Shown here: positions 1-64,000 of the stretch, piece by piece | Position numbering within the stretch: the first letter of the stretch is position 1 | How the letters are laid out: every line of letters starts with the position of its first letter | NCBI GenBank assembly: GCA_038215155.1 | Contig: JBBQRF010000003.1 | Span: 65,904-129,903 of the forward strand | Length of the DNA stretch: 64,000 nt | Source of the DNA: Minisyncoccia bacterium | GTDB taxonomy: Bacteria > Patescibacteriota > Minisyncoccia > Phycocordibacterales > CAJBRS01 | Direction: 5' to 3' | Made by a program: the position numbers and the translations under genes | The notes under the pieces: generated by a model | Databases searched by the model: none | Told to the model about the DNA's origin: nothing | Seen by the model: the letters and a program-made list of their open reading frames with translations, nothing else

Positions 1-266
1 AATAAGCGGTATTGACCACTAGCCACAAGCATCCCTTCTCGAACGGCATAGCCTTTTCCGTGGCTATGGCACTCTATTAACCTCAAATTAGGCATTTGAT
101 GGCTAAATTCTGTGACAATTTCTCGAGTTTTATCGGTTGAGCCATTATCAACGACTATTACTTCGGCCTGATATGTTTGGCGTTCCAAATACCTCTTAAT
201 AGCCAAAAGAGTCGGGCCAATTCGCTCTTCTTCGTTGAAGCAAGGAATAATTATAGATAAATACAT
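1..266 (-). CDS. family 2 glycosyltransferase (DPM1-like), C-terminally truncated by window edge
   Basis: reverse translation begins MYLSIIIPCFNEEERIGPTLLAIKRYL..VIVVDNGSTD, the classic GT2 N-terminus; ATG at 264-266. Confidence 0.6.
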   Translation of the reverse strand, partial: MYLSIIIPCFNEEERIGPTLLAIKRYLERQTYQAEVIVVDNGSTDKTREIVTEFSHQMPNLRLIECHSHGKGYAVREGMLVASGQYRL

Positions 267-269
267 AGA

Positions 270-662
270 TTATTCCTTAAAAACCCAAAATTTAGAAAAT
301 AAAAATCCCCAAATTAAGGTGCCAAAAGTAGCGACCATAAGAGCTATAACGTCAGAAAGGCCATTTCTTATAATTAAGTAATGCAAGCCCACATTAATAA
401 ATATTCCACTACCGACTGTTGAATAAAAACGCACTGCCTCAAGCAAGCTCGGAGAGTGCCTTCGATTGAAAGTAAAAAAGCGATTAGCAAAAAAACTGAA
501 AGTAGTTGCTCCAACAAATGACAGAGCTTTAGCGCTAGACAGATGATTAGAAAAAATTAATGTCTCGCGAGTTAAGCTAAAATAAATGGCAAAATCAATG
601 AGGGTGTTGATTACTCCCACCAAACAATATTTAACGAACTGCTCAAAGCTATTTAATTTCAT
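270..662 (-). CDS. GtrA family membrane protein (start moved to internal Met MKLNSFEQFVKYCLVGVINTLIDF)
   Basis: GtrA-like N-terminus and 4 TM segments; follows a GT2 gene (GtrA/GtrB arrangement); the long upstream ORF extension is unsupported. Confidence 0.55.
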   Translation of the reverse strand: MKLNSFEQFVKYCLVGVINTLIDFAIYFSLTRETLIFSNHLSSAKALSFVGATTFSFFANRFFTFNRRHSPSLLEAVRFYSTVGSGIFINVGLHYLIIRNGLSDVIALMVATFGTLIWGFLFSKFWVFKE

Positions 663-687
663 GGAGTAATCATAATATAATGTAGGA

Positions 688-1188
688 ATGCTTTTTCGCC
701 AAAAGAAATTAGTCTTAATATTAGGTATTTTTATATTACTACTTTGCTCGGCCACTGTCCTATACTTATGGCCTAAAGGACAAGGGCTTTTTCCGTCGAA
801 TTCTAATGAGGAAACTGGTATAAAAGACAATCTAAAAACCATCCAAATTTCTATCGGACATGACAACCTAATTGCCGAAGTAGCAGAGACAGAAGCTGAG
901 CGCCAACTCGGTCTAGGTAATCGCAAACAGTTAGCGGCAGATGCAGGCATGCTCTTTGTCTTTAATCATCCGGAGCGGTATGGTTTTTGGATGAAGGATA
1001 CTCTTATTCCTTTGGACATGATCTGGATAGATGAAAATAAAAAAATTGTAGATATTAAAAGTGATGTTTTACCCAGCTCCTACCCTAAAGTTTTTTACCC
1101 TCAATCAACAGCCCTTTACGTTCTTGAAACCTCCGCTTTTTTCGCTACAAAGCATGAATTGAAAATTGGAGACAAATTAATTTTTTAA
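688..1188 (+). CDS. DUF192 domain protein
   Basis: N-terminal TM, then AEVAETEAERQLGLGNR..GMLFVF..WMKDTLIPLDMIWID, matching DUF192/COG1430 pattern. Confidence 0.55.
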   Translation: MLFRQKKLVLILGIFILLLCSATVLYLWPKGQGLFPSNSNEETGIKDNLKTIQISIGHDNLIAEVAETEAERQLGLGNRKQLAADAGMLFVFNHPERYGFWMKDTLIPLDMIWIDENKKIVDIKSDVLPSSYPKVFYPQSTALYVLETSAFFATKHELKIGDKLIF

Positions 1189-1352
1189 AATAGCATCATA
1201 AATACCCCATATTTAGACGCTTTTTTTAATGGGCATTTTACATCTCGATTTTTTTATTTTGATATACCGAAAGATGAGGGAATAGACTAGTTTTTGAATG
1301 AAAGGCGGGGTAAAATTATATGAAAGATTAATAAATTAATTCTCAAGAGTTC

Positions 1353-4037
1353 ATGAGCATTTCAATAACCAAGCATGACGGCACAAAAGAGCCATTCAAT
1401 GCCGATCAAATTAATCGTTCCATTGAACGCGCCTGCCAAGGACTAATGGATCCGATCGCGATGGTTACTCAGATTGCTACAGAAACTCGGCTAACACTAT
1501 ACGACGGCATTACTACTAAAGAATTAGATCAGGCCACCATTAATGCCTCTCTCCAAAATGTTAAAGATGATCCTGCCTATGACAAAGTAGCCACTCGCAT
1601 CCTCTTGAAAACCATGTATCGGGAAGTGCTAGGGGATTATGATAAGGACGACCAGACTGACCTAATTAAAAAGCACCGAGAAGGTTTTATTTCTTTTATA
1701 AAGAAAGGTGTAGAAGATGGGAAATTAGATTCTCGAATGGAAGAGAAATTTAATCTACGTGACTTAGCTAAGACGTTAGATATAGAAAGAGATGAACTAT
1801 TTCAATTTGCCGGACTCTCCACCTTCCTTAATCGATATGCTCTGAAAAATTTGGATCAAAATCCGCGAGAGACTCCTCAGTATTTTTTCATGCGCGTGGC
1901 CATGGGACTTTCTTATAATGAATCAAAGCCTACCGAGTGGGCTAAAAAGTTTTATAACAAGATGAGTAAGTTTGAATATATTGGTGGTGGTTCAACCAAT
2001 CTTGGCGCTGGTACTATGAAGCCAGCACTTTCAAATTGCTTTCTGTTAGAAGTACAGGACGACATGTCTCACATTGCTAAGAGCGTCTCGGACGTCATGA
2101 TGCTCTCTAAAGCGTCCGGAGGGCTTGGAGTCTCGGTCAGTAAATTGCGCGCCGCTGGCTCTCCACTGAAATCTAATAATGGAGTCTCAACCGGCGCCAC
2201 TCCCTTCGCTAAAATCATGGATACCGCCATCAGGGCTATTCAGAGAGGAGGCAAGAAAAAAGGGGCTTTGTGTTTTTATATGGAGAACTGGCATATAGAT
2301 TTTCCGGAATTTATAGATTGGAAACATAATGCTGGGGACGACTATATGAGAATGAGAACGGCTAACACCGCAGCTTATATTTCCGATGAATTCATGAAGA
2401 GGGTAAAGAGTAATGAGGCGTGGTATATGTTTGATCCGGCCGAAACTGGGGATTTAAATGAGTTATACGGACAAGCTTTTAGTAAGCGCTATGCTGAATA
2501 TGTAGAGATGGCCAATCAGGGCAAGCTTCGCATGGCCAAAAAAATGCCAGCCATGGAACTTTATCGAAAAATGCTCGTCTCTCTTCAAACGACTGGTCAC
2601 CCATGGCAGGTGTGGAAAGACACTATTAATGTACGTGCATTAAATAACAATACTGGAACCATTCACATGTCTAATCTTTGTACTGAAATTTGTTTACCTC
2701 AGGATAAGGATAATATTGCCGTCTGTAATCTGGCCTCCCTAAACCTCGCCACTCATGTAATAAATAAAGAAGTCAATTGGGGCAAACTAGAAGAATCAGT
2801 TCGTCTCGCCATCCGCCAGCTTGATAACTTAATTGACATCAACATTTTGCCAGTGGCAGAAGCGGTAAAAGCTGATCAGGAAAATCGAGCGGTTGGGCTC
2901 GGAGTAATGGGTTTTGCTGACGCTTTAGAAAAAATGGGTCTCGCATATGACAGTGAGCCAGCCTATGATTTTGCTGATCGCATTTTTGAATTTATTAGTT
3001 ACATGGCCATTGACGAGAGTGCTCGACTGGCTGAAGTGCGTGGCCCGTACAAAAACTTTAAAGGTTCGGAATGGTCAAAAGGTCATGTTCCTTTCGATAC
3101 TATTAAGAAAATTGAAATTGAGCGTGGTTTTCCAGTCACGGTAACTTTAGAAAGTAAACACAAGGGATTGAATTGGGATCTTCTTAGAGAAAAAGTAAAG
3201 AAGGGTATTAGGAATGCCACCTTAATGGCCATTGCTCCAAATGCAAACATTGGATTAATTGCAGCCACTACACCTGGAGTAGATCCACGCTTTGCACAGG
3301 TCTTTTCTCGCAATAAGATTTCTGGAAAATATTTAGACATTAATCACAACCTAGTAAGAGATTTGAAGAATCTGGGTGTCTGGGAGAAAGTAAAAGAGCT
3401 GATTATTGAATATCAAGGAGATATTTCCGAAATTGCCGAAATCCCAGAACACATTAAAGCCATCTACAAGACCTCTTTCACTACTTCACCATTAGGTTTC
3501 ATTGAAGTAGTGGCCCGTGCTCAAAAATGGATGGACCAGGCCATTTCCAGAAATATGTATCTGCGCACTCGAGACATGGATGAGACTATGAAGATTTACA
3601 ATACTGCCTGGGAGAAGGGCCTAAAAAGCACCTACTATCTTCACATGGAGCCGCGACATACTGCCGAGCAGAGTACCGTTACTGTAAATAAGGCTCAGAA
3701 AATGGGCAGGGTAGGCTTCGGTGGTTTAAGCTCAAAGCGAGCAGTAAGTGGTGAGCCAGTAATAGCACTTGATGAATCAGAGCTATTAGCAGACAGCGCG
3801 CCGGTGACGATGATAGTAGAGCCAATAGTCAGTCCGATTAAGGAGTCAGAGATTCTAGAGAAAGTAGCGGTGCTTAAGGAAATTCAAGTAGAAGTTAATC
3901 TTTTGGAAGCAACAGAAGCTAATGTGCCCCCTGTTAATTCTGTTGAAGAGAAGCCAAAACCGAAAGTAAGATTTATTGGAGATAAAACTTGTCCTAGCGA
4001 TCCCGCCGATTTGGCTCAGTGTGATAGCTGTCAATAA
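1353..4037 (+). CDS. nrdA: ribonucleoside-diphosphate reductase alpha subunit, class I with N-terminal ATP-cone
   Basis: ATP-cone N-terminus, LSNCFLLEV and SNLCTEI catalytic motifs, C-terminal Cys pairs (CDSCQ). Confidence 0.85.
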   Translation: MSISITKHDGTKEPFNADQINRSIERACQGLMDPIAMVTQIATETRLTLYDGITTKELDQATINASLQNVKDDPAYDKVATRILLKTMYREVLGDYDKDDQTDLIKKHREGFISFIKKGVEDGKLDSRMEEKFNLRDLAKTLDIERDELFQFAGLSTFLNRYALKNLDQNPRETPQYFFMRVAMGLSYNESKPTEWAKKFYNKMSKFEYIGGGSTNLGAGTMKPALSNCFLLEVQDDMSHIAKSVSDVMMLSKASGGLGVSVSKLRAAGSPLKSNNGVSTGATPFAKIMDTAIRAIQRGGKKKGALCFYMENWHIDFPEFIDWKHNAGDDYMRMRTANTAAYISDEFMKRVKSNEAWYMFDPAETGDLNELYGQAFSKRYAEYVEMANQGKLRMAKKMPAMELYRKMLVSLQTTGHPWQVWKDTINVRALNNNTGTIHMSNLCTEICLPQDKDNIAVCNLASLNLATHVINKEVNWGKLEESVRLAIRQLDNLIDINILPVAEAVKADQENRAVGLGVMGFADALEKMGLAYDSEPAYDFADRIFEFISYMAIDESARLAEVRGPYKNFKGSEWSKGHVPFDTIKKIEIERGFPVTVTLESKHKGLNWDLLREKVKKGIRNATLMAIAPNANIGLIAATTPGVDPRFAQVFSRNKISGKYLDINHNLVRDLKNLGVWEKVKELIIEYQGDISEIAEIPEHIKAIYKTSFTTSPLGFIEVVARAQKWMDQAISRNMYLRTRDMDETMKIYNTAWEKGLKSTYYLHMEPRHTAEQSTVTVNKAQKMGRVGFGGLSSKRAVSGEPVIALDESELLADSAPVTMIVEPIVSPIKESEILEKVAVLKEIQVEVNLLEATEANVPPVNSVEEKPKPKVRFIGDKTCPSDPADLAQCDSCQ

Positions 4038-4080
4038 GAATTTAATAATTTGTAAATAAAATCGCGGCAGGCCGCGACAA

Positions 4081-4509
4081 CTAATTCTCAACAAAAGGAC
4101 CTTTGAGATTACAATCTTTTAGAACTGTGATTAAAGCGTTCACTCCTGTTTTACCAGTATTTCGGAATTTAAGGAGCCTATTCTTGTCGAAAGCCAAAAG
4201 ATCTTTGACGGTCTCAATATGATCCCTATTATGCGAAGCATGGAGTGGATGGTCGGGACTACTGAGGAAATTGACGAAAAGATTAATCATCCGGCTGCGG
4301 CAGTGGGGGACTAACTCGGGCGGCCAATATTTTTTAATAAATTCTGGAACAGATAGGTGCAGAATTCCTTTAGGCATAACTCTTATCTCAATCAACACCT
4401 CCTCCCCTCGGGAAAGAAGTTGATTAGGTAACTTCTTCAGAGCTCTATTAAAGAGCCTCTGTGCTTCATCATGAACAGTCTTTTTAGTCATTCTTCCCCC
4501 AACATACAA
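4081..4509 (-). CDS. hypothetical protein encoded antisense between nrdA and nrdB
   Basis: 142 aa ORF with His-rich stretch PDHPLHASHNRDH; no family recognised. Confidence 0.3.
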   Translation of the reverse strand: MYVGGRMTKKTVHDEAQRLFNRALKKLPNQLLSRGEEVLIEIRVMPKGILHLSVPEFIKKYWPPELVPHCRSRMINLFVNFLSSPDHPLHASHNRDHIETVKDLLAFDKNRLLKFRNTGKTGVNALITVLKDCNLKGPFVEN

Positions 4510-4578
4510 GAGATTTTATAGAAGTCAATACAAAAAATACTTCCATAGTAGAACTCTTTCCATTACAATAGATTAATT

Positions 4579-5577
4579 ATGCCACTCATAGGAAAAGCTT
4601 CCCCTGAAGATATGAATCTCCACCCACTGCGATATCAGTGGGCATATGATCTATATAATCAAGCAGTGAGAAATACCTGGTTTCCTCATGAAATTGCTTT
4701 GAAAGAAGATCTAGATGATTGGGAGAAAATGACAGAAGACGAAAGACACGCAGTGAAATTTTTAATGGCCTTTTTCAATCCGGCCGAATTGATTGTTAAT
4801 CGTTCTATTGCCCTGGGCATCTATCCTTACTTAAAAGCCCCAGAAGCCCATCTTTATTTGGCCAAGGTAATGTGGGAAGAAGCCAATCATTGCGTGGCTT
4901 TTGAATATGTCTTGGAGACCTTTCCCATTGATCGGGAAAAGATTTTTGGCATTCACTTAGAAACTCCATCAATGGTAGCTAAAGAAGAATTTATTTTTCG
5001 GTATTTAAAAAGAATGACGGAAGAGAATCTAGACATTGAGACGGTAGAAGGGAAGAAAGATTTTATTCGAAATTTAGTAGCTACTAATATTGTTATGGAA
5101 GGCACTTGGTTTTATTCTGGATTTATGGTGGCTCTTTCATTTCGACAACGCAATCAATTACGAAATTTCGGTTCAATGATTAATTGGGTTTTGCGGGACG
5201 AGTCACTCCATTTAAAATTTGGTATTAATCTAGTACATACCGTCTTGGAGGAAAACGCAGATTTAGTTAATGAAGAATTTGCTAATGAAATTCGCAATAT
5301 CGTCATCGAAGGAGTAGACAAGGAGGTGGCATATAATAAGGACCTCTTTCCGAATGGTATTCTTGGTTTAAACGCTGATTATGTCAATCAGTACGTTCAA
5401 TATGTTGCTGATAGAAGATTAGAAGAGTTGGGTTTAGAAAAGCACTACAACGTCACCAATCCTGCCAAGTGGATGAGCACTGCAACAGACGTCTTCGAAC
5501 TGGTTAATTTTTTTGAGGCTCAAAATACTAGCTACGAAGTGGATGTGCAAGCGCATTCCGATAAAAAAGATAAGTAG
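4579..5577 (+). CDS. nrdB: ribonucleoside-diphosphate reductase beta subunit
   Basis: ferritin-like diiron motifs (EEANHCVAFEY, RDESLH) immediately downstream of nrdA. Confidence 0.85.
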   Translation: MPLIGKASPEDMNLHPLRYQWAYDLYNQAVRNTWFPHEIALKEDLDDWEKMTEDERHAVKFLMAFFNPAELIVNRSIALGIYPYLKAPEAHLYLAKVMWEEANHCVAFEYVLETFPIDREKIFGIHLETPSMVAKEEFIFRYLKRMTEENLDIETVEGKKDFIRNLVATNIVMEGTWFYSGFMVALSFRQRNQLRNFGSMINWVLRDESLHLKFGINLVHTVLEENADLVNEEFANEIRNIVIEGVDKEVAYNKDLFPNGILGLNADYVNQYVQYVADRRLEELGLEKHYNVTNPAKWMSTATDVFELVNFFEAQNTSYEVDVQAHSDKKDK

Positions 5578-5579
5578 CA

Positions 5580-5606
5580 AAAACCCCGCCGTTAGGCGGG
5601 GTTTTT
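5580..5606. terminator. bidirectional rho-independent terminator (aaaaccccgcc gtta ggcggggttttt)
   Basis: perfect GC hairpin flanked by A-run and T-run; sits between nrdB (+) and rnpB (-). Confidence 0.8.
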
Positions 5607-5610
5607 GATT

Positions 5611-5962
5611 TGTTCTCTTTGAATCCGTAAGCCGAATTCTGTTTTAGGCAATTATTTATCTGTCCTCTCTGTTGCCAGAGGGATCAAGCGGCACCTCCTT
5701 CGAATATTATTCTCAGGATACGGCCTTGCACAGGAGTAAGGATTTTGCCGTTTCACTTCAATGTTGCCATTGAATTCATCCCGAACCCTTTTGATTTAAT
5801 CAAAAGGGTTCGGGATGCCTCACGCTTTCGCGCTCGGCGTCACTGCTCGCACCTCTTGGATTGCTCCAGACGGGTATTACCCGCTACTTTTTCAATTTAA
5901 TGCTCTGTGTTCGGACTTTCCTCCCTATTTTAAAATAGAGCAATTGCTCAATTCAAAGAGGC
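5611..5962 (-). ncRNA. rnpB: RNase P RNA (bacterial type A-like)
   Basis: on minus strand: 5' GGGAGGAAAGUCCGAACAC (P4 5' strand), internal GGGUAAUACCCG, 3' ACAGAAUUCGGCUUACGG (P4 3' strand / P15-16 region); P1 pairing CUCUUUGAAU with AUUCAAAGAG at the two ends. Confidence 0.65.
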
Positions 5963-6050
5963 TGAAAGTATAATATAAGAGCGTTGCCAGAGCAAGTAGG
6001 AGACGATATAATATTGATACATTTTTAATCGTTCCTTATCTTATTTTCAT

Positions 6051-8426
6051 ATGGAAAAAATCACTATTGATGTTCAGAAATCGCACGGTCGAAACCGTCT
6101 TGAAAGCACAGTATATTTCTTATTAATTTCTCTAGTCTTTCTTCTACCACTATTCTTCATACCCTCTATTCTGGTATCTTTTGCCTACAGCAAGATGATT
6201 CTCTTATTCCTATTAATACTAGTGCCTCTTTTTCTGTGGGCAATACTCTCTTTTAAGTCAGGTCACTTGGTCATACCTTTTAACTGGGTCTCACTATCAG
6301 CCGCTCTTATTCCATTGGCTTTTCTTCTATCCTCTATTTTTTCACCCAATAAATCCCTATCATTAATTGGTAGTGGTTTTGAGCTTGGAACTTTCAGTAC
6401 GATCTTTTTAATGTTTGTTTTAATGTTTTTAGTTTCAACTTTCATTCGTACCAAGGAAAAAATCTTTTATTGCTACATGTGGTTTGGGGGAGCATTTCTA
6501 GTCTTAGCACTTTATCAAATTATGCACCTGTTTCTCGGGCCGAATTCCTGGCTATCATTTAAGTATTTCCTAGACGTTACTGCTAACCCTGTTGGAAAGT
6601 GGAATGATTTAGGAGTTTTTACTGGATCAGCAGTACTACTTTCTTTAATTAGCCTCGAGCTATTGGTGCTCAGTAAAGGTTTTAAAATTTTTTCTTACGC
6701 CGTATTAATAACTGGTCTATTTATTCTTGCTATTACCAACTTTACCGTAATTTGGAATACTCCCATTACTTTAGTGACAATTATTGGAGTTTTTGCCTTA
6801 ATATTTTTTGTCTATTTCATTTCTTCAAATCAAGGAGAAGTAAAAGGGGAGACTCGGTCAATGAGTCGGCGTATTCCTGTTCCTTCTTTAGTTGTATTAG
6901 TTTTTTCGGTGATATTTACATTGGCAGTTGGTCCATTATCAAATTACCTAAACAATCTATTTCATATAAATATCAGTGATGTGGAACCTACCTGGCAGTC
7001 TACTCTCGAAGTAGCAAAGGGAGCTCTAATTCATAATCCAATTACTGGTGTAGGCCCTAATCGCTTTGATAGTCAGTGGTTCCTATCAAAACCCGACGGA
7101 GTAAATCAGACTGATTTCTGGAGCACTGATTTTAATTATGGAGTTGGTTTAATTCCTACATTCATAGTGACAACAGGGCTCTTAGGTATTTTAGCTTGGC
7201 TTGCCTTTCTAGGGTTATTTGCCTATTTAGGAGTGAGAGCCATGTTCTCAGGAATTAAGGATCGTTTCTCCCTTTATCTAATGGTCTCCTCCTTTTTCGT
7301 AGCCCTTTATCTCTGGATTATCCATATTATATATGTGCCAAGTTTAGTAACTCTAACTATGGCCTTTATTTTCACTGGCCTATTTTTCAGTTCACTTTTC
7401 CGAGAAGGGCTATTGCGTGAAAAATCAATTGCTTATGTCCAGGATTCGCGAAAAGGCTTTGCCGTCATACTTCTATTGGTAGTAGTTATTGTAGGTATAT
7501 TGACCTGGGGCTACTTTCTCTCCAACAAGGTCTTGGCTTCCATTTACGCTAATAAAGGATTGAGCGCCTTGAATAGAGGTCAAATAGATAAAGCAGAAGC
7601 GAACACAGTTAAAGCTGGTGCTTTAGATAAAAACCCAGCATATTATCGATTATTAGCTCAAATTGAACTTAATCGCCTGAACGCCCTTTTAAATCAAGGA
7701 AATTTGACAGCCGCTCTTGTGCAAACCCAATTCACACCGATTTTAAACAATGCCGTTTCTGCTGCCACCGTTGCTACACAATTAGACTCAACAGATTTTC
7801 ATAATTGGATGGCCTTAGGTTCGGTTTATCAAAGCGTTGTTCCATTAGGTATAAAGGATGCGGACACAGGCGCAGAAAACGCTTACAAGGAAGCTATTAA
7901 GCGCGATCCAAAAGATCCAGATATTTACCTGGCGCTTGCTCAATTAGCTATCGCCAAAAAAGATGCATCAAAAGCTAAAGAATATATTACCGACGCTCTG
8001 AAATTAAAGAATAATTATCTTCAAGCTATTTATCTTCTGGCTCAAGTTCAATTAGCAGAAGGGGATTCCAATGCAGCAGTCCAATCAATGGCAGCAGCGG
8101 CTGTAGTGGCTCCTAATAATCCGAATGTTTATTATCAGCTAGGCCTTCTTGAATACGGTTTAGGAAATTGGAGTGATGCCGCTGCTGCCTTTACTCAAGC
8201 CATAACCCTGGTGCCTTCTTATGCGGACGCTAAATATTATCTCGGACTGAGTCTTTATAAGGGAGGGCAAGTTCCGGCGGCTCTTGTTCAGTTCCAAGAA
8301 TTATTGAAAACTAACCCTAGCAATGCAACTCTTTCCACAATTGTGAATAATCTAGAAGCCGGTCGTGATCCACTAAGCGGATTGGGTGGATCGGCTGCCA
8401 CCACTACTAAAAAGACTACTCGTTAG
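6051..8426 (+). CDS. polytopic membrane protein (O-antigen ligase-like) with C-terminal TPR repeats
   Basis: about 10 TM helices N-terminally, then TPR-like repeats (AYKEAIKRDPKDPDIYLALAQ..). Confidence 0.5.
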   Translation: MEKITIDVQKSHGRNRLESTVYFLLISLVFLLPLFFIPSILVSFAYSKMILLFLLILVPLFLWAILSFKSGHLVIPFNWVSLSAALIPLAFLLSSIFSPNKSLSLIGSGFELGTFSTIFLMFVLMFLVSTFIRTKEKIFYCYMWFGGAFLVLALYQIMHLFLGPNSWLSFKYFLDVTANPVGKWNDLGVFTGSAVLLSLISLELLVLSKGFKIFSYAVLITGLFILAITNFTVIWNTPITLVTIIGVFALIFFVYFISSNQGEVKGETRSMSRRIPVPSLVVLVFSVIFTLAVGPLSNYLNNLFHINISDVEPTWQSTLEVAKGALIHNPITGVGPNRFDSQWFLSKPDGVNQTDFWSTDFNYGVGLIPTFIVTTGLLGILAWLAFLGLFAYLGVRAMFSGIKDRFSLYLMVSSFFVALYLWIIHIIYVPSLVTLTMAFIFTGLFFSSLFREGLLREKSIAYVQDSRKGFAVILLLVVVIVGILTWGYFLSNKVLASIYANKGLSALNRGQIDKAEANTVKAGALDKNPAYYRLLAQIELNRLNALLNQGNLTAALVQTQFTPILNNAVSAATVATQLDSTDFHNWMALGSVYQSVVPLGIKDADTGAENAYKEAIKRDPKDPDIYLALAQLAIAKKDASKAKEYITDALKLKNNYLQAIYLLAQVQLAEGDSNAAVQSMAAAAVVAPNNPNVYYQLGLLEYGLGNWSDAAAAFTQAITLVPSYADAKYYLGLSLYKGGQVPAALVQFQELLKTNPSNATLSTIVNNLEAGRDPLSGLGGSAATTTKKTTR

Positions 8427-8437
8427 TCTAAGTAGTT

Positions 8438-10126
8438 ATGGTCAGAAAGCTACTCAATATATTTAATAAAGAAATAGGCGGCGTTCATGAGGCCGCCTAT
8501 CTTCTTGGTTTTTTTGCCATTCTTTCTCAGATTCTAGCCCTGGTAAGAGATCGTTTACTGGCTTACTATTTCGGTGCAAGTCAAACTCTGGATATATATT
8601 ATGCGGCATTTAGAATTCCGGATTTTATTTTTGCTTCGATTGCCTCCCTTGTTTCTATTTCAGTTCTCATTCCATTTCTAGTAGAAAGATTGGATCGAGA
8701 CAAAGAAGACTCTAAGGAATTTTTAGATACTATTTTTACCGCATTCTTCGGAGTAATGGTAATCGTCTGTCTTGTAGCCTTCTTTCTTATTCCTTATCTT
8801 TTGAAATGGATTTTACCGGCGCTTGCCAATGGTCCTGATCGTGATGAATTAATCGATCTTTCCCGTATCTTGCTTCTCTCACCGATCTTTCTTGGTATCT
8901 CAAACTTCTTTGGCTCCATTACCCAGAGCTACCGACGGTTCTTTCTATACGCCACAAGCCCAATTATCTATAATGCAGCAATTATTTTTGGTATTTTAGT
9001 TTTGCGTCCTCACTATGGTCTCCGAGGTATTGTCTTTGGGGTAGTGATCGGGGCTATCCTCCATTTCTCCATTCAAATACCTTTCGTTCGCAGTCAGAAG
9101 ATGTTTCCACGAATTATCTCTCGGCTCGATTGGAAAAAAGTAAAACAAGTAATCTTTTTGTCTCTACCACGCACCCTTGCGCTCTCTGCCGACAGTATTT
9201 CTCTGCTTTGTGTTACTGCTTTTGCCGGTTTAATGGCCACGGGCTCTATCGCCATTTTTAATTTTGCCTTAAACCTTCAATCAGTACCTTTAGCAATTGT
9301 AGGCACAAGTTATACTCTGGCTGCTTTTCCTACTTTAGCCAAACTATATTCCCGTGGTGAAAAGAATGCTTTTGTTGAACAAGTTGTCACCGCAGCTCGG
9401 CATATTATTTTTCTCTCCATTCCTGTTACTTCACTTTTTATTGTTTTGCGTGCTCAAATTGTCCGTACCATTTTGGGAGTGGGACATTTTAGTTGGGATA
9501 ATACGCGACTAGTAGCGGCCGCTCTTTCAATGTTTACGATTTCTCTATTTGCTCAAGGCCTGACTTTGTTATTTGTAAGGGGATATTATGCGGCAGGGAA
9601 TACTAAGAAGCCACTAATCATTAACATTGCCACCACTATTGGCGACATTCTATTCCCGTATTTACTCTGGCAGGCCTTCACACATTTTCTGGTTTTTCGG
9701 TATTTTATAGAAAGTTTGTTTAAAGTCAGTGATGTAGCGGGGACTGAAGTATTAATGCTTCCGCTAGGTTATTCTTTAGCTGTGCTCTTAAATGTACTGG
9801 TATTCTTCATTTGTTTTGAGAGAGATTTCAAGAATGTGGCCGAGAAACTTTGGCGGACTTTCCATCAAAGTTTCTCGGCCGCCATACTGATGGGTTTTGT
9901 TGCTTACATTTTTCTAAATATTTTTGACAAATTTTTTGATATCAATACCACTCCAGGCATCTTTCTGCAGGGATTTTGCTCAGGAATTCTCGGTATTCTC
10001 TTTGGTCTCCTAATTCTAAAACTGATGAATAATGAAGAGATTAAAGAGATTTGGCAGACACTTCATAAGCGAATTTTTAGACCTAAGGGTGTAGTAGTTT
10101 CTGAGCAGACTAAGATTGAAGTTTAA
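8438..10126 (+). CDS. murJ: lipid II flippase MurJ/MviN
   Basis: N-terminus LGFFAILSQILALVRDRLLAYYFGAS.. plus 14 TM profile typical of MurJ. Confidence 0.8.
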   Translation: MVRKLLNIFNKEIGGVHEAAYLLGFFAILSQILALVRDRLLAYYFGASQTLDIYYAAFRIPDFIFASIASLVSISVLIPFLVERLDRDKEDSKEFLDTIFTAFFGVMVIVCLVAFFLIPYLLKWILPALANGPDRDELIDLSRILLLSPIFLGISNFFGSITQSYRRFFLYATSPIIYNAAIIFGILVLRPHYGLRGIVFGVVIGAILHFSIQIPFVRSQKMFPRIISRLDWKKVKQVIFLSLPRTLALSADSISLLCVTAFAGLMATGSIAIFNFALNLQSVPLAIVGTSYTLAAFPTLAKLYSRGEKNAFVEQVVTAARHIIFLSIPVTSLFIVLRAQIVRTILGVGHFSWDNTRLVAAALSMFTISLFAQGLTLLFVRGYYAAGNTKKPLIINIATTIGDILFPYLLWQAFTHFLVFRYFIESLFKVSDVAGTEVLMLPLGYSLAVLLNVLVFFICFERDFKNVAEKLWRTFHQSFSAAILMGFVAYIFLNIFDKFFDINTTPGIFLQGFCSGILGILFGLLILKLMNNEEIKEIWQTLHKRIFRPKGVVVSEQTKIEV

Positions 10127-10140
10127 GGTAGTATGGGATC

Positions 10141-11949
10141 ATGGATTTAAAACATATCAGAAATTTCTCTATTATCGCGCACATTGACCACGGGAAGTCG
10201 ACGCTTGCCGATAGAATGCTAGAAATTACTCATACAATTGAGAAGAGGAAGATGATGAATCAGGTCTTGGATAATATGGAGCTAGAGCGGGAAAAAGGCA
10301 TCACTATTAAGATGAGGCCGGTCAGAATGGAGTACCAGAATCCCGGAGATGGCCAAGGCTACATTTTAAATCTAATTGACACTCCCGGACACATCGACTT
10401 TTCTTACGAGGTCTCGCGTGCTTTAAAAGCAGTGGAAGGATCGCTACTATTGGTGGATGCTACACAGGGAGTGCAAGCTCAAACTCTTACTACCTTGGGT
10501 ATGGCGCGTAATTCTGGCATCACTATTATTCCAGTTTTATCTAAAGTAGATTCGCCACTTGCTAGAATTAAAGAAGTAAAAGAAGAAGTGTCGCGTCTTC
10601 TAAATTGTACACTGGAAAGTATTTTAGAGACTTCAGGAAAGACAGGAGAAGGAGTAGAAAATCTTTTAGAGGAGATTGTTAAGAGGGTACCTGCACCGAT
10701 TGAAGAAATACCCGATGGTGGTCCGGAAAAAAGTCTTCGTGCTTTGATTTTTGATTTTCAATATTCCAATCACAGAGGGGTAATTGTTTACGTGCGAGTA
10801 TTAGATGGTCAAGTAGCTAAAGGGCAAGAGCTACTATTTCGGGTTGCGGGAGAGAAATTCTTCGCTTTAGAAGTGGGTATTTTTAAACCAGAAGAAGCGC
10901 CGGCCGCCGCTATCGCGGCCGGCGAAATCGGCTACATAGTCACGGGCATTAAGAAACCAGGTATTGCCTCGGTCGGAGACACTGTCACCCTGCTTAAGAA
11001 GCCCTTAGCGGCCTTAGAGGGCTATGAACGCCCGGCGCCAGTAGTATGGGCCTCAATTTACCCAGAAGACGCCGATGACTTTGATTTACTACGCCAGGCT
11101 CTGGCAAGATTGCGCCTCTCCGATTCTTCTTTTTCATATGAAGAAGAAGCCTCAGGATCCTTGGGTCGCGGCTTCCGCTCTGGCTTTCTAGGCCTTCTTC
11201 ACTTAGAAATAATCACCGAAAGATTGAAGCGAGAATTTCGTTTAAAGCTCATTATTGCCACCCCCTCTATCACTTACGATATTAAATATAAAAACGGAAA
11301 GGCCGCCACTATTTACTCACCATCGCTTTTTCCCGAGCAAAATGAAATTGAAAGTATTTTAGAGCCATGGATGCTAATCCAAATTATTTCCCCCTCAGAC
11401 TATCTAGGTAAGATCACTCAACTTTTATATGAACACGAAGCGGAGCTTGAACACACAGAGACTTTCGGCGACAACCGCACTAATTTAATTGTTATGATGC
11501 CCCTACGTGAATTGATGCGGAACTTTTTTGATGAATTGAAGAGCGTTTCGTCGGGTTTTGCTTCGCTTTCATATGAATTTAAGGAAATGAGACCCGCTGA
11601 AGTCGCACGTCTAGATATTCTAGTGGCGGATGATCCCGTGGAAGCTTTTACTCGAGTAGTATCTATGCGCCGGGTCCAGGAAGAAGCGGAAAAAGCCGTA
11701 GAAAAACTTGCCGGGGTCTTGCCTCGTCAGATGTTCACCACTAAGATTCAGGGGCGCGCCATGGGACGTATCCTCGCTTCCCAAACCATTTCCGCGCTAC
11801 GGAAAGACGTGACAGGCTATTTATATGGAGGCGATATTACTCGAAAGATGAAACTCCTGGAAAAACAAAAGAAGGGCAAGAAGAAAATGAAAGAGCGAGG
11901 CAAGGTCAATATCCCTCACGAGACGTTCTTAAAGATGATGAAGAGCTAG
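10141..11949 (+). CDS. lepA: elongation factor 4
   Basis: IRNFSIIAHIDHGKSTLADR GTPase motifs and LepA-specific C-terminal domain. Confidence 0.9.
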   Translation: MDLKHIRNFSIIAHIDHGKSTLADRMLEITHTIEKRKMMNQVLDNMELEREKGITIKMRPVRMEYQNPGDGQGYILNLIDTPGHIDFSYEVSRALKAVEGSLLLVDATQGVQAQTLTTLGMARNSGITIIPVLSKVDSPLARIKEVKEEVSRLLNCTLESILETSGKTGEGVENLLEEIVKRVPAPIEEIPDGGPEKSLRALIFDFQYSNHRGVIVYVRVLDGQVAKGQELLFRVAGEKFFALEVGIFKPEEAPAAAIAAGEIGYIVTGIKKPGIASVGDTVTLLKKPLAALEGYERPAPVVWASIYPEDADDFDLLRQALARLRLSDSSFSYEEEASGSLGRGFRSGFLGLLHLEIITERLKREFRLKLIIATPSITYDIKYKNGKAATIYSPSLFPEQNEIESILEPWMLIQIISPSDYLGKITQLLYEHEAELEHTETFGDNRTNLIVMMPLRELMRNFFDELKSVSSGFASLSYEFKEMRPAEVARLDILVADDPVEAFTRVVSMRRVQEEAEKAVEKLAGVLPRQMFTTKIQGRAMGRILASQTISALRKDVTGYLYGGDITRKMKLLEKQKKGKKKMKERGKVNIPHETFLKMMKS

Positions 11950-11950
11950 G

Positions 11951-12060
11951 TCCGGAAAATCCGGATGCACCCTACAACTTTTAGCGAGGGTAAGACTTGG
12001 CCTAGCGGCCCGGAGCGCCCTCGATGAAAGTTCGTAGGTGCAGGAGGATTTTCAAGATTA
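11951..12060. repeat. REP-like long palindromic intergenic element, copy A (core loop in reverse orientation)
   Basis: stems cacctacaacttttagcgaggg / ccctcgatgaaagttcgtaggtg flank loop taagacttggcctagcggcccggagcgc, the reverse complement of the loop at 29022-29050 and 31260-31287. Confidence 0.7.
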
Positions 12061-12229
12061 CCCCTCTTACGAATTTGTGAGCCATTATGGGCGCATCTAC
12101 TGAAAGGCAGGGAAGTATAGAAGCACCATACTAAGAATGATGATTATGGCCAACACCGTCATCATTACTTGCAGTGCCTTGCGATGTTTAGGATGGAAAA
12201 GCATAGGAAATAATTATATCATAGGATAA

Positions 12230-12616
12230 ATGCGGCAATTCCAGGAACGTAAAAAAATTAAAAAACGCATCTACTCTAAACCGGTAGTAATAGCTTTAAT
12301 TATTATTTTAGCTCTCTTAATCCAGGCTACCTGGAAGATCTATTTGAAAGAACGTGAAAGCGCGGCAAATTTGGCCAAAACTGAAAACCAATTAAACCTT
12401 TTGAAGAGTCGCAGCAATGTTCTTAGTGAGGATTTGAATAAACTAACCACTAATCAAGGAGTGGAGGGGGAAATTCGCAGTAAATACGAAGTGGCAAAAT
12501 CAGGAGAACAAGTCATTGTCATTGTTGATAAAAACACCGCCACATCGTCGGCTGCTTCTGGTAATATTTTCGAGCGATGGTGGAGACACTTTCTCGATCT
12601 CTTTAAGAAAAAATAG
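12230..12616 (+). CDS. septum formation initiator family protein (FtsB/DivIC-like)
   Basis: basic N-terminus, single TM, coiled coil, EIRSKYEVAKSGEQVIVI C-terminal motif. Confidence 0.5.
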   Translation: MRQFQERKKIKKRIYSKPVVIALIIILALLIQATWKIYLKERESAANLAKTENQLNLLKSRSNVLSEDLNKLTTNQGVEGEIRSKYEVAKSGEQVIVIVDKNTATSSAASGNIFERWWRHFLDLFKKK

Positions 12617-12686
12617 CGAGATTAGTTTAGTGGCAAAACACGTGCTTCCCAAGCATGAAACGCGAGTTCGATTCTCGCATCTCGCA
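12616..12686 (+). tRNA. tRNA-Gly (anticodon CCC)
   Basis: cloverleaf GCGAGAT/ATCTCGC acceptor, anticodon loop CTTCCCAAG read manually. Confidence 0.85.
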
Positions 12687-12690
12687 CAAA

Positions 12691-12960
12691 ATGAAAAAAC
12701 ATCCCATAAAAATTCCGTATTATAAATCCCTTGAGAAATTGGCTGATAATATAGGAAATCTTCGTTATGATTTATTAGTGAAATTTCTTACTTATTTAGC
12801 AGAAAAAATCTATCAGGACGCCCTAAAAGATAAGTCGCGAGGCAGGCCGAAGTTGTCGCAGACTTTAAATAATAGCGCTAAGTATTTAAGATTAAGTAGG
12901 GACGAACTAAAGAGGGCGTGGAGGATATCTAAACCCTACATGAAGAAGGAATTAAAATGA
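12691..12960 (+). CDS. hypothetical small protein (start moved to MKKHPIKIPYY, downstream of the tRNA)
   Basis: ORF; the longer version overlaps tRNA-Gly on the same strand so the internal Met was chosen. Confidence 0.35.
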   Translation: MKKHPIKIPYYKSLEKLADNIGNLRYDLLVKFLTYLAEKIYQDALKDKSRGRPKLSQTLNNSAKYLRLSRDELKRAWRISKPYMKKELK

Positions 12961-13017
12961 GCGAAAATTTAATTTTTCTTTAAGATCTGTTCATACCAGA
13001 TTGTTTAGTATTATGGG

Positions 13018-13479
13018 ATGAAAAAACAATTAAAAAGAGGTTTTACATTAATAGAAATATTAGTTGTGATTGGCATTATTGCTATTTTGGCCGCGGTAGT
13101 CCTAATCGCGATTAACCCTGCGCGCCAATTTAAATTGGCGCGCGACTCCCAGCGTCAGAGCAACGTTACCGCCATTTTAAACGCCGTTGGCCAGGATTTA
13201 GCAGAAAATAGGGGAGTCTTTAGTTGCGGCAGCGCTTCTACTAGTTTGCCGACTGCAGAGGCCGTGATGAAAAGTAGTGGTGGTTTTGACCTTGCTCCTT
13301 GCCTAGTAACCACTTATTTATCTTCCTTGCCATTTGATCCCAGCGCTCCAGGAGCCCATTACAATAGTAATTCGGATTATGATACTGGCTACTCGATCTT
13401 CACTGATAATGATGGCCGAGTGACGGTCAAAGCTCCGTTTACTGAGTTAGCTAATCCGAAAATTTCCGTTACTCGATAA
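13018..13479 (+). CDS. type IV pilin / prepilin-type N-terminal cleavage-methylation domain protein
   Basis: MKKQLKRGFTLIEILVVIGIIAILAAVVLIAI class III signal peptide. Confidence 0.7.
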   Translation: MKKQLKRGFTLIEILVVIGIIAILAAVVLIAINPARQFKLARDSQRQSNVTAILNAVGQDLAENRGVFSCGSASTSLPTAEAVMKSSGGFDLAPCLVTTYLSSLPFDPSAPGAHYNSNSDYDTGYSIFTDNDGRVTVKAPFTELANPKISVTR

Positions 13480-13483
13480 AATA

Positions 13484-13861
13484 TTAATATGATTGATCGA
13501 CTTCAAAATTATTATACATATTTTCCTCGGCCAGGCGGTTAGTTTCGGGAAGGATAGTCTCATCTTCTACTAAGGGTGCATTTTTATCCCGACTGACAAA
13601 ATTAAAAGATAACGATTCTTCTCCTTTCGTTACTTCATCCGAATAACGAAAGACAAGTCGATCTGCCTCAAAAATATCAAAAAATTCCTCCCAGCCAATA
13701 GATTGCCCATTGTCTATGCCAGGACCGAAATTTATTCTTAATACACCCTTACCACTACTATCTTCCGTGTTACCTCCAATAGCAGGGGTACCACCCCATT
13801 TCAAAACCCAATTTTTAATGATTTCGTGGTCTGTGGTGGCGTGCATGAAATTATCATTCAT
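13484..13861 (-). CDS. hypothetical protein
   Basis: 125 aa acidic ORF, no recognisable family. Confidence 0.35.
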   Translation of the reverse strand: MNDNFMHATTDHEIIKNWVLKWGGTPAIGGNTEDSSGKGVLRINFGPGIDNGQSIGWEEFFDIFEADRLVFRYSDEVTKGEESLSFNFVSRDKNAPLVEDETILPETNRLAEENMYNNFEVDQSY

Positions 13862-13923
13862 CTTATACCTAGAGAGACGTTAAATTTGCCTCAATCTTTC
13901 AGGATTTGCTATACTAGAGGCCT

Positions 13924-14157
13924 ATGAAAAACGTATCAATTTACACCACTGACACTTGCACCTATTGCAAGATGGCAAAAGCTTTATTTAATGAACACAA
14001 TATTCCATTTAAGGAATTCAATGTAGGTACCGATTTAGAGAAAAGGCAGGAAATGATTGATAAAAGTGGTCAGCTTGGAGTACCCGTCATTGTAGTGGAC
14101 GATGAAGTAATGGTAGGTTTTGACGCGGATACTTTAAAGCAAACTCTAGGAGTCTAA
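13924..14157 (+). CDS. nrdH: glutaredoxin-like protein (NrdH-type redoxin)
   Basis: 77 aa, CTYC redox motif at the start, GVPVIVVDDEVMVGF tail. Confidence 0.75.
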   Translation: MKNVSIYTTDTCTYCKMAKALFNEHNIPFKEFNVGTDLEKRQEMIDKSGQLGVPVIVVDDEVMVGFDADTLKQTLGV

Positions 14158-14170
14158 TCGTCTAACTTCG

Positions 14171-14242
14171 GCCCTCGTAGTTCAATGGATAGAACAGATC
14201 CGTCCTAAGGATTAGATGTCAGTTCGATTCTGGCCGAGGGCA
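14171..14242 (+). tRNA. tRNA-Arg (anticodon CCT)
   Basis: acceptor GCCCTCG/CGAGGGC, anticodon loop GTCCTAA, T-loop TTCGATT. Confidence 0.85.
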
Positions 14243-14248
14243 CCTCAT

Positions 14249-15097
14249 ATGATTTTAATTACTAAACCCTCAAAGGATTACGAACTTCTTGATAGTGGGG
14301 AAGGAGAAAAGCTGGAACGATATGGCCAAGTTATTTTGCGACGACCGGATCCGCAGGCACTGTGGCCAAAAAAAATGGATGAAAAGGAGTGGGGGAAAGC
14401 CACCGCCACTTTTAGCGGCGGCGGCCGCGAAAAAGGAAGCTGGAAATTTGCCGAAAAAATACCTGAAGGTTGGCCTATTAAATTAGGTGATTTAAAATTC
14501 TTAATTAAACCAACCCCTTTTAAACACACTGGCCTTTTTCCTGAACAACTTGCTAATTGGCAGTGGATTGAAAAACAAGAAGCCACCTCAGTCCTAAATC
14601 TTTTTGGCTACACTGGCGGCGCCACCTTGGCAGCCGCCAAAGGTGGCGCTACCGTAATTCATTTGGATGGCTCACGTTCAGCTATTAATTGGGCTAAACA
14701 GAATGCCGAAATATCTGGATTAAAAGCGGCGCCTATTCGTTGGATTTTAGACGACGCTCGAAAATTTCTAAAACGCGAAATAAAGAGGGGTAATAAGTAT
14801 GAAGGTATTATTATGGACCCTCCCGCTTTTGGTCATGGCCCAAATAAAGAAGTATGGAAAATAGAAGAACATTTTTTAGATCTACTACAACATTCTTTCC
14901 AAGTTTTATCTGACCAGCCACTTTTCTTTTTAATTAATGGTTACGCTTCCGGCTATTCAGCTCTGGCTTATGAAAACAATTTGCTACCTCTCGTGTCTAA
15001 ATTTGGTGGAAATATTGAAAGTGGGGAATTAACTATTGAAGAGCAGGGAAGTGGCCGGCTATTACCGTGCGGAATTTTCGCAAGGTGGAAAAAGTAG
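14249..15097 (+). CDS. class I SAM-dependent (rRNA) methyltransferase, RlmI-like with DPPxF motif
   Basis: start moved to MILITKP to clear the tRNA; GYTGGATLAAAKGGA SAM-binding and IIMDPPAFGHGP catalytic motif. Confidence 0.55.
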   Translation: MILITKPSKDYELLDSGEGEKLERYGQVILRRPDPQALWPKKMDEKEWGKATATFSGGGREKGSWKFAEKIPEGWPIKLGDLKFLIKPTPFKHTGLFPEQLANWQWIEKQEATSVLNLFGYTGGATLAAAKGGATVIHLDGSRSAINWAKQNAEISGLKAAPIRWILDDARKFLKREIKRGNKYEGIIMDPPAFGHGPNKEVWKIEEHFLDLLQHSFQVLSDQPLFFLINGYASGYSALAYENNLLPLVSKFGGNIESGELTIEEQGSGRLLPCGIFARWKK

Positions 15098-15191
15098 CGA
15101 TAGAGGCGGAAAATATTTCACAAAGTCGGATCTTCGATGCTAAGGCTTCGTGCCACAGAATTGCTAAAGCAATCACCCATACAGCACCAAT

Positions 15192-15220
15192 AAAACAGTC
15201 CCCAAAACGGGGACTATTTT
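15192..15220 (-). terminator. terminator hairpin downstream of tRNA-Phe
   Basis: gtcccc aaaac ggggac followed by a T-run on the minus strand. Confidence 0.6.
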
Positions 15221-15222
15221 AT

Positions 15223-15298
15223 TGGTGCTGGGGGGCGGGCTCGAACCGCCGACCCCTTGCTCTTCAGGCAAATGCTCTACCAACTGAGCTACCCCAGC
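15223..15298 (-). tRNA. tRNA-Phe (anticodon GAA), CCA encoded
   Basis: reverse complement GCTGGGGTAGCTCAGTTGGTAGAGC..CTGAAGA..GGTTCGAGCCCGCCCCCAGCACCA. Confidence 0.9.
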
Positions 15299-15556
15299 TT
15301 ATGGTTTATTAAAAAAGGAGCTGAAGCTACTCGGGAATGAATGGCCAGTGATTAACTGATAGGTGTGGGTCAAACTGTCTAAAACTGGCTTAAAATAATA
15401 ATAAAACCCAATTGTAGCCCCAATCACTATAACCCATTTAATCATCGAAAACCAGAAAGCCACCTGGCTCCGCCGCTCTAGTCGTCGAAGCCTTCGGCTA
15501 TTATCTTCCAAGAGGCGATTATTTTCTTCTAAAAGGATGTGAAATTTTGGATCCAT
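15299..15556 (-). CDS. hypothetical small membrane protein
   Basis: 85 aa ORF with one TM; reality uncertain. Confidence 0.3.
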   Translation of the reverse strand: MDPKFHILLEENNRLLEDNSRRLRRLERRSQVAFWFSMIKWVIVIGATIGFYYYFKPVLDSLTHTYQLITGHSFPSSFSSFFNKP

Positions 15557-16044
15557 TAGGATGCACGAACTCGAAGCTTAGTTTGCCTTTCTTTATCTAT
15601 CTTCGGTAATTTAATAATTAATAGTCCCTGGGTTTCAATAGCCTCAGCTCCCTCAATCTCAATTTCGTGGGGTAGAAGTACTGTCCGAGAGAATGCTCCC
15701 CAGTATAATTCTTTGTGAAAATAATCTTGCTCGGAAATTCCAGCTTCTTCATTTCGTCGGCCTTTAACTGTAACCATGTCGCGAGTGATAGAAATATCTA
15801 AATCTTCTCTTTTAACTCCTGCAACCATGGTTTTAATAATTATTTCTCGGGCCGTCTGATAAACATCCACGGCTAACTCTCCTTCGCCTGTATCTTCCTC
15901 TAACCAATTACTGGTAGCCTTCTCTCTGTTAGAAGTGATAGGCGGGTTAAAGCCGCGCTCTGGTGGAGCGGGTGTTTCCTCTTCATAATCGTCCACATTA
16001 ATACTGCCTGTCAGTCTTTCAAAAAATGATTTTTTTTCTTTCAT
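15556..16044 (-). CDS. Hsp20/alpha-crystallin family small heat shock protein
   Basis: alpha-crystallin domain GELAVDVYQT..KREDLDISI..GAFSRTVLLPHEIE. Confidence 0.8.
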   Translation of the reverse strand: MKEKKSFFERLTGSINVDDYEEETPAPPERGFNPPITSNREKATSNWLEEDTGEGELAVDVYQTAREIIIKTMVAGVKREDLDISITRDMVTVKGRRNEEAGISEQDYFHKELYWGAFSRTVLLPHEIEIEGAEAIETQGLLIIKLPKIDKERQTKLRVRAS

Positions 16045-16049
16045 ATAAT

Positions 16050-16817
16050 TTACTCTTTAGAAGATTTTAATTGTTTGATTTTCTCTAAGACTAAAATAAG
16101 TGCGATGATTCCCAGCCAGACAATTCCGAAGATTATTAACAAGCCTTGTCCTGCTTTAATTATAAAAAAATTGAAGAGAGCATGCAAGCCAATGGCCAAT
16201 ATGATACCGACTATTAAATAGAGCTTTTTTTGCCACCTCGGTTTGTAAAAACTGAAAGCAATAGAGATACCAATTATGGCGGAGCTAGTGATGTGGAGGA
16301 GGTTAGCACCAATAAAACGTAAATTTCCCGTGACCACACTGCCGACGATATTATTTTGAAGAAGGGGGGTGTTGAGGAAGAAGGTGTTTTCAAGCGCCGC
16401 GAACCCTAGCGCGGCGCTGATTAAATAAATAACGGCATCAATCGGTTCGTCGTTGTACCTGGTATTAAGGCAGCTTATGTAGGCCGCACCATATTTAAAT
16501 AACTCTTCCACTGTGGCAAATAACAAGAAAGTTACGAGAGAAGCCTCGCCGACAGTCATTTGAATGACTCGCTCTAGCCCCACTGCCACAATAACGGCAA
16601 TCATCCCAGCTCCAAATGAACGCAGGATGATTTTCTTTGGCTCAGGGTGAAGACGGTCTTCTTGAATCCAAAAATAAAGCCAGACTAAAGAAGGAACGAT
16701 TCCACCAAGGACGGCCCATAAGGCGGTGGCAGGATGTTGAATGATAAAAACTAGGGCAGCGGCAATAATTACCAAGGGATAAAGCAAGAAAGATAGAATT
16801 GTAATTATAGTACTCAT
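16050..16817 (-). CDS. PrsW family intramembrane metalloprotease
   Basis: polytopic membrane protein with EELFKYGAAY and GLHALFNFFI motifs. Confidence 0.6.
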   Translation of the reverse strand: MSTIITILSFLLYPLVIIAAALVFIIQHPATALWAVLGGIVPSLVWLYFWIQEDRLHPEPKKIILRSFGAGMIAVIVAVGLERVIQMTVGEASLVTFLLFATVEELFKYGAAYISCLNTRYNDEPIDAVIYLISAALGFAALENTFFLNTPLLQNNIVGSVVTGNLRFIGANLLHITSSAIIGISIAFSFYKPRWQKKLYLIVGIILAIGLHALFNFFIIKAGQGLLIIFGIVWLGIIALILVLEKIKQLKSSKE

Positions 16818-18874
16818 AACTTAGGCCAATTAGCCACCATTAATATTTGAGAATCACGGTCCGGCAAAAGTGACCAGATTTCCTCAGTGATAAAAGGCAT
16901 GAATGGATGAAGCAGCTTTAATATAGTAGTTAAGGTTAAACCTAATAGCTCCTTATTTTCCTCCGAATTTTCTTTCTTGGATTCTTCAATGAAGTGGTCA
17001 GCAAAATCATGCCAAATAAAATCGTAAAGAGAATGGGCAGCATTGCCAAATTGGTAGGTCTCGATATTTTTAGAGACTTCCCCAACAGTATTATGAAGTT
17101 TAGCCAGGAATGTTTGATTGACTGGCTCTGTGGCGGAAAAATTTTCTAGATTAGCTGAGAAAATTTTTCCATCTGTTTTATCTAAAACAAACCTACTTAT
17201 ATTCCAAAGTTTATTAGAGAACTTTTTCCCCATATTAATAGCATCTTCACTGAATCGGATTTCTTGTCCTCCAAACTCCTGAAAGATTATGCCAAAACGG
17301 GTAGCATCCGCGCCATATTTTTCAATAAACTCTAAAGGATCAAGACCAGTGCCGAGAGACTTACTCATTCTTTTGCCGTCTTTAGTCAAAATAGTGGCGT
17401 GAATCAGAACATCTTTGAATGGAACCTCACCAGTGAACTCTAATCCCGAAAAAATCATTCGGGAAATCCACTGATGTAAAATGTCGCGAGCCGAGGTAAT
17501 AAAATTAGTTGGATAGAAGTTTGCCAGATCCGGTGCAACACCAGAGGGCCACCCCAGGGTGGCAAATGGCCATAGGGCTGAAGAAAACCAAGTATCAAAA
17601 GTATCTTCACTTTCCGCTAGAGGAATTTTGTGTCCCCACCAGATTTGTCGGGAAATACACCAATCCTTTATATTACGAAGCCAATCGAGCGAAATTTCTT
17701 TCCAACGCTCTGGGTAATAGTTAACTTCGCCAGCCTCAATAGCGGCAATAGCTTTTTCTGCCAGTGGTTTCATATTCAGGAACCACTGTTTAGAAAGCAT
17801 GGGTTCAATAGTGGAACCACAACGATAGCATTTAGCCACGTTGTGAGTAAATTCCTCTTCTTTTTCAATTAGATTAAGGGTGCGAAGACTCTCTAAGATT
17901 TTCTCACGAGCGGCGGCGATTTTCAGACCATCAAAATCGTCGCCGCTATTAATAATTTTCCCAACCTCATTGATAACCTTAAGGTAGGGGAGCTGATGTT
18001 CTTCAGCCAGACGACTGTCAAACATGTCGTGGGCAGGAGTAACTTTTACTGCGCCCGTGCCAAAATCTTTTTCTATTTGCCTGTCTGAGATGATCGGAAT
18101 TTTCCTATTCACTATTGGTAAAATAATATTTTTGCCGATTAGCTCTAAATACCTTTCATCAGTTGGATTAACAGCAACCGCACTATCTCCCAACATAGTT
18201 TCTGGTCGGGTAGTAGCAATAGTTATAAAATTTTTAGAATCTTCAATAGGATATTTTATAAACCAGAGTTTCCCTTTCTCTTCTTCATATTCAAGCTCGA
18301 GATCGGAAAGTGCTGTTTGGTCTTTAATACACCAATTAATAACTCGTTCACCCTGATAGATTAATCCCTTTTTGTAATATTGCTGGAAGGCGCTCTTGAC
18401 TGCCTCCTGATATTTTTCATCCATCGTAAATCGTAGACGCGACCAATCTAGTGAGGCGCCTAATGCTCGCATCTGCTCTAAGATTGTATTGCCATACTTA
18501 TCCTTCCATTCCCATATTTTTTCTAGAAACTTTTCCTTACCTAAGTCGTGGCGAGTAATATTCTCTTTCTTAAGACTTTTTTCCACCACATTTTGAGTAG
18601 CGATGCCAGCATGATCTGTGCCAGGAAGCCACAGAGTTTTGAATCCACGCATCCGGTGGTAACGAATTAAAATATCAGAAATAGTATTTTCCAAGGCATG
18701 ACCCATATGAAGCGAGCCGGTAATATTCGGGGGAGCAATCATAATTGTGTATGGCGTGGCTCGAGCCCCGGGTAAATTGTCGGGATTAAAAAAACCGCTC
18801 GCTTCCCATGCTTGGTAGACGCGAGACTCTGTTTCCTTAGGATTGTATGGCTTTAGTAATTTCTCAGGGATCAT
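16814..18874 (-). CDS. valS: valine--tRNA ligase (short form lacking C-terminal coiled coil)
   Basis: PPNITGSLHMGHALENTISDILIRYHRMRG HIGH region, KMSKSLGT, editing domain. Confidence 0.85.
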   Translation of the reverse strand: MIPEKLLKPYNPKETESRVYQAWEASGFFNPDNLPGARATPYTIMIAPPNITGSLHMGHALENTISDILIRYHRMRGFKTLWLPGTDHAGIATQNVVEKSLKKENITRHDLGKEKFLEKIWEWKDKYGNTILEQMRALGASLDWSRLRFTMDEKYQEAVKSAFQQYYKKGLIYQGERVINWCIKDQTALSDLELEYEEEKGKLWFIKYPIEDSKNFITIATTRPETMLGDSAVAVNPTDERYLELIGKNIILPIVNRKIPIISDRQIEKDFGTGAVKVTPAHDMFDSRLAEEHQLPYLKVINEVGKIINSGDDFDGLKIAAAREKILESLRTLNLIEKEEEFTHNVAKCYRCGSTIEPMLSKQWFLNMKPLAEKAIAAIEAGEVNYYPERWKEISLDWLRNIKDWCISRQIWWGHKIPLAESEDTFDTWFSSALWPFATLGWPSGVAPDLANFYPTNFITSARDILHQWISRMIFSGLEFTGEVPFKDVLIHATILTKDGKRMSKSLGTGLDPLEFIEKYGADATRFGIIFQEFGGQEIRFSEDAINMGKKFSNKLWNISRFVLDKTDGKIFSANLENFSATEPVNQTFLAKLHNTVGEVSKNIETYQFGNAAHSLYDFIWHDFADHFIEESKKENSEENKELLGLTLTTILKLLHPFMPFITEEIWSLLPDRDSQILMVANWPKL

Positions 18875-19270
18875 TAAAAAGGCTGAAAATATTAAGTTAG
18901 ATAAATTTTAGCAAAAATGCTGAGTTTTAGGAATAAAAAGAAAAAGCGCCGCTCTCTATTGAAAGTGGCACTTTTGATACTTAAGAACAAAATTTGATCC
19001 TCGGTTACCTGGGAACTCGGTCGAAACGTTTTCCAACGTCTCTTTTACCGAGCCCCAGGAGGCCGAGAAGATTTACCCGCGCCGCCTAGGGGCTTGGTCG
19101 TAGGCGGCGGCGCGGGCGTTCGAGCAGGCAGCGAGGGAGGACGCGGTAGGGACGTCCGGCACTAGACCGTAGTATCACGAACGGTTGTCGATGCCATATG
19201 CCGCCTGCAAACTTGGCTCGAAATTAGCCCTCGATGAGCAAATTCGGCCACTAATTGTGTAGCTTTCGAC

Positions 19271-19298
19271 AGTATAGCACACCACACCAAATAGTCAA
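19271..19298 (-). promoter_or_regulatory. sigma70-like promoter TTGACT-N16-TATACT directly after the tsaD stop
   Basis: minus strand reads ttgactatttggtgtggtgtgctatact; drives the GC-rich RNA region toward valS. Confidence 0.5.
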
Positions 19299-19302
19299 GG
19301 CC

Positions 19303-20475
19303 TTAAAGGCTGTCTTGCTGCAAGGAGAGATTGCCGGTCGCCCGAAAATCTAAGACCGGTTTATGGTCATTGAGAGATTTAAAATAGCCAGCCATAGCAA
19401 TCATTACGGCATTATCTGTTGAGAGGGAGGGCTGTGGAGTTAGAAGTTTGGTCTCGCCTCCCTCCTTAATTAATTTTTGAAATTCTTGGCGCAGGTGACT
19501 ATTAGCTATTACACCCCCACCCACTATTAATGTTTTAATATTAAATTCTTCAATAGCTTTTTTGGTTTTATATATCAGCACTTCTGTAACTGCGTCCTCG
19601 AATTCTTGCGCTAACTCCTCCTTCCAGAAAGGCAAAAGTTTTTCTGCCTGCGACATTTCTCGAATTCGGTAAAGTACGGCTGTTTTCAAACCAGAAAAAG
19701 AAAAATCATAATCAGGAGAGTTTAGCATGGGACGCGGCAACTTTGTTATTTGATGATTGGATCTTTCTGAAGTTCTGGCTTTTTCCGCTAATTTAGATAT
19801 CTCAGGTCCGCCAGGATAGGGAAGTTCTAACATTCTGGCCACCTTATCAAAAGCTTCGCCGACAGCGTCGTCTCTCGTTCTGCCTAGAATTTCATATTGT
19901 TGCCAATCTCTCATCAGTACTAATTCTGTATGGCCTCCGCTAATTAAAAGGGCTAGTGCGGGAAAGGTAACGGGCTGACTCTGATCTAAGAGAACGGAAA
20001 GTATGTGGCCTTCCATATGATTAATAGGTAAAACAAGTAAATCCCACACTAAACCCAAAGCCCGAGCGAAGTTAACGCCAACCCAAAGTGCAGGCTCGAG
20101 CCCAGGACCAACTGTAACCGCAATAACGTCGATGTCGGGCTTTGGTATTGTAGGAATTACTTCTAAAAATTGTTGAAGTAATTCCGTCTCCCGTTCTAAA
20201 ATTTTTTTAATCTCTTCCTCATTTTCTATCTTTAAATCGCGTGGTTTTTCTAACTGGAACCCTTTTAATAAATCCTTCAGTAAGGGAACCAAATTTTTAG
20301 AATGCTCTCTTTTTGCCATCATTGGATAGACACCACCATATTTCTCATGGATCTTAGTTTGAGAATTAATAGCTTCAGAAATTACCTTAAAATGCGGATG
20401 GCTAAGCCCGCCATCTGCCTCCACAATTGCTAAAGCCGTCTCATCACAACTAGTTTCAATTCCAAGAATTTTCAT
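19303..20475 (-). CDS. tsaD: tRNA N6-adenosine threonylcarbamoyltransferase
   Basis: MKILGIETSCDETALAIV N-terminus (start moved from upstream Met), Kae1/TsaD core. Confidence 0.85.
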   Translation of the reverse strand: MKILGIETSCDETALAIVEADGGLSHPHFKVISEAINSQTKIHEKYGGVYPMMAKREHSKNLVPLLKDLLKGFQLEKPRDLKIENEEEIKKILERETELLQQFLEVIPTIPKPDIDVIAVTVGPGLEPALWVGVNFARALGLVWDLLVLPINHMEGHILSVLLDQSQPVTFPALALLISGGHTELVLMRDWQQYEILGRTRDDAVGEAFDKVARMLELPYPGGPEISKLAEKARTSERSNHQITKLPRPMLNSPDYDFSFSGLKTAVLYRIREMSQAEKLLPFWKEELAQEFEDAVTEVLIYKTKKAIEEFNIKTLIVGGGVIANSHLRQEFQKLIKEGGETKLLTPQPSLSTDNAVMIAMAGYFKSLNDHKPVLDFRATGNLSLQQDSL

Positions 20476-20623
20476 ATATAAAAATAGGATTCGGTCACAC
20501 ATAATTTTTTGCTAAAAATTTGTGCGACCCCGTCTCGCGCCGTCGCGCTCCGACCTTCGAATCCTCTATCACCGCCCAATGACAACCACTCGAAGTGCTC
20601 CCAGCACTTCTTGCGGATCATTG

Positions 20624-20696
20624 TGGGCGATAGAGGATTCGAACCTCTGACATCAACAACGTCAATGTTGCGCTCTACCAACTGAGCTAATCGCCC
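20624..20696 (-). tRNA. tRNA-Val (anticodon GAC)
   Basis: reverse complement GGGCGATTAGCTCAGTTGGTAGAGCGCAACATTGACGTTGTTGATGTCAGAGGTTCGAATCCTCTATCGCCCA. Confidence 0.85.
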
Positions 20697-20791
20697 TTTT
20701 AAACGCGGTAAGGGTAAACACTACCTAACAATCTTCTGACCGATCTTGGAGCATGGAAGCTACTTAGCCATAGAATTATTCTCACCCCCTA

Positions 20792-20833
20792 GACAACGTC
20801 AATGTTGCGCTCTACCAACTGAGCTAACCGCGC
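20792..20833 (-). pseudogene. tRNA-Val 5' fragment (acceptor through anticodon loop, 41 nt) duplicated about 100 nt upstream of the intact gene
   Basis: reverse complement GCGCGGTTAGCTCAGTTGGTAGAGCGCAACATTGACGTTGTC matches the intact tRNA-Val except the acceptor bases, then diverges; no T-arm follows. Confidence 0.6.
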
Positions 20834-21328
20834 TTAGAATCAATTTATCATTTTATATTTACCTAAACAAATTTCCCAAAAAAACCGCCTTTGTATAAAG
20901 CCTTGCTCCGTCTATTAGAGGGTGCCTAAGGTTATAACCTATTTAAATAAAACCTAAAAGTTAGATTGAATAGCTTGAAATATTCCTTTATTTTGCTCGA
21001 CAGTGTAATTATAAGCGTCGTTAAAATTGAATTTAAAAAAAGATAGATATACCCCTAGAATTATTAAAGCAACTAAGTAAAAAACTTTTGACTTCATAAA
21101 GTTATTATAGACCGGTTTGCAACAGATGAATATTGGCTGTGTGGGTAGGGATCTAACCCTAGAGAGTCTCTGGTGAATTCATGCCCACGATCACAGATAA
21201 TTTTCTCGCCGATGGTATCCGAAATCCTATGCGTCGCCAGCACAAACGTCTTTTGTTTAGCCATAACTCACAAAAGTCTAAGTGCTTCGACATCACGAAT
21301 ATATAGTCGCTTCGCTCGTTATATTCTG

Positions 21329-21400
21329 TGACCCTACCGGGAATCGAACCCGGATTACCAGCTTGAAAAGCTGATGTCCTAACCGTTAGACGATAGGGCC
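21329..21400 (-). tRNA. tRNA-Glu (anticodon TTC)
   Basis: reverse complement GGCCCTATCGTCTAACGGTTAGGACATCAGCTTTTCAAGCTGGTAATCCGGGTTCGATTCCCGGTAGGGTCA. Confidence 0.85.
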
Positions 21401-21477
21401 GTAAAATTGCTTTTAAAATATAGCATTTTTTGGACTTTTAACATAAATGGTACAAAAAATGTTAGGATTTCTGAATT

Positions 21478-21564
21478 GGAGGGGTGGCTGAGTGGTTGAA
21501 AGCACCGGTTTCGAAAACCGGCAGGGGAGAAATCTCCTCGTGGGTTCAAATCCCACCTCCTCCG
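21478..21564 (+). tRNA. tRNA-Ser (anticodon CGA), long variable arm
   Basis: GGAGGGGTGGCTGAGTGGTTGAAAGC..TTCGAAA..variable hairpin..GTGGGTTCAAATCCCACCTCCTCCG. Confidence 0.85.
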
Positions 21565-21785
21565 CTGGTTCGAATAATTCTATGGTAAGAAGCCCTAAAC
21601 TCCAATGTATGTGGCAGGATGTTTTGAAGAATTTTCCTCCCGCCTCCGCAAAAATAAGGAACGAAGTGACTATATTTTTGCAGCCCTTCGCCCGAGGGCT
21701 CAGGATCTTCGAGATGCCGCAAAGACAAATTTTTATATATTTACAATGGTGCAGAAAATTTATTTTACCCCAACCTTCGAATTAA

Positions 21786-22292
21786 ATGAAAAAATACACC
21801 AGTAAAACTTTCAATTATTCCCGAGATTATTCAAAAATAGATTTTCGGAAAAATCCGGAAATGTATCAGGTGGGCAGGGGAGAGCAGGGGGTACTTCTGG
21901 TGGAGCCGTACAAAAGTGAAATACTTCCATATTGGCGGTTTAGAACAGCGGAAATAGCGCGAGGATCGGCCGAACAAATTTTTGTCTTATTTAAAAATTA
22001 CAAAAAAGAAAAAGATTTTGTCGGAATGGATATGGCCCGAAAATTTCTTCAGATGGGCTACACGCGCTCAAGACGATATGCAAATCATAAAGATGGCCGT
22101 AAGTATTTAAAAAATCCACAAAGAGAAAATTCCAAAAAAGCGGAGAAATCAGCACGTCAAAAAATTCGTCCCCTAGAAAAAGATTTTTTAACCAGCGATA
22201 AAGCTGAAGCTGCTCGAATCTTTTACGCTTATTATCAAAAAGCTAAGACGGATAGCGTCTATCGCCGACTACGGGAATTAAAGAAAAACTAA
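21786..22292 (+). CDS. DUF4385-like hypothetical protein
   Basis: YSRDYSKIDFRKNPEMYQVGRGEQGVLLVEPYK motif recalled as DUF4385; family assignment from memory only. Confidence 0.45.
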   Translation: MKKYTSKTFNYSRDYSKIDFRKNPEMYQVGRGEQGVLLVEPYKSEILPYWRFRTAEIARGSAEQIFVLFKNYKKEKDFVGMDMARKFLQMGYTRSRRYANHKDGRKYLKNPQRENSKKAEKSARQKIRPLEKDFLTSDKAEAARIFYAYYQKAKTDSVYRRLRELKKN

Positions 22293-22307
22293 AATTTTAA
22301 TATACAT

Positions 22308-22334
22308 AAAAACCGCCTTAGTAAAAGCGGTTTT
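22308..22334. terminator. bidirectional terminator hairpin (aaaaaccgc..gcggtttt) between convergent genes
   Basis: inverted repeat with flanking A-run and T-run between DUF4385 (+) and trxB (-). Confidence 0.6.
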
Positions 22335-22392
22335 CAGCCCAAACCTCACCAGTTTCCTTATTATAATCTCAAGATTCGGAGTGTCAACACAA

Positions 22393-23316
22393 TTATTTTG
22401 TATGCAAATGGACGTAAATGTCTTCGAGGGCTTTGACGGCGTCGCCGGCGGCAATGTTGTTTTGGTGGTATAGGCCATCCGTGCAGTCGCCGGCGGCCCA
22501 GATGCCGGCGACAGATGTCTGCTGACTTTTTGAGTTTACCACGATTTGGCCGTAACCATTTTTATCTAAAAGATTGCCAATAAAATCGGTTGAAGGAATA
22601 AGACCAATCTCCACAAAGACTGCTACTACCGGAAGTTCTGTGGTCTCATTTGATTCTTTATTTTTATAAATAACTGATTTTACAAACTTCTCACCTTTCA
22701 CTTCCAATAACTCAGCATTTAGGACGGCATGAACTTTTGGATTAGAAAGGACTTTTTTTACCGTCACTGGATCGGCGCGGAATTCCTCACTTCGGTTTAG
22801 GATGGTCACACTTTTGCAATATGCTAAAAGTTGAGCAGCGGATTCAAAGGCGGCATTACCACCGCCAACTACTGCCACGTCTTGCCCGGCAAAAATGGGA
22901 CCATCACACGAAGCACAATAAGTGATGCCCTTGTTTTCAAATTGCTCAGCACCGGGAACGGTAATTTTGCGGCGAGTGCTGCCGACCGTGATTAGGATGG
23001 TCTTTGTTTCGAATTCTTCTCCAGAAGTTTTAATTAAAAATCCAGTAGCAGTTTTTTCAATGGATTTTACTAAAATTCCTTCTTTTAAATCGACAACGTC
23101 TTCGGCATAGGCAAGTAGGTGCTGACGAAAAGAAGTCGCTAGATTAATTCCACTAATAGAAATGGTACCAATCCAATTTTGAATGTCCTCGGAAACATTA
23201 CTTTGGCCACCCAATTCTTTAGCGATGAGGACCGTTTTGAGGCGTTTACGCGCCGCGTAAACGCCGGCGGCGACCCCGCCGGGGCCGCCGCCTATAATAG
23301 CTAAATCATAAATCAT
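22393..23316 (-). CDS. trxB: thioredoxin-disulfide reductase
   Basis: GGGPGG FAD motif, CASCDGP redox-active disulfide, GGGNAAFE NADPH motif. Confidence 0.85.
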   Translation of the reverse strand: MIYDLAIIGGGPGGVAAGVYAARKRLKTVLIAKELGGQSNVSEDIQNWIGTISISGINLATSFRQHLLAYAEDVVDLKEGILVKSIEKTATGFLIKTSGEEFETKTILITVGSTRRKITVPGAEQFENKGITYCASCDGPIFAGQDVAVVGGGNAAFESAAQLLAYCKSVTILNRSEEFRADPVTVKKVLSNPKVHAVLNAELLEVKGEKFVKSVIYKNKESNETTELPVVAVFVEIGLIPSTDFIGNLLDKNGYGQIVVNSKSQQTSVAGIWAAGDCTDGLYHQNNIAAGDAVKALEDIYVHLHTK

Positions 23317-23334
23317 AGATAGGAGTCTGAAAAA

Positions 23335-24495
23335 TTATTTTAATTTGGATCTTCGGAGAAAGGCGGGAACTGCACCCCAATCATCATCATCTCCCACTGT
23401 CTCAATTTTTTTCTCCTCGGTTTTGGTTATGGTGCTAGCACCGTTGTTCTGAGTTGTCCCATTACCCAAAGTATTGTAGATCTTTCCTTTTTCTGCTTTT
23501 AATTCAAATTCTGTTTGGAGAGCGGGTCGGCGTCCGGCACCATCCGGAAAACCAGAAGCAATGACAGTAACTTTAATCTCACCTTTCTTTAGTCGGTCAT
23601 CTTTAATAGTTCCGAAAATAACTTTAGCTGTTGGATCAATGGATTCAGTAATGACTTTGGCGGCATCTTGTATTTCATGAAGGGTAACATCATCACCACC
23701 AGCAATTGAGAAAAGAACCCCTTTGGCCCCATTAATAGAAGTATCAAGAAGGGGGGAACTGATAGCCATTCTAGCGGCCTCTACGGCTCGATTCTCTCCT
23801 GAAGCCATGCCGATGCCCATGAGGGCTGATCCAGCATTGGACATCACCGCTCGAATATCAGCAAAGTCAATATTGATGAATCCTGGAGTAGTAATGAGAT
23901 CGGAAATACCTTCTACGGCCTGCTTTAAAATCTCATCACACATGGCAAAAGCGTTTTTAGCCGTCGTTTCCTTGGAAACTGTGCTTAATAAACGATCGTT
24001 CGGAATGACCACTAAGGCATCTACTTCTTTGGAAAGTTCCGCAAGACCTTCTTCAGCAAGCTTTAGTCGCTGCTGACCTTCAAAGAAGAAAGGTTTTGTT
24101 ACTACGCCTACTGTCAAAGCTCCAAGTTCTTTTGCAGTCTTTGCTACTATCGGAGAAGCTCCGGTACAAGTTCCACCGCCCATTCCACCAGTGATGAATA
24201 CCATGTCGGCTCCCTTAAGAGCTTCTTGAATTTCTTCTTTAGTTTCTTCAATGGCACGTCTGCCCATTTCAGGATTCATTCCAGTACCTAAACCTTTAGT
24301 AAGATTTTTTCCAATATGAATTTTCTTTTTTGCTAAGGAGTGATGAAGATCCTGGGCGTCGGTGTTTACCGCAATAAAATCAACTCCTTTAACTTTCCTA
24401 CTAACCATATGGTTCAAGGCGTTCTTTCCTGAACCACCAACACCAACTACTTTAATCCGAGCAAATGTTTCAACTTCTGGTTTAATTTGGGGCAT
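23335..24495 (-). CDS. ftsZ: cell division GTPase FtsZ
   Basis: [13 protein letters not shown] and [10 protein letters not shown] tubulin signature. Confidence 0.9.
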
Positions 24496-24597
24496 ATTTA
24501 TGACAACTTAAAATGACGAGTTAAATAAGAATAACGATTTAAAGAATCCCTCTTTAATAGTCTCATCATACAAAAGAGCAGGGGAATATGCAAAGGC

Positions 24598-25782
24598 CTA
24601 AGGGAGAAGTTTTTTAATCCAGCGCCACAATTGGCTAGGAGTTTCCTTAATGCCAGTTAGGCCCAGATCGGAGATGATATTTTCATCGGAAGAGGTTAAG
24701 CCCAAAATACAAAGACCGTAAGCCACGGCCCACTCTGAACCTTTCAGAACGCCTTTAACATTCCCTTCAAATTTTAAGTCCGGCCGTTTTGATGGGAGCT
24801 TTAATGCGGCTCGAGCCATGTCTTCAATTGTTGCAACACCCGAACCACCACCAGTGATGATAATGCCGGCTGGTAAGAGTCCATTCCTACCAATTTTTCG
24901 TAGATGAGCTTCTATTAATTCAAAAATATCAGAAAGTCGAGCGATGACAATTTCGTCTAATTTTTTCTTTGACACTTTCTCTCCAGGATTACTTCCGAGC
25001 TTCACTCGCTCAGCTTCATCAAGAGGAATTTTTAATCCTAGAGCAATATCATTTGTAATATCATTGGAGCCAATCGGAAAGACCTCCAAGGAAATAGGAA
25101 TATCATTTTCAAATACAACAATAGAAACTGTTTCAGATCCAATATTGGTTAGGACGCAACCGGCAATTTTTTGAGTTTTATTTAATATGATTAAACTAGC
25201 AGCTAGTGGTGCAGCCATGACATCTTCTACTTCTACTCCGGCTTTTTCAACGGCGCTAATAATGTCATTTAAATGGTGGGAGAGAGAAGTGATGAAAAGT
25301 GTACGGACTTCAAGCTTGGACCCCTTCATTCCTTCGGGACGACCTAAAACAATTTTGCCGTCTACTTTATATTGAAGAGGAATGGTATGGAGAATAGTTC
25401 TGTTAATAGAAAGAGAGGAAGAAATCTCACTTTCGCTACTCTCTACCACTTTTCGCACGTCTGCTTCGCTAATTTCTAAATCAGCGCGAGTGGTAATAAT
25501 TGAGCCCAGAGAGATAAAGGCTGAGAGACCGATGCCACCAAAACCTAAATAGGCTTTATGGATCTTAATTCCTGACGCTTTTTCTGCCTGACGAATGGCA
25601 CTACTAATACTCCTAGCTGCATCCTCTACGTTGATGACATATCCATGTCTTAATCCTTTGGTTTCGGCTAGGCCCGTGCCAATCATTCGGGGACCGCTTT
25701 TGCCATCATTAAATGTCTCAGCCACCACCACCTTGATTTGGTAGCTGCCGATGTCTATTCCTACTGCAATGTGGCGAGCCAT
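24598..25782 (-). CDS. ftsA: cell division protein FtsA
   Basis: actin-like ATPase, IAVGIDIGSYQIKVVVAE N-terminus, immediately upstream of ftsZ. Confidence 0.85.
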   Translation of the reverse strand: MARHIAVGIDIGSYQIKVVVAETFNDGKSGPRMIGTGLAETKGLRHGYVINVEDAARSISSAIRQAEKASGIKIHKAYLGFGGIGLSAFISLGSIITTRADLEISEADVRKVVESSESEISSSLSINRTILHTIPLQYKVDGKIVLGRPEGMKGSKLEVRTLFITSLSHHLNDIISAVEKAGVEVEDVMAAPLAASLIILNKTQKIAGCVLTNIGSETVSIVVFENDIPISLEVFPIGSNDITNDIALGLKIPLDEAERVKLGSNPGEKVSKKKLDEIVIARLSDIFELIEAHLRKIGRNGLLPAGIIITGGGSGVATIEDMARAALKLPSKRPDLKFEGNVKGVLKGSEWAVAYGLCILGLTSSDENIISDLGLTGIKETPSQLWRWIKKLLP

Positions 25783-25800
25783 TTTAAATATAAAAAAAGA

Positions 25801-26166
25801 TTAATTTTTGATTTTGAATAAATTTTGAAATTTTTTTTCCTCACTATCCATTTTACTACCATGTTGCATGCCTTTCAAATGACATAAGCCATGTATAAAA
25901 ATGGCGGGTAGAGAAATATTCTTTAGGGCGGCTAGAGTGATGAAAATTTCTCCTTCATTTTTTCCGATAGAAAAGCTTAATATATTCGCCACTTTATTTT
26001 TTTGGCGATATTTTTCATTTAGTTTTTTAGAATGAGAGGGAGTAGTGAAAACAAGACTGAGAACGTACTTCTTGCCCAGGATTTTATTCTTAATAACTTG
26101 AAGCCGAGCGCCGGCTACTGCCGGCGCTCGGCTTGTCAAATTAGTAATACTAAAATTATCGTCCAC
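25801..26166 (-). CDS. ybeY: probable endoribonuclease YbeY (short)
   Basis: HGLCHLKGMQH fits the YbeY zinc-binding motif H-x3-H-x5-H. Confidence 0.5.
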   Translation of the reverse strand: MDDNFSITNLTSRAPAVAGARLQVIKNKILGKKYVLSLVFTTPSHSKKLNEKYRQKNKVANILSFSIGKNEGEIFITLAALKNISLPAIFIHGLCHLKGMQHGSKMDSEEKKFQNLFKIKN

Positions 26167-26407
26167 CGCTTGAATGAGTTTCGCGCGGTTTAAGTTTGCC
26201 GAGTTTAATCATTGTCTCGATTTCCTGTCTCTTACCTAAACTTTTTAAAGCCTTCTTCTTTCGTACATATGGGGAGGCAGTTCGCTGACTATAGCGAATA
26301 GAACGGACACGGTTTAAAATGCCAGCCTCTTGGACTCGCCGAGTAAATTTTCGGATCAAAGTAGCGTTATTTTCGTTGTTATTTCGGCTGACTTCTACGT
26401 TTATCAT
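26156..26407 (-). CDS. rpsU: 30S ribosomal protein S21
   Basis: MINVEVSRNNNENNATLIRKFTRRV..RKKKALKSLGKR matches S21 pattern. Confidence 0.7.
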   Translation of the reverse strand: MINVEVSRNNNENNATLIRKFTRRVQEAGILNRVRSIRYSQRTASPYVRKKKALKSLGKRQEIETMIKLGKLKPRETHSSGGR

Positions 26408-26428
26408 AAGGATTCCTAGAATAGCACA

Positions 26429-27652
26429 CTATTTCAACTTCTTCAAATACTTCACTAAATCACTAAGCATTACCGTGTTTTGAGAGCGATTATTCATATT
26501 TCTCACCACTGCGCTGCCTTCTAAAGCCTCCTTTTGTCCCATGATAATGACATAGGGAATGTTTAATTTCTCTGCGGTAGCAATTTGTGAAGCAAACTTA
26601 TCTTTACTGAGGGACTGACTAATGGGAATCTTTGCTTGCCTTAGCATTTCCATAATTTTTAAACTACGAAGTTTGGCATCAAAACCAAACTGAATGAAAT
26701 AGAATTTTGGTGCTACGTCCCGCTTGCGGCTACTTTTCTTTACGTGATCTGGGTGAATTAGTATAGCCACGCCCACTGACGGTATGTCTTTCTTATTCCA
26801 AACTTTTTTAGCTAGACCGTTATAACGCTCGCCAATAGCAAAAATACTAATCTCGCCATTTTTTTTATTTGTTCCGCGAATTTCAAAAATAGTGCCGCTG
26901 CAGAAACTTCGACTGCCAACTAATGAGTGTTCAATATTGTAGGGGAGGGATAATGACTCCAAATACTCTAAAACTTCTTTAAAATGGACTCGACTTGGCT
27001 CAGAGAGAAAACTCATCGCTTTAGGAGCATTTTCTTGAAGGGCCAAACATTCTTTTTCTTTACAATGAAGAATTTCAAATACATCTTTTTTAAAAGTGGC
27101 CCGACAATGAGCAGGTAATTCATTCCAATTTTTTCGATAGTAGTTAGCCAATTCCCGACTAAAGCGGCCAATCGATTCTTTGTCGCCAATGCTATTAATA
27201 GAGATACAGAGTTCTTCGGCAGGGTATTGTTCGGCCAAGATAATGTAAGCCGTCTCAATTATCATGGCGTCAGCAATACTTTTTGAATTACCTAAAATTT
27301 CTAGATTAAAAGTCTTCTCCCGTTTAATTTGTCGCATGTGAGTATTTCCAGCAATAGGACCTTCGTAATAGACTAGAGCGGGCATTCCCAAATGTGCCAA
27401 CTTTTTTTCCAATAAATTGCGCAAGATGGCAATTTTTTCTTCTAAGAATCCAGAAAATTTAAACTCGTCTTCTTTAAAAGGGTGAACTTCTTTTGAATGC
27501 CAATCATGAAATGCCCGAGCCTTAGTAAGGTCTTCTTTTTCTACGGACAGTTTTGGAACGGGACAAAAACCATAAAATTTTGCCGTCTCAGTGGCTTGCT
27601 CGTACTCACGGCTAGTCTTTTTCCCTATTTTAGCTTTTGTCTTTTCTTTCAT
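26429..27652 (-). CDS. hisS: histidine--tRNA ligase-like class II aaRS (divergent)
   Basis: motif-3-like IGERYNGL, C-terminal anticodon-binding-like domain; N-terminal half divergent. Confidence 0.5.
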   Translation of the reverse strand: MKEKTKAKIGKKTSREYEQATETAKFYGFCPVPKLSVEKEDLTKARAFHDWHSKEVHPFKEDEFKFSGFLEEKIAILRNLLEKKLAHLGMPALVYYEGPIAGNTHMRQIKREKTFNLEILGNSKSIADAMIIETAYIILAEQYPAEELCISINSIGDKESIGRFSRELANYYRKNWNELPAHCRATFKKDVFEILHCKEKECLALQENAPKAMSFLSEPSRVHFKEVLEYLESLSLPYNIEHSLVGSRSFCSGTIFEIRGTNKKNGEISIFAIGERYNGLAKKVWNKKDIPSVGVAILIHPDHVKKSSRKRDVAPKFYFIQFGFDAKLRSLKIMEMLRQAKIPISQSLSKDKFASQIATAEKLNIPYVIIMGQKEALEGSAVVRNMNNRSQNTVMLSDLVKYLKKLK

Positions 27653-28296
27653 TATTTCAATTGCTCTCTGGCTGCTCCAGGCATGAAGTTGATTCGGTCA
27701 GGGGGCAAGAGACGAAGAAAAGCGCGACCAACGATTTCGTTCCTACTAACTGGTCCCCAAGCGCGTGAATCAAAACTTACAGGGCGATTATCTCCCATGA
27801 CAAAATATTGATCGGGACCCAAATTAATAGTTTCATCTTTTTCACCTCCATACTTTAAATAGGATTCATTTAAAGTAAATCCATTAGGATGATCGGCATT
27901 TTTAATAGTAACTACCCCATTACTAATAGTCAGAGTGTCATTGGGTAAACCAATAATTCTTTTAATGTAATAAATGCCAGACTGCGGCTTGGTGCCAGAG
28001 TCAATGAAAGCGGCCCGGGGAGGATGAAAGATAACGACGTCGCCACGAGACGGATTGCCTAGGTAATAGGAGAGCTCGTCTACTATTAAATATTCACCAC
28101 CAGAAAAAGTCGGCTCCATAGATGTGCCGACCACAATGAATGGTTGGGCTACAAATAATCGCAAGGGAATGAGAATAACTAAAATAAAAAAGACGAATTT
28201 CACCAATTCTTTGAAAAAACCGCCTTTCTTAGGGGTATTTTCAATTTGAGCATCTTCCGGCATGGCACCATCATATAGGCAAAGCTGGCTTGACAC
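27652..28296 (-). CDS. lepB: signal peptidase I
   Basis: VGTSMEPTF Ser box, GDNRPVSFDSRAWG box E. Confidence 0.8.
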   Translation of the reverse strand: MSSQLCLYDGAMPEDAQIENTPKKGGFFKELVKFVFFILVILIPLRLFVAQPFIVVGTSMEPTFSGGEYLIVDELSYYLGNPSRGDVVIFHPPRAAFIDSGTKPQSGIYYIKRIIGLPNDTLTISNGVVTIKNADHPNGFTLNESYLKYGGEKDETINLGPDQYFVMGDNRPVSFDSRAWGPVSRNEIVGRAFLRLLPPDRINFMPGAAREQLK

Positions 28297-28360
28297 AAGA
28301 ATAGAATGCGTGTTATCGCTAAATGTTGTAGGTGGGGCAATCTAGCGGTAAGATTGTCAT

Positions 28361-28951
28361 ATGTTTTATGTTGTTGGCTTAGGCAATCCTGGAGAAGAAT
28401 ATGAAAATACTCGTCACAACGCTGGGCGTATGATGGTAGAAGATTTTGCTCGACGGAATAAGTTGGGAGAGTTTAAATTAAATAAAAAAATTCAGGCACT
28501 CTCGGCCGATGCGAAGCTAGGCCGCGAGGCAATCTCTTTAATTTTACCGGAGACCTTTATGAATAAATCTGGGCAATCATTGAAGCCATTAATTACCAGT
28601 AAAAAGAAAGCCGAGGCGCTTATCGTCATTAATGATGATTTGGATCTGCCTCTTGGACGTTTCAAAATTACTTACAATCGCGGCTCTGGCGGTCACAAAG
28701 GAGTGGAGTCAATCATCCGAGCTATCAGAACAGAAAGTTTTGTGCGAATCAAAGTCGGTATTTCACCGACGACCGCTTCGGGTAAAATTCGCAAACCCGA
28801 TTCCAAAAAGATTTTAGATTTTATTGTCGGACCTCTTAAAAAACCAGAATTAGAAACACTAAAAAAACTTTCTAAAAAAATCTCTGAGGCGATTGAAATG
28901 ATTGTGACTGAAGGCAGGGAGCGAGCGATGGGAGAGTTTAATAGTTTGTAA
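28361..28951 (+). CDS. pth: peptidyl-tRNA hydrolase
   Basis: MFYVVGLGNPGEEYENTRHNAGRMMV N-terminus. Confidence 0.9.
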   Translation: MFYVVGLGNPGEEYENTRHNAGRMMVEDFARRNKLGEFKLNKKIQALSADAKLGREAISLILPETFMNKSGQSLKPLITSKKKAEALIVINDDLDLPLGRFKITYNRGSGGHKGVESIIRAIRTESFVRIKVGISPTTASGKIRKPDSKKILDFIVGPLKKPELETLKKLSKKISEAIEMIVTEGRERAMGEFNSL

Positions 28952-28984
28952 ACTACCTAACGAAATTGGGGATTCGGAAATAGT

Positions 28985-29090
28985 TTTAAAATCCTCCCGC
29001 ACCTACGAACTTTTGGCGAGGGCGCTCCGGGCCGCTAGGCCAAGTCTTACCCTCGCCAAAAGTTGTAGGATGCGTCCGGATTTTAGCCTC
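28985..29090. repeat. REP-like long palindromic intergenic element, copy B
   Basis: stems cctacgaacttttggcgaggg / ccctcgccaaaagttgtagg around loop cgctccgggccgctaggccaagtcttac; outer arms aaaatcc..cgcacctac / gtaggatgcgtccggatttt. Confidence 0.7.
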
Positions 29091-29095
29091 TAAAT

Positions 29096-30217
29096 TTACG
29101 CATGCTCTACAAACGAGAGAGCCATTTTTTGTTCGCGAGGATCAAAGAGAGTGATCTTGAAAGTATAGTTTTTGCCGAGCTCTAATTTCTGGCGGAGTTT
29201 CTCTTCACTACCAAATTCAGAAATATGGATGAGGCCGGCAATGCCTTCTTCAATAGAGGCCAGAGCCCCATGCTTGTTGAATTTAATAACTACACCTTGC
29301 ACCACATCATCTTTTTTATATTTATTTTCGGCACTCTTCCAAGGATTATCTTTCAAAGCCTTAATGGAAAGTGAAATCTTACCGTCTTTAATTTCAATAA
29401 TTTTTACTTTTACTTTTTCACCAATATGGAATCGGGTGCGAGGATCTTCTACAAGAGACCAATCAATTTCAGAAATATGCACTAAACCTTCTAGGCCTTC
29501 TTCCACTTTAACGAAGACGCCGAAGTCTACGATGCCGGTTACTTCACCATCTAAATCATCACCGATAGTATATTTGCCGATAATTTTTTCTTTGTCTTTA
29601 AAATCAGGACTCTTTTCCGAGAAAATCATTTTACCTTCTTTTGGCAGTGCAGAAATTATAGAGACAGAAATTTTTTGACCAATTAATTTTTTCAGCTCTT
29701 CTTGAATTTTATCCTTGTCACCATCGAGAACACGAGGGTAGTGCTCAGTCTTTAACTGGGAAGCAGGAAGAAATCCTTGAATTCCTTGCCAGGAGAGAAT
29801 TAATCCACCTTTATTTGCTTCAACGACAGGTAAATCGAGAATTCGCTTGTCGCGAATGGCTTGCTCGGCTTCGCTCCAGATCAGGGCTTGCTTAGCCTCT
29901 TTTAGAGAAAGCTCAATGTAACCTTCTAGATTGTTTACATCAACAATCTTGGCCGCTACAGTATCTCCAATATTTATTCTTTTAATAATGTCGCGCGCGT
30001 TAATGTACTCGCGCCCATAAATAATTCCCGTGCCAAAAGGAGCAAGGTTGACGAAGACTCCGTTTTTATCAATGGCTAAAACTGGACCCTCCACTAAATC
30101 TCCCAAGCTTGGGGGAGTGGGCGAATCAGTAATGAATTTCGTCATCAATGATTCTTTTTTTGGTTTTACTTCTATTTCGCTCTCTGCTTTTACTGCTTTA
30201 ACTGTTGCCTTACTCAT
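29096..30217 (-). CDS. rpsA: 30S ribosomal protein S1 (4 S1 domains)
   Basis: repeated S1 RNA-binding domains (GxV.G.V....FG.FV). Confidence 0.8.
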   Translation of the reverse strand: MSKATVKAVKAESEIEVKPKKESLMTKFITDSPTPPSLGDLVEGPVLAIDKNGVFVNLAPFGTGIIYGREYINARDIIKRINIGDTVAAKIVDVNNLEGYIELSLKEAKQALIWSEAEQAIRDKRILDLPVVEANKGGLILSWQGIQGFLPASQLKTEHYPRVLDGDKDKIQEELKKLIGQKISVSIISALPKEGKMIFSEKSPDFKDKEKIIGKYTIGDDLDGEVTGIVDFGVFVKVEEGLEGLVHISEIDWSLVEDPRTRFHIGEKVKVKIIEIKDGKISLSIKALKDNPWKSAENKYKKDDVVQGVVIKFNKHGALASIEEGIAGLIHISEFGSEEKLRQKLELGKNYTFKITLFDPREQKMALSFVEHA

Positions 30218-30380
30218 ATTTTTAAGAATGAAAAATACCCTCGCGGTTCGCCCTGAATTACTGTCGTGACAAGAGGCGGGTTACGCAATGGGTTCGATAT
30301 TAATAATGAATTTTAGTATACAGATGGAAATTCAAAGTGCAAGCATTCATTATTCTTCTAAAATCTGGTAAGATTTTTTC

Positions 30381-30986
30381 ATGGTCATCACTTACCACGG
30401 TCTAGAATTTTTTAAGTTGCAATTAGGGGATCTTACTGTTGCTTTTAATCCGCCTTCTAAAAAATCTCCTTTTAAGGCGCCGCGATTTGGCGCCGACATT
30501 GTTCTAGTTTCTATGAACAATGTGGACATGAACGGCGCCGATGAATTAAAACATGGTGATCGTACCCCTTTCATTATTTCAGGGCCTGGAGAATATGAAG
30601 TAAAAGAAATTTTTATTCGAGGGCTAGAAAGCCTTCCGGTGACAATCTACACGCTCAACCTTGATGGAATGAATATTTGTTTTCTTGGACCATTATCATC
30701 AAAAGATCTCTCACCTAATATAGTAGAGGCCTTGGACAATATCGATATTTTATTTGTGCCGATTGGGGGTCACGGAGTTTTGAGTGCTGCGGAAGCCTAT
30801 AAACTTGCTGTTAGTCTTGAGCCTAAATTAATTATCCCGATGCATTATGTGGAAGAGGATAAGACGGCATTAAAGACCTTTTTGAAAGAGGCGGGCGAAG
30901 AGGTGAAGCCGGTGGATAAGCTCACTCTTAAAAAGAAAGATCTGGAAGGGAAAGAAGGAGATGTTGTCGTTCTAACTATCGTCTAA
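30381..30986 (+). CDS. MBL-fold metallo-hydrolase
   Basis: beta-lactamase-fold layout with ..IGGHGV.. and PMHY metal-binding motifs. Confidence 0.55.
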   Translation: MVITYHGLEFFKLQLGDLTVAFNPPSKKSPFKAPRFGADIVLVSMNNVDMNGADELKHGDRTPFIISGPGEYEVKEIFIRGLESLPVTIYTLNLDGMNICFLGPLSSKDLSPNIVEALDNIDILFVPIGGHGVLSAAEAYKLAVSLEPKLIIPMHYVEEDKTALKTFLKEAGEEVKPVDKLTLKKKDLEGKEGDVVVLTIV

Positions 30987-30987
30987 A

Positions 30988-31212
30988 ATGAGAAATTTTA
31001 TTCGAAATCTTCGCGCTAAGCCCGAAAGTGACAGACGGCGATTTTTATTACTGAGCAGCGTGGGAATTACTTTAATTATTGTACTAATTTGGCTTGTCAG
31101 TTTTACTAATTCCTATTTATTTAATAATGGAGCCGCGAAGACCACAGAAGTTAATCCGGTCTCTATTTTGAAGAGCAATTTGGGAGCGGTTTATGAGAGT
31201 TTTGGAAAATAA
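30988..31212 (+). CDS. hypothetical small membrane protein
   Basis: 74 aa, single TM; uncertain. Confidence 0.3.
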   Translation: MRNFIRNLRAKPESDRRRFLLLSSVGITLIIVLIWLVSFTNSYLFNNGAAKTTEVNPVSILKSNLGAVYESFGK

Positions 31213-31217
31213 ATTTA

Positions 31218-31330
31218 TTAAATGAAAGATCGCTCCAATAAACCTGCCACTGTCGGGAGCGCTCCGGGCCGCTAGGCCAAGTCTTACTCCCGACAGTGGC
31301 AGGTTTCTCTCCGCTAATTCTTTCATTTTT
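31218..31330. repeat. REP-like long palindromic intergenic element, copy C
   Basis: perfect 20-bp stem aaacctgccactgtcgggag / ctcccgacagtggcaggttt around the same loop cgctccgggccgctaggccaagtcttac; outer arms aaatgaaaga / tctttcattt. Confidence 0.7.
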
Positions 31331-31370
31331 ACTAGAATGAGGTTCATTTTTGTGCTAAAATATAAATAAT

Positions 31371-33848
31371 ATGGCAGAAAAAGGTAAGCAAAAAGGCGGG
31401 GAAGAGAAGCCCTTGCCCGATCCAAAACGTGTCAGCATAGTCCCTCGCAGTTTAGTGACGGAAATGAAAGAGTCTTATTTAGACTATGCCATGTCTGTTA
31501 TTACCGCTCGAGCCCTGCCAGACATTCGCGACGGCTTAAAACCCGTGCATCGTCGTATTCTATTTGCCATGAGTGAATTGGGCCTGACATCAGGAGCAAA
31601 AACTCGAAAATCTGCAAAAATTACTGGAGACGTTACTGGTAATTATCATCCTCACGGTGATGTGGCCGTCTATGAATCATTAGTAAAAATGGCTCAAGAT
31701 TTTTCTATGCGTTACCCTTTGATTATTGGCCAAGGTAACTTCGGTTCAATTGACGGAGACGGCGCCGCCGCCCCTCGATACACAGAGGCTAAAATGTCAC
31801 GTATTGCTGCCGAACTTTTACGTGACCTGGAAAAAGATACTGTAGCGTTTCGCCCCAACTATGAAGGCACTCGCAAAGAACCGGTAGTATTACCGACGGC
31901 CGTTCCTAATCTTTTATTGAACGGTACTTTAGGTATTGCCGTTGGTATGGCCTCGAACATTCCACCTCATAATTTAGGTGAAGTAATTGACGCCACTATT
32001 CATTTAATTGATGAACCGGAGGCGGGCAATCCAGAATTAGTAAAATTTATTAAAGGCCCCGACTTTCCGACCGGCGGAATAATTTATGGCGAGAAAGATA
32101 TTCATCATGCTTATGCCAATGGTAAAGGTCCTGTAGTGGTGCGTGGTGAAGCAGAGATTATTGAGGAAAAGGCGGGCAAATCACAGATTGTCATAACCTC
32201 CATTCCATTTCGCGTAAATAAAGCCGACCTTATTACTAATATCGCTGATCTAGTCCGAGATAAAAAACTAGAAGGCATTAAAGATATTAGAGATGAATCG
32301 ACTAAAGACATTCGCGTTGTTATTGATTTGAAAAACGGCGCCTATCCTCAAAATGTTTTAAATTATCTTTACAAACACACTCAGCTTGAAGAAACTTTCC
32401 ATTTTAATAATGTCGCTCTAGTTGACGGAGTACCTCAGACCCTCACCCTAAAAAGTTTTCTTGAAGAATTTATCAGTCATCGAAAGATTGTTATTCGCCG
32501 CCGCACCGAATTTGATTTGCGGCGGGCGGAGGACAGAGAACACATTTTACTCGGACTGAAAAAGGCTCTGGATCATATAGATAAAGTTATCAAATTGATT
32601 CGAGCGGCTAAAGATGCCGCTACCGCTCACGCCGATTTGCGTAAGGAATTTAAATTCTCTGATAAACAAGCGACTGCAATTTTAGAAATGAGACTGCAGA
32701 AATTGGCGGGACTCGAGCGCAAGAAGATTGACGATGAATTAAAAGAGATCCAAGCACTGATCAAGGATTTAAAGGAAATATTAGCTAGCCCTAAACGAAT
32801 TCAGACAATCATTAAGACTGAGCTGAAAGAAATAAGAGAAAAGTACGCAGACGAAAGAAGAACTAAAATAATTAAACATGGAGCCAAAACTTTATCTATG
32901 GAAGATGTTATTCCGGATGAGGAGTCAGTCTTAGTTTTGACTGCGGGTGGATACATTAAACGGACTAATCCCGATGAGTATCGCCGTCAGAAGAGGGGTG
33001 GAGTGGGGGTAGTAGATCTGGACACAAAAGAAGAAGATTTCATTACTAAATTCTTGACCACGAGCTCTCATAGCGAACTGCTTTTCTTTACGGATAAAGG
33101 CAAGGCCTATCAGATTAAGATGTATGAAATTCCAGAAGGGCGTCGAGCCACTCGAGGGAAGTCTATTATGAATTTCTTGGCTCTTGGCGCAGATGAGAAA
33201 GTAACATCTATTCTGCCTATGCCCAAACTTATGAAGAATAATCCAGTTTCTCTATTAATGGTTACACGCGCTGGCACTGCGAAAAAAGTAAAAGCCGAAA
33301 GTTTTCATGATGTTAGACGAAGCGGATTAATTGCTATTCGCTTGAGTGCCGGTGATGAATTAATATCTGCCTCCTTTGTAGAAAAAGGTGATGACGTAAT
33401 TGTCGTATCAGCTGATGGGCAATCAATTCGCTTTAAAGAATCTGATGTCCGGGAAATGGGACGAAGCGCCGGCGGCGTAAGAGTAATTAGGTTGCCTAAA
33501 AAATCGGAAGTGGTAGGAGCCGATGTTATTAGTAAGAATTTTGTTAACCCCAAACTTTTAGTGATTGCTAAAAATGGTTACGGTAAGCAAACTGATTTGA
33601 AAGAATATAAAATTCAGAAAAGAGGTGGTAGCGGAATTAAGACGGCAAAAGTTACAACTAAAACTGGAGACATTATTGCTTCTAAAGTCGTTTCTGGTTC
33701 TGAAACCGAAATCGTGGCCATTTCTAAAAAAAGTCAGGTCATTCGAGTAGATTTAGCGGAAATTCCATCTCTCGGTCGCCAGACTCAAGGAGTGCGAATA
33801 ATGAAGCTTCGAGAAGGGGACTTCATTGCTTCACTAGTTTGTCTTTAA
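31371..33848 (+). CDS. gyrA: DNA gyrase subunit A
   Basis: [22 protein letters not shown], active-site region, C-terminal beta-pinwheel repeats. Confidence 0.9.
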
Positions 33849-34376
33849 TTGATGTTTACTAATCCGCAAAAAAATATAGAGTTCGCATACATTGGCGAGG
33901 GAATGAAGGTGGCCGATTTTGGAGCGGCTGTCGGTCACCACGCCATAATGGCGGCGCGACAAGTTGGGGTGGCTGGAGTGGTTTATGCTATTGATGTTCA
34001 GTCGGAATTACTGGCGAAGCTCGCGCGCGAAGCGCGTGGCGAGAAGCTAGAAAATGTCCATATTATTTTAGGAAATATAGAAAAGCCGGGTGGTAGCACT
34101 TTAAAAGAGGGCTCTGTAGATCGAGTACTTTTAATAAACACCCTTTTTCAGCTGGAGAATAAAGCGGCCGCCCTGGAAGAAGCTAAGCGTACTCTGAATA
34201 AGGGCGGCCGCCTCGCCATCATAGATTGGCAGGAATCTTTCGGACAAATTGGGCCGCATGCCGACCATATCGTCAAAGAAAAAGAAGCAATTAAATTGGC
34301 AGAAAGCGCCGGCTTCAAATTGCAAAGCCAATTCGAAGCCGGCCTTCACCATTACGGCCTGCTATTCAGACTCTAA
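33849..34376 (+). CDS. class I SAM-dependent methyltransferase
   Basis: VADFGAAVGHHA SAM-binding motif I and LNKGGRLAIID motif. Confidence 0.55.
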   Translation: MMFTNPQKNIEFAYIGEGMKVADFGAAVGHHAIMAARQVGVAGVVYAIDVQSELLAKLAREARGEKLENVHIILGNIEKPGGSTLKEGSVDRVLLINTLFQLENKAAALEEAKRTLNKGGRLAIIDWQESFGQIGPHADHIVKEKEAIKLAESAGFKLQSQFEAGLHHYGLLFRL

Positions 34377-34402
34377 CTCCCTTGCTATAATTATTTCGAT
34401 AC

Positions 34403-35710
34403 ATGACAACCTTTCAAGTAGTTCTGCTTTCCTTCTTCGGCTTCATTGTAATTGCGGCCGTTCTCCTTTTTGCTTCCGGTGGTTTAGGAACTAGCACTGT
34501 TTCTACTCCTGATCTAACTATGTGGGGGACCTTGCCCTCACAACAAATCAATGATCTTCTGGCCGCTATTGATAATAATCAACGCGGAGTGATTAAAGTT
34601 ACCTATTTTCAGAAAGACCCTGAAACCTTTCATACGGAGTTTACTGGAGCGGTAGCGGAAGGCCGCGGCCCGGACATTATAATGCTTCCTCAAAATGAAA
34701 TATTATTGGAGAGGAATAAATTACTACCTATTCCTCTAGCTACTTTTACCACGCGCGAAATGCAAGATACTTTTGTGGAAGAAGGAGAAATCTTCTACAC
34801 TTCCCGCGGTTTCCTAGGTGTTCCTTTTTCAATTGATCCATTAGTAATGTATTGGAACCGCACACTTTTTCAGAATGCAGGTCTCTCTAAGCCTCCTGTC
34901 TATTGGGATGAATTCTCCACCGTTATTCCTATTCTTACCAAAAAAGATCAGGCCTCTAATGTTACTCAAAGTACAGTAGCGCTCGGAGAAGTAACGAACA
35001 TTGCTCATGCTAAAGAAATTCTTTCCACTTTAATTTTTCAAGCAGGCAATCCTATCACCGCCATTAGCTCACCCACAGATCCTCGTCCAGACAAAGTCTC
35101 GGCCGTTTTAGATCAAAAATTTTCATCGGCCATAGCTCCTACTGAAGCTGCCCTGGATTTCTTTACCCAGTTTGCCGATCCCAACAATCCAGCTTTTTCT
35201 TGGACTCGCGCCTTGCCGTATTCTGCTAATGCTTTCACTAATGGCACCTTAGCTATTTATTTCGGCTTTGCCAGCGACTACGCCATACTCAGAGAGAAAA
35301 ATCCTAACTTAAATTTTGATGTTGCTCCAGTACCACAGCCACGTAGCTCTAGTAATAAAATTACTTTCGGCAATATTACCGCATTAGCAATAGCAAAAGG
35401 CACAAAATATAGTGATGATGCCTACAGCGCTATTCGAGTATTGACCTCTAATTCTTCTATCGGCTTATTAACTGTCGCCACTAACCTACCTCCAGTTCGG
35501 CGAGATCTCCTGGCTACCACTACTCCAACGAGCGCTGCCATGGTTGTCTTTAATAATGCAGCCCTGCAGAGTAAGAGTTGGTTTGATCCAGACCCAGTTA
35601 AAAGTGCTGATATTTTCAAGCGTATGGTTGACGCCATTCAGTCCGGTAGTCGCACTACTAGCGACGCAGTTAGTTCTGCTAACGTTGAGTTACAAAACCT
35701 TATTCCATAA
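34403..35710 (+). CDS. extracellular solute-binding protein (ABC transporter substrate-binding-like), N-terminally membrane anchored
   Basis: signal anchor then periplasmic-binding-protein-like sequence; weak. Confidence 0.45.
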   Translation: MTTFQVVLLSFFGFIVIAAVLLFASGGLGTSTVSTPDLTMWGTLPSQQINDLLAAIDNNQRGVIKVTYFQKDPETFHTEFTGAVAEGRGPDIIMLPQNEILLERNKLLPIPLATFTTREMQDTFVEEGEIFYTSRGFLGVPFSIDPLVMYWNRTLFQNAGLSKPPVYWDEFSTVIPILTKKDQASNVTQSTVALGEVTNIAHAKEILSTLIFQAGNPITAISSPTDPRPDKVSAVLDQKFSSAIAPTEAALDFFTQFADPNNPAFSWTRALPYSANAFTNGTLAIYFGFASDYAILREKNPNLNFDVAPVPQPRSSSNKITFGNITALAIAKGTKYSDDAYSAIRVLTSNSSIGLLTVATNLPPVRRDLLATTTPTSAAMVVFNNAALQSKSWFDPDPVKSADIFKRMVDAIQSGSRTTSDAVSSANVELQNLIP

Positions 35711-35712
35711 TC

Positions 35713-36111
35713 ATGCGAAAATATCTTCCAATTTTTCTAATAATTTTTCTCACCTCAATCACTTTATTAGTTGTCTTTCCAATAATGGTTCAGGGTGCTG
35801 GGGGAATTGTCCCAGATTGCCAAAATGCAGATGGGGGTTGTACTTGGGGAGATTTCATATTGTTAATTAACAAGTTTATTGACTTCTTGTTTTATATCGC
35901 CGGAGCCCTGGCCGCTATTTCTTTTGCATATGCCGGCTTCCTTTACCTGACTTCCATGGGAAGTCCAGAGCAAATAAAAAAAGCCAAAAGTATTTTTGGC
36001 AAAGTAGTGTTAGGATTAATAATAGCCCTCGCCGCCTGGTTAATCGTTAAAGTGATTTTATCAGCTGTCGGTTTGAAACAAGGGCAAGGATATTCGTTGC
36101 TTGGCTTCTAA
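35713..36111 (+). CDS. TrbC/VirB2-like pilin family small membrane protein, paralog 1
   Basis: signal peptide, then two hydrophobic helices split by the charged loop SMGSPEQIKKAKS. Confidence 0.5.
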   Translation: MRKYLPIFLIIFLTSITLLVVFPIMVQGAGGIVPDCQNADGGCTWGDFILLINKFIDFLFYIAGALAAISFAYAGFLYLTSMGSPEQIKKAKSIFGKVVLGLIIALAAWLIVKVILSAVGLKQGQGYSLLGF

Positions 36112-36526
36112 TATGAGATTTATTTATATAACAATTATTCTCAGCATTGTCTTTGTCGGAATTTTTGCTGCGCCAGTGGCTTTGGGAGCACCCGGAGGAC
36201 TTGGTAATTTGGACTCCTTCTCCACTCCAGGAGGATCAGGTAATAATGGGGATCCTAACTCTATTCAAAACCCTCTCCGCAGCAGCGGCACCATATATGA
36301 ATTTATTGCTCAGGTATTAAAAGAAGTAGCCAAGATTGGAGCAGTCATCTGTGTCTTCTTCATTATTTATTCTGGGTTTTTATTTGTTACAGCCAGAGGA
36401 AATCCAGAAAAGTTAACTACGGCAAAAAGCGCCCTAGCTTATACTTTAATTGGCGCCGCTATACTTCTAGGCGCAGGTCTCTTGGCTACTATTATTGAAA
36501 ATACTATTAAAAACTTACGAACATGA
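36101..36526 (+). CDS. TrbC/VirB2-like pilin family protein, paralog 2
   Basis: same architecture, loop ARGNPEKLTTAKS; overlaps neighbours as in a tight operon. Confidence 0.5.
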   Translation: MASNMRFIYITIILSIVFVGIFAAPVALGAPGGLGNLDSFSTPGGSGNNGDPNSIQNPLRSSGTIYEFIAQVLKEVAKIGAVICVFFIIYSGFLFVTARGNPEKLTTAKSALAYTLIGAAILLGAGLLATIIENTIKNLRT

Positions 36527-36831
36527 ATTTCTTACCAATTAATTTTGCTTATGCCCAAAGTGGCAAGGCCACAGATTTTAAAAGCCTAGTGCAGCTTTTA
36601 ATTAGTCTTTTAAACATCTTAATCCCACTAATTATCGGGGTGGCTTTAGTAGTTTTTCTTTATGGCATTGTTCGCTACGTTTTAGGTTCGGGCGACGATA
36701 AAAGTTCGGCTAAAAGCATCATGCTTTGGGGCATCATCGCTCTCTTCGTCATGGTTTCGGTTTGGGGATTGGTGGGCATTCTTCAGAGCACCTTTTTTGG
36801 TGGCACTTTAGGCATTCCGCAGCTAAAGTAA
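36523..36831 (+). CDS. TrbC/VirB2-like pilin family protein, paralog 3
   Basis: LYGIVRYVLGSGDDKSSAKSIMLWGIIALFVMVSVWGLV. Confidence 0.5.
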   Translation: MNFLPINFAYAQSGKATDFKSLVQLLISLLNILIPLIIGVALVVFLYGIVRYVLGSGDDKSSAKSIMLWGIIALFVMVSVWGLVGILQSTFFGGTLGIPQLK

Positions 36832-36930
36832 CCTATCCCCAGCACTCCTTTATAGAGAAGGAAATCTATAGTACAATTATAGAAATAAGATCCGGTCAAC
36901 TTTAAATTTATTAATAAATTAACCATTTAA

Positions 36931-37290
36931 ATGAAAAAGTATATTATTGCCGCTTTAACCGTCGTTCTGCCAGGAGTTGCTTTTGGTCAGCAATTAACTA
37001 ACATCAGTGTCTTAATTAGCTCGGCTACGCACATTCTCAACCAGTTAGTGCCATTCTTTATTGGTCTAGGGTTAGTAGTTTTCCTTTTCGGTATCGTTCG
37101 ATATGTACTTGCTGGTTCAGGAGAGGACAAAGCTTCGGCTCGTAGTATCATGATCTACGGCATCATCGCTCTCTTCGTCATGGTTTCGGTGTGGGGATTG
37201 GTGAATTTTCTCGGTAATGCTCTGGGCTTAAATAATACTCAAAATATTCCTGCTCCAAATATTCCAACCAATAATTCTGGAGGTTACTAA
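36931..37290 (+). CDS. TrbC/VirB2-like pilin family protein, paralog 4
   Basis: LFGIVRYVLAGSGEDKASARSIMIYGIIALFVMVSVWGLV; shares a 45-nt near-identical tract with paralog 3. Confidence 0.5.
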   Translation: MKKYIIAALTVVLPGVAFGQQLTNISVLISSATHILNQLVPFFIGLGLVVFLFGIVRYVLAGSGEDKASARSIMIYGIIALFVMVSVWGLVNFLGNALGLNNTQNIPAPNIPTNNSGGY

Positions 37291-37309
37291 AACTTTCCGG
37301 CCAAGCTAA

Positions 37310-37699
37310 ATGAAGAAGACTCTTCTAATTCTCGCCATACTTTTCGTGCCGGGAGTGGCTTTTGGCCAGAGAGCGCCTACTCTTGGATCTCTGCTAAAAT
37401 CGGGGCTCAACATTCTCAATCTTCTCATTCCGTTTATTATTGGCATTGGTCTGGTAATTTTCCTTTACGGCGTAGTGCGGTATGTCCTGGCGGGAGGCAG
37501 TGAAGATAAAGCAGCAGCAAGACAAATAATGCTCTACGGTATCATCGCGCTATTTGTAATGGTGTCGGTGTGGGGATTGGTGAATTTAATTCGGGACGGA
37601 CTAGGCATTAGTAATAATCCTAATATTGTCGCCCCCACAGCACCCAACAGTGATTTCCCGACAAGTGATGGGGGAGAGTCGGGTATAAGATTTAGATAA
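37310..37699 (+). CDS. TrbC/VirB2-like pilin family protein, paralog 5
   Basis: LYGVVRYVLAGGSEDKAAARQIMLYGIIALFVMVSVWGLV. Confidence 0.5.
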   Translation: MKKTLLILAILFVPGVAFGQRAPTLGSLLKSGLNILNLLIPFIIGIGLVIFLYGVVRYVLAGGSEDKAAARQIMLYGIIALFVMVSVWGLVNLIRDGLGISNNPNIVAPTAPNSDFPTSDGGESGIRFR

Positions 37700-37704
37700 A
37701 AATT

Positions 37705-37980
37705 ATGGATTCAATTGATAAATTACTACAAAGTATTGATGAGGTGATTATAAATCCTCTCATTTACCTGCTTTTTGCTGTCGCGTTAATAGTTTTTTTG
37801 TGGGGAGTGGTAGAATTCGTTATTAATTCAGAGAGTGCCGAAGGAAGAACCAAAGGGAGAGACCATATTCTCTGGGGTTTGGTAGGCATGTTTATAATGG
37901 TTTCCGCTTTTGGCATAATTACTATTATCGTGCGGACATTCGGAATTGATCATAGCGCAGTGGACTCCATACGTCGTTAA
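37705..37980 (+). CDS. TrbC/VirB2-like pilin family protein, paralog 6 (no signal peptide)
   Basis: two-helix core LWGVVEFVINSESAEGRTKGRDHILWGLVGMFIMVSAFGI. Confidence 0.45.
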   Translation: MDSIDKLLQSIDEVIINPLIYLLFAVALIVFLWGVVEFVINSESAEGRTKGRDHILWGLVGMFIMVSAFGIITIIVRTFGIDHSAVDSIRR

Positions 37981-38011
37981 TTTTAAAATAAAAAAATAGG
38001 GAAATAAAATA

Positions 38012-38046
38012 GGCCGGGCAAAGTGATGAAATCACTTTGCCCGGCC
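38012..38046. terminator. bidirectional terminator, 16-bp perfect hairpin (ggccgggcaaagtgat gaa atcactttgcccggcc)
   Basis: perfect inverted repeat with T-rich flanks on both strands between convergent operons. Confidence 0.75.
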
Positions 38047-38048
38047 GT

Positions 38049-38519
38049 TTACTTTCGGAAGACTAGAATGGTCATGGGAGCACTAGCGTTCCCAAACTCC
38101 AGATAGTAACAGCCGTTTCCAATATCAGGCTGTTGCCCTTCTGTCCACAGTCGCTCTGTGCCACTACCATTTACTCGATAGGAACAAGAGCGATGTTCAT
38201 TTCCGACGGATTCCCATCGGAAACCCTTACCCCCAATACTTTTCGGTCCGCCCATTTCTGTGCGAACCCAACCGTGAGTAGGAACCTCTAAGGTAGAAAT
38301 CAAAGCACCGGGTCTTTGAAATTCCAAGGACGACACATCTTCCTTTCTAGAAACTTCTCGGCTGGTTGCGCAGCTTTTGATGGCTGTTGACACCCAGCTT
38401 ATGACTACGATTGCCACCAAGATCTTGAAAATAAGCATTCCGCCTCTGCGCTTTGGCCTAGCCACAGTCACATCAACAGGAGCTCTATAATTCCAATGGG
38501 CCGCCGTTCGTTGTGTCAC
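38049..38519 (-). CDS. hypothetical membrane-anchored protein, possible NfeD-like partner of the SPFH protein
   Basis: single TM then about 100 aa Cys-containing domain; 4-nt overlap with the upstream SPFH gene; elevated GC. Confidence 0.35.
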   Translation of the reverse strand: MTQRTAAHWNYRAPVDVTVARPKRRGGMLIFKILVAIVVISWVSTAIKSCATSREVSRKEDVSSLEFQRPGALISTLEVPTHGWVRTEMGGPKSIGGKGFRWESVGNEHRSCSYRVNGSGTERLWTEGQQPDIGNGCYYLEFGNASAPMTILVFRK

Positions 38520-39493
38520 TTATCTCCTTTCTTCTCGGCTCTCGCGGGTTTACCAGGACCTGATATCTTATTAGCTAGGTTCGTACCCAAACCTCCTACT
38601 CCTATTGACGTCAAATTTTCCAACCCTTTAACATCTCCACTCAGGCGGAGGATATTAACTCGGGCAACCTCAGTCTCGGCCATAAAAAATTCCGTGGCTA
38701 GACTTGGTTCCAAAATACCCTTTACCGACTTAATGAATTCTTTCAGGCGTTGCCCAACAAGGCGTTGATTACGAATTCGCTGTGATTGTTCGTCATATTG
38801 AATATTGGAAATTCTAACAGAGATCACAATGATGCCGTATTTTTTTTGAAACTCCTTGTACTCTTTTTTATTCTGAAAATCTCGCTTAATTGCCGGATTC
38901 ATCGCATGTTGATGGAGATCCTTAGTTTCTTTTTCTTGAAACTTCGAAGAGATCCACGACCCCACAGTCTCGCCAAGTAGATTCGGAACAATTCCGATAT
39001 CATTTCCGGCATAAGCCAGCAGACTCTCTTGACTGCTGGCGTCGACTTTGTAAGTCGCGATCCAGGTTACTTTTAACAAGGTTCCGTCCTTCGTGGGATA
39101 AAACTCCGCTTGCTCTTCCACCGTCTCTGGGTCACCAGAGGTGACCTTTTGGACCAACATGGTAAAACCCATTTCAGGCGTCTCCCAAGGGAATTTCGGA
39201 TGCCCTCCTTCACAGAGGACGAACTTAACCCCCTTATCTTTAGAATTCTTCCACTGGTTTAGCAGTAGTACGCCCTGAAAGGGCTTCACTACCATCCAGA
39301 TCCCCTGTATAGGGGAATTCAGCAGGACGTTGACTAAACTGTAAACTATCACCAAGGTCAACCCAATACTGATTAGGGTATCGAAACCGATTGGAAAGAA
39401 GAGGAGAAGCCCCCTCAAAACCGTCCAAATGATGAGCGTTACTCCTATAATCAGCAGGTAAATGCGCCGCATTTTCTGATTGTCTGTAAGCAT
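38516..39493 (-). CDS. SPFH/Band 7 (stomatin/prohibitin-like) domain membrane protein
   Basis: two N-terminal TMs then Band-7-like core (YPTKDGTLLKVTWIATYKV..GIIVISVRISNIQYD). Confidence 0.55.
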   Translation of the reverse strand: MLTDNQKMRRIYLLIIGVTLIIWTVLRGLLLFFPIGFDTLISIGLTLVIVYSLVNVLLNSPIQGIWMVVKPFQGVLLLNQWKNSKDKGVKFVLCEGGHPKFPWETPEMGFTMLVQKVTSGDPETVEEQAEFYPTKDGTLLKVTWIATYKVDASSQESLLAYAGNDIGIVPNLLGETVGSWISSKFQEKETKDLHQHAMNPAIKRDFQNKKEYKEFQKKYGIIVISVRISNIQYDEQSQRIRNQRLVGQRLKEFIKSVKGILEPSLATEFFMAETEVARVNILRLSGDVKGLENLTSIGVGGLGTNLANKISGPGKPARAEKKGDK

Positions 39494-39595
39494 AATTCCT
39501 TTCGCGTTGTTGAAATTTCAAAGAACCGTTATGGTTCAATTCACTGTGGACTATATCATAAAATATTGGAAAAGTCAAAGAGTAGAAGATTGTTG

Positions 39596-39679
39596 TGCTG
39601 GGGAGAGGACTTGAACCTCCATGAACTTGCGTTCGCTAGCTCCTAAGGCTAGTGCGTCTGCCAATTTCGCCACCCCAGC
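39596..39679 (-). tRNA. tRNA-Leu (anticodon TAG)
   Basis: reverse complement GCTGGGGTGGCGAAATTGGCAGACGCACTAGCCTTAGGAGCTAGC..GGTTCAAGTCCTCTCCCCAGCA, long variable arm. Confidence 0.85.
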
Positions 39680-39709
39680 GTGTATGTAGTTGATGTGTTG
39701 GACCCGCTT

Positions 39710-39759
39710 TAAAAAAATCAAAATAAATTGATTTTTTTAAAGCGGGTCCACCCAGTAGG
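39710..39759. repeat. perfect 22-bp palindrome ggacccgctttaaaaaaatcaa / ttgatttttttaaagcgggtcc in the tRNA spacer
   Basis: exact inverted repeat with 6-nt loop; right arm overlaps the 3' end of tRNA-Lys; likely terminator or processing hairpin. Confidence 0.7.
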
Positions 39760-39829
39760 AATCGAACCTACGACCAACCGCTTAAGAGGCGGATGCTCTA
39801 CCAACTGAGCTATGGGTGGGAATAATATT
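39757..39829 (-). tRNA. tRNA-Lys (anticodon CTT) with unusual C1:G72 acceptor end
   Basis: reverse complement CCACCCATAGCTCAGTTGGTAGAGCATCCGCCTCTTAAGCGGTTGGTCGTAGGTTCGATTCCTACTGGGTGGA; aligns position by position with canonical tRNA-Lys. Confidence 0.8.
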
Positions 39830-39958
39830 ATGTGGTCACGAATCACTAAGTCTGCTCATTCGCTTCTAATTATAGCGAATTGCGCGGACTAAGTGTTCGC
39901 GACCCCGCCTCGTCTGTCTCGCAAAACCTCGACATGACTGCGGCCGGCACAAGTCCGC

Positions 39959-39986
39959 GAAAAATGCAAAGCAGTTTGCATTTTTC
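39959..39986. terminator. bidirectional terminator hairpin gaaaaatgcaaa gcag tttgcatttttc
   Basis: 9-bp stem flanked by A-run and T-run, downstream of tRNA-Leu(TAA) on the minus strand. Confidence 0.7.
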
Positions 39987-39993
39987 TGGCTTG

Positions 39994-40075
39994 TGCCCGA
40001 GGTGGGAATCGAACCCACATCCCTTGCGAGACACGATTTTAAGTCGTGCGCGTATACCAGTTCCGCCACTCGGGC
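39994..40075 (-). tRNA. tRNA-Leu (anticodon TAA)
   Basis: reverse complement GCCCGAGTGGCGGAACTGGTATACGCGCACGACTTAAAATCGTG..GTGGGTTCGATTCCCACCTCGGGCA. Confidence 0.85.
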
Positions 40076-40084
40076 ATATTAGCT

Positions 40085-40120
40085 TAAAGTCCGTAAAGTC
40101 CGTAAAGTCCGTAAAGTCCG
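40085..40120. repeat. 9-bp tandem repeat (taaagtccg) x4 in the tRNA spacer
   Basis: four exact head-to-tail copies, fifth degenerate (taaagattc); followed by tttatagac x2. Confidence 0.8.
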
Positions 40121-40174
40121 TAAAGATTCTGCTTTATAGACTTTATAGACCTTATGACTTTTTCGACTATCATG

Positions 40175-40246
40175 AGGCGTAGACCGGAATCGAACCGGTG
40201 TATAAAGATTTTGCAGATCTTTGCCTTACCACTTGGCTACTACGCC
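40175..40246 (-). tRNA. tRNA-Cys (anticodon GCA), U73 discriminator
   Basis: reverse complement GGCGTAGTAGCCAAGTGGTAAGGCAAAGATCTGCAAAATCTTTATACACCGGTTCGATTCCGGTCTACGCCT. Confidence 0.85.
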
Positions 40247-40271
40247 GCTTGGCGGACGCCTGCATACTAAT

Positions 40272-40595
40272 TTACAATTTATTTGCTATAGAATCAATTC
40301 GCTGCCGATTTTTTTCACCAAAATCAATTTCAAAATCAAAAAAGGGAAGACGACCGAGCGAGCCTTTTTCCCTTACATAATGTTTAAACTCACTTCGATG
40401 TCGTTTCAAAAAATCTAGAACGGCTTTCTCTTTATCATCTGGATAAACCGTGATAAAGATGACGGCCTCTTTATAGTCATCAGAAACCTTGGTACCCGTG
40501 ACAGTCACTAAGGCACTGCCGCTAGATTCGCGTTCGATGAATTCAGAGGCAAGCTGGCGAATTAATTCCTTGATTTTTTCTGTTCTATATGGCAT
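40272..40595 (-). CDS. rbfA: ribosome-binding factor A
   Basis: 107 aa, RbfA-like KH fold sequence immediately downstream of infB. Confidence 0.75.
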   Translation of the reverse strand: MPYRTEKIKELIRQLASEFIERESSGSALVTVTGTKVSDDYKEAVIFITVYPDDKEKAVLDFLKRHRSEFKHYVREKGSLGRLPFFDFEIDFGEKNRQRIDSIANKL

Positions 40596-40614
40596 TTTCT
40601 TCTGACTTCTTTGT

Positions 40615-42126
40615 CTATTTTTTTACAATGACAAAACATTCTATTTTATCTCCCGGGGCGATTTCAATTTTAGATTCAATCATGGCCCCGAATTCCGTAC
40701 CAGCATTTACTTCCTTCGTCTTTGCCTTGGCCTGTTGAAGTTCTTTAATTTTACCCTGGCCAATGATACCCTCACGGCGCAAAATTTTCACATCATCACC
40801 GACAGAAATGACTCCATCTTCCGCGCGTCCTCCAATGACTTGGCGATCTTTCACACGACTGAAGAGCCGCAATATTTTTGCCACTCCTTTTTTTTCCTCC
40901 ACTTCTTCTTGGGGAGTTCTTTCTTTAATCACCCCTTCAAGCCATTCTTGAAGTTTGTAAATAATATTGAAAGTATGAATTTCTACTTCCAATCGTTCCG
41001 CCAATTGTTTAGTGGCTCCCGAAATTCTAGTTTCAAAACCAACGATTAAAGTACCCGGCTTACCGCTAGCAATCTTAACGTCGTCATCATTAACATCCCC
41101 AATGGCTTTGTAAAGTGTGCTCAATTCTACTTTATCGGTTTCTAACTTGGCTAATTCAAATTCAATAGCTTCAATAATGCCAGAAGTATTGGCCTTGATA
41201 ATAATGGGAATAATGTATTTATTTGAAACGATCTTTTCCGTCGCCTGTTTTTGTTCGGTGGATTTTTTATTTTCCAAAAATTTCTCTGCTTCTTTTTTAG
41301 AATGGAAAGAATAAAAGGGAGCACCGACTTCTGGGATACTATCAAAACCAATAACCTTGATTGGCGAGGAGAAAGTCGCTTCAGTCAGGCGCTTGCCCGA
41401 ATAATCTTCCAAGAGGCGAGTCGGCGCGAGGCTCTTCGCGCCGACTACAAACATGCCACTTTTTAAAGTTCCAGATTTAATTACTAACGTTGCCGAAATG
41501 CCTTTTTCTTTATCACGATTAACTTCTATTATTGTTCCTTCAGCTGGCAGTGATGGATCTGCCTGAAATTCATGAAGCTCAGAAACTAGAAGCATCATAT
41601 CTAGGAGTTCTTGCACCCCTTGGCCAGTTTTGGCAGAAATGGCTACTGAGGGGATATCGCCCCCGAAACCTTCGAGATAAATCTCGTTTTCCATTAAAGA
41701 ATTTCGCGTTCGATCCAGATTGGCACCCTCTTTATCAATTTTATTAATGGCCACAATGACAGGGAGCTTTGCTTCCTGAATACTTTTATAGGCTTCAGTG
41801 GTTTGAGGCTTTACGCCATCTTCAGCTGATACTATTAAGATAGCTAGGTCGGCCACACTCGCTCCACGTCCTCGCAGCCGGGAAAAAGCCTCATGGCCGG
41901 GTGTATCCAAGAAAGTTAAGCGTTTACCATTATGCTCCACCTCATAAGCAGAAAGATTTTGGGTAATGCCCCCCACCTCCTTTTCTGTAACGTTAGTCTT
42001 CCTTATGTAATCAAGCAGAGTGGACTTGCCATGATCAATATGTCCCATTATTACAATAACTGGCGGGCGCTCTATCGTATTAGTAGTTTTATTTAAGACT
42101 TCAGGCATATTCATACATTTATACAT
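40615..42126 (-). CDS. infB: translation initiation factor IF-2 (short form)
   Basis: RPPVIVIMGHIDHGKSTLLDYIR G-domain, beta-barrel domains, infB-rbfA synteny. Confidence 0.85.
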   Translation of the reverse strand: MYKCMNMPEVLNKTTNTIERPPVIVIMGHIDHGKSTLLDYIRKTNVTEKEVGGITQNLSAYEVEHNGKRLTFLDTPGHEAFSRLRGRGASVADLAILIVSAEDGVKPQTTEAYKSIQEAKLPVIVAINKIDKEGANLDRTRNSLMENEIYLEGFGGDIPSVAISAKTGQGVQELLDMMLLVSELHEFQADPSLPAEGTIIEVNRDKEKGISATLVIKSGTLKSGMFVVGAKSLAPTRLLEDYSGKRLTEATFSSPIKVIGFDSIPEVGAPFYSFHSKKEAEKFLENKKSTEQKQATEKIVSNKYIIPIIIKANTSGIIEAIEFELAKLETDKVELSTLYKAIGDVNDDDVKIASGKPGTLIVGFETRISGATKQLAERLEVEIHTFNIIYKLQEWLEGVIKERTPQEEVEEKKGVAKILRLFSRVKDRQVIGGRAEDGVISVGDDVKILRREGIIGQGKIKELQQAKAKTKEVNAGTEFGAMIESKIEIAPGDKIECFVIVKK

Positions 42127-42174
42127 GGGAAAGTCGGCTTTTGCAAAACAGGAGGACTAGTATATTCTTGAAAA

Positions 42175-43362
42175 GTGAAAAAAAGAATTTATTTAGATTA
42201 TGCTTCCATCACTCCGCTCGATGCACGAGTGTTAGCAGCAATGATGCCTTTTTTAAAAAATGACTTTGCTAATGCCACTTCGCTCTACAAAGAAGGAGTT
42301 CATAATAAAAAAAGAATTGAATTATCTCGCAAACAGATTTCCAATCTATTATCTGCACTTCCGAGCGAAATAATTTTTACTTCTGGTGGCACAGAAGCAA
42401 ATAATTTAGCCATTCTTGGTGTCTTTAAAATGGTTAAGGCACTTCCCGAATATAAAAAGAGAAAACCTCATTTTATTACCACGAACATTGAACACCCTTC
42501 AGTATTGGAAATTTTTCAGCAAATTGAGAAAGAGGGTGGGGAAGTTAGTTACATTTCCGTAGATGATCAAGGTCTTGTATCGGCCCGGGAGATTAGGAAA
42601 GTCTTGAAAAATAATACGGTGCTCATTTCAGTAATGCTTGCTAATAATGAAATTGGCACCATTCAACCAATTAAAGAAATTGCAAAGACTATTGGTCACT
42701 TTCGCAAAGAAAAGAAGCATGTTCGCGAGCTTCCGTATTTTCATTCTGACGCTAGCCAAGCAGCTAACTATTTAGAGCTCAATGTTGAGAAATTAGGAAT
42801 TGACCTAATGACAGTTGATGGAAGTAAGATTTACGGGCCGCGAGGAGCCGGAGTGCTTTATGCTCGTCGAGGTAGAAAAATTGAACCGATTATTTTTGGC
42901 GGCGGCCAGGAATCGGGCCGCCGCCCCGGCACGGAAAATGCGGCGGCTATTGTAGGCCTCGCCGTCGCCCTCCAAATTTCTGAAAAGGAAAAAGTAACCG
43001 AAACTAAACGTCTCTCCAATATGCGCGACCACTTAATTAAAAAGGCTTTAAAAATCCCAGGAGTAATATTAAACGGCCATCCCACTTTGCGCCTGCCCAA
43101 TAATATTAATCTTTGTTTTCCTGATCTAGATTCTGAATTTGCCGTACTTCAGTTTGATGCGGCTGGTATTGCCATTTCTTCTGTTACTAGCTGTCGAAAT
43201 CTTTCAGAAGACTCTACTTCATATGTCATTGAAGCTCTCGGTCGCAAAGATTGCGCCAAGAGCTCTCTGCGAATTAGTCTAGGGCGTTTCACTACTAAAA
43301 CAGAAATTGATAAGTGTCTCGAAGTTCTCTATAATGTCATTAATAATGGAGGAATTAACTAA
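42175..43362 (+). CDS. cysteine desulfurase (class V aminotransferase, NifS/IscS family)
   Basis: PLP-lysine region TVDGSKIYGPRGAGVLY and SDASQAANYLELN. Confidence 0.8.
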   Translation: MKKRIYLDYASITPLDARVLAAMMPFLKNDFANATSLYKEGVHNKKRIELSRKQISNLLSALPSEIIFTSGGTEANNLAILGVFKMVKALPEYKKRKPHFITTNIEHPSVLEIFQQIEKEGGEVSYISVDDQGLVSAREIRKVLKNNTVLISVMLANNEIGTIQPIKEIAKTIGHFRKEKKHVRELPYFHSDASQAANYLELNVEKLGIDLMTVDGSKIYGPRGAGVLYARRGRKIEPIIFGGGQESGRRPGTENAAAIVGLAVALQISEKEKVTETKRLSNMRDHLIKKALKIPGVILNGHPTLRLPNNINLCFPDLDSEFAVLQFDAAGIAISSVTSCRNLSEDSTSYVIEALGRKDCAKSSLRISLGRFTTKTEIDKCLEVLYNVINNGGIN

Positions 43363-44155
43363 AACTCAAATTGTCCTCCTCACTCTTTTAGTAAGTTTTG
43401 TCACTTCTATTGCCACCGGCATTGTGACGGTTGCCCTAGTAGATCAATCTTCTCAAGGAGTAGGACAAACTATTCAAACTGTAGTTGAGAAAACTATTCA
43501 AACGGTTATCCCCGGCACTAAGGCCACGAGCACCGACACAGTGAAAGTTGCTTCGCCCGGAGCAATTATTCCTACTCCATCTGTTTCTGAAAGTGATTTA
43601 ATGGTATCGGCCGTTTCAAGAGCAGCGCCGGCTTTAGTGCGCATCAAACAAATTAATACAGAACCAGCGTATGGTTTTGTTGGACTAGGTTTAATTGTCT
43701 CGCCCAAAGGGCTGGTCATCGCCGATAAAAGTCTGAACGAATCGGTGAATGCTAGTTATTGGGCGGTTTTTCCGGATGGAAAAACCGCCACTCTCACTCG
43801 AGCCACTCTAAATGGCTCAAGTACTTCTGTCGCCCTCTTTAGCATCGGTACTTCAACCGGAGTAAAATTAACATCCGCCGTCTTCGGAGATTCCAGCAAG
43901 CTTGCTCTCGGTCAGAAAATCCTAGCCATAAGTGGCGCGGATAGAAATACGGTTATAACGGGCATAATTTCTAGCTTTGATAAAAATGACTCATCACCCA
44001 CCTATATTAAACCTGATTTCAAAGTAACTGATTTGGTCTACGGCTCTATCTTGTTAAATCTCAACGGCGAGATTGTCGGTATAAAACTCGGAAAGAGCGG
44101 ATGGGACAATGCTTTCTTTTCATCTAATAGTTTAAAAATTGAACTAGGTATTTAA
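43346..44155 (+). CDS. trypsin-like (S1C/HtrA-type) peptidase domain protein, catalytic residues not conserved
   Basis: GDSSKLALGQKILAISG and YGSILLNLNGEIVGI resemble HtrA motifs, but the Ser (GNSGGP) and His are substituted. Confidence 0.4.
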   Translation: MEELTKTQIVLLTLLVSFVTSIATGIVTVALVDQSSQGVGQTIQTVVEKTIQTVIPGTKATSTDTVKVASPGAIIPTPSVSESDLMVSAVSRAAPALVRIKQINTEPAYGFVGLGLIVSPKGLVIADKSLNESVNASYWAVFPDGKTATLTRATLNGSSTSVALFSIGTSTGVKLTSAVFGDSSKLALGQKILAISGADRNTVITGIISSFDKNDSSPTYIKPDFKVTDLVYGSILLNLNGEIVGIKLGKSGWDNAFFSSNSLKIELGI

Positions 44156-44210
44156 TTAAGGATTGGTCAATTTGACAAGCTCTCTGTTAATTCTATAATG
44201 CCCACATATT

Positions 44211-46895
44211 ATGCCTCCATTTCAAAAATTTACATCAAAAGCTCAAGAAGCAATTAAACGTGCTCATGAATTGGCAGTGGAACGCGGACAGAATCATGTC
44301 AATCCACTTCACCTCTTAGCCGCTCTCATTCTTCAGGAAGAGAGTATGGTTGCTTCCATTTTGGATCGATTAGAGATTGATTCTAACTCGTTAACCGACA
44401 CCCTATTAGAATCAATAGAATCTCCGGATACTTCCTCTACATTAGCCCCGTCTTACCAACTTTACCTCACTCCTGAACTTGCCCAAGTAATTGAAAACTC
44501 TAGCAAGGTGGCGGCTTCCCTCAAGGACGATTATGTTTCCACAGAGCATCTTTTTCTGGCTATTTTTGATGTGACCGGACCAGCGCGGGAAACATTGAAC
44601 CGATTTCACTTAAATAAAAATGACATAATAAAGATTATTGATGAGCTTCGCGTTTCTAAATCGCCAGAAACGGCCACTCCTAAAAAATTAAAATCTATTG
44701 CCAAGTTTACTCGCAATCTTACTCAGCTCGCCCGCGAAAATAAATTAGACCCTGTTATTGGTCGCGACGATGAAATTGGCAGAGTCATTCAGATTTTGTC
44801 CCGTCGCACTAAAAACAATCCAATTCTGATTGGTGAAGCGGGAGTAGGGAAGACGGCCATTGTAGAAGGGCTTGCATCGCGAATTGCTAACGGAGATGTG
44901 CCGGAATCTTTGAAAGACAAAGAACTGGTTTCTCTTGATTTAGGAACATTAGTGGCGGGGACGAAATACCGCGGAGAATTTGAAGAGCGATTAAAAAATA
45001 TTTTAAAAGAGATGGAGCGTTCAGATGGCCGCATCATTCTATTCATTGACGAGATTCATACTATTGTGGGGGCGGGAGCGGCCGAAGGATCACTCGACGC
45101 TTCCAATATGTTGAAGCCCGCCCTGGCTCGAGGAGAATTACGAGCTATTGGTGCTACCACCTTTAAAGAGTACCAACGACACATTGAGAAAGACCCCGCT
45201 CTCACTCGACGTTTCCAGCCAGTCTATGTTCAAGAACCCTCAATTGAAGATGCGGTGGCGATCCTGCGTGGCTTGAAAGAGAAATACGAGCTCTATCACG
45301 GTGTTCATATTACCGACGACGCTATCGTTGCGGCGGTCAACCTTTCCAGTCGCTACATTACCGACCGCTTCTTGCCGGACAAAGCGGTGGATCTAATCGA
45401 TGAGTCTGCTTCTCATCTGAAAATCTCTCTTGAAAACAAGCCACCAGTTTTAGAAGAGGCACATCGAAAAATTATGCGTCTAGAGATTGAACGAGAGGCC
45501 CTCAAAAAAGAATCAGCTACTTCTAAAAATGCTCGCGCCCGTATTAAAGTTATTGAAAAAGAAATTGCCGACCTCAAAGAGCAAACTTCCGAAGTGGAAT
45601 TAAAATGGAAAAATGAGAAAGAAATTCTGACCGCTATTAAAGATGTAAAAAAGAAATTGGAAAGCTCGCGTCTCGAGGCGGAGAGCGCCGAGGCGCGAGC
45701 TGACCTGGTTAAGGCGGCGGAAATACGCTACAGCAGTATTCCTAATCTAGAGAAAAACCTAGAAGGAAGTGTTAAGAAATTAAAAAAACTTCAAAGCTCG
45801 CGCCGCATCCTCAAAGAGGAAATCACCGAGAACGATATCGCCGATGTCGTAGCAAAGTGGACAGGAATTCCAGTCGCGCGCATGCTCGAGGCTGAAGCCA
45901 AAAAACTCAATCGAATGGTAGAGGTCCTTGATAAGCGAATTGTCGGTCAAGATGAAGCGGTACAAAAAATTACCGATACCGTTAAACGATCTCGGGCTGG
46001 TATTGCTGATCCTAATCGTCCCATTGGTTCTTTCATCTTCCTCGGGCCAACAGGTGTGGGAAAAACGGAATTAACCAAGGCTTTAGCAGAATTTATGTTT
46101 GATGATGAAAAATCTCTCATTCGAGTAGACATGTCAGAATACATGGAACGACACTCTGTCTCAAAAATTATTGGTGCCCCCGCGGGTTACGTCGGATATG
46201 AAGAAGGAGGACAACTTACTGAACAAGTTCGTCACCGACCATATTCCGTCATTCTTTTTGATGAAATTGAAAAAGCTCATCCCGAAGTATTCAATATTTT
46301 GCTACAAGTTCTAGATAACGGTCACTTAACCGACGCCAAAGGAAGATCAGTTAATTTCAAAAATACAGTTATCATTATGACCTCAAATATCGGCGCACAA
46401 TTTATTGATAGCATGCAAAGACTAGGTTTTGCCACCGGGGATGAAAAGATGGAATACAATAATGTTAAAAGCAAGGTAATGGATAGCTTAAAAGATTATT
46501 TTCGACCAGAATTTCTTAATCGTTTAGACGAGATAATTGTTTTCGATATTCTGGGTGAGAAAAGCATTAAGCAAATTGTGGAGATTGAAATGGGTAGAGT
46601 TAAAGAAAGACTGAAGGCGAAGGAAATTAAATTGGAAGTATCGGAAGAAGTTTGTAGTTATTTGGGCAAGGAGGGCTACAACCCTCGCTATGGCGCCCGA
46701 CCGCTGAAACGCTTAATTCAAAATAAGATTTTAACTCCCGTAGCGTCGCTAATGGTTTCAGAGGGAGTGATGAAGGGGGGTTCAATTTTTGTGGGATTAA
46801 ATAAACAAACTAAAGAGTTTACTTTTGATGTAAAGAAGGGTAGAAAGGGAAGTCTGATATCGGAACGAATAATTGAGAAAGCGGTGAAGGTGTGA
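44211..46895 (+). CDS. clpB: ATP-dependent chaperone ClpB
   Basis: Clp N-domain, two AAA+ modules ([30 protein letters not shown]), middle coiled-coil domain. Confidence 0.85.
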
Positions 46896-46914
46896 TAAAT
46901 TGGCAGCATACTTT

Positions 46915-47001
46915 GCGCAGGTGGTAGAGCGGTCAATTACAACAGACTGTAAATCTGTCGGCCTATGGCCTACGGGGGTTCGAATCCCTCCCTGCGCACC
47001 A
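46915..47001 (+). tRNA. tRNA-Tyr (anticodon GTA), long variable arm, CCA encoded
   Basis: GCGCAGG..ACAGACTGTAAATCTGT..CGGCCTATGGCC..GGGGGTTCGAATCCCTCCCTGCGCACCA. Confidence 0.8.
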
Positions 47002-47004
47002 AAG

Positions 47005-47036
47005 AAAAACCCTAACTTCTGTTAGGGTTTTTCTTT
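47005..47036 (+). terminator. rho-independent terminator after tRNA-Tyr
   Basis: aaaaaccctaac ttct gttagggttttt. Confidence 0.8.
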
Positions 47037-47124
47037 GGCCTCGACTGGGTTAACGGGATTCGAATTAGGTCGAATCTCCTCCACATTTGACACATACTAA
47101 ATAGTGTGCTATTTTCCTTTTTAG

Positions 47125-47385
47125 ATGAATATCAAGATTGTTAAACGTTTCCGATTTATTCGGAACATTTTCACCACAACTAAAAAACCAACCCAGCACG
47201 CTGTCACGGCGCCCTTGCTCCCGAGCCTCGCGTTCTCTGGAGCTCAATCCGGCAATACGCTAGTGAGCGTAACAGCTAGACATACCCCTACGGTGGTGCA
47301 AATCAGCCGGCCAAGGAAAAAAAGACGTTCTCATCAAAATCCGCCTCGCCGAGGAGTTAAAAGTCTCCGGTACGCAGGCTCGTAA
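47125..47385 (+). CDS. hypothetical basic low-complexity ORF in a GC-elevated segment (may instead be noncoding RNA)
   Basis: 86 aa ORF; upstream TTGACA-N17-TATTTT at about 47088-47116; downstream hairpin aaccccgtcgc tttcga gcgacggggtt at 47394-47421. Confidence 0.25.
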   Translation: MNIKIVKRFRFIRNIFTTTKKPTQHAVTAPLLPSLAFSGAQSGNTLVSVTARHTPTVVQISRPRKKRRSHQNPPRRGVKSLRYAGS

Positions 47386-47468
47386 TTTTATAATAACCCC
47401 GTCGCTTTCGAGCGACGGGGTTGCTTTATTAAAGCCCTTATATTAAGCTATAAATTCAAATTAATTTT

Positions 47469-47624
47469 ATGTCACAAGATAATCTTATTATTCTAAAGCA
47501 CAAGGCAACGGGCGAAGTCTATTGGACGCGCAAGAACAAGCGAAAAGTGGAGCGCAAGATCGAGCTGAAGAAATACAGTAAAAAACTCAAAAAGCACGTC
47601 CTTTTCAAGGAAGCCAAGAAATAG
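47469..47624 (+). CDS. rpmG: 50S ribosomal protein L33 (51 aa, below the ORF-track cutoff)
   Basis: translated by eye: MSQDNLIILKHKATGEVYWTRKNKRKVERKIELKKYSKKLKKHVLFKEAKK, matching the L33 pattern Y.T.KNKR..KLELKKY.P..KHVL.KE.K. Confidence 0.75.
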   Translation: MSQDNLIILKHKATGEVYWTRKNKRKVERKIELKKYSKKLKKHVLFKEAKK

Positions 47625-47652
47625 AAAAATGGCGCCTCCGGCGCCATTTTTC
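47625..47652 (+). terminator. rho-independent terminator after rpmG
   Basis: aaaaatggcgcc tccg gcgccattttt. Confidence 0.8.
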
Positions 47653-47673
47653 TTAAGGTATAATTAATTCGTA

Positions 47674-47745
47674 GGGCCTATAGTTTCAATGGTAAAACAT
47701 CAGTCTCCAAAACTGAGGTTCTCCGTTCGAGTCGGAGTGGGCCCG
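47674..47745 (+). tRNA. tRNA-Trp (anticodon CCA)
   Basis: GGGCCTATAGTTTCAATGGTAAAACATCAGTCTCCAAAACTGAGGTTCTCCGTTCGAGTCGGAGTGGGCCCG. Confidence 0.85.
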
Positions 47746-48662
47746 CAAAAACAAGGAGCGTTAGCGACTATGCTTTTTGCAGGGTGCCGACGACTCGGTC
47801 GCGGCCCCGCCATCCACCTAATCCTCTTATCTTTCTTAAACCAGGTCATTTGGCGTTGGGCGTAATGCCAGATTTCAGTTTCTAATTTTTCAATCATTTC
47901 TTTTTTAGAAAGTTTCCCCTGCAAATGTTTAGCAAGGTAGCGATACTCGAGCCCTAGCTCATCCATTCTTCTCCACGAGAGGCCATTTTTATGAAGCCTT
48001 TTGGCTTCAGCGATCATGCCGCGCCTCAATCGCAGACGGAGGCGCGCCCTAATTTTCTTTTTTAGGATTTCCTCTTTAACTTTAATACCGATCAGAGTGG
48101 CGGAATATTTTGGTTCACTTTTAATTTTCGGAACACTTCCCAAAGCGGTGGCAATTTCGATCGCCCGGATAAGTCGCCGCGGATTTTGCTGATCAATGAC
48201 GGCAGCTCTTTCGGGATCCAGTCTCTCTAAAATACTATAGAGTTGTGAAACGGAGTTTTGTTTCAGTTTGTTACGAAGTTTCAGATTGGCCGAAACTTCC
48301 GGAAGCACTAGATTGTCCACTACCGCTTGTATATAAAAACCAGTACCTCCACAAACAATTGGAAGCTTTCCCTTGTCAATAATTACGTTAATAGCCTTTT
48401 CGGCTAAGCGTTTGTACTCATCTACCGAAAAGTATTTTTTTGGAAGTGCCACGTCTAATAAATAGTGAGGCACTCCTTGCATTTCTTTTTTTGTAATTTT
48501 TCCTGTGCCGATATCCAAACCTTTATAGATCTGGCGCGAATCAGCTGAGACGATTTCCCCATTTAATCTTTTGGCCAGTTTTACCGCCAAGGTGCTTTTC
48601 CCAGAGGCAGTAGGGCCGACAATAACTAAAATTTTCGGATTAGCAGAATAGGGCTTTTTCAT
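47700..48662 (-). CDS. miaA: tRNA dimethylallyltransferase
   Basis: P-loop GPTASGKST, SADSRQIYKGLDIGTGK; C-terminal tail overlaps tRNA-Trp on the opposite strand. Confidence 0.85.
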   Translation of the reverse strand: MKKPYSANPKILVIVGPTASGKSTLAVKLAKRLNGEIVSADSRQIYKGLDIGTGKITKKEMQGVPHYLLDVALPKKYFSVDEYKRLAEKAINVIIDKGKLPIVCGGTGFYIQAVVDNLVLPEVSANLKLRNKLKQNSVSQLYSILERLDPERAAVIDQQNPRRLIRAIEIATALGSVPKIKSEPKYSATLIGIKVKEEILKKKIRARLRLRLRRGMIAEAKRLHKNGLSWRRMDELGLEYRYLAKHLQGKLSKKEMIEKLETEIWHYAQRQMTWFKKDKRIRWMAGPRPSRRHPAKSIVANAPCFCGPTPTRTENLSFGD

Positions 48663-48666
48663 TCAG

Positions 48667-49215
48667 TCAATCCTTAACGAGGTTGATTAATGTTATAAAA
48701 TCTTCTGTCATACGCGAAATCCTTATAATATATTTGGGAGTTTTTGTAACTGATATCTTATAAATTTTTGGTACAAAATCTAGATTTTGTACCATGATCA
48801 TCACATCATTAGCAAGATCTTTTATAATTGTTGTAAAATTTACCATTTTATATCCACGGTCATAATATATAGAACCATCTGTTTGGAACAAGCCACGTAA
48901 ACACTCAACTGAGTAATTTCTATTTTCTTTGATCCAATCTGGAACTCTAACATTCTGCATAAACTTTGACCCGTTCTTCGCTTTCCACCCCAAGATGCTT
49001 TCTAGATGATTTGAATAGCAGTAAACATCAAGAGCCTTCGCTTTTCTTCTGGCCACAGATACTTTATTGTCCGGAAGTAATTTCTGAAGCGATTCTCTAA
49101 TCGTTTTAATTAAATTAGGATACCCTAAATCACAAGTAATTCTTAATCTTGTAGCCCTATTATTTGAATTTGATAAATTGCCATCACCAATGGAGAGCCC
49201 AATAACATAGGCCAT
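48667..49215 (-). CDS. LAGLIDADG family homing endonuclease (double-motif, single chain)
   Basis: start moved to MAYVIGLSIGDGNL (motif 1) because the longer ORF runs through tRNA-Leu on the same strand; second motif LRGLFQTDGSIY. Confidence 0.7.
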   Translation of the reverse strand: MAYVIGLSIGDGNLSNSNNRATRLRITCDLGYPNLIKTIRESLQKLLPDNKVSVARRKAKALDVYCYSNHLESILGWKAKNGSKFMQNVRVPDWIKENRNYSVECLRGLFQTDGSIYYDRGYKMVNFTTIIKDLANDVMIMVQNLDFVPKIYKISVTKTPKYIIRISRMTEDFITLINLVKD

Positions 49216-49244
49216 TAATTTTAAATCAGTACTTAACCTCTTAG

Positions 49245-58558: not shown

Positions 58559-59602
58559 ATGTCCGAGACCGTACTCTATCGAAAATATCGACCTAAAAGC
58601 TTCAAAGAAGTCATTGGCCAGAGCGAAGTAGTAGAAGTGCTAGAAGGTTCCATTAAGCAAGGCAACCTCGCTCACGCTTATTTATTTAGCGGTTCGCGCG
58701 GAACAGGCAAAACTAGTGTCGCTCGTATTTTTGCCGCTGCCATAGGTACTAGCGGCAACGATCTATATGAAATAGATGCTGCTTCTCGAAATAGTGTAGA
58801 AGAAATTCGGGCACTCAATGAATCGGTAAATACTTTGCCATATGAATCTAAATATAAGGTCTATATTCTGGACGAAGTCCACATGCTTTCAAAAGCCGCC
58901 TTTAACGCTTTTTTAAAAACCCTAGAAGAACCACCTGCTCATGTAATTTTTATATTAGCTACGACGGAAGCAGAGAAGCTCCCCGAGACAGTAGTCTCTA
59001 GAACTCAGCAATTCACTTTTAGAAAACCGTCCCAGCAGATTTTGAAAGAGGTAATAGAGAAGACCGCAAAAAGTGAAGGATACAAAATTGAGACTGGTGG
59101 CTCAGATCTCATCGCTATCCTAGGTGACGGTTCTTTTCGTGATTCTCTAGGCATTTTGCAAAAAATTATCGGCTCAACAGACAATAAAGAAATTACCTTA
59201 GCAGAAATTGAAAAAGCTACTGGTGCTCCGCGAGCGGAAATAGTCAATAGTTTCGTCAAGGCCATTGCTGAAAAAAAATTAGAGGATGGCTTGGCCGCCG
59301 TTAAAAAGGCGGCCAAGCAAAACATTGATATGAAGCTCTTCATGAAGCTAATCCTCGAAAGAATGCGCCAGATTCTCCTCTTGCGTTATCAAAAAGATTT
59401 GCGCGGAGAGCTCGCCAATGAGCTCTCCGCGCCCGATCTCGCCTTCGTAGAAAAATTATCCGCAGACCCAGCCCACACCATCTCTTCCGCCACTCTTTCC
59501 GAAATGCTCGGTATCTACGACCAAATCGGCCGTTCCTACATTCCCGAGCTTCCCCTCGAACTTGCCTTAATTAAAATTTTAGGACAAGATAAAGTCAATT
59601 AA
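58559..59602 (+). CDS. dnaX: DNA polymerase III subunit gamma/tau (short)
   Basis: start moved to MSETVLYRKYRPKSFKEV; P-loop GSRGTGKTS; clamp-loader boxes. Confidence 0.8.
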   Translation: MSETVLYRKYRPKSFKEVIGQSEVVEVLEGSIKQGNLAHAYLFSGSRGTGKTSVARIFAAAIGTSGNDLYEIDAASRNSVEEIRALNESVNTLPYESKYKVYILDEVHMLSKAAFNAFLKTLEEPPAHVIFILATTEAEKLPETVVSRTQQFTFRKPSQQILKEVIEKTAKSEGYKIETGGSDLIAILGDGSFRDSLGILQKIIGSTDNKEITLAEIEKATGAPRAEIVNSFVKAIAEKKLEDGLAAVKKAAKQNIDMKLFMKLILERMRQILLLRYQKDLRGELANELSAPDLAFVEKLSADPAHTISSATLSEMLGIYDQIGRSYIPELPLELALIKILGQDKVN

Positions 59603-59619
59603 TCAATTAATTCAAAACT

Positions 59620-60063
59620 ATGTCACATACACCAGAAAGAGACGAAACTTTTAATAATCTAGGCCAAAATAGTGACCGAGATCCCTTATTCAAGGAAAGG
59701 CACGATCTTATTTCAGACAAAGACGGTTTTCAATCTAACTTAACCCCAGACGAAGGAATGATGGCTAAGGAGGATGCCGAATTAAGGGCTAAGATTCTTA
59801 AACTACAGCAGGAAATCGGCGCTTTAGGGGCAGATGATTTAATGCGCCAAATGAAAGAAGGGAAAATTCAACAAATGTTTGAAGAGATGGGTGTTAATGA
59901 ATCAACTTTTCTATTAGAGGAGATCAACCGCCTTCAGGCAGAAATTTATCCTCTAGATTTAAAAGATGAGATGAGAAAGATGAAAGAGCAAAAAATTTCC
60001 GCCTTTAAAGACCGGCTAGAGGAAATAAATAAAAATTCTGACCAAGAAAAATTAGCAGCATAA
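59620..60063 (+). CDS. hypothetical acidic coiled-coil protein
   Basis: ORF only; no similarity to YbaB, which usually follows dnaX. Confidence 0.35.
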   Translation: MSHTPERDETFNNLGQNSDRDPLFKERHDLISDKDGFQSNLTPDEGMMAKEDAELRAKILKLQQEIGALGADDLMRQMKEGKIQQMFEEMGVNESTFLLEEINRLQAEIYPLDLKDEMRKMKEQKISAFKDRLEEINKNSDQEKLAA

Positions 60064-60080
60064 ATTTGCAGCGTAATATT

Positions 60081-60180
60081 TGCGGGATCGTCTAATGGTA
60101 GGCTCCCTGTTTACACACGACGCATTGCGAGTGTTCCAGTAAACAGCAGTGCCGATGACTCATTCATCGGCAGTCCGCAA
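60081..60180 (+). pseudogene. tRNA-Gln 5' fragment (22 nt identical) fused to a 100-nt hairpin-rich pseudo-tRNA-like segment
   Basis: TGCGGGATCGTCTAATGGTAGG is identical to the start of tRNA-Gln at 60232; then hairpins ctgtttac..gtaaacag and gccgatga ctcat tcatcggc, ending gTCCGCA (acceptor-complement-like). Confidence 0.5.
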
Positions 60181-60231
60181 CAGGGTCGGTATAATGTTAA
60201 TGGGTTAAGAGAATGTAATAATTTAATATAT

Positions 60232-60302
60232 TGCGGGATCGTCTAATGGTAGGACAACGGATTTTGGATCCGTTTATCTAGGTTCGAATCCTAGTCCCGC
60301 AG
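60232..60302 (+). tRNA. tRNA-Gln (anticodon TTG), U1:A72
   Basis: TGCGGGATCGTCTAATGGTAGGACAACGGATTTTGGATCCGTTTATCTAGGTTCGAATCCTAGTCCCGCAG. Confidence 0.85.
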
Positions 60303-60453
60303 CCGCCAATTTTTAAGAAGAGAATCGACTATAAAAATTGAGCGCGTCGCCGCTCCTCATGAGGCGACGTAGACTATTTTTTAACGAAGGAGGAAACGAC
60401 TGAATATAAAATTTCAGCGCGCCGACGAATCTTTGAGTTGGCATAATCAAACT

Positions 60454-61185
60454 CTACAGCCCTAAATCTCCTAAAAAATCCTCCAGCTCCTTTCCTTCAA
60501 TAGCTCGATATGAGCCGACAGGCAATTTCCCAAGATCAATATTCATTATTTTGACCCGTTGCAGATCAACCACTTCGTTATGAAAGGTGCTGACCATTCT
60601 GCGTATCTGGCGATTCTTGCCTTCAGAAAGAATAATGGAAAAAAAATGGTCATTAAGAATTTTCACCTGGCATGGTTTAGTGAGATAGCTGTCTATATTC
60701 ACACCCTTTTCCATGTTTTCTTTAAAGCTCGGGTGTAATTTGCTAACAGTCCGGACTAAGTATTCTTTTTCATGCTGGCGATCTGGATTAAGCAGTCTGT
60801 CCGTGATACGGCCGTCGTTGCTGAGAATAATCAGGCCGTGAGAATCTTTATCCAGACGGCCGATAGGAAAAACTCCCTTTATAGAAATGGAATGCTTAAT
60901 ATCTTTTTCACCCCGGCCGGGCGAATGAGTGATAATGCCTTTTGGTTTATTGTAAGCAAAGTAGAGAAGTTTCTTGATCCTTCCTCTAGTTTGGACGGTG
61001 ACCTCGTCTGTTTCATTAACTTTATCTCCCAATACGGCAAATCTACCATTAATAAATACTTTCTTTTTAATGATTAGCTCGTCTGCTCCGCGGCGGGTCG
61101 AATGGCCATTTAGAGCTAAAAACTTATTTATCCGCATCGGGAATATAGGCTTTTCCATCTTTTCCATAGAAATAAATCTTGGCAT
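60454..61185 (-). CDS. rRNA pseudouridine synthase (RsuA/RluB family) with S4 domain
   Basis: S4 N-terminus MRINKFLALNGHSTRRGADELI and catalytic IGRLDKDSHGLIILSNDG. Confidence 0.75.
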   Translation of the reverse strand: MPRFISMEKMEKPIFPMRINKFLALNGHSTRRGADELIIKKKVFINGRFAVLGDKVNETDEVTVQTRGRIKKLLYFAYNKPKGIITHSPGRGEKDIKHSISIKGVFPIGRLDKDSHGLIILSNDGRITDRLLNPDRQHEKEYLVRTVSKLHPSFKENMEKGVNIDSYLTKPCQVKILNDHFFSIILSEGKNRQIRRMVSTFHNEVVDLQRVKIMNIDLGKLPVGSYRAIEGKELEDFLGDLGL

Positions 61186-61493
61186 GAAAATGAGGATATG
61201 CCTAGCTGGTCTAACAAAAGCTAGGTTATTTTAATATTGGCTTTGTTAAAAAATTTAAGGTAATACTGCCACTCGAATCATTGAAAAGAGAACGAGCACT
61301 CTCGGGTATTCTGCTCGCGAGAAAAGGTTATCGTTTGTCGGTCCAACCGGTCTCGGAAGCCCATTTTAATTACATTGTTAATGATCTCGCCTCTTAATTT
61401 ATTGCCTCTGGCCGTCAATTTCTGGCGACGAATGATTAGATATATTGTTTACTTAACTTTACTATTGAATACCAGGGTGCTATATTCCTTGAT

Positions 61494-62612
61494 ATGAAAA
61501 AATATCAAAAAGGCTTCATTGTTCCATTATTATTAGTAATTATTGCTCTTTTAGTTGTCGGTGGAGGCACTTATGTATATCTCAATAATTACCATAAAAA
61601 AGCTCCTGTTATTTCGGACAATGGCATTAACGAGCCCGTTCCCGCTCTTAATAATTATAATGTTTCTTCTACTAGCAGTTCTTCCAATAATACTACTACT
61701 ACTAATTCCACTGACTCTTGGAGCAAAATTCTTAGTAATCTCTCCTACGGTTTCCCAAATCAACCTCTAATCCAATTAATAAACGGCTCGTATTCCAAAA
61801 GAGTGGAAGACTGTGGGACACAAAGCTGTAACGGTGTCTATTCATATTTTCATACTAGACTAGACACAAACAGTATAGAAACTGGAGACTTGAATGGAGA
61901 TGGGGTAACTGATGCAGCGGCAATTATAGAGACTGGAAGTACTCCAAGCTCAAGGGATAAAAATCTTAAAGACGAAAATGTCCAATATAATTCTCAAGGA
62001 GTTGTGGCTGTAATAAATCAGAACGGTAACTATAAAAATGTTGCAGATATAGGGCTCAGCTATGACCTAAATGCAATGAACGTAAGAATAACAAAATTAG
62101 AAATAAAAAACGGTTTAATATATGTCGGTGTTATTAAGAATGAAGGTTCTAAGAGACTAATTCAGCCTGAAACAACAGAAACAATAGCCCTTAAACTAGA
62201 CTCGACAACAACTAATGGCTTTAGAATACTAAAAGATGGAGTTCCTGATGCAAATACTTATACTCCGTCACAAATTACTAGCGTCCAAATATCTAATGAC
62301 AATAACAAAAAAATAACTATAGTGGGAAACGACTTTTCCTTATTTAAGAATTACATCATCCTAACTTCTCAAAATGGAAATCAAGAATATAAGTCAGCTG
62401 CCGTAGAGACTAGTCGAGGTAATACTCGAATTAATATCGATCTTTCCTCAGCTAATTTTTATAGCCTAGGGGGGAATACCGACGTCCCTCCTTATGACAT
62501 TCGGTATATTCCTTCTGGAAAATATAGTTTAGTTGTTGATACTTATCTATGTCCAGCAAGACAATCTTGTCGGGATGTTAAAAGCAATTCTTATTCTGTT
62601 GATATTCCATAA
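61494..62612 (+). CDS. hypothetical secreted/anchored protein with Ser/Thr-rich linker
   Basis: signal anchor; SSTSSSSNNTTTTNST linker; DLNGDGVTDAA FG-GAP-like segment. Confidence 0.4.
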   Translation: MKKYQKGFIVPLLLVIIALLVVGGGTYVYLNNYHKKAPVISDNGINEPVPALNNYNVSSTSSSSNNTTTTNSTDSWSKILSNLSYGFPNQPLIQLINGSYSKRVEDCGTQSCNGVYSYFHTRLDTNSIETGDLNGDGVTDAAAIIETGSTPSSRDKNLKDENVQYNSQGVVAVINQNGNYKNVADIGLSYDLNAMNVRITKLEIKNGLIYVGVIKNEGSKRLIQPETTETIALKLDSTTTNGFRILKDGVPDANTYTPSQITSVQISNDNNKKITIVGNDFSLFKNYIILTSQNGNQEYKSAAVETSRGNTRINIDLSSANFYSLGGNTDVPPYDIRYIPSGKYSLVVDTYLCPARQSCRDVKSNSYSVDIP

Positions 62613-62658
62613 AGATTAAAGGTGTCAGGAACTTTTAATTAACACATATATACAAAAC

Positions 62659-63153
62659 ATGACTACTAAAAAAATCGTGCTAGCAGGAGGATGCTTTTGG
62701 GGACTGGAGGATTTGATTCGAACCCAGATTGGAGTAATCAATACGGAGGTCGGATACACCGGCGGAAGTGTTGATAATCCGACCTATGAAAATCATACTG
62801 ATCATGCAGAAGCGGTGGAGATTGAATACGACCCGGAGCAAACTTCATATAAAAAACTTTTAGATTTCTTTTTTCAAATTCATAATCCAACCACACTAAA
62901 CCAGCAGGGAAATGATCGCGGCACTTCGTACCGCTCTGCTATTTTCTATGGGAATGAGGAGGAGAAAAAAGAAGGTGAAGATTTTATCAAGATCGTCAAT
63001 GATTCAAAACGATGGAAGAATACTGTTGTAACCACACAAGAGCCGTTGACTAAATTTTACGTCGCCGAAGATTATCATCAGGACTATCTCAAAAAGCATC
63101 CCGGCGGTTACACTTGCCACGCAATATATTTCGATAGTTATCTGAAGAATTAA
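62659..63153 (+). CDS. msrA: peptide-methionine (S)-S-oxide reductase
   Basis: active site [15 protein letters not shown] motif. Confidence 0.85.
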
Positions 63154-64000
63154 TTTTCTGGTAAAGAAGCTGCGGACGTACCGGCTACGAATCCTGTAGT
63201 CCAACAAAGTTGGAGACTGTAGCCGCCCGAAGGGCGGTCGATATTTAGCATGTCGCCGACAATGTAAAGATTGGGAAAGAGGCGGGAACGCATGGTCTTA
63301 AAGTCTATTTCTTGAAGGGAAACTCCGCCCGAAGTAACAATGGCTTTCTCTAATCCTAATAATCCTTTTACCTTCATTGGTAGATGTTTGACCAATTTTA
63401 CTAAGGCCAGTCGTTCTTCTCGGGTAATGCTATTGCATGCTGTTTCTCTGTTTATTCCGGATAATTCTAAGATGGCGGTTCCTAGAGCCGAACCGCCGGT
63501 GACTCCTTTGAAAAGCTCTCCAACGACATTCTTAATTTTTTTATTGCTATGTTCTTTGAATATTTCTTGAAGCCTGGTGTTAAGCTGGCCGTAATCAAGC
63601 GTGGGGATAGTGTCGAGCTCGATCATCACTTCTCCATATTTTAAAAGCTCCCCGATGTCGCGGCTCATATTTAGGATGGTTGGGCCGCTTACACCGACAT
63701 GAGTAAATAATATTTTACCTTTCTTTGAGTCCTGCTTCACCTCGTTTTGCAAAATGCTTATTTTAATGTTTTGTAAACTTACACCGGCAAGCTTATGTAC
63801 CCACGCATCTCGAATGGCAAGCGGCACAAGAGCAGAATGAGAGTCGATGACGGTGTGACCGATTTCCTTCAACCATTTGAAGCCGTCGCCAGTAGAGCCA
63901 GTCTCGGGTCTGGATTTTCCACCGGTAGCTAGAATGAATGACTTAGCACGAATCTCTTTTTTATTTTTCAGTTTAATTGCCATTATCTTATCTTTATCGG
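63150..64000 (-). CDS. NAD(P)/FAD-dependent oxidoreductase, HI0933 family (N-terminus beyond window)
   Basis: C-terminal two thirds of an HI0933-like flavoprotein; open frame continues past position 64000 upstream of the listed Met. Confidence 0.6.

Follow-up and report, generated by a model that had tools for sequence, protein, structure and literature searches.

CPR genomes are tiny and densely packed, and to our knowledge almost nothing has been established about the regulatory RNAs of CPR bacteria. A 430-nt non-coding spacer with a promoted, heavily structured RNA would be unusual in such a genome, and a candidate for this arrangement lies between tsaD and valS in the 64-kb stretch of Paceibacterota DNA analyzed here (the window). 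What does this spacer encode? Read along the minus strand, the locus comprises tRNA-Val (20696-20623), tsaD (20502-19303), a 428-nt spacer, valS (18874-16814), prsW and hsp20 in this order, with the identities of the two flanking genes given by matches of TsaD to TIGR03723 (358 bits) and of ValRS to NF004349 (938 bits). The initial annotation had left two answers open: an independent ncRNA (tmRNA or 6S RNA), or a long leader of valS, for instance a T-box. The independence of the unit held up in our analysis, with a predicted promoter and terminator of its own, whereas a tmRNA or 6S identity found no support from Rfam or ARAGORN. The leader proposal is disfavored, given no Rfam match at E ≤ 10, an apparent promoter belonging to valS itself, and short spacers at other valS loci.

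Predicted transcription signals delimit a discrete unit within the spacer. Starting 5 nt past the tsaD stop codon, the minus strand carries a putative promoter (19271-19298) with a -35 element TTGACT (19298-19293), a 16-nt spacer and a -10 element TATACT (19276-19271), together matching the consensus at 10 of 12 positions. The near-consensus promoter that had been reported right after the tsaD stop was thus found as described, with the addition of an extended -10 TG (19279-19278) one base ahead of the -10. Since sites of equal quality occur four times in the 64-kb window, compared to 1.7 ± 1.8 times in shuffled sequences, the match by itself is weak evidence; it becomes credible because the same motif recurs at the equivalent place in relatives, as described below. 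The unit would end at an intrinsic terminator (18935-18971, minus strand), in which an interrupted hairpin of 11 pairs (GUGCCACUUUC/GAGAGCGGCGC, 18971-18946, with the loop AAUA) directly precedes the U-tract UUUUUCUUUUU (18945-18935). This terminator was absent from the output of a simple terminator scan, probably due to the one mismatch in the stem. The initial annotation had correctly recognized that the unit closes with a T-run about 60 nt before the valS start (the U-tract ends 60 nt upstream of the ATG at 18874), but placed this run at 18936-18949 instead of 18945-18935 on the minus strand, behind the hairpin at 18971-18946. With a start at ~19264, 7 nt past the -10, and an end within the U-tract, both deduced from these signals, the predicted transcript is ~328 nt long (18937-19264, minus strand). 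An extended -10 sequence for valS, TGCTAAAAT (18905-18913, minus strand), is located past the RNA terminator, 30 nt ahead of the valS ATG. This putative proximal promoter lies outside the RNA and appears to set the RNA apart as a separate unit.

The unit also stands out in base composition and predicted structure. Its G+C content is 56.4% without the terminator and 54.4% with it, compared to 41.5% for the window, and peaks at 72% at 19050-19149; the previously noted enrichment is confirmed, at a somewhat lower level than the 58% given. The minus-strand RNA folds with a predicted free energy of -143.1 kcal/mol, corresponding to z = -7.56 relative to dinucleotide shuffles, none of which (0 of 100) reached the same value. 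For the plus strand, the corresponding values are -129.6 kcal/mol and z = -3.78, and the difference between the strands was also seen when the terminator was left out (z = -5.9 for minus vs -3.3 for plus). In 150-nt windows, the region is as strongly structured as the segments of the 64-kb window that encode RNase P RNA and tRNAs.

Both the minimum-free-energy and the centroid fold predict an architecture of five parts, H1 to H4 and the terminator, in line with the earlier mention of several stems in addition to a G+C hairpin. H1 is a 5´ hairpin (19214-19250, minus strand; RNA positions 15-51) that bears CUCAUCGAGGG. H2 (19118-19212, minus strand; RNA positions 53-147) is a three-way junction in which a closing stem of 9+4 bp carries two arms, one with the loop UCGUGAUACU and one with CCCUACC, while UCCCUC is left single-stranded. 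H3 (19075-19117, minus strand) is a hairpin whose 12-bp G+C clamp (GCCCGCGCCGCC/GGCGGCGCGGGU) closes a loop of 19 nt that contains CGACCAA. Its core is the perfect 11-bp G+C hairpin already singled out in the initial annotation, with the arms at 19076-19086 and 19106-19116 flanking the 19-nt loop, rather than spanning 19073-19116. H4 (18998-19069, minus strand; RNA positions 196-267) is a rod-like hairpin of ~72 nt capped by a GGAA tetraloop and interrupted by an internal loop, AAAAGAG/UUCG. Overall, the single-stranded portion of the RNA in the predicted fold is very small.

We looked for relatives of the RNA in a set of 160 valS loci gathered from GTDB genomes and JGI metagenomes, to which related contigs (L161-L165) were added through protein matches. 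Judging from the organisms with the closest valS genes, the DNA stems from an uncultured Candidatus Paceibacterota (Parcubacteria, CPR). The genome is isolated, and the collections hold no close relative: the best matches among 5.8 billion proteins, which do not include those of the window itself, were 68% identical for TsaD and 76% for ValS. No sequence homologue of the RNA was detected in the 160 valS loci by nhmmer or blastn. The window forms a small clade with L161 (JGI Ga0070741_10000041), L162 and L001, with mutual TsaD identities of 65-68%. Three of the four clade members (the window, L161 and L001) have the sequence TTGACT...TGCTATAMT straight after the tsaD stop. The fourth, L162, has TTGACT after the tsaD stop without a recognizable -10, followed by a second promoter (TTGACA-N17-TATGCT), and its contig ends within the unit. 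A terminator closes the unit in L161 and L001, the two that are readable to their ends.

Among these loci, L161 is the most similar in layout. It has tRNA-Val, tsaD, the RNA, valS, prsW and hsp20 in the order of the window, and its unit consists of a near-identical promoter and a predicted 467-nt RNA (z = -6.0) with elevated G+C content (52% vs 43%), followed by a terminator and a valS promoter. A rod hairpin of ~67 nt occupies a relative position equivalent to that of H4. The L001 unit is only ~150 nt long and has no significant structure (z = -0.84), and the RNA body therefore appears dispensable. Outside the clade, the same spacer position is taken by two unrelated promoter-terminator units in L002/L163 and by small membrane-protein genes in L003 and L095. 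In the homologous tsaD-valS spacers, where the initial annotation had asked for conserved structure, the promoter is kept in relatives, and structure on a comparable scale recurs only in L161, with one hairpin that can be aligned.

Sequence similarity between the window and L161 RNAs is confined to this hairpin. The two RNAs do not match in nhmmer, their shared k-mers are at chance level, and their local alignment gave z = 2.6, with 5 of 200 shuffles scoring equally well. When the four RNAs (window, L161, L001 and L002) were compared in pairs, no significant similarity emerged, with the exception of a weak window-L161 block at the G+C hairpin. The L161 RNA has, close to its 5´ end, a CUCAUCG..GAGGG-like string that resembles H1, a similarity that is not statistically significant. 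We built one covariance model (R1) on H3 and H4 and another (R2) on the 5´ domain. The best non-self match of R1 in 611 kb, searched on both strands, was the L161 G+C hairpin (5457-5526; 17.7 bits, E = 0.28; E = 0.015 in a smaller 33-kb search). By itself this score is borderline. However, the top match falls inside the syntenic RNA and on the same strand, a placement that is unlikely by chance because the syntenic spacer makes up only ~2 kb of the 1.2 Mb searched. For R2, no counterpart of the 5´ domain (H2) was found in the related loci.

The two hairpins have in common the stem CCCGCGYCGCC/GGCGRCGCGGG and CGACYAA in the 3´ part of the loop, as well as flanking sequences, AAC ahead of the stem and AUYUYCUC after it. 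Of the 12 pairs of the H3 stem, 10 are invariant between the window and L161 and two are doubly changed (G-U to C-G and C-G to U-A), such that all 24 of 24 cells pair. For this count, 18 loop nucleotides of the L161 hairpin were removed by hand, as MAFFT unaided could not align the block, and the covariation, equaled in 120 of 500 shuffles and drawn from two sequences only, is not statistically meaningful. H3 thus appears to be the sole part of the RNA with a detectable relative. On this evidence the family would comprise two recognizable members. Both have the conserved promoter and a terminator, and between these a shared hairpin core followed by a ~70-nt rod hairpin; the remainder has diverged.

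Searches against known RNA families were blank. With Rfam 15 at gathering score, the RNase P RNA and tRNAs were the only matches in the whole 64-kb window. When positions 18850-19350 were searched on both strands at E ≤ 10 with permissive filters, the families that had been suggested for this locus (tmRNA, T-box, 6S and SRP) were all without a match, as were riboswitches. The sub-threshold matches, to the L10 leader (23.6 bits, threshold 44) and the L20 leader (17.4 bits, threshold 58.7), were driven by the terminator. Rfam searches of L161 and L002 had the same sort of outcome, with no known family. Phage, plasmid and viral DNA also gave no meaningful match, the sole matches being of the low-complexity G+C hairpin to actinobacterial plasmids.

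Individual families were also considered by their hallmarks. For tmRNA (RF00023, RF01849-51), ARAGORN reported none in the window or L161, in either the standard or the permuted form; the RNA lacks a T-loop, a T-arm of the GGUUCRANYCC type and a CCA-ended acceptor stem, and candidate tag frames end in ...RDTTV rather than in a hydrophobic tail of the ALAA type. Resemblances to tmRNA seen by eye (UCGA-GGG, ACCGAGGAU) were at chance level in an alignment with E. coli tmRNA. 6S RNA (RF00013) had no model match, and the 328-nt RNA has four separate domains, in contrast to a rod of ~150-200 nt with a central bubble. There was likewise no model match for SRP RNA (RF00169, RF01854); H4 has a GGAA tetraloop, but the conserved symmetric and asymmetric loops (AGCA/GGAA) that flank it in helix 8 are absent. 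The T-box model (RF00230) had no covariance-model match at gathering score or at E ≤ 10, no AGGGUGGUACCGCG-like sequence is present, and the candidate CCAGGUAACCGAGG sits within the H4 rod, not beside the terminator.

These observations suggest that the G+C-rich unit, equipped with a promoter and a terminator of its own, was inserted between the tsaD stop and the valS promoter. Its features fit those of a generic independent bacterial sRNA gene, namely a predicted promoter, a predicted intrinsic terminator and no conserved ORF. As judged from the sequence comparisons, the candidate RNA seems to fall outside all described RNA families and to be restricted to a small Paceibacterota (CPR) subclade. 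We give about an even chance to the reading that it is a stand-alone, lineage-restricted gene for a structured sRNA that is strongly transcribed and stable; support from the two members known is modest. If it is expressed, the RNA would be among very few candidate lineage-specific ncRNAs in Paceibacterota.

As an sRNA gene, the locus might operate as follows. Transcription of a stable, structured ncRNA of ~328 nt, encoded on the minus strand between the tsaD stop and the valS promoter, would begin at the strong sigma-70-type promoter (-35, extended TG and -10) and would halt at the intrinsic terminator, with valS transcribed separately from its own extended -10 promoter. The folded RNA would present the 5´ hairpin, the three-way junction, the 12-bp G+C clamp with its exposed CGACCAA loop, and the 72-nt rod with its GGAA tetraloop. 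The RNA body may evolve fast, whereas relatives would retain the promoter, the general layout and the G+C clamp hairpin along with its flanking sequences. We infer that the RNA probably acts in trans, and its most likely role would be that of a protein-binding scaffold or decoy built around the G+C clamp hairpin. We regard a role in antisense regulation or in attenuation of valS as less likely. The scaffold or decoy is favored over antisense activity because little of the RNA is single-stranded, Shine-Dalgarno sequences are few and no target duplex is outstanding. We also considered an anti-Shine-Dalgarno role for the C-rich loops, which was dropped given that the genes of the window are mostly without Shine-Dalgarno sequences and that no target duplex stood out. 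A bolder version of the proposal, to which we attach little confidence, is that the RNA represents a new class of large, fast-evolving structured ncRNA in a Paceibacterota subclade, with a fixed tsaD-valS position, a conserved strong promoter and a G+C clamp that forms the core of an RNP or decoy, perhaps with a 6S-like role.

The alternative that survives best is that the spacer is permissive and has accumulated a cluster of palindromic, REP- or MITE-like hairpins with no dedicated RNA function. Any role of the hairpins would then not go beyond termination or insulation of tsaD and valS, and the promoter-like site would be incidental or a relic. We consider this unlikely. Much of the element consists of long, near-perfect rod hairpins (H3, H4 and the terminator), the opposite strand is itself structured (z = -3.78), and conservation between the window and L161 is limited to one G+C hairpin. 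Each relative (L001, L002, L003, L095) has different sequence in its tsaD-valS spacer, which suggests an insertion hot spot. Moreover, the same genome contains an unrelated family of ~100-nt rod-hairpin repeats placed just after genes, with at least three copies and a partial copy in the 64-kb window. However, this true repeat family has three to four copies in the 64 kb, a fraction of the genome in which every part of the element occurs only once, and a search of 165 related loci yielded no further copy except the L161 hairpin. The strand predicted to be transcribed has a clearly stronger fold than its complement, and H2, as an irregular three-way junction, is not a palindrome. Also against an accumulation of hairpins are the strong promoter at the equivalent place in three related genomes and the terminators that close the L161 and L001 units. 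Separately, we noted that the element and the ~100-nt repeat family share CAUCGAGGGC and GCCAAGU strings; their alignment has p ~0.04, and kinship is unproven.

A second alternative, which we judge improbable, keeps the RNA as a long 5´ leader or attenuator of valS that is transcribed from the distal promoter and is non-canonical, that is, not a T-box. In this scheme, a signal, which could be uncharged tRNA-Val, a metabolite or ValRS itself, would trigger read-through of the terminator. The position of the RNA is compatible with this scheme, directly upstream of a synthetase gene on the same strand with a terminator 60 nt before the ATG, and read-through of that terminator into valS is possible. 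A 5´ AGUGGC could form an antiterminator with its complement GCCACU, part of the 5´ terminator arm, in a pairing of 6 bp that may be due to chance, and L161 shows no comparable antiterminator pairing. Promoter-to-terminator units also lie just before valS in L161, L001 and L002, but the leader bodies are mutually unrelated. T-box and other leader families were without a match at E ≤ 10, with only the sub-threshold L10 and L20 leaders noted above.

The organization of other valS loci also bears on whether valS has a leader. The spacer upstream of valS is <130 nt in most of ~100 related loci, and often 9-63 nt where tsaD is the upstream gene; therefore, no regulatory leader appears to be conserved. 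In relatives with tsaD-valS spacers of 24-63 nt (for example, L091, L096 and L120), an extended -10 sequence, TTTnnTGnTAnAAT, lies 6-12 nt before the valS ATG, and the same valS promoter motif is present in L161, L002 and L003. The presence of the valS motif both in the window, after the terminator, and in relatives that lack the element and any leader indicates that valS has its own promoter. Based on these comparisons, the valS-leader reading is disfavored relative to a separate sRNA gene.

A third alternative, which we regard as very improbable, is that the unit serves as mRNA and encodes at least one very small protein, such as that of a 30-codon frame starting at GUG 19251. As had been noted previously, no ORF of ≥60 aa is present in the RNA unit. 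The largest is 42 aa (19162-19290), with a TTG start that falls inside the promoter, and no reading frame in the unit is convincing. The frames are short and rich in Arg, Pro and Ala, as expected for G+C-rich noise, and are without a hydrophobic segment. A small-protein gene would have precedent at this position, since L003 and L095 hold small membrane-protein genes there with a similar promoter and terminator, and L161 has a 33-codon frame with a hydrophobic C-terminus that begins near the 5´ end; the missing Shine-Dalgarno sequence is uninformative for a genome whose genes are often without one. Nevertheless, no frame is kept among the window, L161, L001 and L002, and the strong structure spans the entire unit. 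The element also shows no tandem repeats or array-like organization.

Finally, a highly divergent housekeeping RNA (tmRNA, 6S or SRP RNA) missed by the covariance models is hardly credible and already largely refuted: the ~330-nt length typical of tmRNA, the strong promoter and terminator, the GGAA tetraloop of H4, as in SRP helix 8, and the failure to find tmRNA, 6S and SRP RNA elsewhere in the 64-kb window would all fit, but the window is a small fraction of the genome, such that absence elsewhere in it tells little, the Rfam search at E ≤ 10 was blank for all three families in both the window and L161, as was ARAGORN, the RNA has no T-loop, acceptor stem with CCA end or hydrophobic tag tail and aligns with E. 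coli tmRNA at chance level, its several fold domains do not form a rod with a central bubble, and its patchy distribution, with the syntenic L001 lacking the RNA, is unlike that of an essential RNA.

The negative outcomes are themselves useful, as they suggest that valS is not under T-box control here and that the element is not the tmRNA of this genome. Like a T-box leader, the element precedes a same-strand gene for an aminoacyl-tRNA synthetase and comprises a few hundred nucleotides with several stems and an intrinsic terminator. Unlike a T-box leader, it has no UGGN bulge and no recognizable Stem I or specifier loop, the putative valS promoter comes after the terminator, and the element is missing from most orthologous valS loci. 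With tmRNA, it shares a length of ~330 nt, a G+C content that is high for the genome, multiple domains, and a predicted promoter and terminator of its own, but it lacks a tRNA-like domain and a plausible tag frame and is missing from a closely syntenic relative.

Palindromic intergenic repeats are known from other bacteria, such as the REP/BIME elements of enterobacteria and the Rickettsia palindromic elements. The element resembles them in its near-perfect, G+C-rich hairpins, which occupy the intergenic spacer just past the 3´ end of a gene, and in its lineage-specific, variable content. It differs in being single-copy in 64 kb and in its conserved promoter, three-way junction and strand-biased fold.

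The sRNA gene that we propose can also be set beside orphan structured ncRNA candidates that came to light in A+T-rich bacterial genomes through long intergenic regions of high G+C content (PMC6429828, PMC8632094, PMC11109978). The element matches none of the motifs from these studies that are deposited in Rfam 15 and, unlike the published motifs, has only one weak relative and no covariation support. What it has in common with those candidates is the signature: for a compact, A+T-rich genome, the intergenic region is unusually long and G+C-enriched, and it contains many stems but lacks an ORF.

In related Paceibacterota, we found that other small cargo, associated with a similarly strong promoter and a terminator, occupies the stretch immediately 5´ of the valS promoter. 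The L003 and L095 loci of these relatives carry unrelated small membrane-protein genes there (locus positions 2700-2950 and 2100-2400, respectively), and L002, likewise L163, carries two short structured units (690-1140), whose folding energies relative to shuffled sequences correspond to z = -3.0 and -6.7. This site has the appearance of a hot spot for lineage-specific small genes. In many relatives, the apparent source of valS transcription is an extended -10 promoter that precedes the valS ATG by only 6-12 nt, which suggests that the valS mRNAs are leaderless or near-leaderless. Across the window, no Shine-Dalgarno sequence was seen at most genes.

We also noted partial copies of tRNA genes. 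For tRNA-Val (20623-20696, minus strand), a 43-nt copy of the 5´ part, 95% identical, is present ~100 nt upstream of the gene (20793-20835), and an inverted copy of the 3´ half (TGGGCGGTGATAGAGGATTCGAA) lies ~45 nt downstream (20556-20578), in the G+C-rich 120-nt spacer that precedes tsaD. Recombination or integration at the tRNA gene may have left these copies as scars. In L161, a syntenic relative, tRNA-Val abuts tsaD, with no spacer of the kind seen in the window. The 5´ end of tRNA-Gln (60232-60304) is likewise duplicated, here as an exact 23-nt copy, 151 nt upstream of the gene (60080-60102 and 60231-60253).

Repeats are found elsewhere in the window as well. A rod-like hairpin with a unit of ~100 nt occurs at 11956-12055 and 50471-50557 on the plus strand and at 28985-29084 in reverse orientation, with 92% identity between two copies and 71% for the third; lepA, pth and parB each have a copy just downstream. 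The inner segment of the repeat, GTAAGACTTGGCCTAGCGGCCCGGAGCGC, is found again at 31253-31287, within a different 20-bp stem (~31230-31320). Folding of the ~100-nt repeat gave z = -6.8, and Rfam returned no match to it at E<=1; a mobile hairpin resembling a terminator and an RNA motif not yet described are both possible readings. Its likeness to the 5´ part of the ~328-nt structured RNA between tsaD and valS is weak (p ~0.04), and a relationship between the two is unproven. Three copies of the 22-nt motif AAATTTKYGCGACCCCGNCTCG lie in intergenic DNA (20516-20537, 39891-39912 and 50675-50696), one of them directly upstream of the tsaD start, and a perfect tandem array of four 9-nt units (TAAAGTCCG, 40085-40120) is located between tRNA-Leu and tRNA-Cys. 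Three neighbouring small genes of 102, 119 and 129 aa (36523-37699, plus strand) have in common a conserved 90-nt C-terminal segment with 69-83% identity and are therefore tandem paralogues.

The window also encodes a bacterial class A RNase P RNA (5612-5959, minus strand), which scored weakly against Rfam (119 bits, gathering score 100) because several peripheral helices are shortened or missing. ValRS (valS, 16814-18874, minus strand) is only 686 aa, both in the window and in relatives, compared with the ~860 positions of the NCBIfam valS profiles.

Follow-up and report, generated by a model that had tools for sequence, protein, structure and literature searches.

The described systems closest to the locus reported here are integrative elements that target tRNA genes, comprising tyrosine-recombinase islands and prophages of the T-loop class together with tycheposon-like elements; for the T-loop sublocation class, direct repeats running from the T-loop to the tRNA 3′ end are reportedly the textbook signature. 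Further points of comparison are MITE-like and REP repeats (Correia, ERIC and RUP; REP and REPIN), disrupted or intron-containing tRNA genes (archaeal non-canonical and bacterial group I), and template-switch or fold-back rearrangements, of which direct-inverted-direct layouts are typical products. Elements of the IS200/IS605 or IS91 type are characterised by an HUH transposase and by insertion junctions with a fixed tetra- or pentanucleotide. Our locus lies in a 64-kb window, by which we mean the whole stretch of DNA analysed, from a member of the Paceibacteria (Patescibacteria/CPR); a plastid or other organelle origin was ruled out, as the relatives of its TsaD are those of Paceibacterota/Parcubacteria. 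In it, a functional tRNA-Val sits between a second tRNA-Val interrupted at the T-loop and a small ORF-less structured repeat. A search of the literature returned no description of such tRNA-targeting elements. We think it somewhat probable that small ORF-less insertion elements of two families, with tRNA T-loops as their landing sites, have hit the locus.

The intact tRNA-Val(GAC) occupies 20624-20696 on the minus strand, where the earlier note on this DNA had placed it; it was called by ARAGORN and scored 71.3 bits against Rfam RF00005 (gathering threshold 29 bits). Its allele, which we term A (acceptor GGGCGAT/ATCGCCC, T-stem AGAGG/CCTCT; CCA not encoded), is that of the related loci L003 and L007, and two tRNA-Val alleles coexist in the clade. 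Directly 3′ of the gene lies CAATGA (20618-20623, minus strand). In the nearest relative, L220, whose TsaD is 68% identical, tRNA-Val abuts the TsaD ATG at 6001 and the junction reads ...GCGCACAATGAAAATTC; the TsaD of the window also begins ATGAAAATTC. From this comparison, we take CAATGA to be a fossil of the ancestral tRNA-Val/TsaD junction (CA plus the ATGA of the TsaD start). Where the earlier note had proposed looking for a variably present block between the tRNA-Val duplicates, we found no element between them; presence does vary among relatives in the module downstream of tRNA-Val, for which L220, L003 and L009 are empty sites with 1-28 nt between tRNA-Val and TsaD.

The downstream feature of the window is a composite insertion, consisting of a loop segment, an inverted arm, a 63-nt core and the opening bases of a direct tRNA copy that begins at C56/R57. 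The block whose presence would vary at the tRNA-Val/TsaD junction spans 137 nt (20486-20622). The loop segment (20583-20617, minus strand) contains the perfect 8-bp hairpin already noticed at 20592-20610 (GAAGTGCT-CCC-AGCACTTC); judged by eye, such segments differ among copies of the insertion, except for a hairpin GCAAA-CTGC-TTTGC that recurs in some. The left, antisense arm (20556-20582, minus strand) is the reverse complement of the tRNA from T54 to its 3′ end plus the AATGA of its trailer, reading ATCACCGCCCA as sense strand against ATCGCCCA in tRNA-Val, with 15 nt exact, 25 nt at 84% complementarity and 27 nt if small bulges are allowed. The match begins precisely at T54, with no base between arm and core (p<0.005). 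The inverted copy of the tRNA 3′ end previously reported at 20568-20588 is real, although those coordinates are 10 too high and the string lies at 20558-20578. Because the arm holds the complement of AATGA, which is five of the six bases of the tRNA/TsaD junction CAATGA preserved in L220, it appears to have originated in place. Beyond the core, GAATCCT (20486-20492, minus strand) is what remains of a direct copy covering the T-loop and the 3′ strand of the T-stem, identified by comparing flank and tRNA; with the last base of the module, C20493, it makes up the 8-mer CGAATCCT, and next come ATTTTTATAT and the TsaD ATG at 20475. This copy (7 nt exact, flank offset 0, tRNA offset +3 from T54) has p=0.05 on its own, and its position agrees with that of the perfect 17-22-nt repeats of L015, L019, L020, L085 and L087. 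The third tRNA copy in the window is only 7-8 nt long.

Upstream of the intact gene, what had been described as a 41-nt fragment is a full second tRNA-Val(GAC) gene of allele B (20703-20833, minus strand), in which the T-loop has been replaced by a 70-nt insert that we call element 2. The exact copy itself stands (20793-20827 against intact positions 7-41, 35/35 identical, E about 4e-15), and strand-by-strand comparison with intact allele-B genes accounts for the remainder: positions 1-41 at 20793-20833, then GGGGG as 5′ strand of the T-stem (20785-20789), the insert (20715-20784), CCCTT as 3′ strand of the T-stem (20710-20714) and ACCGCGT as 3′ strand of the acceptor (20703-20709). The supposed non-tRNA sequence does end in the ACCGCGU string that had been remarked on, but it retains both T-stem strands as well. 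The acceptor 5′ strand of this unit (GCGCGGT, against GGGCGAT in the intact gene) and its T-stem 5′ strand are those of the intact allele-B genes of L009, L018 and L220, from which each 3′ strand differs by one base (T-stem CCCTT against CCCTC, acceptor ACCGCGT against ACCGCGC). Its two ends pair in the predicted fold, its variable region is shortened and its anticodon stem is down to 3 bp; ARAGORN made no call in 20703-20833, Rfam gave no hit there even at E<=10, and the unit does not qualify as a tRNA with an intact T-arm. As its T-loop is replaced by element 2, the interrupted tRNA-Val is a pseudogene, and function is supplied by the adjacent allele-A gene. Positions 8-41 are identical in L005, L007, L009 and L012 and one base off in L003; the 35-nt identity between the two copies in the window reflects conservation throughout the family and across genera, not a recent duplication.

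The same interrupted-plus-intact pair occurs in L220, with alleles A and B swapped relative to the window, and is absent from more distant relatives. Its recurrence, which the earlier note had named as the observation that would count against a rearrangement, is thus found in one relative and stops there. The swap of alleles runs against our preferred explanation. As the pair is kept in two genera, the interrupted unit could have a function. The surrounding tRNA cluster is rearranged among relatives, as had been suspected, with the Glu/Ser pair found in both orientations and tRNA-Val inverted in L020 and L223.

Element 2 (TGAGAATAATTCTATGGCTAAGTAG...GTGTTTA, 20715-20784, minus strand) was recognised from its similarity to two further copies, one directly 3′ of the intact tRNA-Ser(CGA) of the window (21566-21649, plus strand; repeat search and pairwise alignment) and one in the interrupted tRNA-Val of L220 (5768-5905). 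The three copies are 66-74% identical, every pair exceeds shuffled sequences (p<0.002), and each copy has the 5′ strand of a T-stem on one side and the 3′ strand of a T-stem on the other; after the tRNA-Ser copy comes CCTCC-CGCCTCC-GC, the 3′ end of a different tRNA-Ser allele (L012 type). The most similar pair joins different tRNAs in different genomes. A 28-nt inverted repeat (arms 21298-21325 and 21651-21678, each with the motif GCGAAGYGACTATA) brackets the tRNA-Glu/tRNA-Ser pair. Intron-containing and otherwise disrupted tRNA genes resemble this arrangement in that the position of the insert is a defined one, the T-loop in our case, and that both strands of the T-stem and both of the acceptor are kept. 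Unlike such genes, the interrupted unit has no restorable TTCRANY T-loop and no bulge-helix-bulge or group I fold, and its anticodon stem and variable loop are damaged. In none of the three copies does removing the insert leave TTCRANY between matching T-stem strands, and across them no convincing conserved fold emerged (consensus -2.6 kcal/mol); an intron was rejected on these grounds, and a split or permuted tRNA likewise, the T-loop being unrestorable and a conserved fold absent. Kinship of element 2 with a larger GC-rich outer element (GGGGTGAG...GCAAGGTCGG) was also discarded, the local alignment being non-significant beyond a 10-mer, and neither the element-2 copies nor the insert upstream of tRNA-Gln matched the core model or any fetched locus.

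The core is a 63-nt double-hairpin module (20493-20555, minus strand; 88 bits and E 4e-17 with our model R1) that reads GGTCGGAG-CGCG ACGG CGCG-AGAC-GGGGTCGCACAAATTTTT AGC AAAAAATTATGTGTGACC; its only constant termini are GGYC...GRCC. The GC-rich part of this trailer had been considered a decayed tRNA-Pro(CGG), as in L005, L007 and L012, but the resemblance is limited to the 7-mer CGGAGCG and the region is the core. Model R1 finds three copies in the 64-kb window and 42 in the fetched related loci (about 0.4 Mb). One of the other window copies is divergent and lies between tRNA-Leu(UAA) and tRNA-Lys(CUU) (39834-39945, minus strand; 31.4 bits, E 7e-5), where an arm CTTGTGCC pairs with the tRNA-Leu 3′ end and trailer across a GCAAACTGCTTTGC hairpin; the other follows the topA terminator with no adjoining tRNA (50644-50736, minus strand; 47.9 bits, E 2e-8). 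In 32 metagenome contigs an exact 28-mer from the core is present, on the 3′ side of tRNAs of nine or more identities. In viral contigs the same 28-mer had no hits, and a looser pattern matched at least 120 stretches, with one real hit to the model, a tandem array of the core element (L120), among the 80 listed loci that were screened; a phage origin was rejected on these counts.

Compensatory changes support a conserved fold for the core. Across its alignment, of which 13 of the 16 sequences were collected by the one exact 28-mer so that hairpin 1 is not independently sampled, 97% of cells pair and compensatory double changes are seen at 11 of 22 pairs; the covariation score, 0.348, was reached in none of 500 shuffles and lies far above that at slid control positions. 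Hairpin 2 accounts for compensatory double changes in 10 of its 15 pairs, and one G.U pair is invariant in all 16 sequences. This strand-specific structure, with its invariant G.U, suggests a module that acts as a folded single strand, whether RNA or ssDNA. Rfam 15 gave nothing for the core at gathering score in the window or in ten loci, and at E<=10 or E<=1 nothing credible for the locus or for L068, L083 and L120; we propose the core as a candidate structured RNA family absent from Rfam.

Such a fold raises the question of whether arm and core together are a cis-acting processing, termination or regulatory RNA of the tRNA-Val/TsaD transcript, the arm sequestering the 3′ half of the tRNA or forming an RNase III duplex and the interrupted unit serving as a structured leader or promoter. 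The strong strand-specific covariation would be expected of an RNA of this kind, as would the co-orientation of every tRNA-adjacent core with its tRNA. The RNA of tRNA-Val plus trailer is predicted to fold at -101.3 kcal/mol (z = -8.8 against shuffles), the inverted copy pairing with the 3′ half of tRNA-Val, so that the full transcript prefers the duplex of arm and tRNA. The interrupted unit, besides being retained beside the intact gene in L220, carries a sigma-70-like match (TTGACG-16 nt-AATAAT, 10/12) that spans its anticodon loop and insert, but this spacing is not kept in L220 (21 nt), and element 2 lacks a conserved fold. Moreover, the module is missing at tRNA-Val in most relatives, the tRNA beside which the core lies differs from genome to genome, some cores having no tRNA next to them at all, and terminator-like hairpins often intervene between tRNA and core. 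We regard a cis-acting role as an unlikely account of the whole locus.

Insertion into the T-loop, the explanation that we prefer, draws on a geometry that the T-loop copies of the core share beside six tRNA identities at seven loci, namely an intact tRNA kept upstream, a left arm matching that tRNA in reverse complement from T54, and a right flank matching it directly from C56/R57. The arms in all these copies match the local tRNA. They start exactly at T54 and abut the core at window-Val, L015-Glu, L019-Ser, L020-Gly, L086-Tyr and L087-Tyr, and the direct copy runs from the first flank base (tRNA +3) at window-Val, L015, L020, L085-Leu and L087, lying 4 nt further out in L019 owing to a mismatch. 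Direct repeats as expected of an att duplication are perfect over 17-22 nt in L015, L019, L020, L085 and L087; the window has GAATCCT alone. Mobility is also indicated within a tRNA cluster common to the window and L085, where the module follows tRNA-Leu(UAG) in L085 and the Leu(UAA)-Lys site is empty. Tandem core copies occur in L083, L086/L087 and L120, and nesting may account for the L068 copy, which lies within a longer segment that is GC-rich and conserved. Cores that follow terminator-like hairpins without a T-loop junction (the topA and Leu(UAA) copies, L070 and L084) show that T-loop entry is not the sole mode.

Under this preferred explanation, the T-loop, with its nearly universal sequence GGTTCRANYC, would be broken and the core would enter there; the two flanks of the core would be the complementary strands of a single DNA end left by the break and staggered by 2-3 nt. 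The arm would accordingly be synthesised on the spot, through fold-back or fill-in. An insertion would survive only where the local duplication restored a complete tRNA, and the mobilising enzyme would be encoded elsewhere. To neither element could we link a recombinase, a transposase or a reverse transcriptase; the ORFs that we checked in the window are housekeeping genes bar one LAGLIDADG ORF (48667-49365). No constant left-flank tetranucleotide was seen by eye across core copies. Among 5.8 billion proteins no TsaD exceeded the 68% identity of L220, and neither a recent pair of empty and filled sites nor an excision product was seen. A more specific proposal, possible although on balance doubtful, is that the core is the active part of an undescribed mobile nucleic acid of Patescibacteria, a folded single strand (RNA or ssDNA) that is joined to a staggered break in the T-loop (sometimes the D-loop) and caps one end, fold-back or fill-in then giving the target-derived inverted arm and the long direct duplication by which the tRNA is regenerated. 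This would amount to self-healing insertion into essential genes, and the nucleic acid might be retro-copied, the T-loop setting the junction.

The same layout could instead be read as having involved no mobile element, if tandem tRNA duplication and decay were accompanied by template switching at palindromic T-arm and terminator hairpins and the core were an intergenic RNA in its own right, with a tendency to lie 3′ of genes. The target does appear three times (direct, inverted, direct) about a symmetry axis that runs through a hairpin, as in template-switch and fold-back products generally; terminator hairpins that include the tRNA 3′ end also occur without a core (Lys and Leu trailers, in the window and L085), and the two tRNA-Val alleles of the clade would provide for duplication. 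However, simple rearrangements of this type do not place a foreign conserved module precisely at the inverted/direct junction and at a fixed T-loop position, as the 63-nt core is placed at seven loci with six tRNA identities, nor do they account for homologous copies of element 2 in three separate T-loops, for tandem arrays of the core or for a copy that may be nested in a longer element. We consider this reading distinctly unlikely.

Both features of the locus are T-loop-centred insertion or rearrangement scars, and to that extent the earlier note was right to see an integrative or rearrangement signature, but no integrase, cargo or kilobase-scale island accompanies them. Like the classical tRNA-targeting elements, these insertions have a T-loop target and a direct repeat to the tRNA 3′ end (in L015, L020, L022, L085 and L087), preserve an intact tRNA and stack successive insertions in tandem, which would fit scars of large elements once integrated at the T-loop and mostly deleted to leave attL/attR remnants. 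Yet the insert measures no more than about 120-250 nt where classical elements are compared, the DNA between repeats is consistently 50-250 nt with the same conserved core, the inserts are ORF-less with no element-encoded recombinase or cargo found in the subset of window ORFs examined, and no integrase or cargo is found in more than 40 copies. A single integrase could not serve nine tRNA targets and non-tRNA sites as well, the inverted target copy inside the insertion is foreign to the att model, and the exact 28-mer is absent from viral contigs, L120 being the one model hit among the 80 viral loci screened from the looser pattern. Deleted islands are in our judgement very unlikely. The insertions have more in common with MITE-like and REP repeats in being short, ORF-less, intergenic, strongly structured, multicopy (three in 64 kb), often 3′ of genes, present in tandem and perhaps once nested. 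They depart from these in that the terminal inverted repeats of the core are copied from the target tRNA and vary with it instead of being element-specific, in duplications of 17-60 nt in place of 2-9 nt, and in strict orientation to the tRNA; no transposase or RAYT cognate to the core is known. The features can hardly be explained as chance matches or as assembly chimeras. Inverted chimeras can arise in amplified DNA, and Logan contigs of SRR19962015 end near 20553 and 21654, at repeat edges, but the repeats have E-values that chance would not produce, the architecture recurs in independent NCBI, JGI and ENA assemblies, and L001 confirms the core-TsaD junction.

If insertion into T-loops is the correct explanation, streamlined CPR genomes, in which tRNA genes are single-copy and recognisable transposons all but absent, would be home to families of minute elements without ORFs. 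These would have as their landing pad the tRNA T-loop, a sequence more conserved than any other in biology, and would leave the gene working. This raises the question of which enzyme breaks the T-loop, a candidate being a homing endonuclease such as the LAGLIDADG ORF adjoining tRNA-Leu. Annotators of MAGs would need to be cautious where a tRNA fragment or an interrupted tRNA gene lies near an intact one, as it would be neither assembly noise nor necessarily a prophage att site. Such elements would constitute an unrecognised source of genome rearrangement in Patescibacteria.

Our comparisons show that two features of the tRNA-Val locus centre on the T-loop, an interrupted paralogue and a composite insertion, and that each is made of sequence belonging to families also seen at other tRNAs. 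The sequence comes from a bacterium with a small genome, in the Paceibacterota/Parcubacteria group of the Patescibacteria (CPR), and the window, at a G+C content of ~41%, carries 14 tRNA genes and one RNase P RNA. Housekeeping genes (ValRS, TsaD, DUF4385, thioredoxin reductase and FtsZ) surround the locus; TsaD (19303-20475, minus strand) has its top matches in Paceibacterota metagenome-assembled genomes at 65-68% identity, and this protein comparison found no species-level relative (best 68%).

Upstream of the intact tRNA-Val(GAC) gene (20624-20696, minus strand), an earlier note had described a duplicated 5' fragment, and the repeat is real: positions 7-41 recur exactly over 35 nt at 20793-20827, with ACCGCGT at 20703-20709 as reported. 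The piece is a whole gene rather than a fragment, as the unit at 20703-20833 (minus strand; GCGCGGT-TAGCTCAGTTGGTAGAGCGCAACATTGACGTTGT-CTA-GGGGG-[70 nt]-CCCTT-ACCGCGT) retains both acceptor strands and both T-stem strands. In relatives, tRNA-Val(GAC) comes as two alleles: allele A (GGGCGAT...AGAGG TTCGAAT CCTCT ATCGCCC), carried by the window's intact gene and by comparison loci L003 and L007, in both of which the T-loop reads TTCGAGT, and allele B (GCGCGGT...GGGGG TTCGAAT CCCTC ACCGCGC), carried by L009, L018 and L220. The acceptor and T-stem strands of the upstream unit are of the allele B type, with a one-base difference in each 3' strand; it is thus a complete second tRNA-Val gene with its T-loop replaced by a 70-nt insert (element 2). 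Its variable region is shortened, its anticodon stem is weakened, and neither ARAGORN nor Rfam calls a tRNA there. A promoter-like match runs across the anticodon loop and insert, at a spacing that is not kept in L220. The exact 5' identity reflects conservation rather than recent duplication, since positions 8-41 are the same in L005, L007, L009 and L012 and one base off in L003.

Two further copies of element 2 were identified. One (21566-21649) immediately follows the intact tRNA-Ser(CGA), and after it comes the 3' end of a different, L012-like tRNA-Ser allele, CCTCC-CGCCTCC-GC; the other lies upstream of TsaD in L220, the nearest relative (TsaD 68% identical), in the order interrupted tRNA-Val, 24 nt, intact tRNA-Val, TsaD. 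The three copies are 66-74% identical pairwise (p<0.002 against shuffles for every pair), and in all three the T-stem 5' and 3' strands bracket the insert; a conserved fold was looked for across the three copies and none was found. The alleles are swapped in L220 relative to the window, the interrupted gene being allele A and the intact gene allele B. The locus elements may have a purely functional role, for example in processing, termination or promoter supply, particularly as the interrupted-plus-intact tRNA-Val pair is retained in two genera. Rather than a single ancient pseudogene passed down by descent, the sequences favour independent T-loop insertions, because the closest pair is the window tRNA-Ser insert and the L220 tRNA-Val insert. 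The earlier proposal of an integrative element or tRNA-mediated rearrangement was correct in kind and wrong in its anatomy, as nothing lies between the tRNA-Val duplicates.

Several side observations concern this neighbourhood. Between tRNA-Glu and the interrupted tRNA-Val is a 56-codon ORF (MAKQKTFVLATHR...; 21094-21264, minus strand) that has no Pfam match, with a terminator-like hairpin (GCCTTTATACAAAGGC plus T-run) after it; L220 has a DUF817 gene at the equivalent place. The motif GCGAAGYGACTATA(T/A)A, a possible promoter-like element or recombination site, is present immediately 3' of tRNA-Glu, tRNA-Ser and tRNA-Gln (21302-21315, minus; 21661-21674, plus; 60320-60333, plus) and also in L099 and L022. 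Its first two window copies form a 28-nt inverted repeat bracketing the Glu/Ser pair, the orientation of which varies between relatives.

Downstream of the intact gene, the inverted T-arm/acceptor copy noted before is present at 20556-20582 (15 nt exact, 27 nt with small bulges), the coordinates first given for it being 10 too high, and the 8-bp hairpin within the loop stands at 20592-20610. Folding tRNA-Val and its trailer as a single RNA favours a long duplex in which this inverted arm pairs with the 3' half of the tRNA (-101.3 kcal/mol, z = -8.8). Directly after the arm comes a G+C-rich core module of 63 nt (20493-20555, minus strand). The same module lies 3' of tRNA-Glu in L015, with a 31-nt stretch identical despite a TsaD identity of only ~51%, and an exact 28-mer from it is present in 32 metagenome contigs and 0 viral contigs. 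Sixteen distinct core sequences align to a structure of two hairpins in which 97% of cells pair; most were gathered via this 28-mer, so their sampling is not independent for the first hairpin. The long hairpin shows compensatory double changes in 10 of 15 pairs and one invariant G.U pair; this covariation was reached by 0/500 shuffles, and slid controls were much lower. A covariance model built from the core and run on the window and comparison loci found 42 copies in the latter and three in the window, beside tRNA-Val (20493-20555), between tRNA-Leu(UAA) and tRNA-Lys (39834-39945) and after the topA terminator (50644-50736). The module has no match among the families of Rfam 15.

The exact core is most often found not beside a tRNA but in a conserved GC-rich region (metagenome loci L073, L074, L075, L077, L079, L089, L092, L096 and L097), reading CCCGCCCGC-loop-GCGGGCGGG, then ...GGGGTGAGAAGCGAATACTTGGAGCTTCGCAAG-core, with a direct repeat on either side (ATTCCTCCCCAGA upstream, ATTCCATTCCCCCAGA downstream) and without an Rfam match. 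L120 (IMG/VR IMGVR_UViG_3300033463_005745, labelled viral) carries at 2900-3319 tandem units of arm, core and tRNA 3' end (repeated CAAATCCCTCCC...), with no intact tRNA in the 3.3 kb examined. Two Logan contigs from an independent assembly of the same organism (SRR19962015) end exactly at the core 5' edge (~20553) and at the GCGAAGYGACTATA repeat (~21654), as expected if both are multicopy there.

The core is found on the 3' side of tRNAs with at least nine identities, in the same orientation as the tRNA: Val, Glu, Ser, Gly, Tyr, Ile, Lys(CUU), Lys(UUU) and several Leu. Its 5' flank is the reverse complement of the local tRNA from exactly T54 at window tRNA-Val, L015 (Glu), L019 (Ser), L020 (Gly), and L086 and L087 (Tyr). 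Its 3' flank is a direct tRNA copy from C56/R57 at window tRNA-Val, L015, L020, L085 (Leu) and L087 (4 nt further out in L019, owing to a mismatch), 17-22 nt long and ending just past the tRNA 3' end, so that an intact tRNA is kept upstream; the window copy is cut down to GAATCCT (20486-20492). The flanks look as if they were complementary strands of one DNA end, as from a T-loop break with a 2-3-nt stagger. CAATGA directly follows the intact tRNA-Val, the arm holds the complement of AATGA, and in L220 tRNA-Val abuts TsaD (junction ...GCGCACAATGAAAATTC); together these junctions indicate that local sequence was the template for the arm, and that in the genome concerned tRNA-Val touched the TsaD start codon. 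Other arrangements exist: the window Leu(UAA) copy, L070 and L084 have the core after a terminator-like hairpin that includes the tRNA 3' end, without a T-loop junction, and L072 and L076/L090 show a mirror-image D-loop arrangement with the tRNA 5' part, even the promoter, duplicated.

A 5' duplication resembling these D-loop-side cases occurs at window tRNA-Gln (60232-60304), whose first 22 bases plus one upstream base are copied exactly 151 nt upstream (23 nt, 60080-60102, plus strand), together with the preceding TAATAT; the highly structured 129-nt insert that follows includes TCCGCAA, complementary to the copy's start, and does not match the core model. The tRNA-Cys/tRNA-Leu(UAA) spacer (~40077-40173, minus strand) is filled by four copies of a 9-nt tandem repeat, CTTTACGGA (= ACGGACTTT), after GTCTATAAA twice. 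tRNA trailers at 39680-39744 (minus strand) and in the L085 cluster form long A/T-rich palindromic terminator-like hairpins with stems starting inside the tRNA 3' end (e.g. GGACCCGCTTTAAAAAAATCAA...TTGATTTTTTTAAAGCGGGTCC); found without the core, they appear to be common to these genomes in general.

Insertion and mobility are indicated by several comparisons. In L220, L003 and L009, tRNA-Val and TsaD are 1-28 nt apart without the module; in the conserved cluster Cys-Leu(UAA)-Lys-Leu(UAG), the module follows Leu(UAA) in the window and Leu(UAG) in L085. L083, L086/L087 and L120 have the core in tandem, and in L068 it sits within a conserved GC-rich stretch of greater length, possibly as a nested insertion. 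There is no ORF in or beside the elements, and the window ORFs examined are housekeeping except a LAGLIDADG_3 homing-endonuclease-like ORF (48667-49365, minus strand; Pfam 5.5e-13), which begins directly 3' of tRNA-Leu(CAA) and overlaps its span (49244-49326); this putative endonuclease might introduce breaks into tRNA genes.

We infer that these are non-autonomous mobile elements which use breaks in the conserved T-loop as entry points, that the copies seen are the ones in which a functional tRNA was retained through local duplication or a neighbouring paralogue, and that the core probably acts as a folded single strand, RNA or DNA. Literature searches found no published description of these elements, which we rate as a variation on tRNA-targeting insertions and MITE-like structured repeats, both of which are known.

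What the first reader, a model, noticed from the sequence alone, without database searches (positions are those of the whole stretch)
35713..39493. Tandem operon of six TrbC/VirB2-like pilin paralogs with a gene-conversion tract, followed by a GC-shifted SPFH/NfeD-like pair
Six consecutive small genes (35713-37980, two with start/stop overlaps) all encode signal peptide + two hydrophobic helices split by a short charged loop (..G..EDKA.A.SI..). This is the topology of conjugative / type IV secretion pilins (TrbC/VirB2). Paralogs 3, 4 and 5 share an identical 16-aa helix (YGIIALFVMVSVWGLV). Paralogs 3 and 4 also share a 45-nt tract identical at 44 positions (36730-36774 vs 37159-37203) despite divergent flanks, which indicates recent gene conversion, while N- and C-terminal exposed segments are hypervariable. 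No VirB4/VirD4 ATPase lies in the window. Directly downstream, after a perfect 16-bp terminator, is a convergent two-gene unit (SPFH/Band-7 protein plus a small Cys-containing membrane protein, 4-nt overlap) with visibly higher GC (about 48%) than the flanks. It abuts a cluster of four tRNA genes with repeats, a typical landing site for acquired DNA. In CPR bacteria such pilin arrays are associated with T4SS-like machinery used for host attachment or DNA uptake, and a diversifying array is a candidate variable surface organelle.
Basis: partly seen in the sequence, partly recalled or inferred. Interest (0 to 1): 0.65.

Follow-up and report, generated by a model that had tools for sequence, protein, structure and literature searches.

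The report
Conserved six-gene VirB2-like pilin array
Six neighbouring small genes of this ultra-small (Patescibacteria/Paceibacteria) bacterium encode relatives of the pilus subunit of type IV secretion systems; such arrays are already known, and this one proves to be an old operon conserved gene-for-gene across many species, not a rapidly diversifying surface-variation locus.

Summary
Six tandem genes (35713-37980, +) all score above Pfam's cut-off for PF18895 T4SS_pilin. The 44/45-nt tract, the 16-bp hairpin, the convergent Band_7 pair and the four tRNAs are all present. Corrections: P3 and P6 lack a signal peptide, P3 shares 15 not 16 residues, and GC is 46.2% rather than 48%.

VirB2-like pilin arrays in Patescibacteria are published (Wang 2023; Quinonero-Coronel 2025). 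This array is not a diversifying one. In 80 loci from other species the same 4-7-gene array recurs with positional orthologs (55/73 colinear; 0.9 expected). It is always fused to a sugar-type solute-binding-protein gene next to gyrA, and no VirB4 lies within 10 kb. Short-tract gene conversion among the middle paralogs is real and recurrent (23 loci).

A conserved ~90-nt spacer with a promoter and a DnaA-box-like motif precedes the P4-like gene. The Band_7 pair occupies a conserved slot but evolves very fast. Its partner is an ORFan and NfeD identity is unsupported, so the acquired-island reading is weak.

Verdict: new member of a known kind, with undescribed architecture. Moderate interest.

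The parts
33849..34376 (+). Class I SAM methyltransferase gene. It starts immediately after the gyrA stop and is a conserved upstream neighbour of the module.
   Evidence: Pfam Methyltransf_31/11/25. Present within 2 kb upstream of the array in 46 of 57 loci.
34403..35710 (+). Membrane-anchored or secreted solute-binding-protein-like gene (435 aa). It is the first gene of the conserved SBP + pilin module; its stop lies 2 nt before the P1 start.
   Evidence: Pfam SBP_bac_1 61.7 bits and SBP_bac_8 61.1 bits. The closest solved structures are sugar-binding SBPs, E 6e-7. It abuts the first pilin gene in 56 of 57 loci. No ABC permease or ATPase in the window.
35713..36111 (+). P1, a VirB2-like (PF18895) paralog of 132 aa: signal peptide, an exposed segment with two Cys, and two TM helices.
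   Evidence: PF18895 41.1 bits. The P1 class occupies the first array position in relatives. Both Cys are conserved in the class: C43 invariant, C36 in at least 90% of 49 orthologs.
36101..36526 (+). P2, a VirB2-like paralog (141 aa from TTG 36101, or 137 aa from ATG 36113): signal peptide, a Gly/Ser/Pro/Asn-rich exposed linker, and two TM helices.
   Evidence: PF18895 38.3 bits. The P2 class is at the second position. Start alternatives.
36523..36831 (+). P3, a VirB2-like paralog of 102 aa. Its signal peptide is degenerate (MNFLPINFAYAQ), leaving two TM helices. It overlaps the P2 stop by 4 nt (ATGA).
   Evidence: PF18895 34.9 bits. Two hydrophobic segments. 58% identical to its L002 ortholog.
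36730..36774 (+). Gene-conversion tract in P3, encoding GIIALFVMVSVWGLV. It is identical at 44/45 nt to 37159-37203 in P4.
   Evidence: P3-P4 differ at 1/45, P3 vs its L002 ortholog at 13/45, and the flanks at 24/54.
36832..36930 (+). Conserved long intergenic spacer holding a promoter-like element for P4-P5-P6. It has a DnaA-box-like motif TATCCCCA (36834-36841) and, 30 nt downstream, a -10-like TACAAT (36872-36877).
   Evidence: The gap before the P4-like gene has a median of 92 nt, against 3-12 nt elsewhere in the array. TATCC[AC]C occurs in 28 of 64 spacers against 1.9 expected. It lies a fixed 28-31 nt before TAnAAT in 11 of the 15 motif-bearing spacers where a downstream -10-like hexamer could be assigned. 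Promoter scan hit 36849-36877. No Rfam family and no stable fold.
36931..37290 (+). P4, a VirB2-like paralog of 119 aa: signal peptide, two TM helices and a Pro/Asn-rich C-terminal tail. It is a candidate major subunit class.
   Evidence: PF18895 38.5 bits. 68% identical to its L002 ortholog. The AF2 model is a helical hairpin, H22-60 and H64-97, pLDDT 74. The class profile hits pKM101 TraM pilin at E 0.004.
37159..37203 (+). Partner of the conversion tract, in P4.
37310..37699 (+). P5, a VirB2-like paralog of 129 aa, 57% identical to P4. This is a duplicate within the P3-P5 subfamily, and L002 has an ortholog.
   Evidence: PF18895 32.9 bits. Identities. The same helix is encoded with 6 synonymous differences from P4.
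37705..37980 (+). P6, a VirB2-like paralog of 91 aa with no signal peptide and two TM helices. Its class is always last in the array.
   Evidence: PF18895 29.4 bits. The last gene is P6-like in 71 of 80 loci. 73 of 85 class members have two hydrophobic segments.
38012..38046 (.). Perfect 16-bp stem / 3-nt loop hairpin between the convergent units. It is a bidirectional intrinsic terminator, and the U-run is better on the minus strand.
38049..38519 (-). 156-aa ORFan with one TM helix and a Cys-containing C-terminal domain. It is translationally coupled (GTGA) to the Band_7 gene, with AAGGAG 5 nt upstream of its GTG start.
   Evidence: No family in Pfam, NCBIfam, PADLOC or PHROGs. It matches only itself among 5.8 billion and 1.84 billion proteins. 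AF2 pLDDT 46.8.
38516..39493 (-). Divergent SPFH/Band_7 membrane protein of 325 aa. Public gene calls truncate it to 218 aa.
   Evidence: Band_7 33 bits vs cut-off 23.6, residues 85-251. 25% identical to the L002 positional homolog, with the alignment starting at residue 92. No other relative at E <= 0.001. The slot is conserved in relatives.
39595..40246 (-). Cluster of four tRNA genes (Leu-tag, Lys-ctt, Leu-taa, Cys-gca), with 9-nt tandem repeats at 40085-40125 and 40132-40161.

Best explanation
This is the Paceibacteria version of the patescibacterial VirB2-like pilin array. It is a conserved chromosomal operon in which a sugar-type solute-binding-protein gene is followed by six paralogous PF18895 genes.

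Shown:
- All six belong to PF18895.
- The genes are tightly packed on one strand behind gyrA, a methyltransferase gene and the SBP gene, and the unit ends at a 16-bp hairpin.
- The order P1-P2-P3-(P4/P5)-P6 is reproduced gene-for-gene in dozens of other species, each class with its own signature. P1 has a Cys pair, P2 a low-complexity linker, P3-P5 a near-invariant helix ALFVMVSVWGLV, and P6 has no signal peptide.
- A conserved ~90-nt spacer with a promoter-like element and a DnaA-box-like motif precedes the P4-like gene.
- The middle paralogs exchange short tracts by gene conversion in many species.

Inferred:
- P1, P2, P4 and P5 are inserted by Sec and cut by signal peptidase I. P3 and P6 insert as uncleaved hairpins.
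- The mature two-helix subunits form a membrane pool. A T4SS encoded elsewhere (VirB4 is usually near dnaA in this class) assembles them into one heteromeric pilus-like or channel-lining structure.
- The separately promoted P4-type subunits are the bulk component. P1, P2, P3 and P6 are specialised, non-redundant minor subunits.
- Conversion keeps the core packing helix of P3-P5 interchangeable while the exposed N- and C-terminal tails stay distinct.
- The SBP-like protein is a co-expressed extracytoplasmic partner, for example a glycan-binding adhesin or receptor for the host surface.

The array therefore serves a fixed multi-subunit architecture, not antigenic or host-range variation. The convergent Band_7 pair is a conserved neighbour whose sequence turns over rapidly. 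No functional link between it and the array has been shown.
For: - Family: PF18895 above cut-off for all six. Sub-threshold NCBIfam hits to the Mycoplasma ICE pilin-like family NF045849 for five of six. 285 homologs of P5, nearly all PF18895, some named 'pilin' by NCBI. PDB profile hit to pKM101 TraM pilin, E 0.004. AF2 helical hairpin.
- Conservation: arrays of 4-7 genes in 59 complete loci. Position vs class is near-diagonal. 55 of 73 loci are colinear against 0.9 in shuffles. One-to-one orthologs at 51-68% identity in L002. Class-specific invariant residues.
- Operon: SBP abuts P1 in 56 of 57 loci.
- Internal promoter spacer and motif.
- Conversion.
- T4SS elsewhere: VirB4 is listed as present in 4 of the 5 genomes of my locus set that appear in Table S1 of PMC12102498. 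In Paceibacteria virB4 lies near dnaA.
- Precedent: an essential array of six VirB2-like pilins in S. epibionticum.
Against: - No T4SS component lies in the 64-kb window or within 10 kb of the array in 80 relatives.
- One array-bearing 1.0-Mb Taylorbacteria MAG is listed without VirB4.
- There is no hit to canonical TrbC/VirB2 PF04956.
- P1, P2 and P6 class profiles retrieve no solved pilin.
- The Foldseek search of the model is non-discriminating.
- No filament has ever been seen for this family.
- SBP-pilin adjacency could be inherited synteny in these strongly syntenic small genomes.
- The heteromer and major/minor roles are inference only.
Confidence: 0.55

Rival explanations
1. T4SS-independent envelope machine. 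The orphan solute-binding protein and the 5-7 VirB2-like two-helix proteins form their own complex, for example a substrate-capturing conduit, receptor or uptake device. It would be a core feature of Paceibacteria unrelated to VirB4-driven secretion.
For: - SBP is fused to the array in 56 of 57 loci, usually with overlapping or abutting stop/start.
- No ABC permease or ATPase for the SBP in the window.
- No VirB4 within 10 kb in 80 species.
- A 1.0-Mb Taylorbacteria genome with the array is listed as lacking VirB4.
- The locus sits in a housekeeping context and may be co-transcribed with gyrA.
Against: - PF18895 relatives lie inside T4SS clusters in other Patescibacteria, where they are essential together with the T4SS.
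- 4 of 5 matched genomes do have VirB4.
- MAG incompleteness explains single absences.
- No precedent exists for VirB2-like proteins working with an SBP (one search found no paper).
Confidence: 0.2
2. The array is a diversifying set of interchangeable pilins that provides antigenic or host-range variation, with gene conversion shuffling variable exposed segments.
For: - Paralogs are divergent (13-58% identity), with different exposed N- and C-terminal segments.
- Gene conversion occurs.
- The literature speculates on host-range versatility.
Against: - Positional orthologs are conserved across 55 of 73 species loci.
- Each class has its own invariant residues.
- The window and L002 share all six genes one-to-one.
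- Conversion tracts homogenise the conserved TM2/loop core, not the variable tails.
- There are no silent cassettes or pseudogene copies.
Confidence: 0.1
3. The Band_7 pair (38049-39493) is a recently acquired island that landed next to the tRNA cluster.
For: - GC is 46.2% against 41.5% (z 2.15). The 156-aa gene has the highest GC of 57 genes, and the Band_7 gene has GC3 z 2.4.
- SD-like AAGGAG / GAAAGGA motifs lie upstream of this pair and not of the pilin genes.
- Neither protein has a close relative anywhere.
- It is only 25% identical to the positional homolog in L002, where GyrA is 86% identical.
Against: - A Band_7 gene with a downstream small membrane protein, often with the same 4-nt overlap, sits in the same convergent position in at least 26 of 42 relatives, in two different downstream contexts.
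- No integrase, repeats flanking the pair, or defence/phage family was found.
- The GC shift is modest. Other housekeeping genes reach 48-49%.
Confidence: 0.15
4. The six proteins are unrelated small membrane proteins (holin, bacteriocin-immunity or similar), and the pilin label is an artefact of hydrophobic composition.
For: - Scores to PF18895 are modest (29-41 bits).
- Fold search of the hairpin model is non-specific.
- There is no PF04956 hit.
Against: - All six exceed the curated cut-off, and PF18895 is the only family any of them reaches above its curated cut-off.
- No PHROG or PADLOC family hit.
- The context is a conserved housekeeping locus, not a prophage or bacteriocin locus.
- Family members lie in T4SS clusters elsewhere.
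Confidence: 0.03

Closest known systems
Patescibacterial VirB2-like pilin arrays (S. epibionticum ML1 T4SS cluster, Wang et al. 2023, PMC10633639; survey by Quinonero-Coronel et al. 2025, PMC12102498)
   Same: Same Pfam family (PF18895). Tandem array of sequence-divergent paralogs; six genes, as in S. epibionticum. Same phylum, chromosomal, with no relaxase context.
   Different: - The published arrays were counted near virB4 (Fig. S9 legend), and the essential one lies inside the T4SS cluster. This one is more than 26 kb from any T4SS gene in the window and more than 10 kb away in 80 relatives.
- It is fused to an SBP gene next to gyrA, and it shows positional orthology across species.
- Two pairs are slightly more similar (57-58%) than the published maximum of 54%.
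- The paper's main text mentions neither gyrA nor a solute-binding protein.
Canonical conjugative pilins VirB2/TrbC/TraM (e.g. pKM101 TraM, PDB 8cw4)
   Same: Small protein with a signal peptide ending A-x-A, a short exposed N-terminus and two hydrophobic helices joined by a short polar loop. There is a weak profile match of the P4 class to TraM over the signal peptide and helix 1.
   Different: No PF04956 hit. One pilin gene per system is the rule there, adjacent to virB3/virB4. Here there are six distinct classes, two without a signal peptide, and no adjacent T4SS genes. A filament has not been demonstrated.
Multi-copy virB2 paralogs of Anaplasma and Bartonella (cited in PMC12102498)
   Same: Tandem amplification of VirB2-like genes, with gene conversion among copies.
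   Different: Those are thought to serve antigenic variation and differ between strains. Here each copy is a conserved orthologous class across species.
Major/minor pilin gene sets of type IV pili and type II secretion pseudopili (own knowledge; functional analogy only)
   Same: A fixed set of paralogous subunits with distinct conserved roles is encoded in one operon. One subunit has its own promoter and is likely made in excess.
   Different: An unrelated protein family. A true T4P pilin with an N_methyl motif lies elsewhere in the window at 13018-13479.
SPFH-NfeD operons (E. coli qmcA-ybbJ, B. subtilis yuaF-floT; own knowledge)
   Same: A Band_7 membrane protein gene is translationally coupled to a small membrane protein gene.
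   Different: The partner has no NfeD (PF01957) signal and no homolog at all. Partners in relatives are mutually unrelated, with 1-5 TM segments.
NCBIfam NF045849, Mbov_0395 family pilin-like conjugal transfer protein (Mycoplasma ICE)
   Same: Best NCBIfam match for five of the six proteins (E 1.7e-6 to 2.8e-3), covering nearly the whole 80-residue model.
   Different: All scores (17-28 bits) are below the curated cut-off of 40, so these are not members.

Membership tests
Pfam PF18895 T4SS_pilin | HMM score at or above the curated gathering score (26.6 bits) | tested here: met
   P1 41.1, P2 38.3, P3 34.9, P4 38.5, P5 32.9, P6 29.4 bits.
Pfam PF18895 T4SS_pilin | Small protein with two hydrophobic helices joined by a short polar loop, usually preceded by a signal peptide | tested here: met
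   Hydrophobic-segment analysis and the AF2 hairpin model of P4. P3 and P6 lack the signal peptide.
Canonical VirB2/TrbC pilins (PF04956) | Sequence match to the TrbC/VirB2 model or to experimentally solved pilus subunits | tested here: inconclusive
   No PF04956 hit at E <= 1. The P4-class profile hits pKM101 TraM (8cw4) at E 0.004 over 49 positions. P1, P2 and P6 class profiles hit no pilin. Foldseek is non-specific.
Canonical VirB2/TrbC pilins (PF04956) | Encoded next to virB3/virB4 and other mating-pair-formation genes | tested here: not met
   No T4SS domain in the window or in the +-10-kb flanks of 80 relatives.
Canonical VirB2/TrbC pilins (PF04956) | Polymerises into an extracellular pilus | not testable with these tools
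   Needs microscopy, biochemistry or multimer modelling.
Patescibacterial VirB2-like pilin array | Two or more PF18895/VirB2-like genes in tandem in a Patescibacteria genome | tested here: met
   Six in tandem. The nearest relatives are Paceibacterota/Parcubacteria MAGs.
Patescibacterial VirB2-like pilin array | Members structurally alike but sequence-divergent (published mean 25%, maximum 54% identity) | tested here: met
   Pairwise identity is 13.8-57.6%, and 11 of 15 pairs are below 35%. P3-P4 and P4-P5 slightly exceed the published maximum.
Patescibacterial VirB2-like pilin array | Located within or near the virB4 T4SS cluster (as in S. epibionticum and in the arrays counted in Fig. S9) | tested here: not met
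   Whether the genome has a T4SS elsewhere could not be tested. 4 of 5 related genomes do.
Antigenic or host-range variation pilin locus | Copy content and variable segments turn over between close relatives; conversion moves variable segments | tested here: not met
   Colinear positional orthologs in 55 of 73 loci. Conversion tracts lie in the conserved helix/loop.
SPFH / Band_7 (PF01145) | HMM score above the gathering score; N-terminal membrane anchor | tested here: met
   33.0 bits vs 23.6, residues 85-251. Hydrophobic N-terminal ~70 residues are visible in the translation.
NfeD (PF01957) | NfeD C-terminal OB-fold domain detectable by sequence | tested here: not met
   No Pfam or NCBIfam hit at E <= 1. 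No homolog in 1.84 billion representatives apart from one weak repeat-protein hit.
NfeD (PF01957) | OB-fold beta-barrel by structure | tested here: inconclusive
   The single-sequence AF2 model has pLDDT 46.8 and shows only three short strands.
ABC-transporter solute-binding protein, family 1 (PF01547) | HMM score above cut-off | tested here: met
   61.7 bits vs 26. Sugar-binding SBPs are the nearest solved structures.
ABC-transporter solute-binding protein, family 1 (PF01547) | Encoded with cognate permease and ATPase genes | tested here: not met
   None in the window. In relatives the downstream genes are always pilin genes.

The most novel reading that the evidence does not exclude
The sugar-type solute-binding protein and the 5-7 positionally conserved VirB2-like paralogs together form a dedicated heteromeric envelope organelle. 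This would be a class-wide core feature of Paceibacteria. Its assembly would be independent of, or only loosely coupled to, the VirB4 machine. Its bulk subunit would be expressed from an internal promoter carrying a DnaA-box-like element, tying organelle production to the replication cycle. That would make it the first multi-subunit VirB2-type structure, and a candidate nutrient- or host-contact device of these host-dependent bacteria.
Probability: 0.15. Interest if true: 0.75.

Novelty: new member of a known kind. Interest (0 to 1): 0.4.

Why it matters
VirB2-like pilin arrays are among the few envelope features shown to be essential for the epibiotic life of cultivated Patescibacteria. What they build is unknown. 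The current suggestion in the literature is variation for immune evasion or host range.

The comparative picture here argues instead for division of labour within one structure, at least in Paceibacteria. The evidence is the same ordered set of paralog classes in dozens of species, a separately promoted P4-type gene, conversion that homogenises the core helix, and an obligatory solute-binding-protein partner.

This gives concrete, testable predictions:
- hetero-oligomer modelling;
- stoichiometry by proteomics;
- a transcription start site in the spacer;
- co-occurrence with VirB4 in closed genomes.

It also flags a cis-element and an SBP partner that surveys centred on virB4 neighbourhoods would miss.

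Tried and rejected
- Foldseek of the P4 AF2 model against PDB returned only generic helical hairpins and coiled coils (E > 0.25), which is uninformative.
- PDB profile searches with the P1, P2 and P6 classes found no pilin.
- PADLOC and PHROGs scans of the pilins and the Band_7 pair gave nothing for the pilins and one generic 'lipoprotein' PHROG for Band_7. The defence, phage and holin readings were dropped.
- The NfeD test failed: there are no homologs to build an alignment, and the single-sequence model is too poor for a fold search.
- I tried to obtain a bona fide VirB2 (R388 TrwL) for profile comparison, but the accession is not in the collection. tblastn of P2 against 72,556 plasmids found no match.
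- I looked for the window's own 135,944-bp contig to search for VirB4, but only a 2.5-kb Logan contig is indexed. T4SS presence in this genome therefore could not be tested.
- dN/dS of the exposed segments was not attempted. Orthologs are only 51-68% identical in protein, so synonymous sites are saturated.
- The Rfam scan and folding of the spacer found no RNA element.
- A GGTC[GA] motif in the spacers is only 1.4-fold enriched and was dropped.

Full report
**1. What is in the sequence**

The region 35713-37980 holds six same-strand ORFs of 132, 141, 102, 119, 129 and 91 aa. Every one scores above the curated cut-off of Pfam PF18895 'T4SS_pilin' (29.4-41.1 bits; cut-off 26.6), and PF18895 is the only family any of them reaches above its curated cut-off. 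Five of the six also give sub-threshold hits to the NCBIfam 'Mbov_0395 family pilin-like conjugal transfer protein' of Mycoplasma ICEs.

Pairwise identities are 14-26% for pairs involving P1 or P2. They are 29-34% for P6 against P3-P5, and 54-58% within P3-P5. All six share the loop pattern G..E....A(K/R)S between two hydrophobic helices.

Only P1, P2, P4 and P5 have an N-terminal signal-like segment. P3 keeps only the end of one (MNFLPINFAYAQ) and P6 has none.

P3, P4 and P5 share GIIALFVMVSVWGLV, which is 15 aa; P3 is preceded by W, not Y. The tract 36730-36774 matches 37159-37203 at 44/45 nt.

A perfect 16-bp/3-nt-loop hairpin lies at 38012-38046. It separates the array from a convergent pair. 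That pair is a 325-aa Band_7 protein (33 bits against a cut-off of 23.6) overlapping by GTGA a 156-aa single-TM protein. Four tRNA genes follow, with 9-nt tandem repeats between two of them.

The pair's GC is 46.2% against 41.5% for the window. This gives z = 2.15, and 1.3% of equal-sized windows are as high.

**2. Genomic context**

All other sizeable ORFs of the window are housekeeping. They include ribonucleotide reductase, MurJ, LepA, LeuRS, FtsZ/FtsA, signal peptidase I, S1, GyrA, IF2, RbfA, ClpB, TopA, ParB, DprA and SerRS. There is no VirB4, VirD4, VirB6 or ABC permease/ATPase.

Upstream on the same strand, with gaps of 0, 26 and 2 nt, lie gyrA, a class I methyltransferase gene and a 435-aa protein. 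The 435-aa protein has an N-terminal hydrophobic anchor and an SBP_bac_1 domain (61.7 bits). Its nearest solved relatives are sugar-binding proteins.

**3. Relatives**

P5 has 285 detectable homologs, almost all carrying PF18895, from Paceibacterota/Parcubacteria MAGs. The window's own strain appears in an independent run: L001 is 100% identical over 2.5 kb.

A scan of one genome per species with P4 returned 80 loci with up to 10-kb flanks. An HMM of the family finds a tandem array in essentially all of them. Among the 59 arrays that are complete, 3 have 4 genes, 22 have 5, 26 have 6 and 8 have 7.

Assigning each gene to its best window paralog gives a near-diagonal table. The first gene is P1-like, the second P2-like, the middle ones P3/P4-like and the last P6-like (71 of 80). 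The order is monotonic in 55 of 73 loci, against a mean of 0.9 and a maximum of 6 in 1000 shuffles.

The nearest relative is L002, whose GyrA is 86% identical. It has six one-to-one orthologs at 51-68% identity.

Class alignments show class-specific conserved residues:
- a Cys pair in P1;
- NP...IYSGFLFVTA.GN in P2;
- ALFVMVSVWGLV at 90% or more in 118 P4-type sequences;
- NPLI...FLWG...GMFIM in P6.

The shared helix is therefore a family invariant. Its amino-acid identity among P3-P5 is not in itself evidence of conversion.

**4. Conserved neighbourhood**

BLAST of the window's proteins against the loci gives the block (LepB)-Pth-S1-metallo-hydrolase-GyrA-MTase-SBP-array ... RbfA-IF2. Among 57 loci with at least 5.5 kb upstream, the SBP gene abuts the first pilin gene in 56. 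The methyltransferase is present in 46 and GyrA in 55.

None of the 21 unlabelled ORFs of 480 aa or more in the flanks carries a T4SS ATPase domain. Representatives of the other recurrent flank families are housekeeping.

**5. The convergent pair**

Immediately downstream on the opposite strand, many loci carry a ~330-400-aa protein followed by a small membrane protein, often with the same 4-nt overlap. Representatives hit Band_7 above cut-off: L002, L006, L009 and L029.

An iterative profile finds such a gene, always on the minus strand, within 3.3 kb in 26 of 42 loci with at least 8 kb downstream. Ten of those lack the RbfA-IF2 context.

The proteins are extraordinarily divergent:
- The window's Band_7 protein is 25% identical to that of L002 and has no other relative at E <= 0.001 in 5.8 billion proteins.
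- The small partners are mostly unrelated to each other and have 1-5 TM segments.
- The window's 156-aa partner matches nothing but itself.
- It has no NfeD signal, and its model is too poor to test the fold.

The pair therefore occupies an ancestral slot and is not a fresh island. Rapid in-place evolution and cassette replacement cannot be told apart here. The modest GC excess and the SD-like motifs unique to this pair keep replacement possible.

Public gene calls shorten the Band_7 gene to 218 aa. The Pfam match starts at residue 85 and the L002 similarity at residue 92, and both favour the 325-aa reading.

**6. Gene conversion**

In the 45-nt tract, window P3 and P4 differ at 1 site. In the same columns:
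- P3 differs from its L002 ortholog at 13 sites;
- P4 differs from its ortholog at 6 sites;
- P5 differs from P4 at 6 sites, all synonymous.

L002 P3 also has three different residues there. The P3-P4 flanks differ at 24/54.

L002 shows an independent event. Its P4 and P5 are identical over 74 nt, differ at 34/85 outside that tract (Fisher p about 1e-11), and differ at 17/74 from their window orthologs.

Across the loci, 23 have exact shared tracts of 25 nt or more between array members, nearly all among positions 3-5 (L029: 205 nt). Between-species orthologs share a median of 10 nt and a maximum of 26. Conversion is real, recurrent, and confined to the conserved helix/loop of the P3-P5 subfamily.

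**7. An internal control region**

Gaps inside the arrays are typically 3-12 nt. The gap before the P4-like (penultimate) gene has a median of 92 nt. In the window it is 36832-36930, before P4.

These spacers cannot be aligned but share two elements. The first is a motif TATCC[AC]C(A), resembling the DnaA box TTATCCACA (consensus from my own knowledge). It occurs in 28 of 64 spacers against 1.9 expected, and is mostly placed 1-20 nt after the preceding stop codon. The second is a -10-like TAnAAT, often TGnTAnAAT, lying a fixed 28-31 nt downstream in 11 of 15 cases.

The window has TATCCCCA at 36834-36841 and TACAAT at 36872-36877. The motif occurs only once more in the 64 kb. No Rfam family and no significant fold were found.

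I read this as an internal promoter for the P4-type and P6 genes, with an upstream factor-binding site. DnaA binding is a guess.

**8. Comparison with the literature**

- PF18895 was used by Quinonero-Coronel et al. (PMC12102498). They report VirB2-like pilins in 1,948 VirB4-containing assemblies, near virB4 in 1,135 of them. They also report 441 arrays of 2-11 genes, with mean identity 25% and maximum 54%, and suggest a role in adapting to different hosts.
- Their array ring in Fig. S9 is 'near virB4'. Their main text mentions neither gyrA nor a solute-binding protein.
- Wang et al. (PMC10633639) found the predicted pilin series inside the T4SS cluster of S. epibionticum to be essential. A 2025 review counts six pilins there.
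- Their Table S1 lists VirB4 as present in four of the five genomes that are also in my locus set, and absent in one Taylorbacteria MAG.

The kind is therefore known. This instance differs in being unlinked from virB4, fused to an SBP gene, and positionally orthologous across a class.

**9. Mechanism**

The best-supported reading is a fixed multi-subunit VirB2-type assembly. The subunits would be made from one operon, with a separately promoted bulk subunit. They would be processed by Sec and signal peptidase I and assembled by a T4SS encoded elsewhere. The SBP-like protein would be an extracytoplasmic partner.

- Shown: family membership, operon anatomy, conservation, conversion, and the spacer elements.
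- Inferred: polymerisation, T4SS dependence, subunit roles, and the SBP role.

The main rival is a T4SS-independent SBP-pilin machine. The variation hypothesis and the acquired-island hypothesis are disfavoured by the comparative data.

**10. Verdict**

This is a new member of a known kind. It has features not mentioned in the papers found and read here: class-wide colinearity, the SBP fusion, the internal promoter motif and recurrent core-helix conversion. Interest is moderate.

Noticed in passing
window 36832-36930 (and the equivalent spacers in L002-L081): A conserved ~90-nt spacer lies before the P4-like gene. It carries a DnaA-box-like motif TATCC[AC]C(A) in 28 of 64 spacers (1.9 expected), a fixed 28-31 nt upstream of a -10-like hexamer. 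The motif occurs only twice in the whole window.
   Followed up: partly
window 38049-39493; L002 11119-12615 and other loci: The Band_7 gene plus small membrane-protein gene keep their convergent position across species but diverge extremely fast. They are 25% identical where GyrA is 86% identical. The partners are mutually unrelated, and the window's partner is an ORFan among 1.84 billion representatives.
   Followed up: partly
window 38516-39578: Public gene calls (Logan/NCBI) shorten the Band_7 gene to 218 aa and call a 112-aa out-of-frame ORF (39240-39578). The Pfam match and the similarity to the L002 homolog start at residues 85-92, which favours the 325-aa ORF.
   Followed up: yes
window 13018-13479 (+): A type IV pilus (T4P) pilin with an N-terminal methylation motif (PF07963). 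This pilin family is different from the array. Homologs sit just upstream of the methyltransferase-SBP-array module in L005 and L007.
   Followed up: no
window 48667-49365 (-): An ORF with a LAGLIDADG_3 homing-endonuclease domain. Its 5' part overlaps tRNA-Leu(caa) at 49244-49326 on the same strand, so the real gene probably starts just downstream of the tRNA.
   Followed up: no
window 40085-40161 and 39696-39750: Perfect 9-nt tandem repeat TAAAGTCCG x4.6 and a second 9-nt repeat lie between tRNA-Leu(taa) and tRNA-Cys. A long hairpin-like element between tRNA-Leu(tag) and tRNA-Lys gives only sub-threshold Rfam hairpin matches.
   Followed up: no
window 38500-38545 and 39494-39520 vs 35690-37705: SD-like AAGGAG / GAAAGGA motifs precede the two minus-strand genes. 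None of the SBP or pilin genes has a recognisable SD in the 25 nt upstream.
   Followed up: no
window 35713-36111 (P1) and alignment A3: Both Cys in the exposed N-terminal segment of P1 are conserved in the class (C43 invariant, C36 in at least 90% of 49 orthologs). This suggests an extracytoplasmic disulfide loop specific to this class.
   Followed up: no
window 49403-53947: ParB, topoisomerase I and DprA lie 12-16 kb downstream of the array. The window may be origin-proximal, which is where virB4 is reported to lie in Paceibacteria. No dnaA is in the window.
   Followed up: no
loci L006, L011, L012, L014, L019 and others: Many loci from TPA co-assemblies are titled 'uncultured Candidatus Saccharibacteria bacterium'. 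They nevertheless share the Paceibacteria synteny and about 70% GyrA identity with the window, so the titles are probably generic labels.
   Followed up: no
L002 3998-4285 and 44 other loci; window about 31000-31370: A conserved ~110-aa ORF with no Pfam family lies directly upstream of gyrA in 45 loci.
   Followed up: no

Follow-up and report, generated by a model that had tools for sequence, protein, structure and literature searches.

The question raised by this locus is what should be made of a stretch of about 100 nt that begins exactly as a tRNA-Gln gene begins, continues as something else, and stands just upstream of the intact gene whose start it repeats. The window, that is, the whole 64-kb stretch of DNA that was analysed, is bacterial, with a G+C content of 41.5%, 14 tRNA genes, and a class A RNase P RNA, and the nearest homologues of its proteins belong to Parcubacteria/Paceibacterota-type MAGs. 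The partial copy, referred to here as the relic, and the tRNA-Gln(UUG) gene sit 3' of an orphan 147-aa ORF (59620-60063), with a pseudouridine synthase gene downstream on the opposite strand. The neighbouring genes encode a peptidase, Dus, DnaX, the orphan ORF product, the pseudouridine synthase, and MsrA, for which the Pfam domains are Peptidase_S11, Dus, DNA pol III, PseudoU_synth_2, PMSR, or none. The orphan ORF, a plus-strand reading frame flanked by dnaX and the relic, is only a candidate gene; its product would be rich in charged residues and coiled-coil-like, it has no Pfam domain, and a search of 5.8 billion proteins returned no homologue but itself.

The intact tRNA-Gln(UUG) gene at 60232-60304 (+) is called by ARAGORN and by Rfam (RF00005, 66.3 bits). 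Position -1 and positions 1-22 of this gene are duplicated exactly at 60080-60102 (+), where 23 of 23 nt are the same as at 60231-60253. The repeat, TTGCGGGATCGTCTAATGGTAGG, covers the 5' acceptor strand and continues through the D-stem and the D-loop as far as the second base in the 3' strand of the D-stem; after position 22, the tRNA homology ends. Consequently, the identity of 22 nt that was originally reported between 60081 and the start of the gene at 60232 is real and is in fact one nt longer. A chance origin is contradicted by the finding that the repeat has only these two matches in the window, even when up to three mismatches are permitted, for a chance expectation of 0.01. The start of the relic lies 151 nt from that of the intact gene. 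Since an independent assembly of the same organism (Logan contig L001) has an identical module, an assembly artefact is ruled out.

What follows the repeat is not tRNA sequence. Filler at 60103-60149 (+) begins exactly where the tRNA homology stops and contains a first hairpin, whose perfect 8-bp stem (CTGTTTAC/GTAAACAG, at 60107-60114/60139-60146) begins 4 nt after the break at tRNA position 22. The 24 nt between its arms themselves form ACAC..GTGT and CGC..GCG helices, and the hairpin occupies the place of the anticodon arm, to which it is unrelated. A second hairpin, TGCCGATGA-CTCAT-TCATCGGCA (60150-60172, +), has a perfect 9-bp stem with arms at 60150-60158/60164-60172 and a 5-nt loop; it takes the place of the T-arm, lacks the T-loop consensus, and is not matched by the Rfam tRNA model. 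Thus, both of the strong hairpins that had been proposed are present, each with a perfect stem.

The unit closes with AGTCCGCA at 60172-60179 (+), which is read as a remnant of the tRNA 3' end (positions 64-72). Compared with AGTCCCGCA, the 3' end of the intact gene, a single C has been deleted, and a one-edit match of this kind is reached by just 1.1% of shuffled spacers. In the minimum free energy (MFE) fold, the remnant pairs with the 5' strand through five Watson-Crick pairs and one G-U pair. The original prediction had called attention to GTCCGCA as a near-complement of the acceptor strand. This heptamer does indeed lie at 60173-60179, but its complementarity carries no weight on its own, since a 7-mer that pairs at six or more of the seven positions occurs in 94% of shuffled spacers; accordingly, this line of argument was dropped. 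Given that the 5' repeat is exact and that AGTCCGCA is one deletion from AGTCCCGCA, the unit retains the two termini of a complete tRNA-Gln copy. In between, 69 nt of unrelated, hairpin-forming sequence have taken the place of positions 23-63, which comprise the anticodon arm, the variable loop, and the T-arm. The whole 101-nt stretch folds into a tRNA-like structure with four arms, i.e., an acceptor stem, a D-arm, and two further arms, with an MFE of -39.3 kcal/mol (z = -4.41; none of 200 shuffles was as stable). This agrees with the tRNA-like shape of about 100 nt first described for this locus, in which the acceptor stem and the D-arm are retained, a long stem-loop stands in for the anticodon arm, and the T-loop is not canonical.

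Despite this shape, the relic is not a tRNA. ARAGORN, which had been suggested as a check, calls none at 60081-60179 and finds only the intact gene at 60232-60304. Rfam assigns no family to the relic, either at the gathering threshold or at E ≤ 10, and its tRNA model again finds only the intact tRNA-Gln. On inspection, the anticodon arm and the T-loop are absent, while the exact 23-nt repeat and a 3' end within one edit of AGTCCCGCA are what a tRNA pseudogene or fragment would have. The relic is separated from the intact gene by an A+T-rich spacer (60180-60231, +) with no trace of a nuclease gene. Between the two also lies a promoter-like TCGGCA-17 nt-TATAAT (60167-60195, +), which matches the consensus at 10 of 12 positions and, judged from this match, is possibly the promoter of the tRNA-Gln gene itself. 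The interior of the relic has no similarity elsewhere in the window, and a blastn search for homologues of the module in 120 genome loci (among the matches listed) and 80 metagenome loci found nothing past the 22-mer. A metagenome scan with a 20-mer spanning the junction gave 0 matches. Exact-protein look-ups, made in search of close relatives, gave only contigs of the same organism; the best homologue of the pseudouridine synthase (RluB) has 71% identity, and L122, the locus that encodes it, shows no synteny. The collections searched yielded no close relative of this genome.

A second unit of a similar kind is found in the window beside tRNA-Val(GAC). This 131-nt unit, Val' (20703-20833, -), ends 6 nt upstream of the tRNA-Val gene and has 35 nt identical to it, which cover the D-arm and the greater part of the anticodon arm, with the anticodon GAC among them. 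Its acceptor stem (GCGCGGT/ACCGCGT) differs from that of the gene (GGGCGAT/ATCGCCC) by two compensatory pairs, its T-stem (AGGGG/CCCTT) shows one compensatory pair, and about 70 nt replace its T-loop. No tRNA call was made for Val' by ARAGORN, nor by Rfam at E ≤ 5. Since Val' adds to the tRNA-Gln relic, the phenomenon is seen at least twice in the window.

Several other stretches near tRNA genes were recorded along the way. About 45 nt downstream of the tRNA-Val gene (20554-20581) lies an inverted copy of its T-arm and 3' acceptor strand, which could form a hairpin of about 25 bp with the 3' half of the tRNA; L063 has an inverted T-arm copy of a similar kind after its tRNA-Gln. Directly after tRNA-Ser(CGA), the stretch 21566-21645 (+) has a T-loop-like GGTTCGAAT, then AATTCTATGG, and ends in CCTCCCGCCTCCGC, which resembles the 3' end of tRNA-Ser. 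The first 20 nt or so of this insert (GAATAATTCTATGG.AAG.AGC) recur in the T-loop insert of Val', 800 nt away on the other strand, and the stretch is a candidate for a third relic, one that carries a related insertion. At a distance of 10-100 nt, tRNA-Glu, tRNA-Ser, and tRNA-Trp are followed by a motif of about 30 nt, GGARCG.WAGYGACTAT.YTTTTGCAGSS, which has no match in Rfam. Its sites are 21295-21317 (-), 21655-21690 (+), 47755-47790 (+), 60320-60352 (+), and 60395-60427 (+); two looser copies after tRNA-Gln form a 26-nt direct repeat with 81% identity, and a similar GCGAGGGACTATA follows tRNA-Gln in L069. Finally, four tandem copies of CTTTACGGA, with a repeated AAGTCTATAAAG before them, lie between tRNA-Cys and tRNA-Leu(UAA) (40090-40125, -).

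The reading of the relic draws largely on other genomes. A scan for the 22-mer, limited to one genome per species, gave at least 120 loci, and 106 listed tRNA-Gln loci that share the 22-mer and have at least 400 nt of upstream sequence were scored. Among the matches listed, a tRNA fragment lies upstream in 13 of these 106 (k ≥ 11), against a chance expectation of about one, and un-annotated partial tRNA copies lie beside the tRNA gene at many of the listed loci. At nine of the 106, again among the matches listed, tRNA-Gln is immediately preceded on its own strand by an ORF for a GIY-YIG nuclease, and in seven of these nine, a 5' tRNA-Gln fragment is found just upstream of the ORF. Eight or so listed loci (L035, L043, L063, L065, L112, L121, L096, and L019) resemble the window in having the fragment without the nuclease. 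The spacing between fragment and tRNA is 277-426 nt at the nuclease-bearing loci and 74-169 nt at the nuclease-less ones. Neither the fragment nor the nuclease layout is present in any of the 26 listed loci with the same 22-mer that are labelled Actinomycetota. A lone 5' fragment of tRNA-Gln (22-23 nt) followed by non-tRNA sequence was also seen in L067, where the nearest tRNA-Gln(CUG) is about 5 kb off.

Whether or not a nuclease is present, the first breakpoint falls at positions 10-26 of tRNA-Gln (22 in the window). It is at 21 in L027, 25 in L050, 19-20 in L063, and 18 in L112; in two cases, the homology is interrupted, breaking at 10 and resuming to about 25 in L071, and breaking at 12 and resuming to 20 in L011. 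L065 breaks at 22, as the window does, and the next bases are also identical to those of the window (GGTAGG before the break, CTCC after it). The 50 nt past 15 breakpoints fold with a median of -14.5 kcal/mol, versus -6.0 kcal/mol for controls from the same loci (Mann-Whitney p = 0.001), and the corresponding value for the window is -14.0 kcal/mol. This MFE comparison took the place of a strict hairpin test, in which a perfect 7-bp stem no more than 6 nt from the breakpoint was found at only 2 of 16 breakpoints, versus a background of 6.8%. A 3' acceptor stub is kept after the hairpin in L027 and L109 as well, and the acceptor strand is locally paired in the window, L027, L054, L063, L109, and L112. 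In L054, which consists of two copies in tandem, a hairpin has taken over part of the T-loop, and three compensatory pairs distinguish the two acceptor stems.

The nuclease of these loci is a protein of about 80 aa that consists of the catalytic domain only (Pfam GIY-YIG, E 1e-13 to 1e-17). Its nearest solved structures are the UPF0213 proteins 1zg2 and 1ywl, and NCBIfam gives it no name. It has no DNA-binding domain; for this reason, sequence-specific homing is not the sole possibility for it. The association with tRNA genes was seen again in an independent sample of 80 metagenomic loci, fetched with two of the nucleases and chosen solely for encoding a relative, 77 of which could be scored. 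A tRNA gene on the same strand is near the nuclease in 53 of the 77, lying at most 150 nt downstream in 34 and at most 300 nt upstream in 19 more, and in 38 of the 53, a partial copy of the same tRNA is found on the opposite side of the nuclease gene. The layout is either 5' fragment, nuclease, and tRNA or tRNA, nuclease, and 3' fragment. The tRNAs involved are those for Gln, Cys, Asn, Met, Lys, Ser, Asp, Ala, Gly, Leu, Glu, His, and Phe, and the subclades of the nuclease track the isotype: nearest-neighbour nucleases have their isotype in common in 32 of 51 cases, where 4.9 would be expected and 2000 permutations gave 14 at most. Occasionally, related nucleases have switched isotype, as in a Gln/Lys pair with 77% identity.

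Some of these nuclease loci have further peculiarities. In two tRNA-Gln loci, L005 and L109, the GIY-YIG frame has no stop before the tRNA and reads through the tRNA-Gln gene, so that the 5' part of the tRNA translates as AGSSNGRT. In L129/L130 and L137, two copies of one tRNA (Gln, Lys), both of which ARAGORN can call, flank the nuclease gene. In L129, the outer copy has its 3' acceptor strand (GCTCGGCA) beyond the inner tRNA; consequently, the unit of nuclease and tRNA is nested in the outer tRNA gene.

There are also indications of gain and of loss. L029 appears as a filled site, with a nuclease, tRNA-Gln, and a second, disrupted copy, while L085 appears as an empty site, in which the upstream gene of L029 (74% identity) precedes just one tRNA-Gln and a nuclease is absent. 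Two cassettes, L029 and L050, lie on one contig, at tRNA-Gln(UUG) and tRNA-Gln(CUG). In L121, a GIY-YIG pseudogene interrupted by stops (E = 4e-11) lies between the fragment and the tRNA, and L069 retains a C-terminal stub of the nuclease. Comparison of these loci suggests a decay series that runs from intact nuclease to pseudogene to nothing, with the window most likely at the last stage. In the window, a 5' fragment upstream and an intact tRNA downstream lie on the same strand, 151 nt apart, and the homology breaks in the D-arm region (after position 22) and gives way to a stable hairpin. What is missing is a small GIY-YIG ORF between the two. A profile from four cassette nucleases found no GIY-YIG gene among the six-frame ORFs of the 64-kb window, and a 10-sequence profile found no remnant (E > 8) in the six frames of 60081-60231.

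Taken together, these results have led to the hypothesis that the relic is a dead paralogue of tRNA-Gln, probably generated by a recurrent process in Patescibacteria that involves a GIY-YIG nuclease and a tRNA gene and from which the nuclease has since been lost. Given that related bacteria show the same layout with a GIY-YIG gene in between, the copy in the window is most likely a scar without its nuclease, and an earlier nuclease-bearing stage is presumed from this comparison. In this model, a UPF0213-type GIY-YIG gene of about 80 aa would reside within a tRNA gene that a partial duplication has made whole again. The resulting cassette would consist of a tRNA 5' fragment, the nuclease gene, and an intact tRNA, or would have the reverse order, with a 3' fragment instead. 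The nuclease, which is predicted to cut tRNA genes, would break an uninterrupted tRNA gene; the broken ends would then pair with the two tRNA sequences of a donor cassette, namely the fragment and the intact gene, and everything in between would be copied in, as in homing. The tRNA itself would supply the homology arm, and so the cassette could spread between lineages that share little else. Late in such a cycle, loss of the nuclease gene would leave the fragment, the hairpin filler, and the intact gene. A point against this model is that pure decay would not demand a filler as strongly structured as the one seen. The compensatory differences between copies (Val', L054, L005, L045, and L129) would be explained if the copies had come from different lineages, and if so, selection on the dead copy is not required. 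The first suggestion that a recurring process duplicates the 5' portions of tRNAs has therefore held up well: a 5' fragment and hairpin followed by an intact tRNA is found in many Patescibacteria, together with small GIY-YIG genes between fragment and tRNA and intermediates in which the nuclease has decayed.

A simpler explanation, in which the tRNA-Gln gene was duplicated in tandem and the upstream copy decayed by mutation with no nuclease or mobile element, is considered unlikely, although it has points in its favor. Both ends of a full tRNA copy have been kept, the copies are merely 151 nt apart, and no mobile-element gene is present. However, decay by point mutation would not leave 23 nt unchanged beside a 41-nt interior that has been swapped for 69 nt, and the breakpoint with its immediate hairpin matches what is seen at the nuclease-bearing loci, where intermediates with decayed nuclease genes also exist.

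The hairpins themselves recur in ways that deserve attention. The module TGCGCC-NNN-GGCGCA, together with a second hairpin, directly follows the GGTTC of the T-loop in nine cases, including one tRNA-Lys, and lies in the anticodon loop in others; the module CTTGCCCCGC...GCGGGGTGAA is found in D-loops and anticodon loops (L005, L043, L109, and L131). Conserved hairpin modules were also seen in L119, L125-L133, and L137. In disrupted tRNA copies, the insertion points appear fixed, after GGTTC in the T-loop, after CTTT in the anticodon loop, and in the D-loop, and the modules are common to different genomes and to both tRNA-Gln and tRNA-Lys. In L124 and L125, the same module forms a direct repeat around the nuclease and tRNA. 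The recurrent hairpins may be separate insertions, substrates of the nuclease, products of repair, or features that have been kept, in the last case perhaps as a block to re-cleavage, to recombination between the repeats, or to mispairing in the transcript. Palindromes made by fold-back repair were considered and rejected, given that neither in the window nor in L054 do the hairpin arms reproduce the tRNA sequence next to them.

These recurrences have suggested a more tentative idea, which is given a rather low probability: that the hairpin-bearing relics are working parts of an undescribed mobile element of Patescibacteria, whose modules insert at fixed positions in tRNA loops. A GIY-YIG nuclease with a catalytic domain only, perhaps one that recognises DNA structure, would act together with short hairpin modules, which would insert at the D-loop, at 35/36 of the anticodon loop, and at 56/57 of the T-loop. 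Conserved tRNA sequence would serve as portable homology arms and allow movement between distant lineages. The hairpins, those of the relic among them, might then be kept to prevent re-cleavage, to prevent repeat recombination that deletes the element, or to sequester the duplicated acceptor strand in the transcript.

The alternative offered in the original prediction, that the module is a functional tRNA-like RNA such as a decoy, a processing element, or an insulating element, now seems improbable. In one version, the local stem would sequester the duplicated 5' acceptor strand, so that in a shared transcript it could not mispair with the genuine tRNA. In favor of such an RNA are the stability of the fold, which is very high given its composition (z = -4.4), the local pairing of the acceptor strand at the six loci listed above, and the recurrent, non-random occurrence of the breakpoint hairpins. 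Like the tRNA-like domain of tmRNA or mascRNA, the relic has an acceptor-like stem that closes hairpin arms. Unlike these RNAs, it has no Rfam match (E ≤ 10), no T-loop consensus, and no conservation in other genomes. It also has no anticodon loop, a homologue of its interior was absent wherever one was sought (200 related loci and the metagenome scan), and the equivalent modules elsewhere share neither its sequence nor its architecture. In addition, the best promoter-like site is downstream rather than upstream of the module. The relic probably has no function of its own.

Integrases that target tRNA genes normally duplicate the 3' part of the tRNA, with the element separating the duplicate from the gene. 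That the relic marks the attachment site of an integrase-type element, once present in tRNA-Gln and later lost, is very improbable: integrating elements are known to leave tRNA gene fragments beside tRNA genes that can confuse annotation (PMC9897764), and a partial, non-functional tRNA copy near an intact gene is indeed what is seen, but here the duplicate is a 5' fragment with a 3' stub, it lies 151 nt upstream, there is neither an integrase nor an element in between, and no integrase or other recombinase gene is found among the neighbours. Group I introns that self-splice to leave a functional tRNA, mostly without endonuclease genes, have been found in tRNA genes of the same phylum, where they escape annotation by standard tools (PMC13011429), and the outer tRNA copies of L005 and L129 would be nearly complete if their insertions were removed; nevertheless, the idea that the relic is a real tRNA gene with short introns is effectively refuted by its sequence, since positions 23-63 are absent and no excision can restore the anticodon arm or the T-arm, the 69-nt insert is far below the size of a group I ribozyme, neither a group I intron model nor any other intron family is matched within 59950-60450 (E ≤ 10), and an intact second copy lies alongside.

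How, then, does the proposed process compare with known homing systems? SegB, which is phage-borne, has a DNA-binding region besides its catalytic domain. This free-standing GIY-YIG homing endonuclease is encoded in the tRNA gene cluster of phages T4 and T6; its cleavage sites lie within tRNA genes, it favors its own inheritance together with the flanking tRNA DNA, and it brings about tandem amplification of the tRNA with segB (PMC2330249; PMC13096335). In both systems, a GIY-YIG gene adjoins tRNA genes. However, the genes in Patescibacteria encode UPF0213-type proteins of about 80 aa with the catalytic domain only, they are located in cellular genomes, and they are nested in a partially duplicated tRNA gene, with one isotype per subclade; the window itself lacks any nuclease gene. 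Literature searches returned no account of Patescibacteria with GIY-YIG genes nested inside duplicated tRNA genes. Thus, the relic itself is ordinary, but the underlying process appears to be an undescribed variant of homing-endonuclease biology.

Comparison of the loci suggests that the GIY-YIG/tRNA cassette is widespread in the phylum and that the window most likely represents its nuclease-less end state. Small single-domain GIY-YIG genes of Patescibacteria are very often nested in partially duplicated tRNA genes, and such cassettes would leave behind fragments, hairpin-filled dead copies, and tandem arrays. For annotation, the lesson is that relics of this kind can be mistaken for tRNAs or for new RNAs. 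If confirmed, this process would account for many of the odd tRNA-gene neighbourhoods in the reduced genomes of Patescibacteria and would give a mobile role to part of the abundant, uncharacterised UPF0213 family. It would also provide a case in which a selfish gene uses a universally conserved RNA gene both as its landing site and as its homology arm across lineages.
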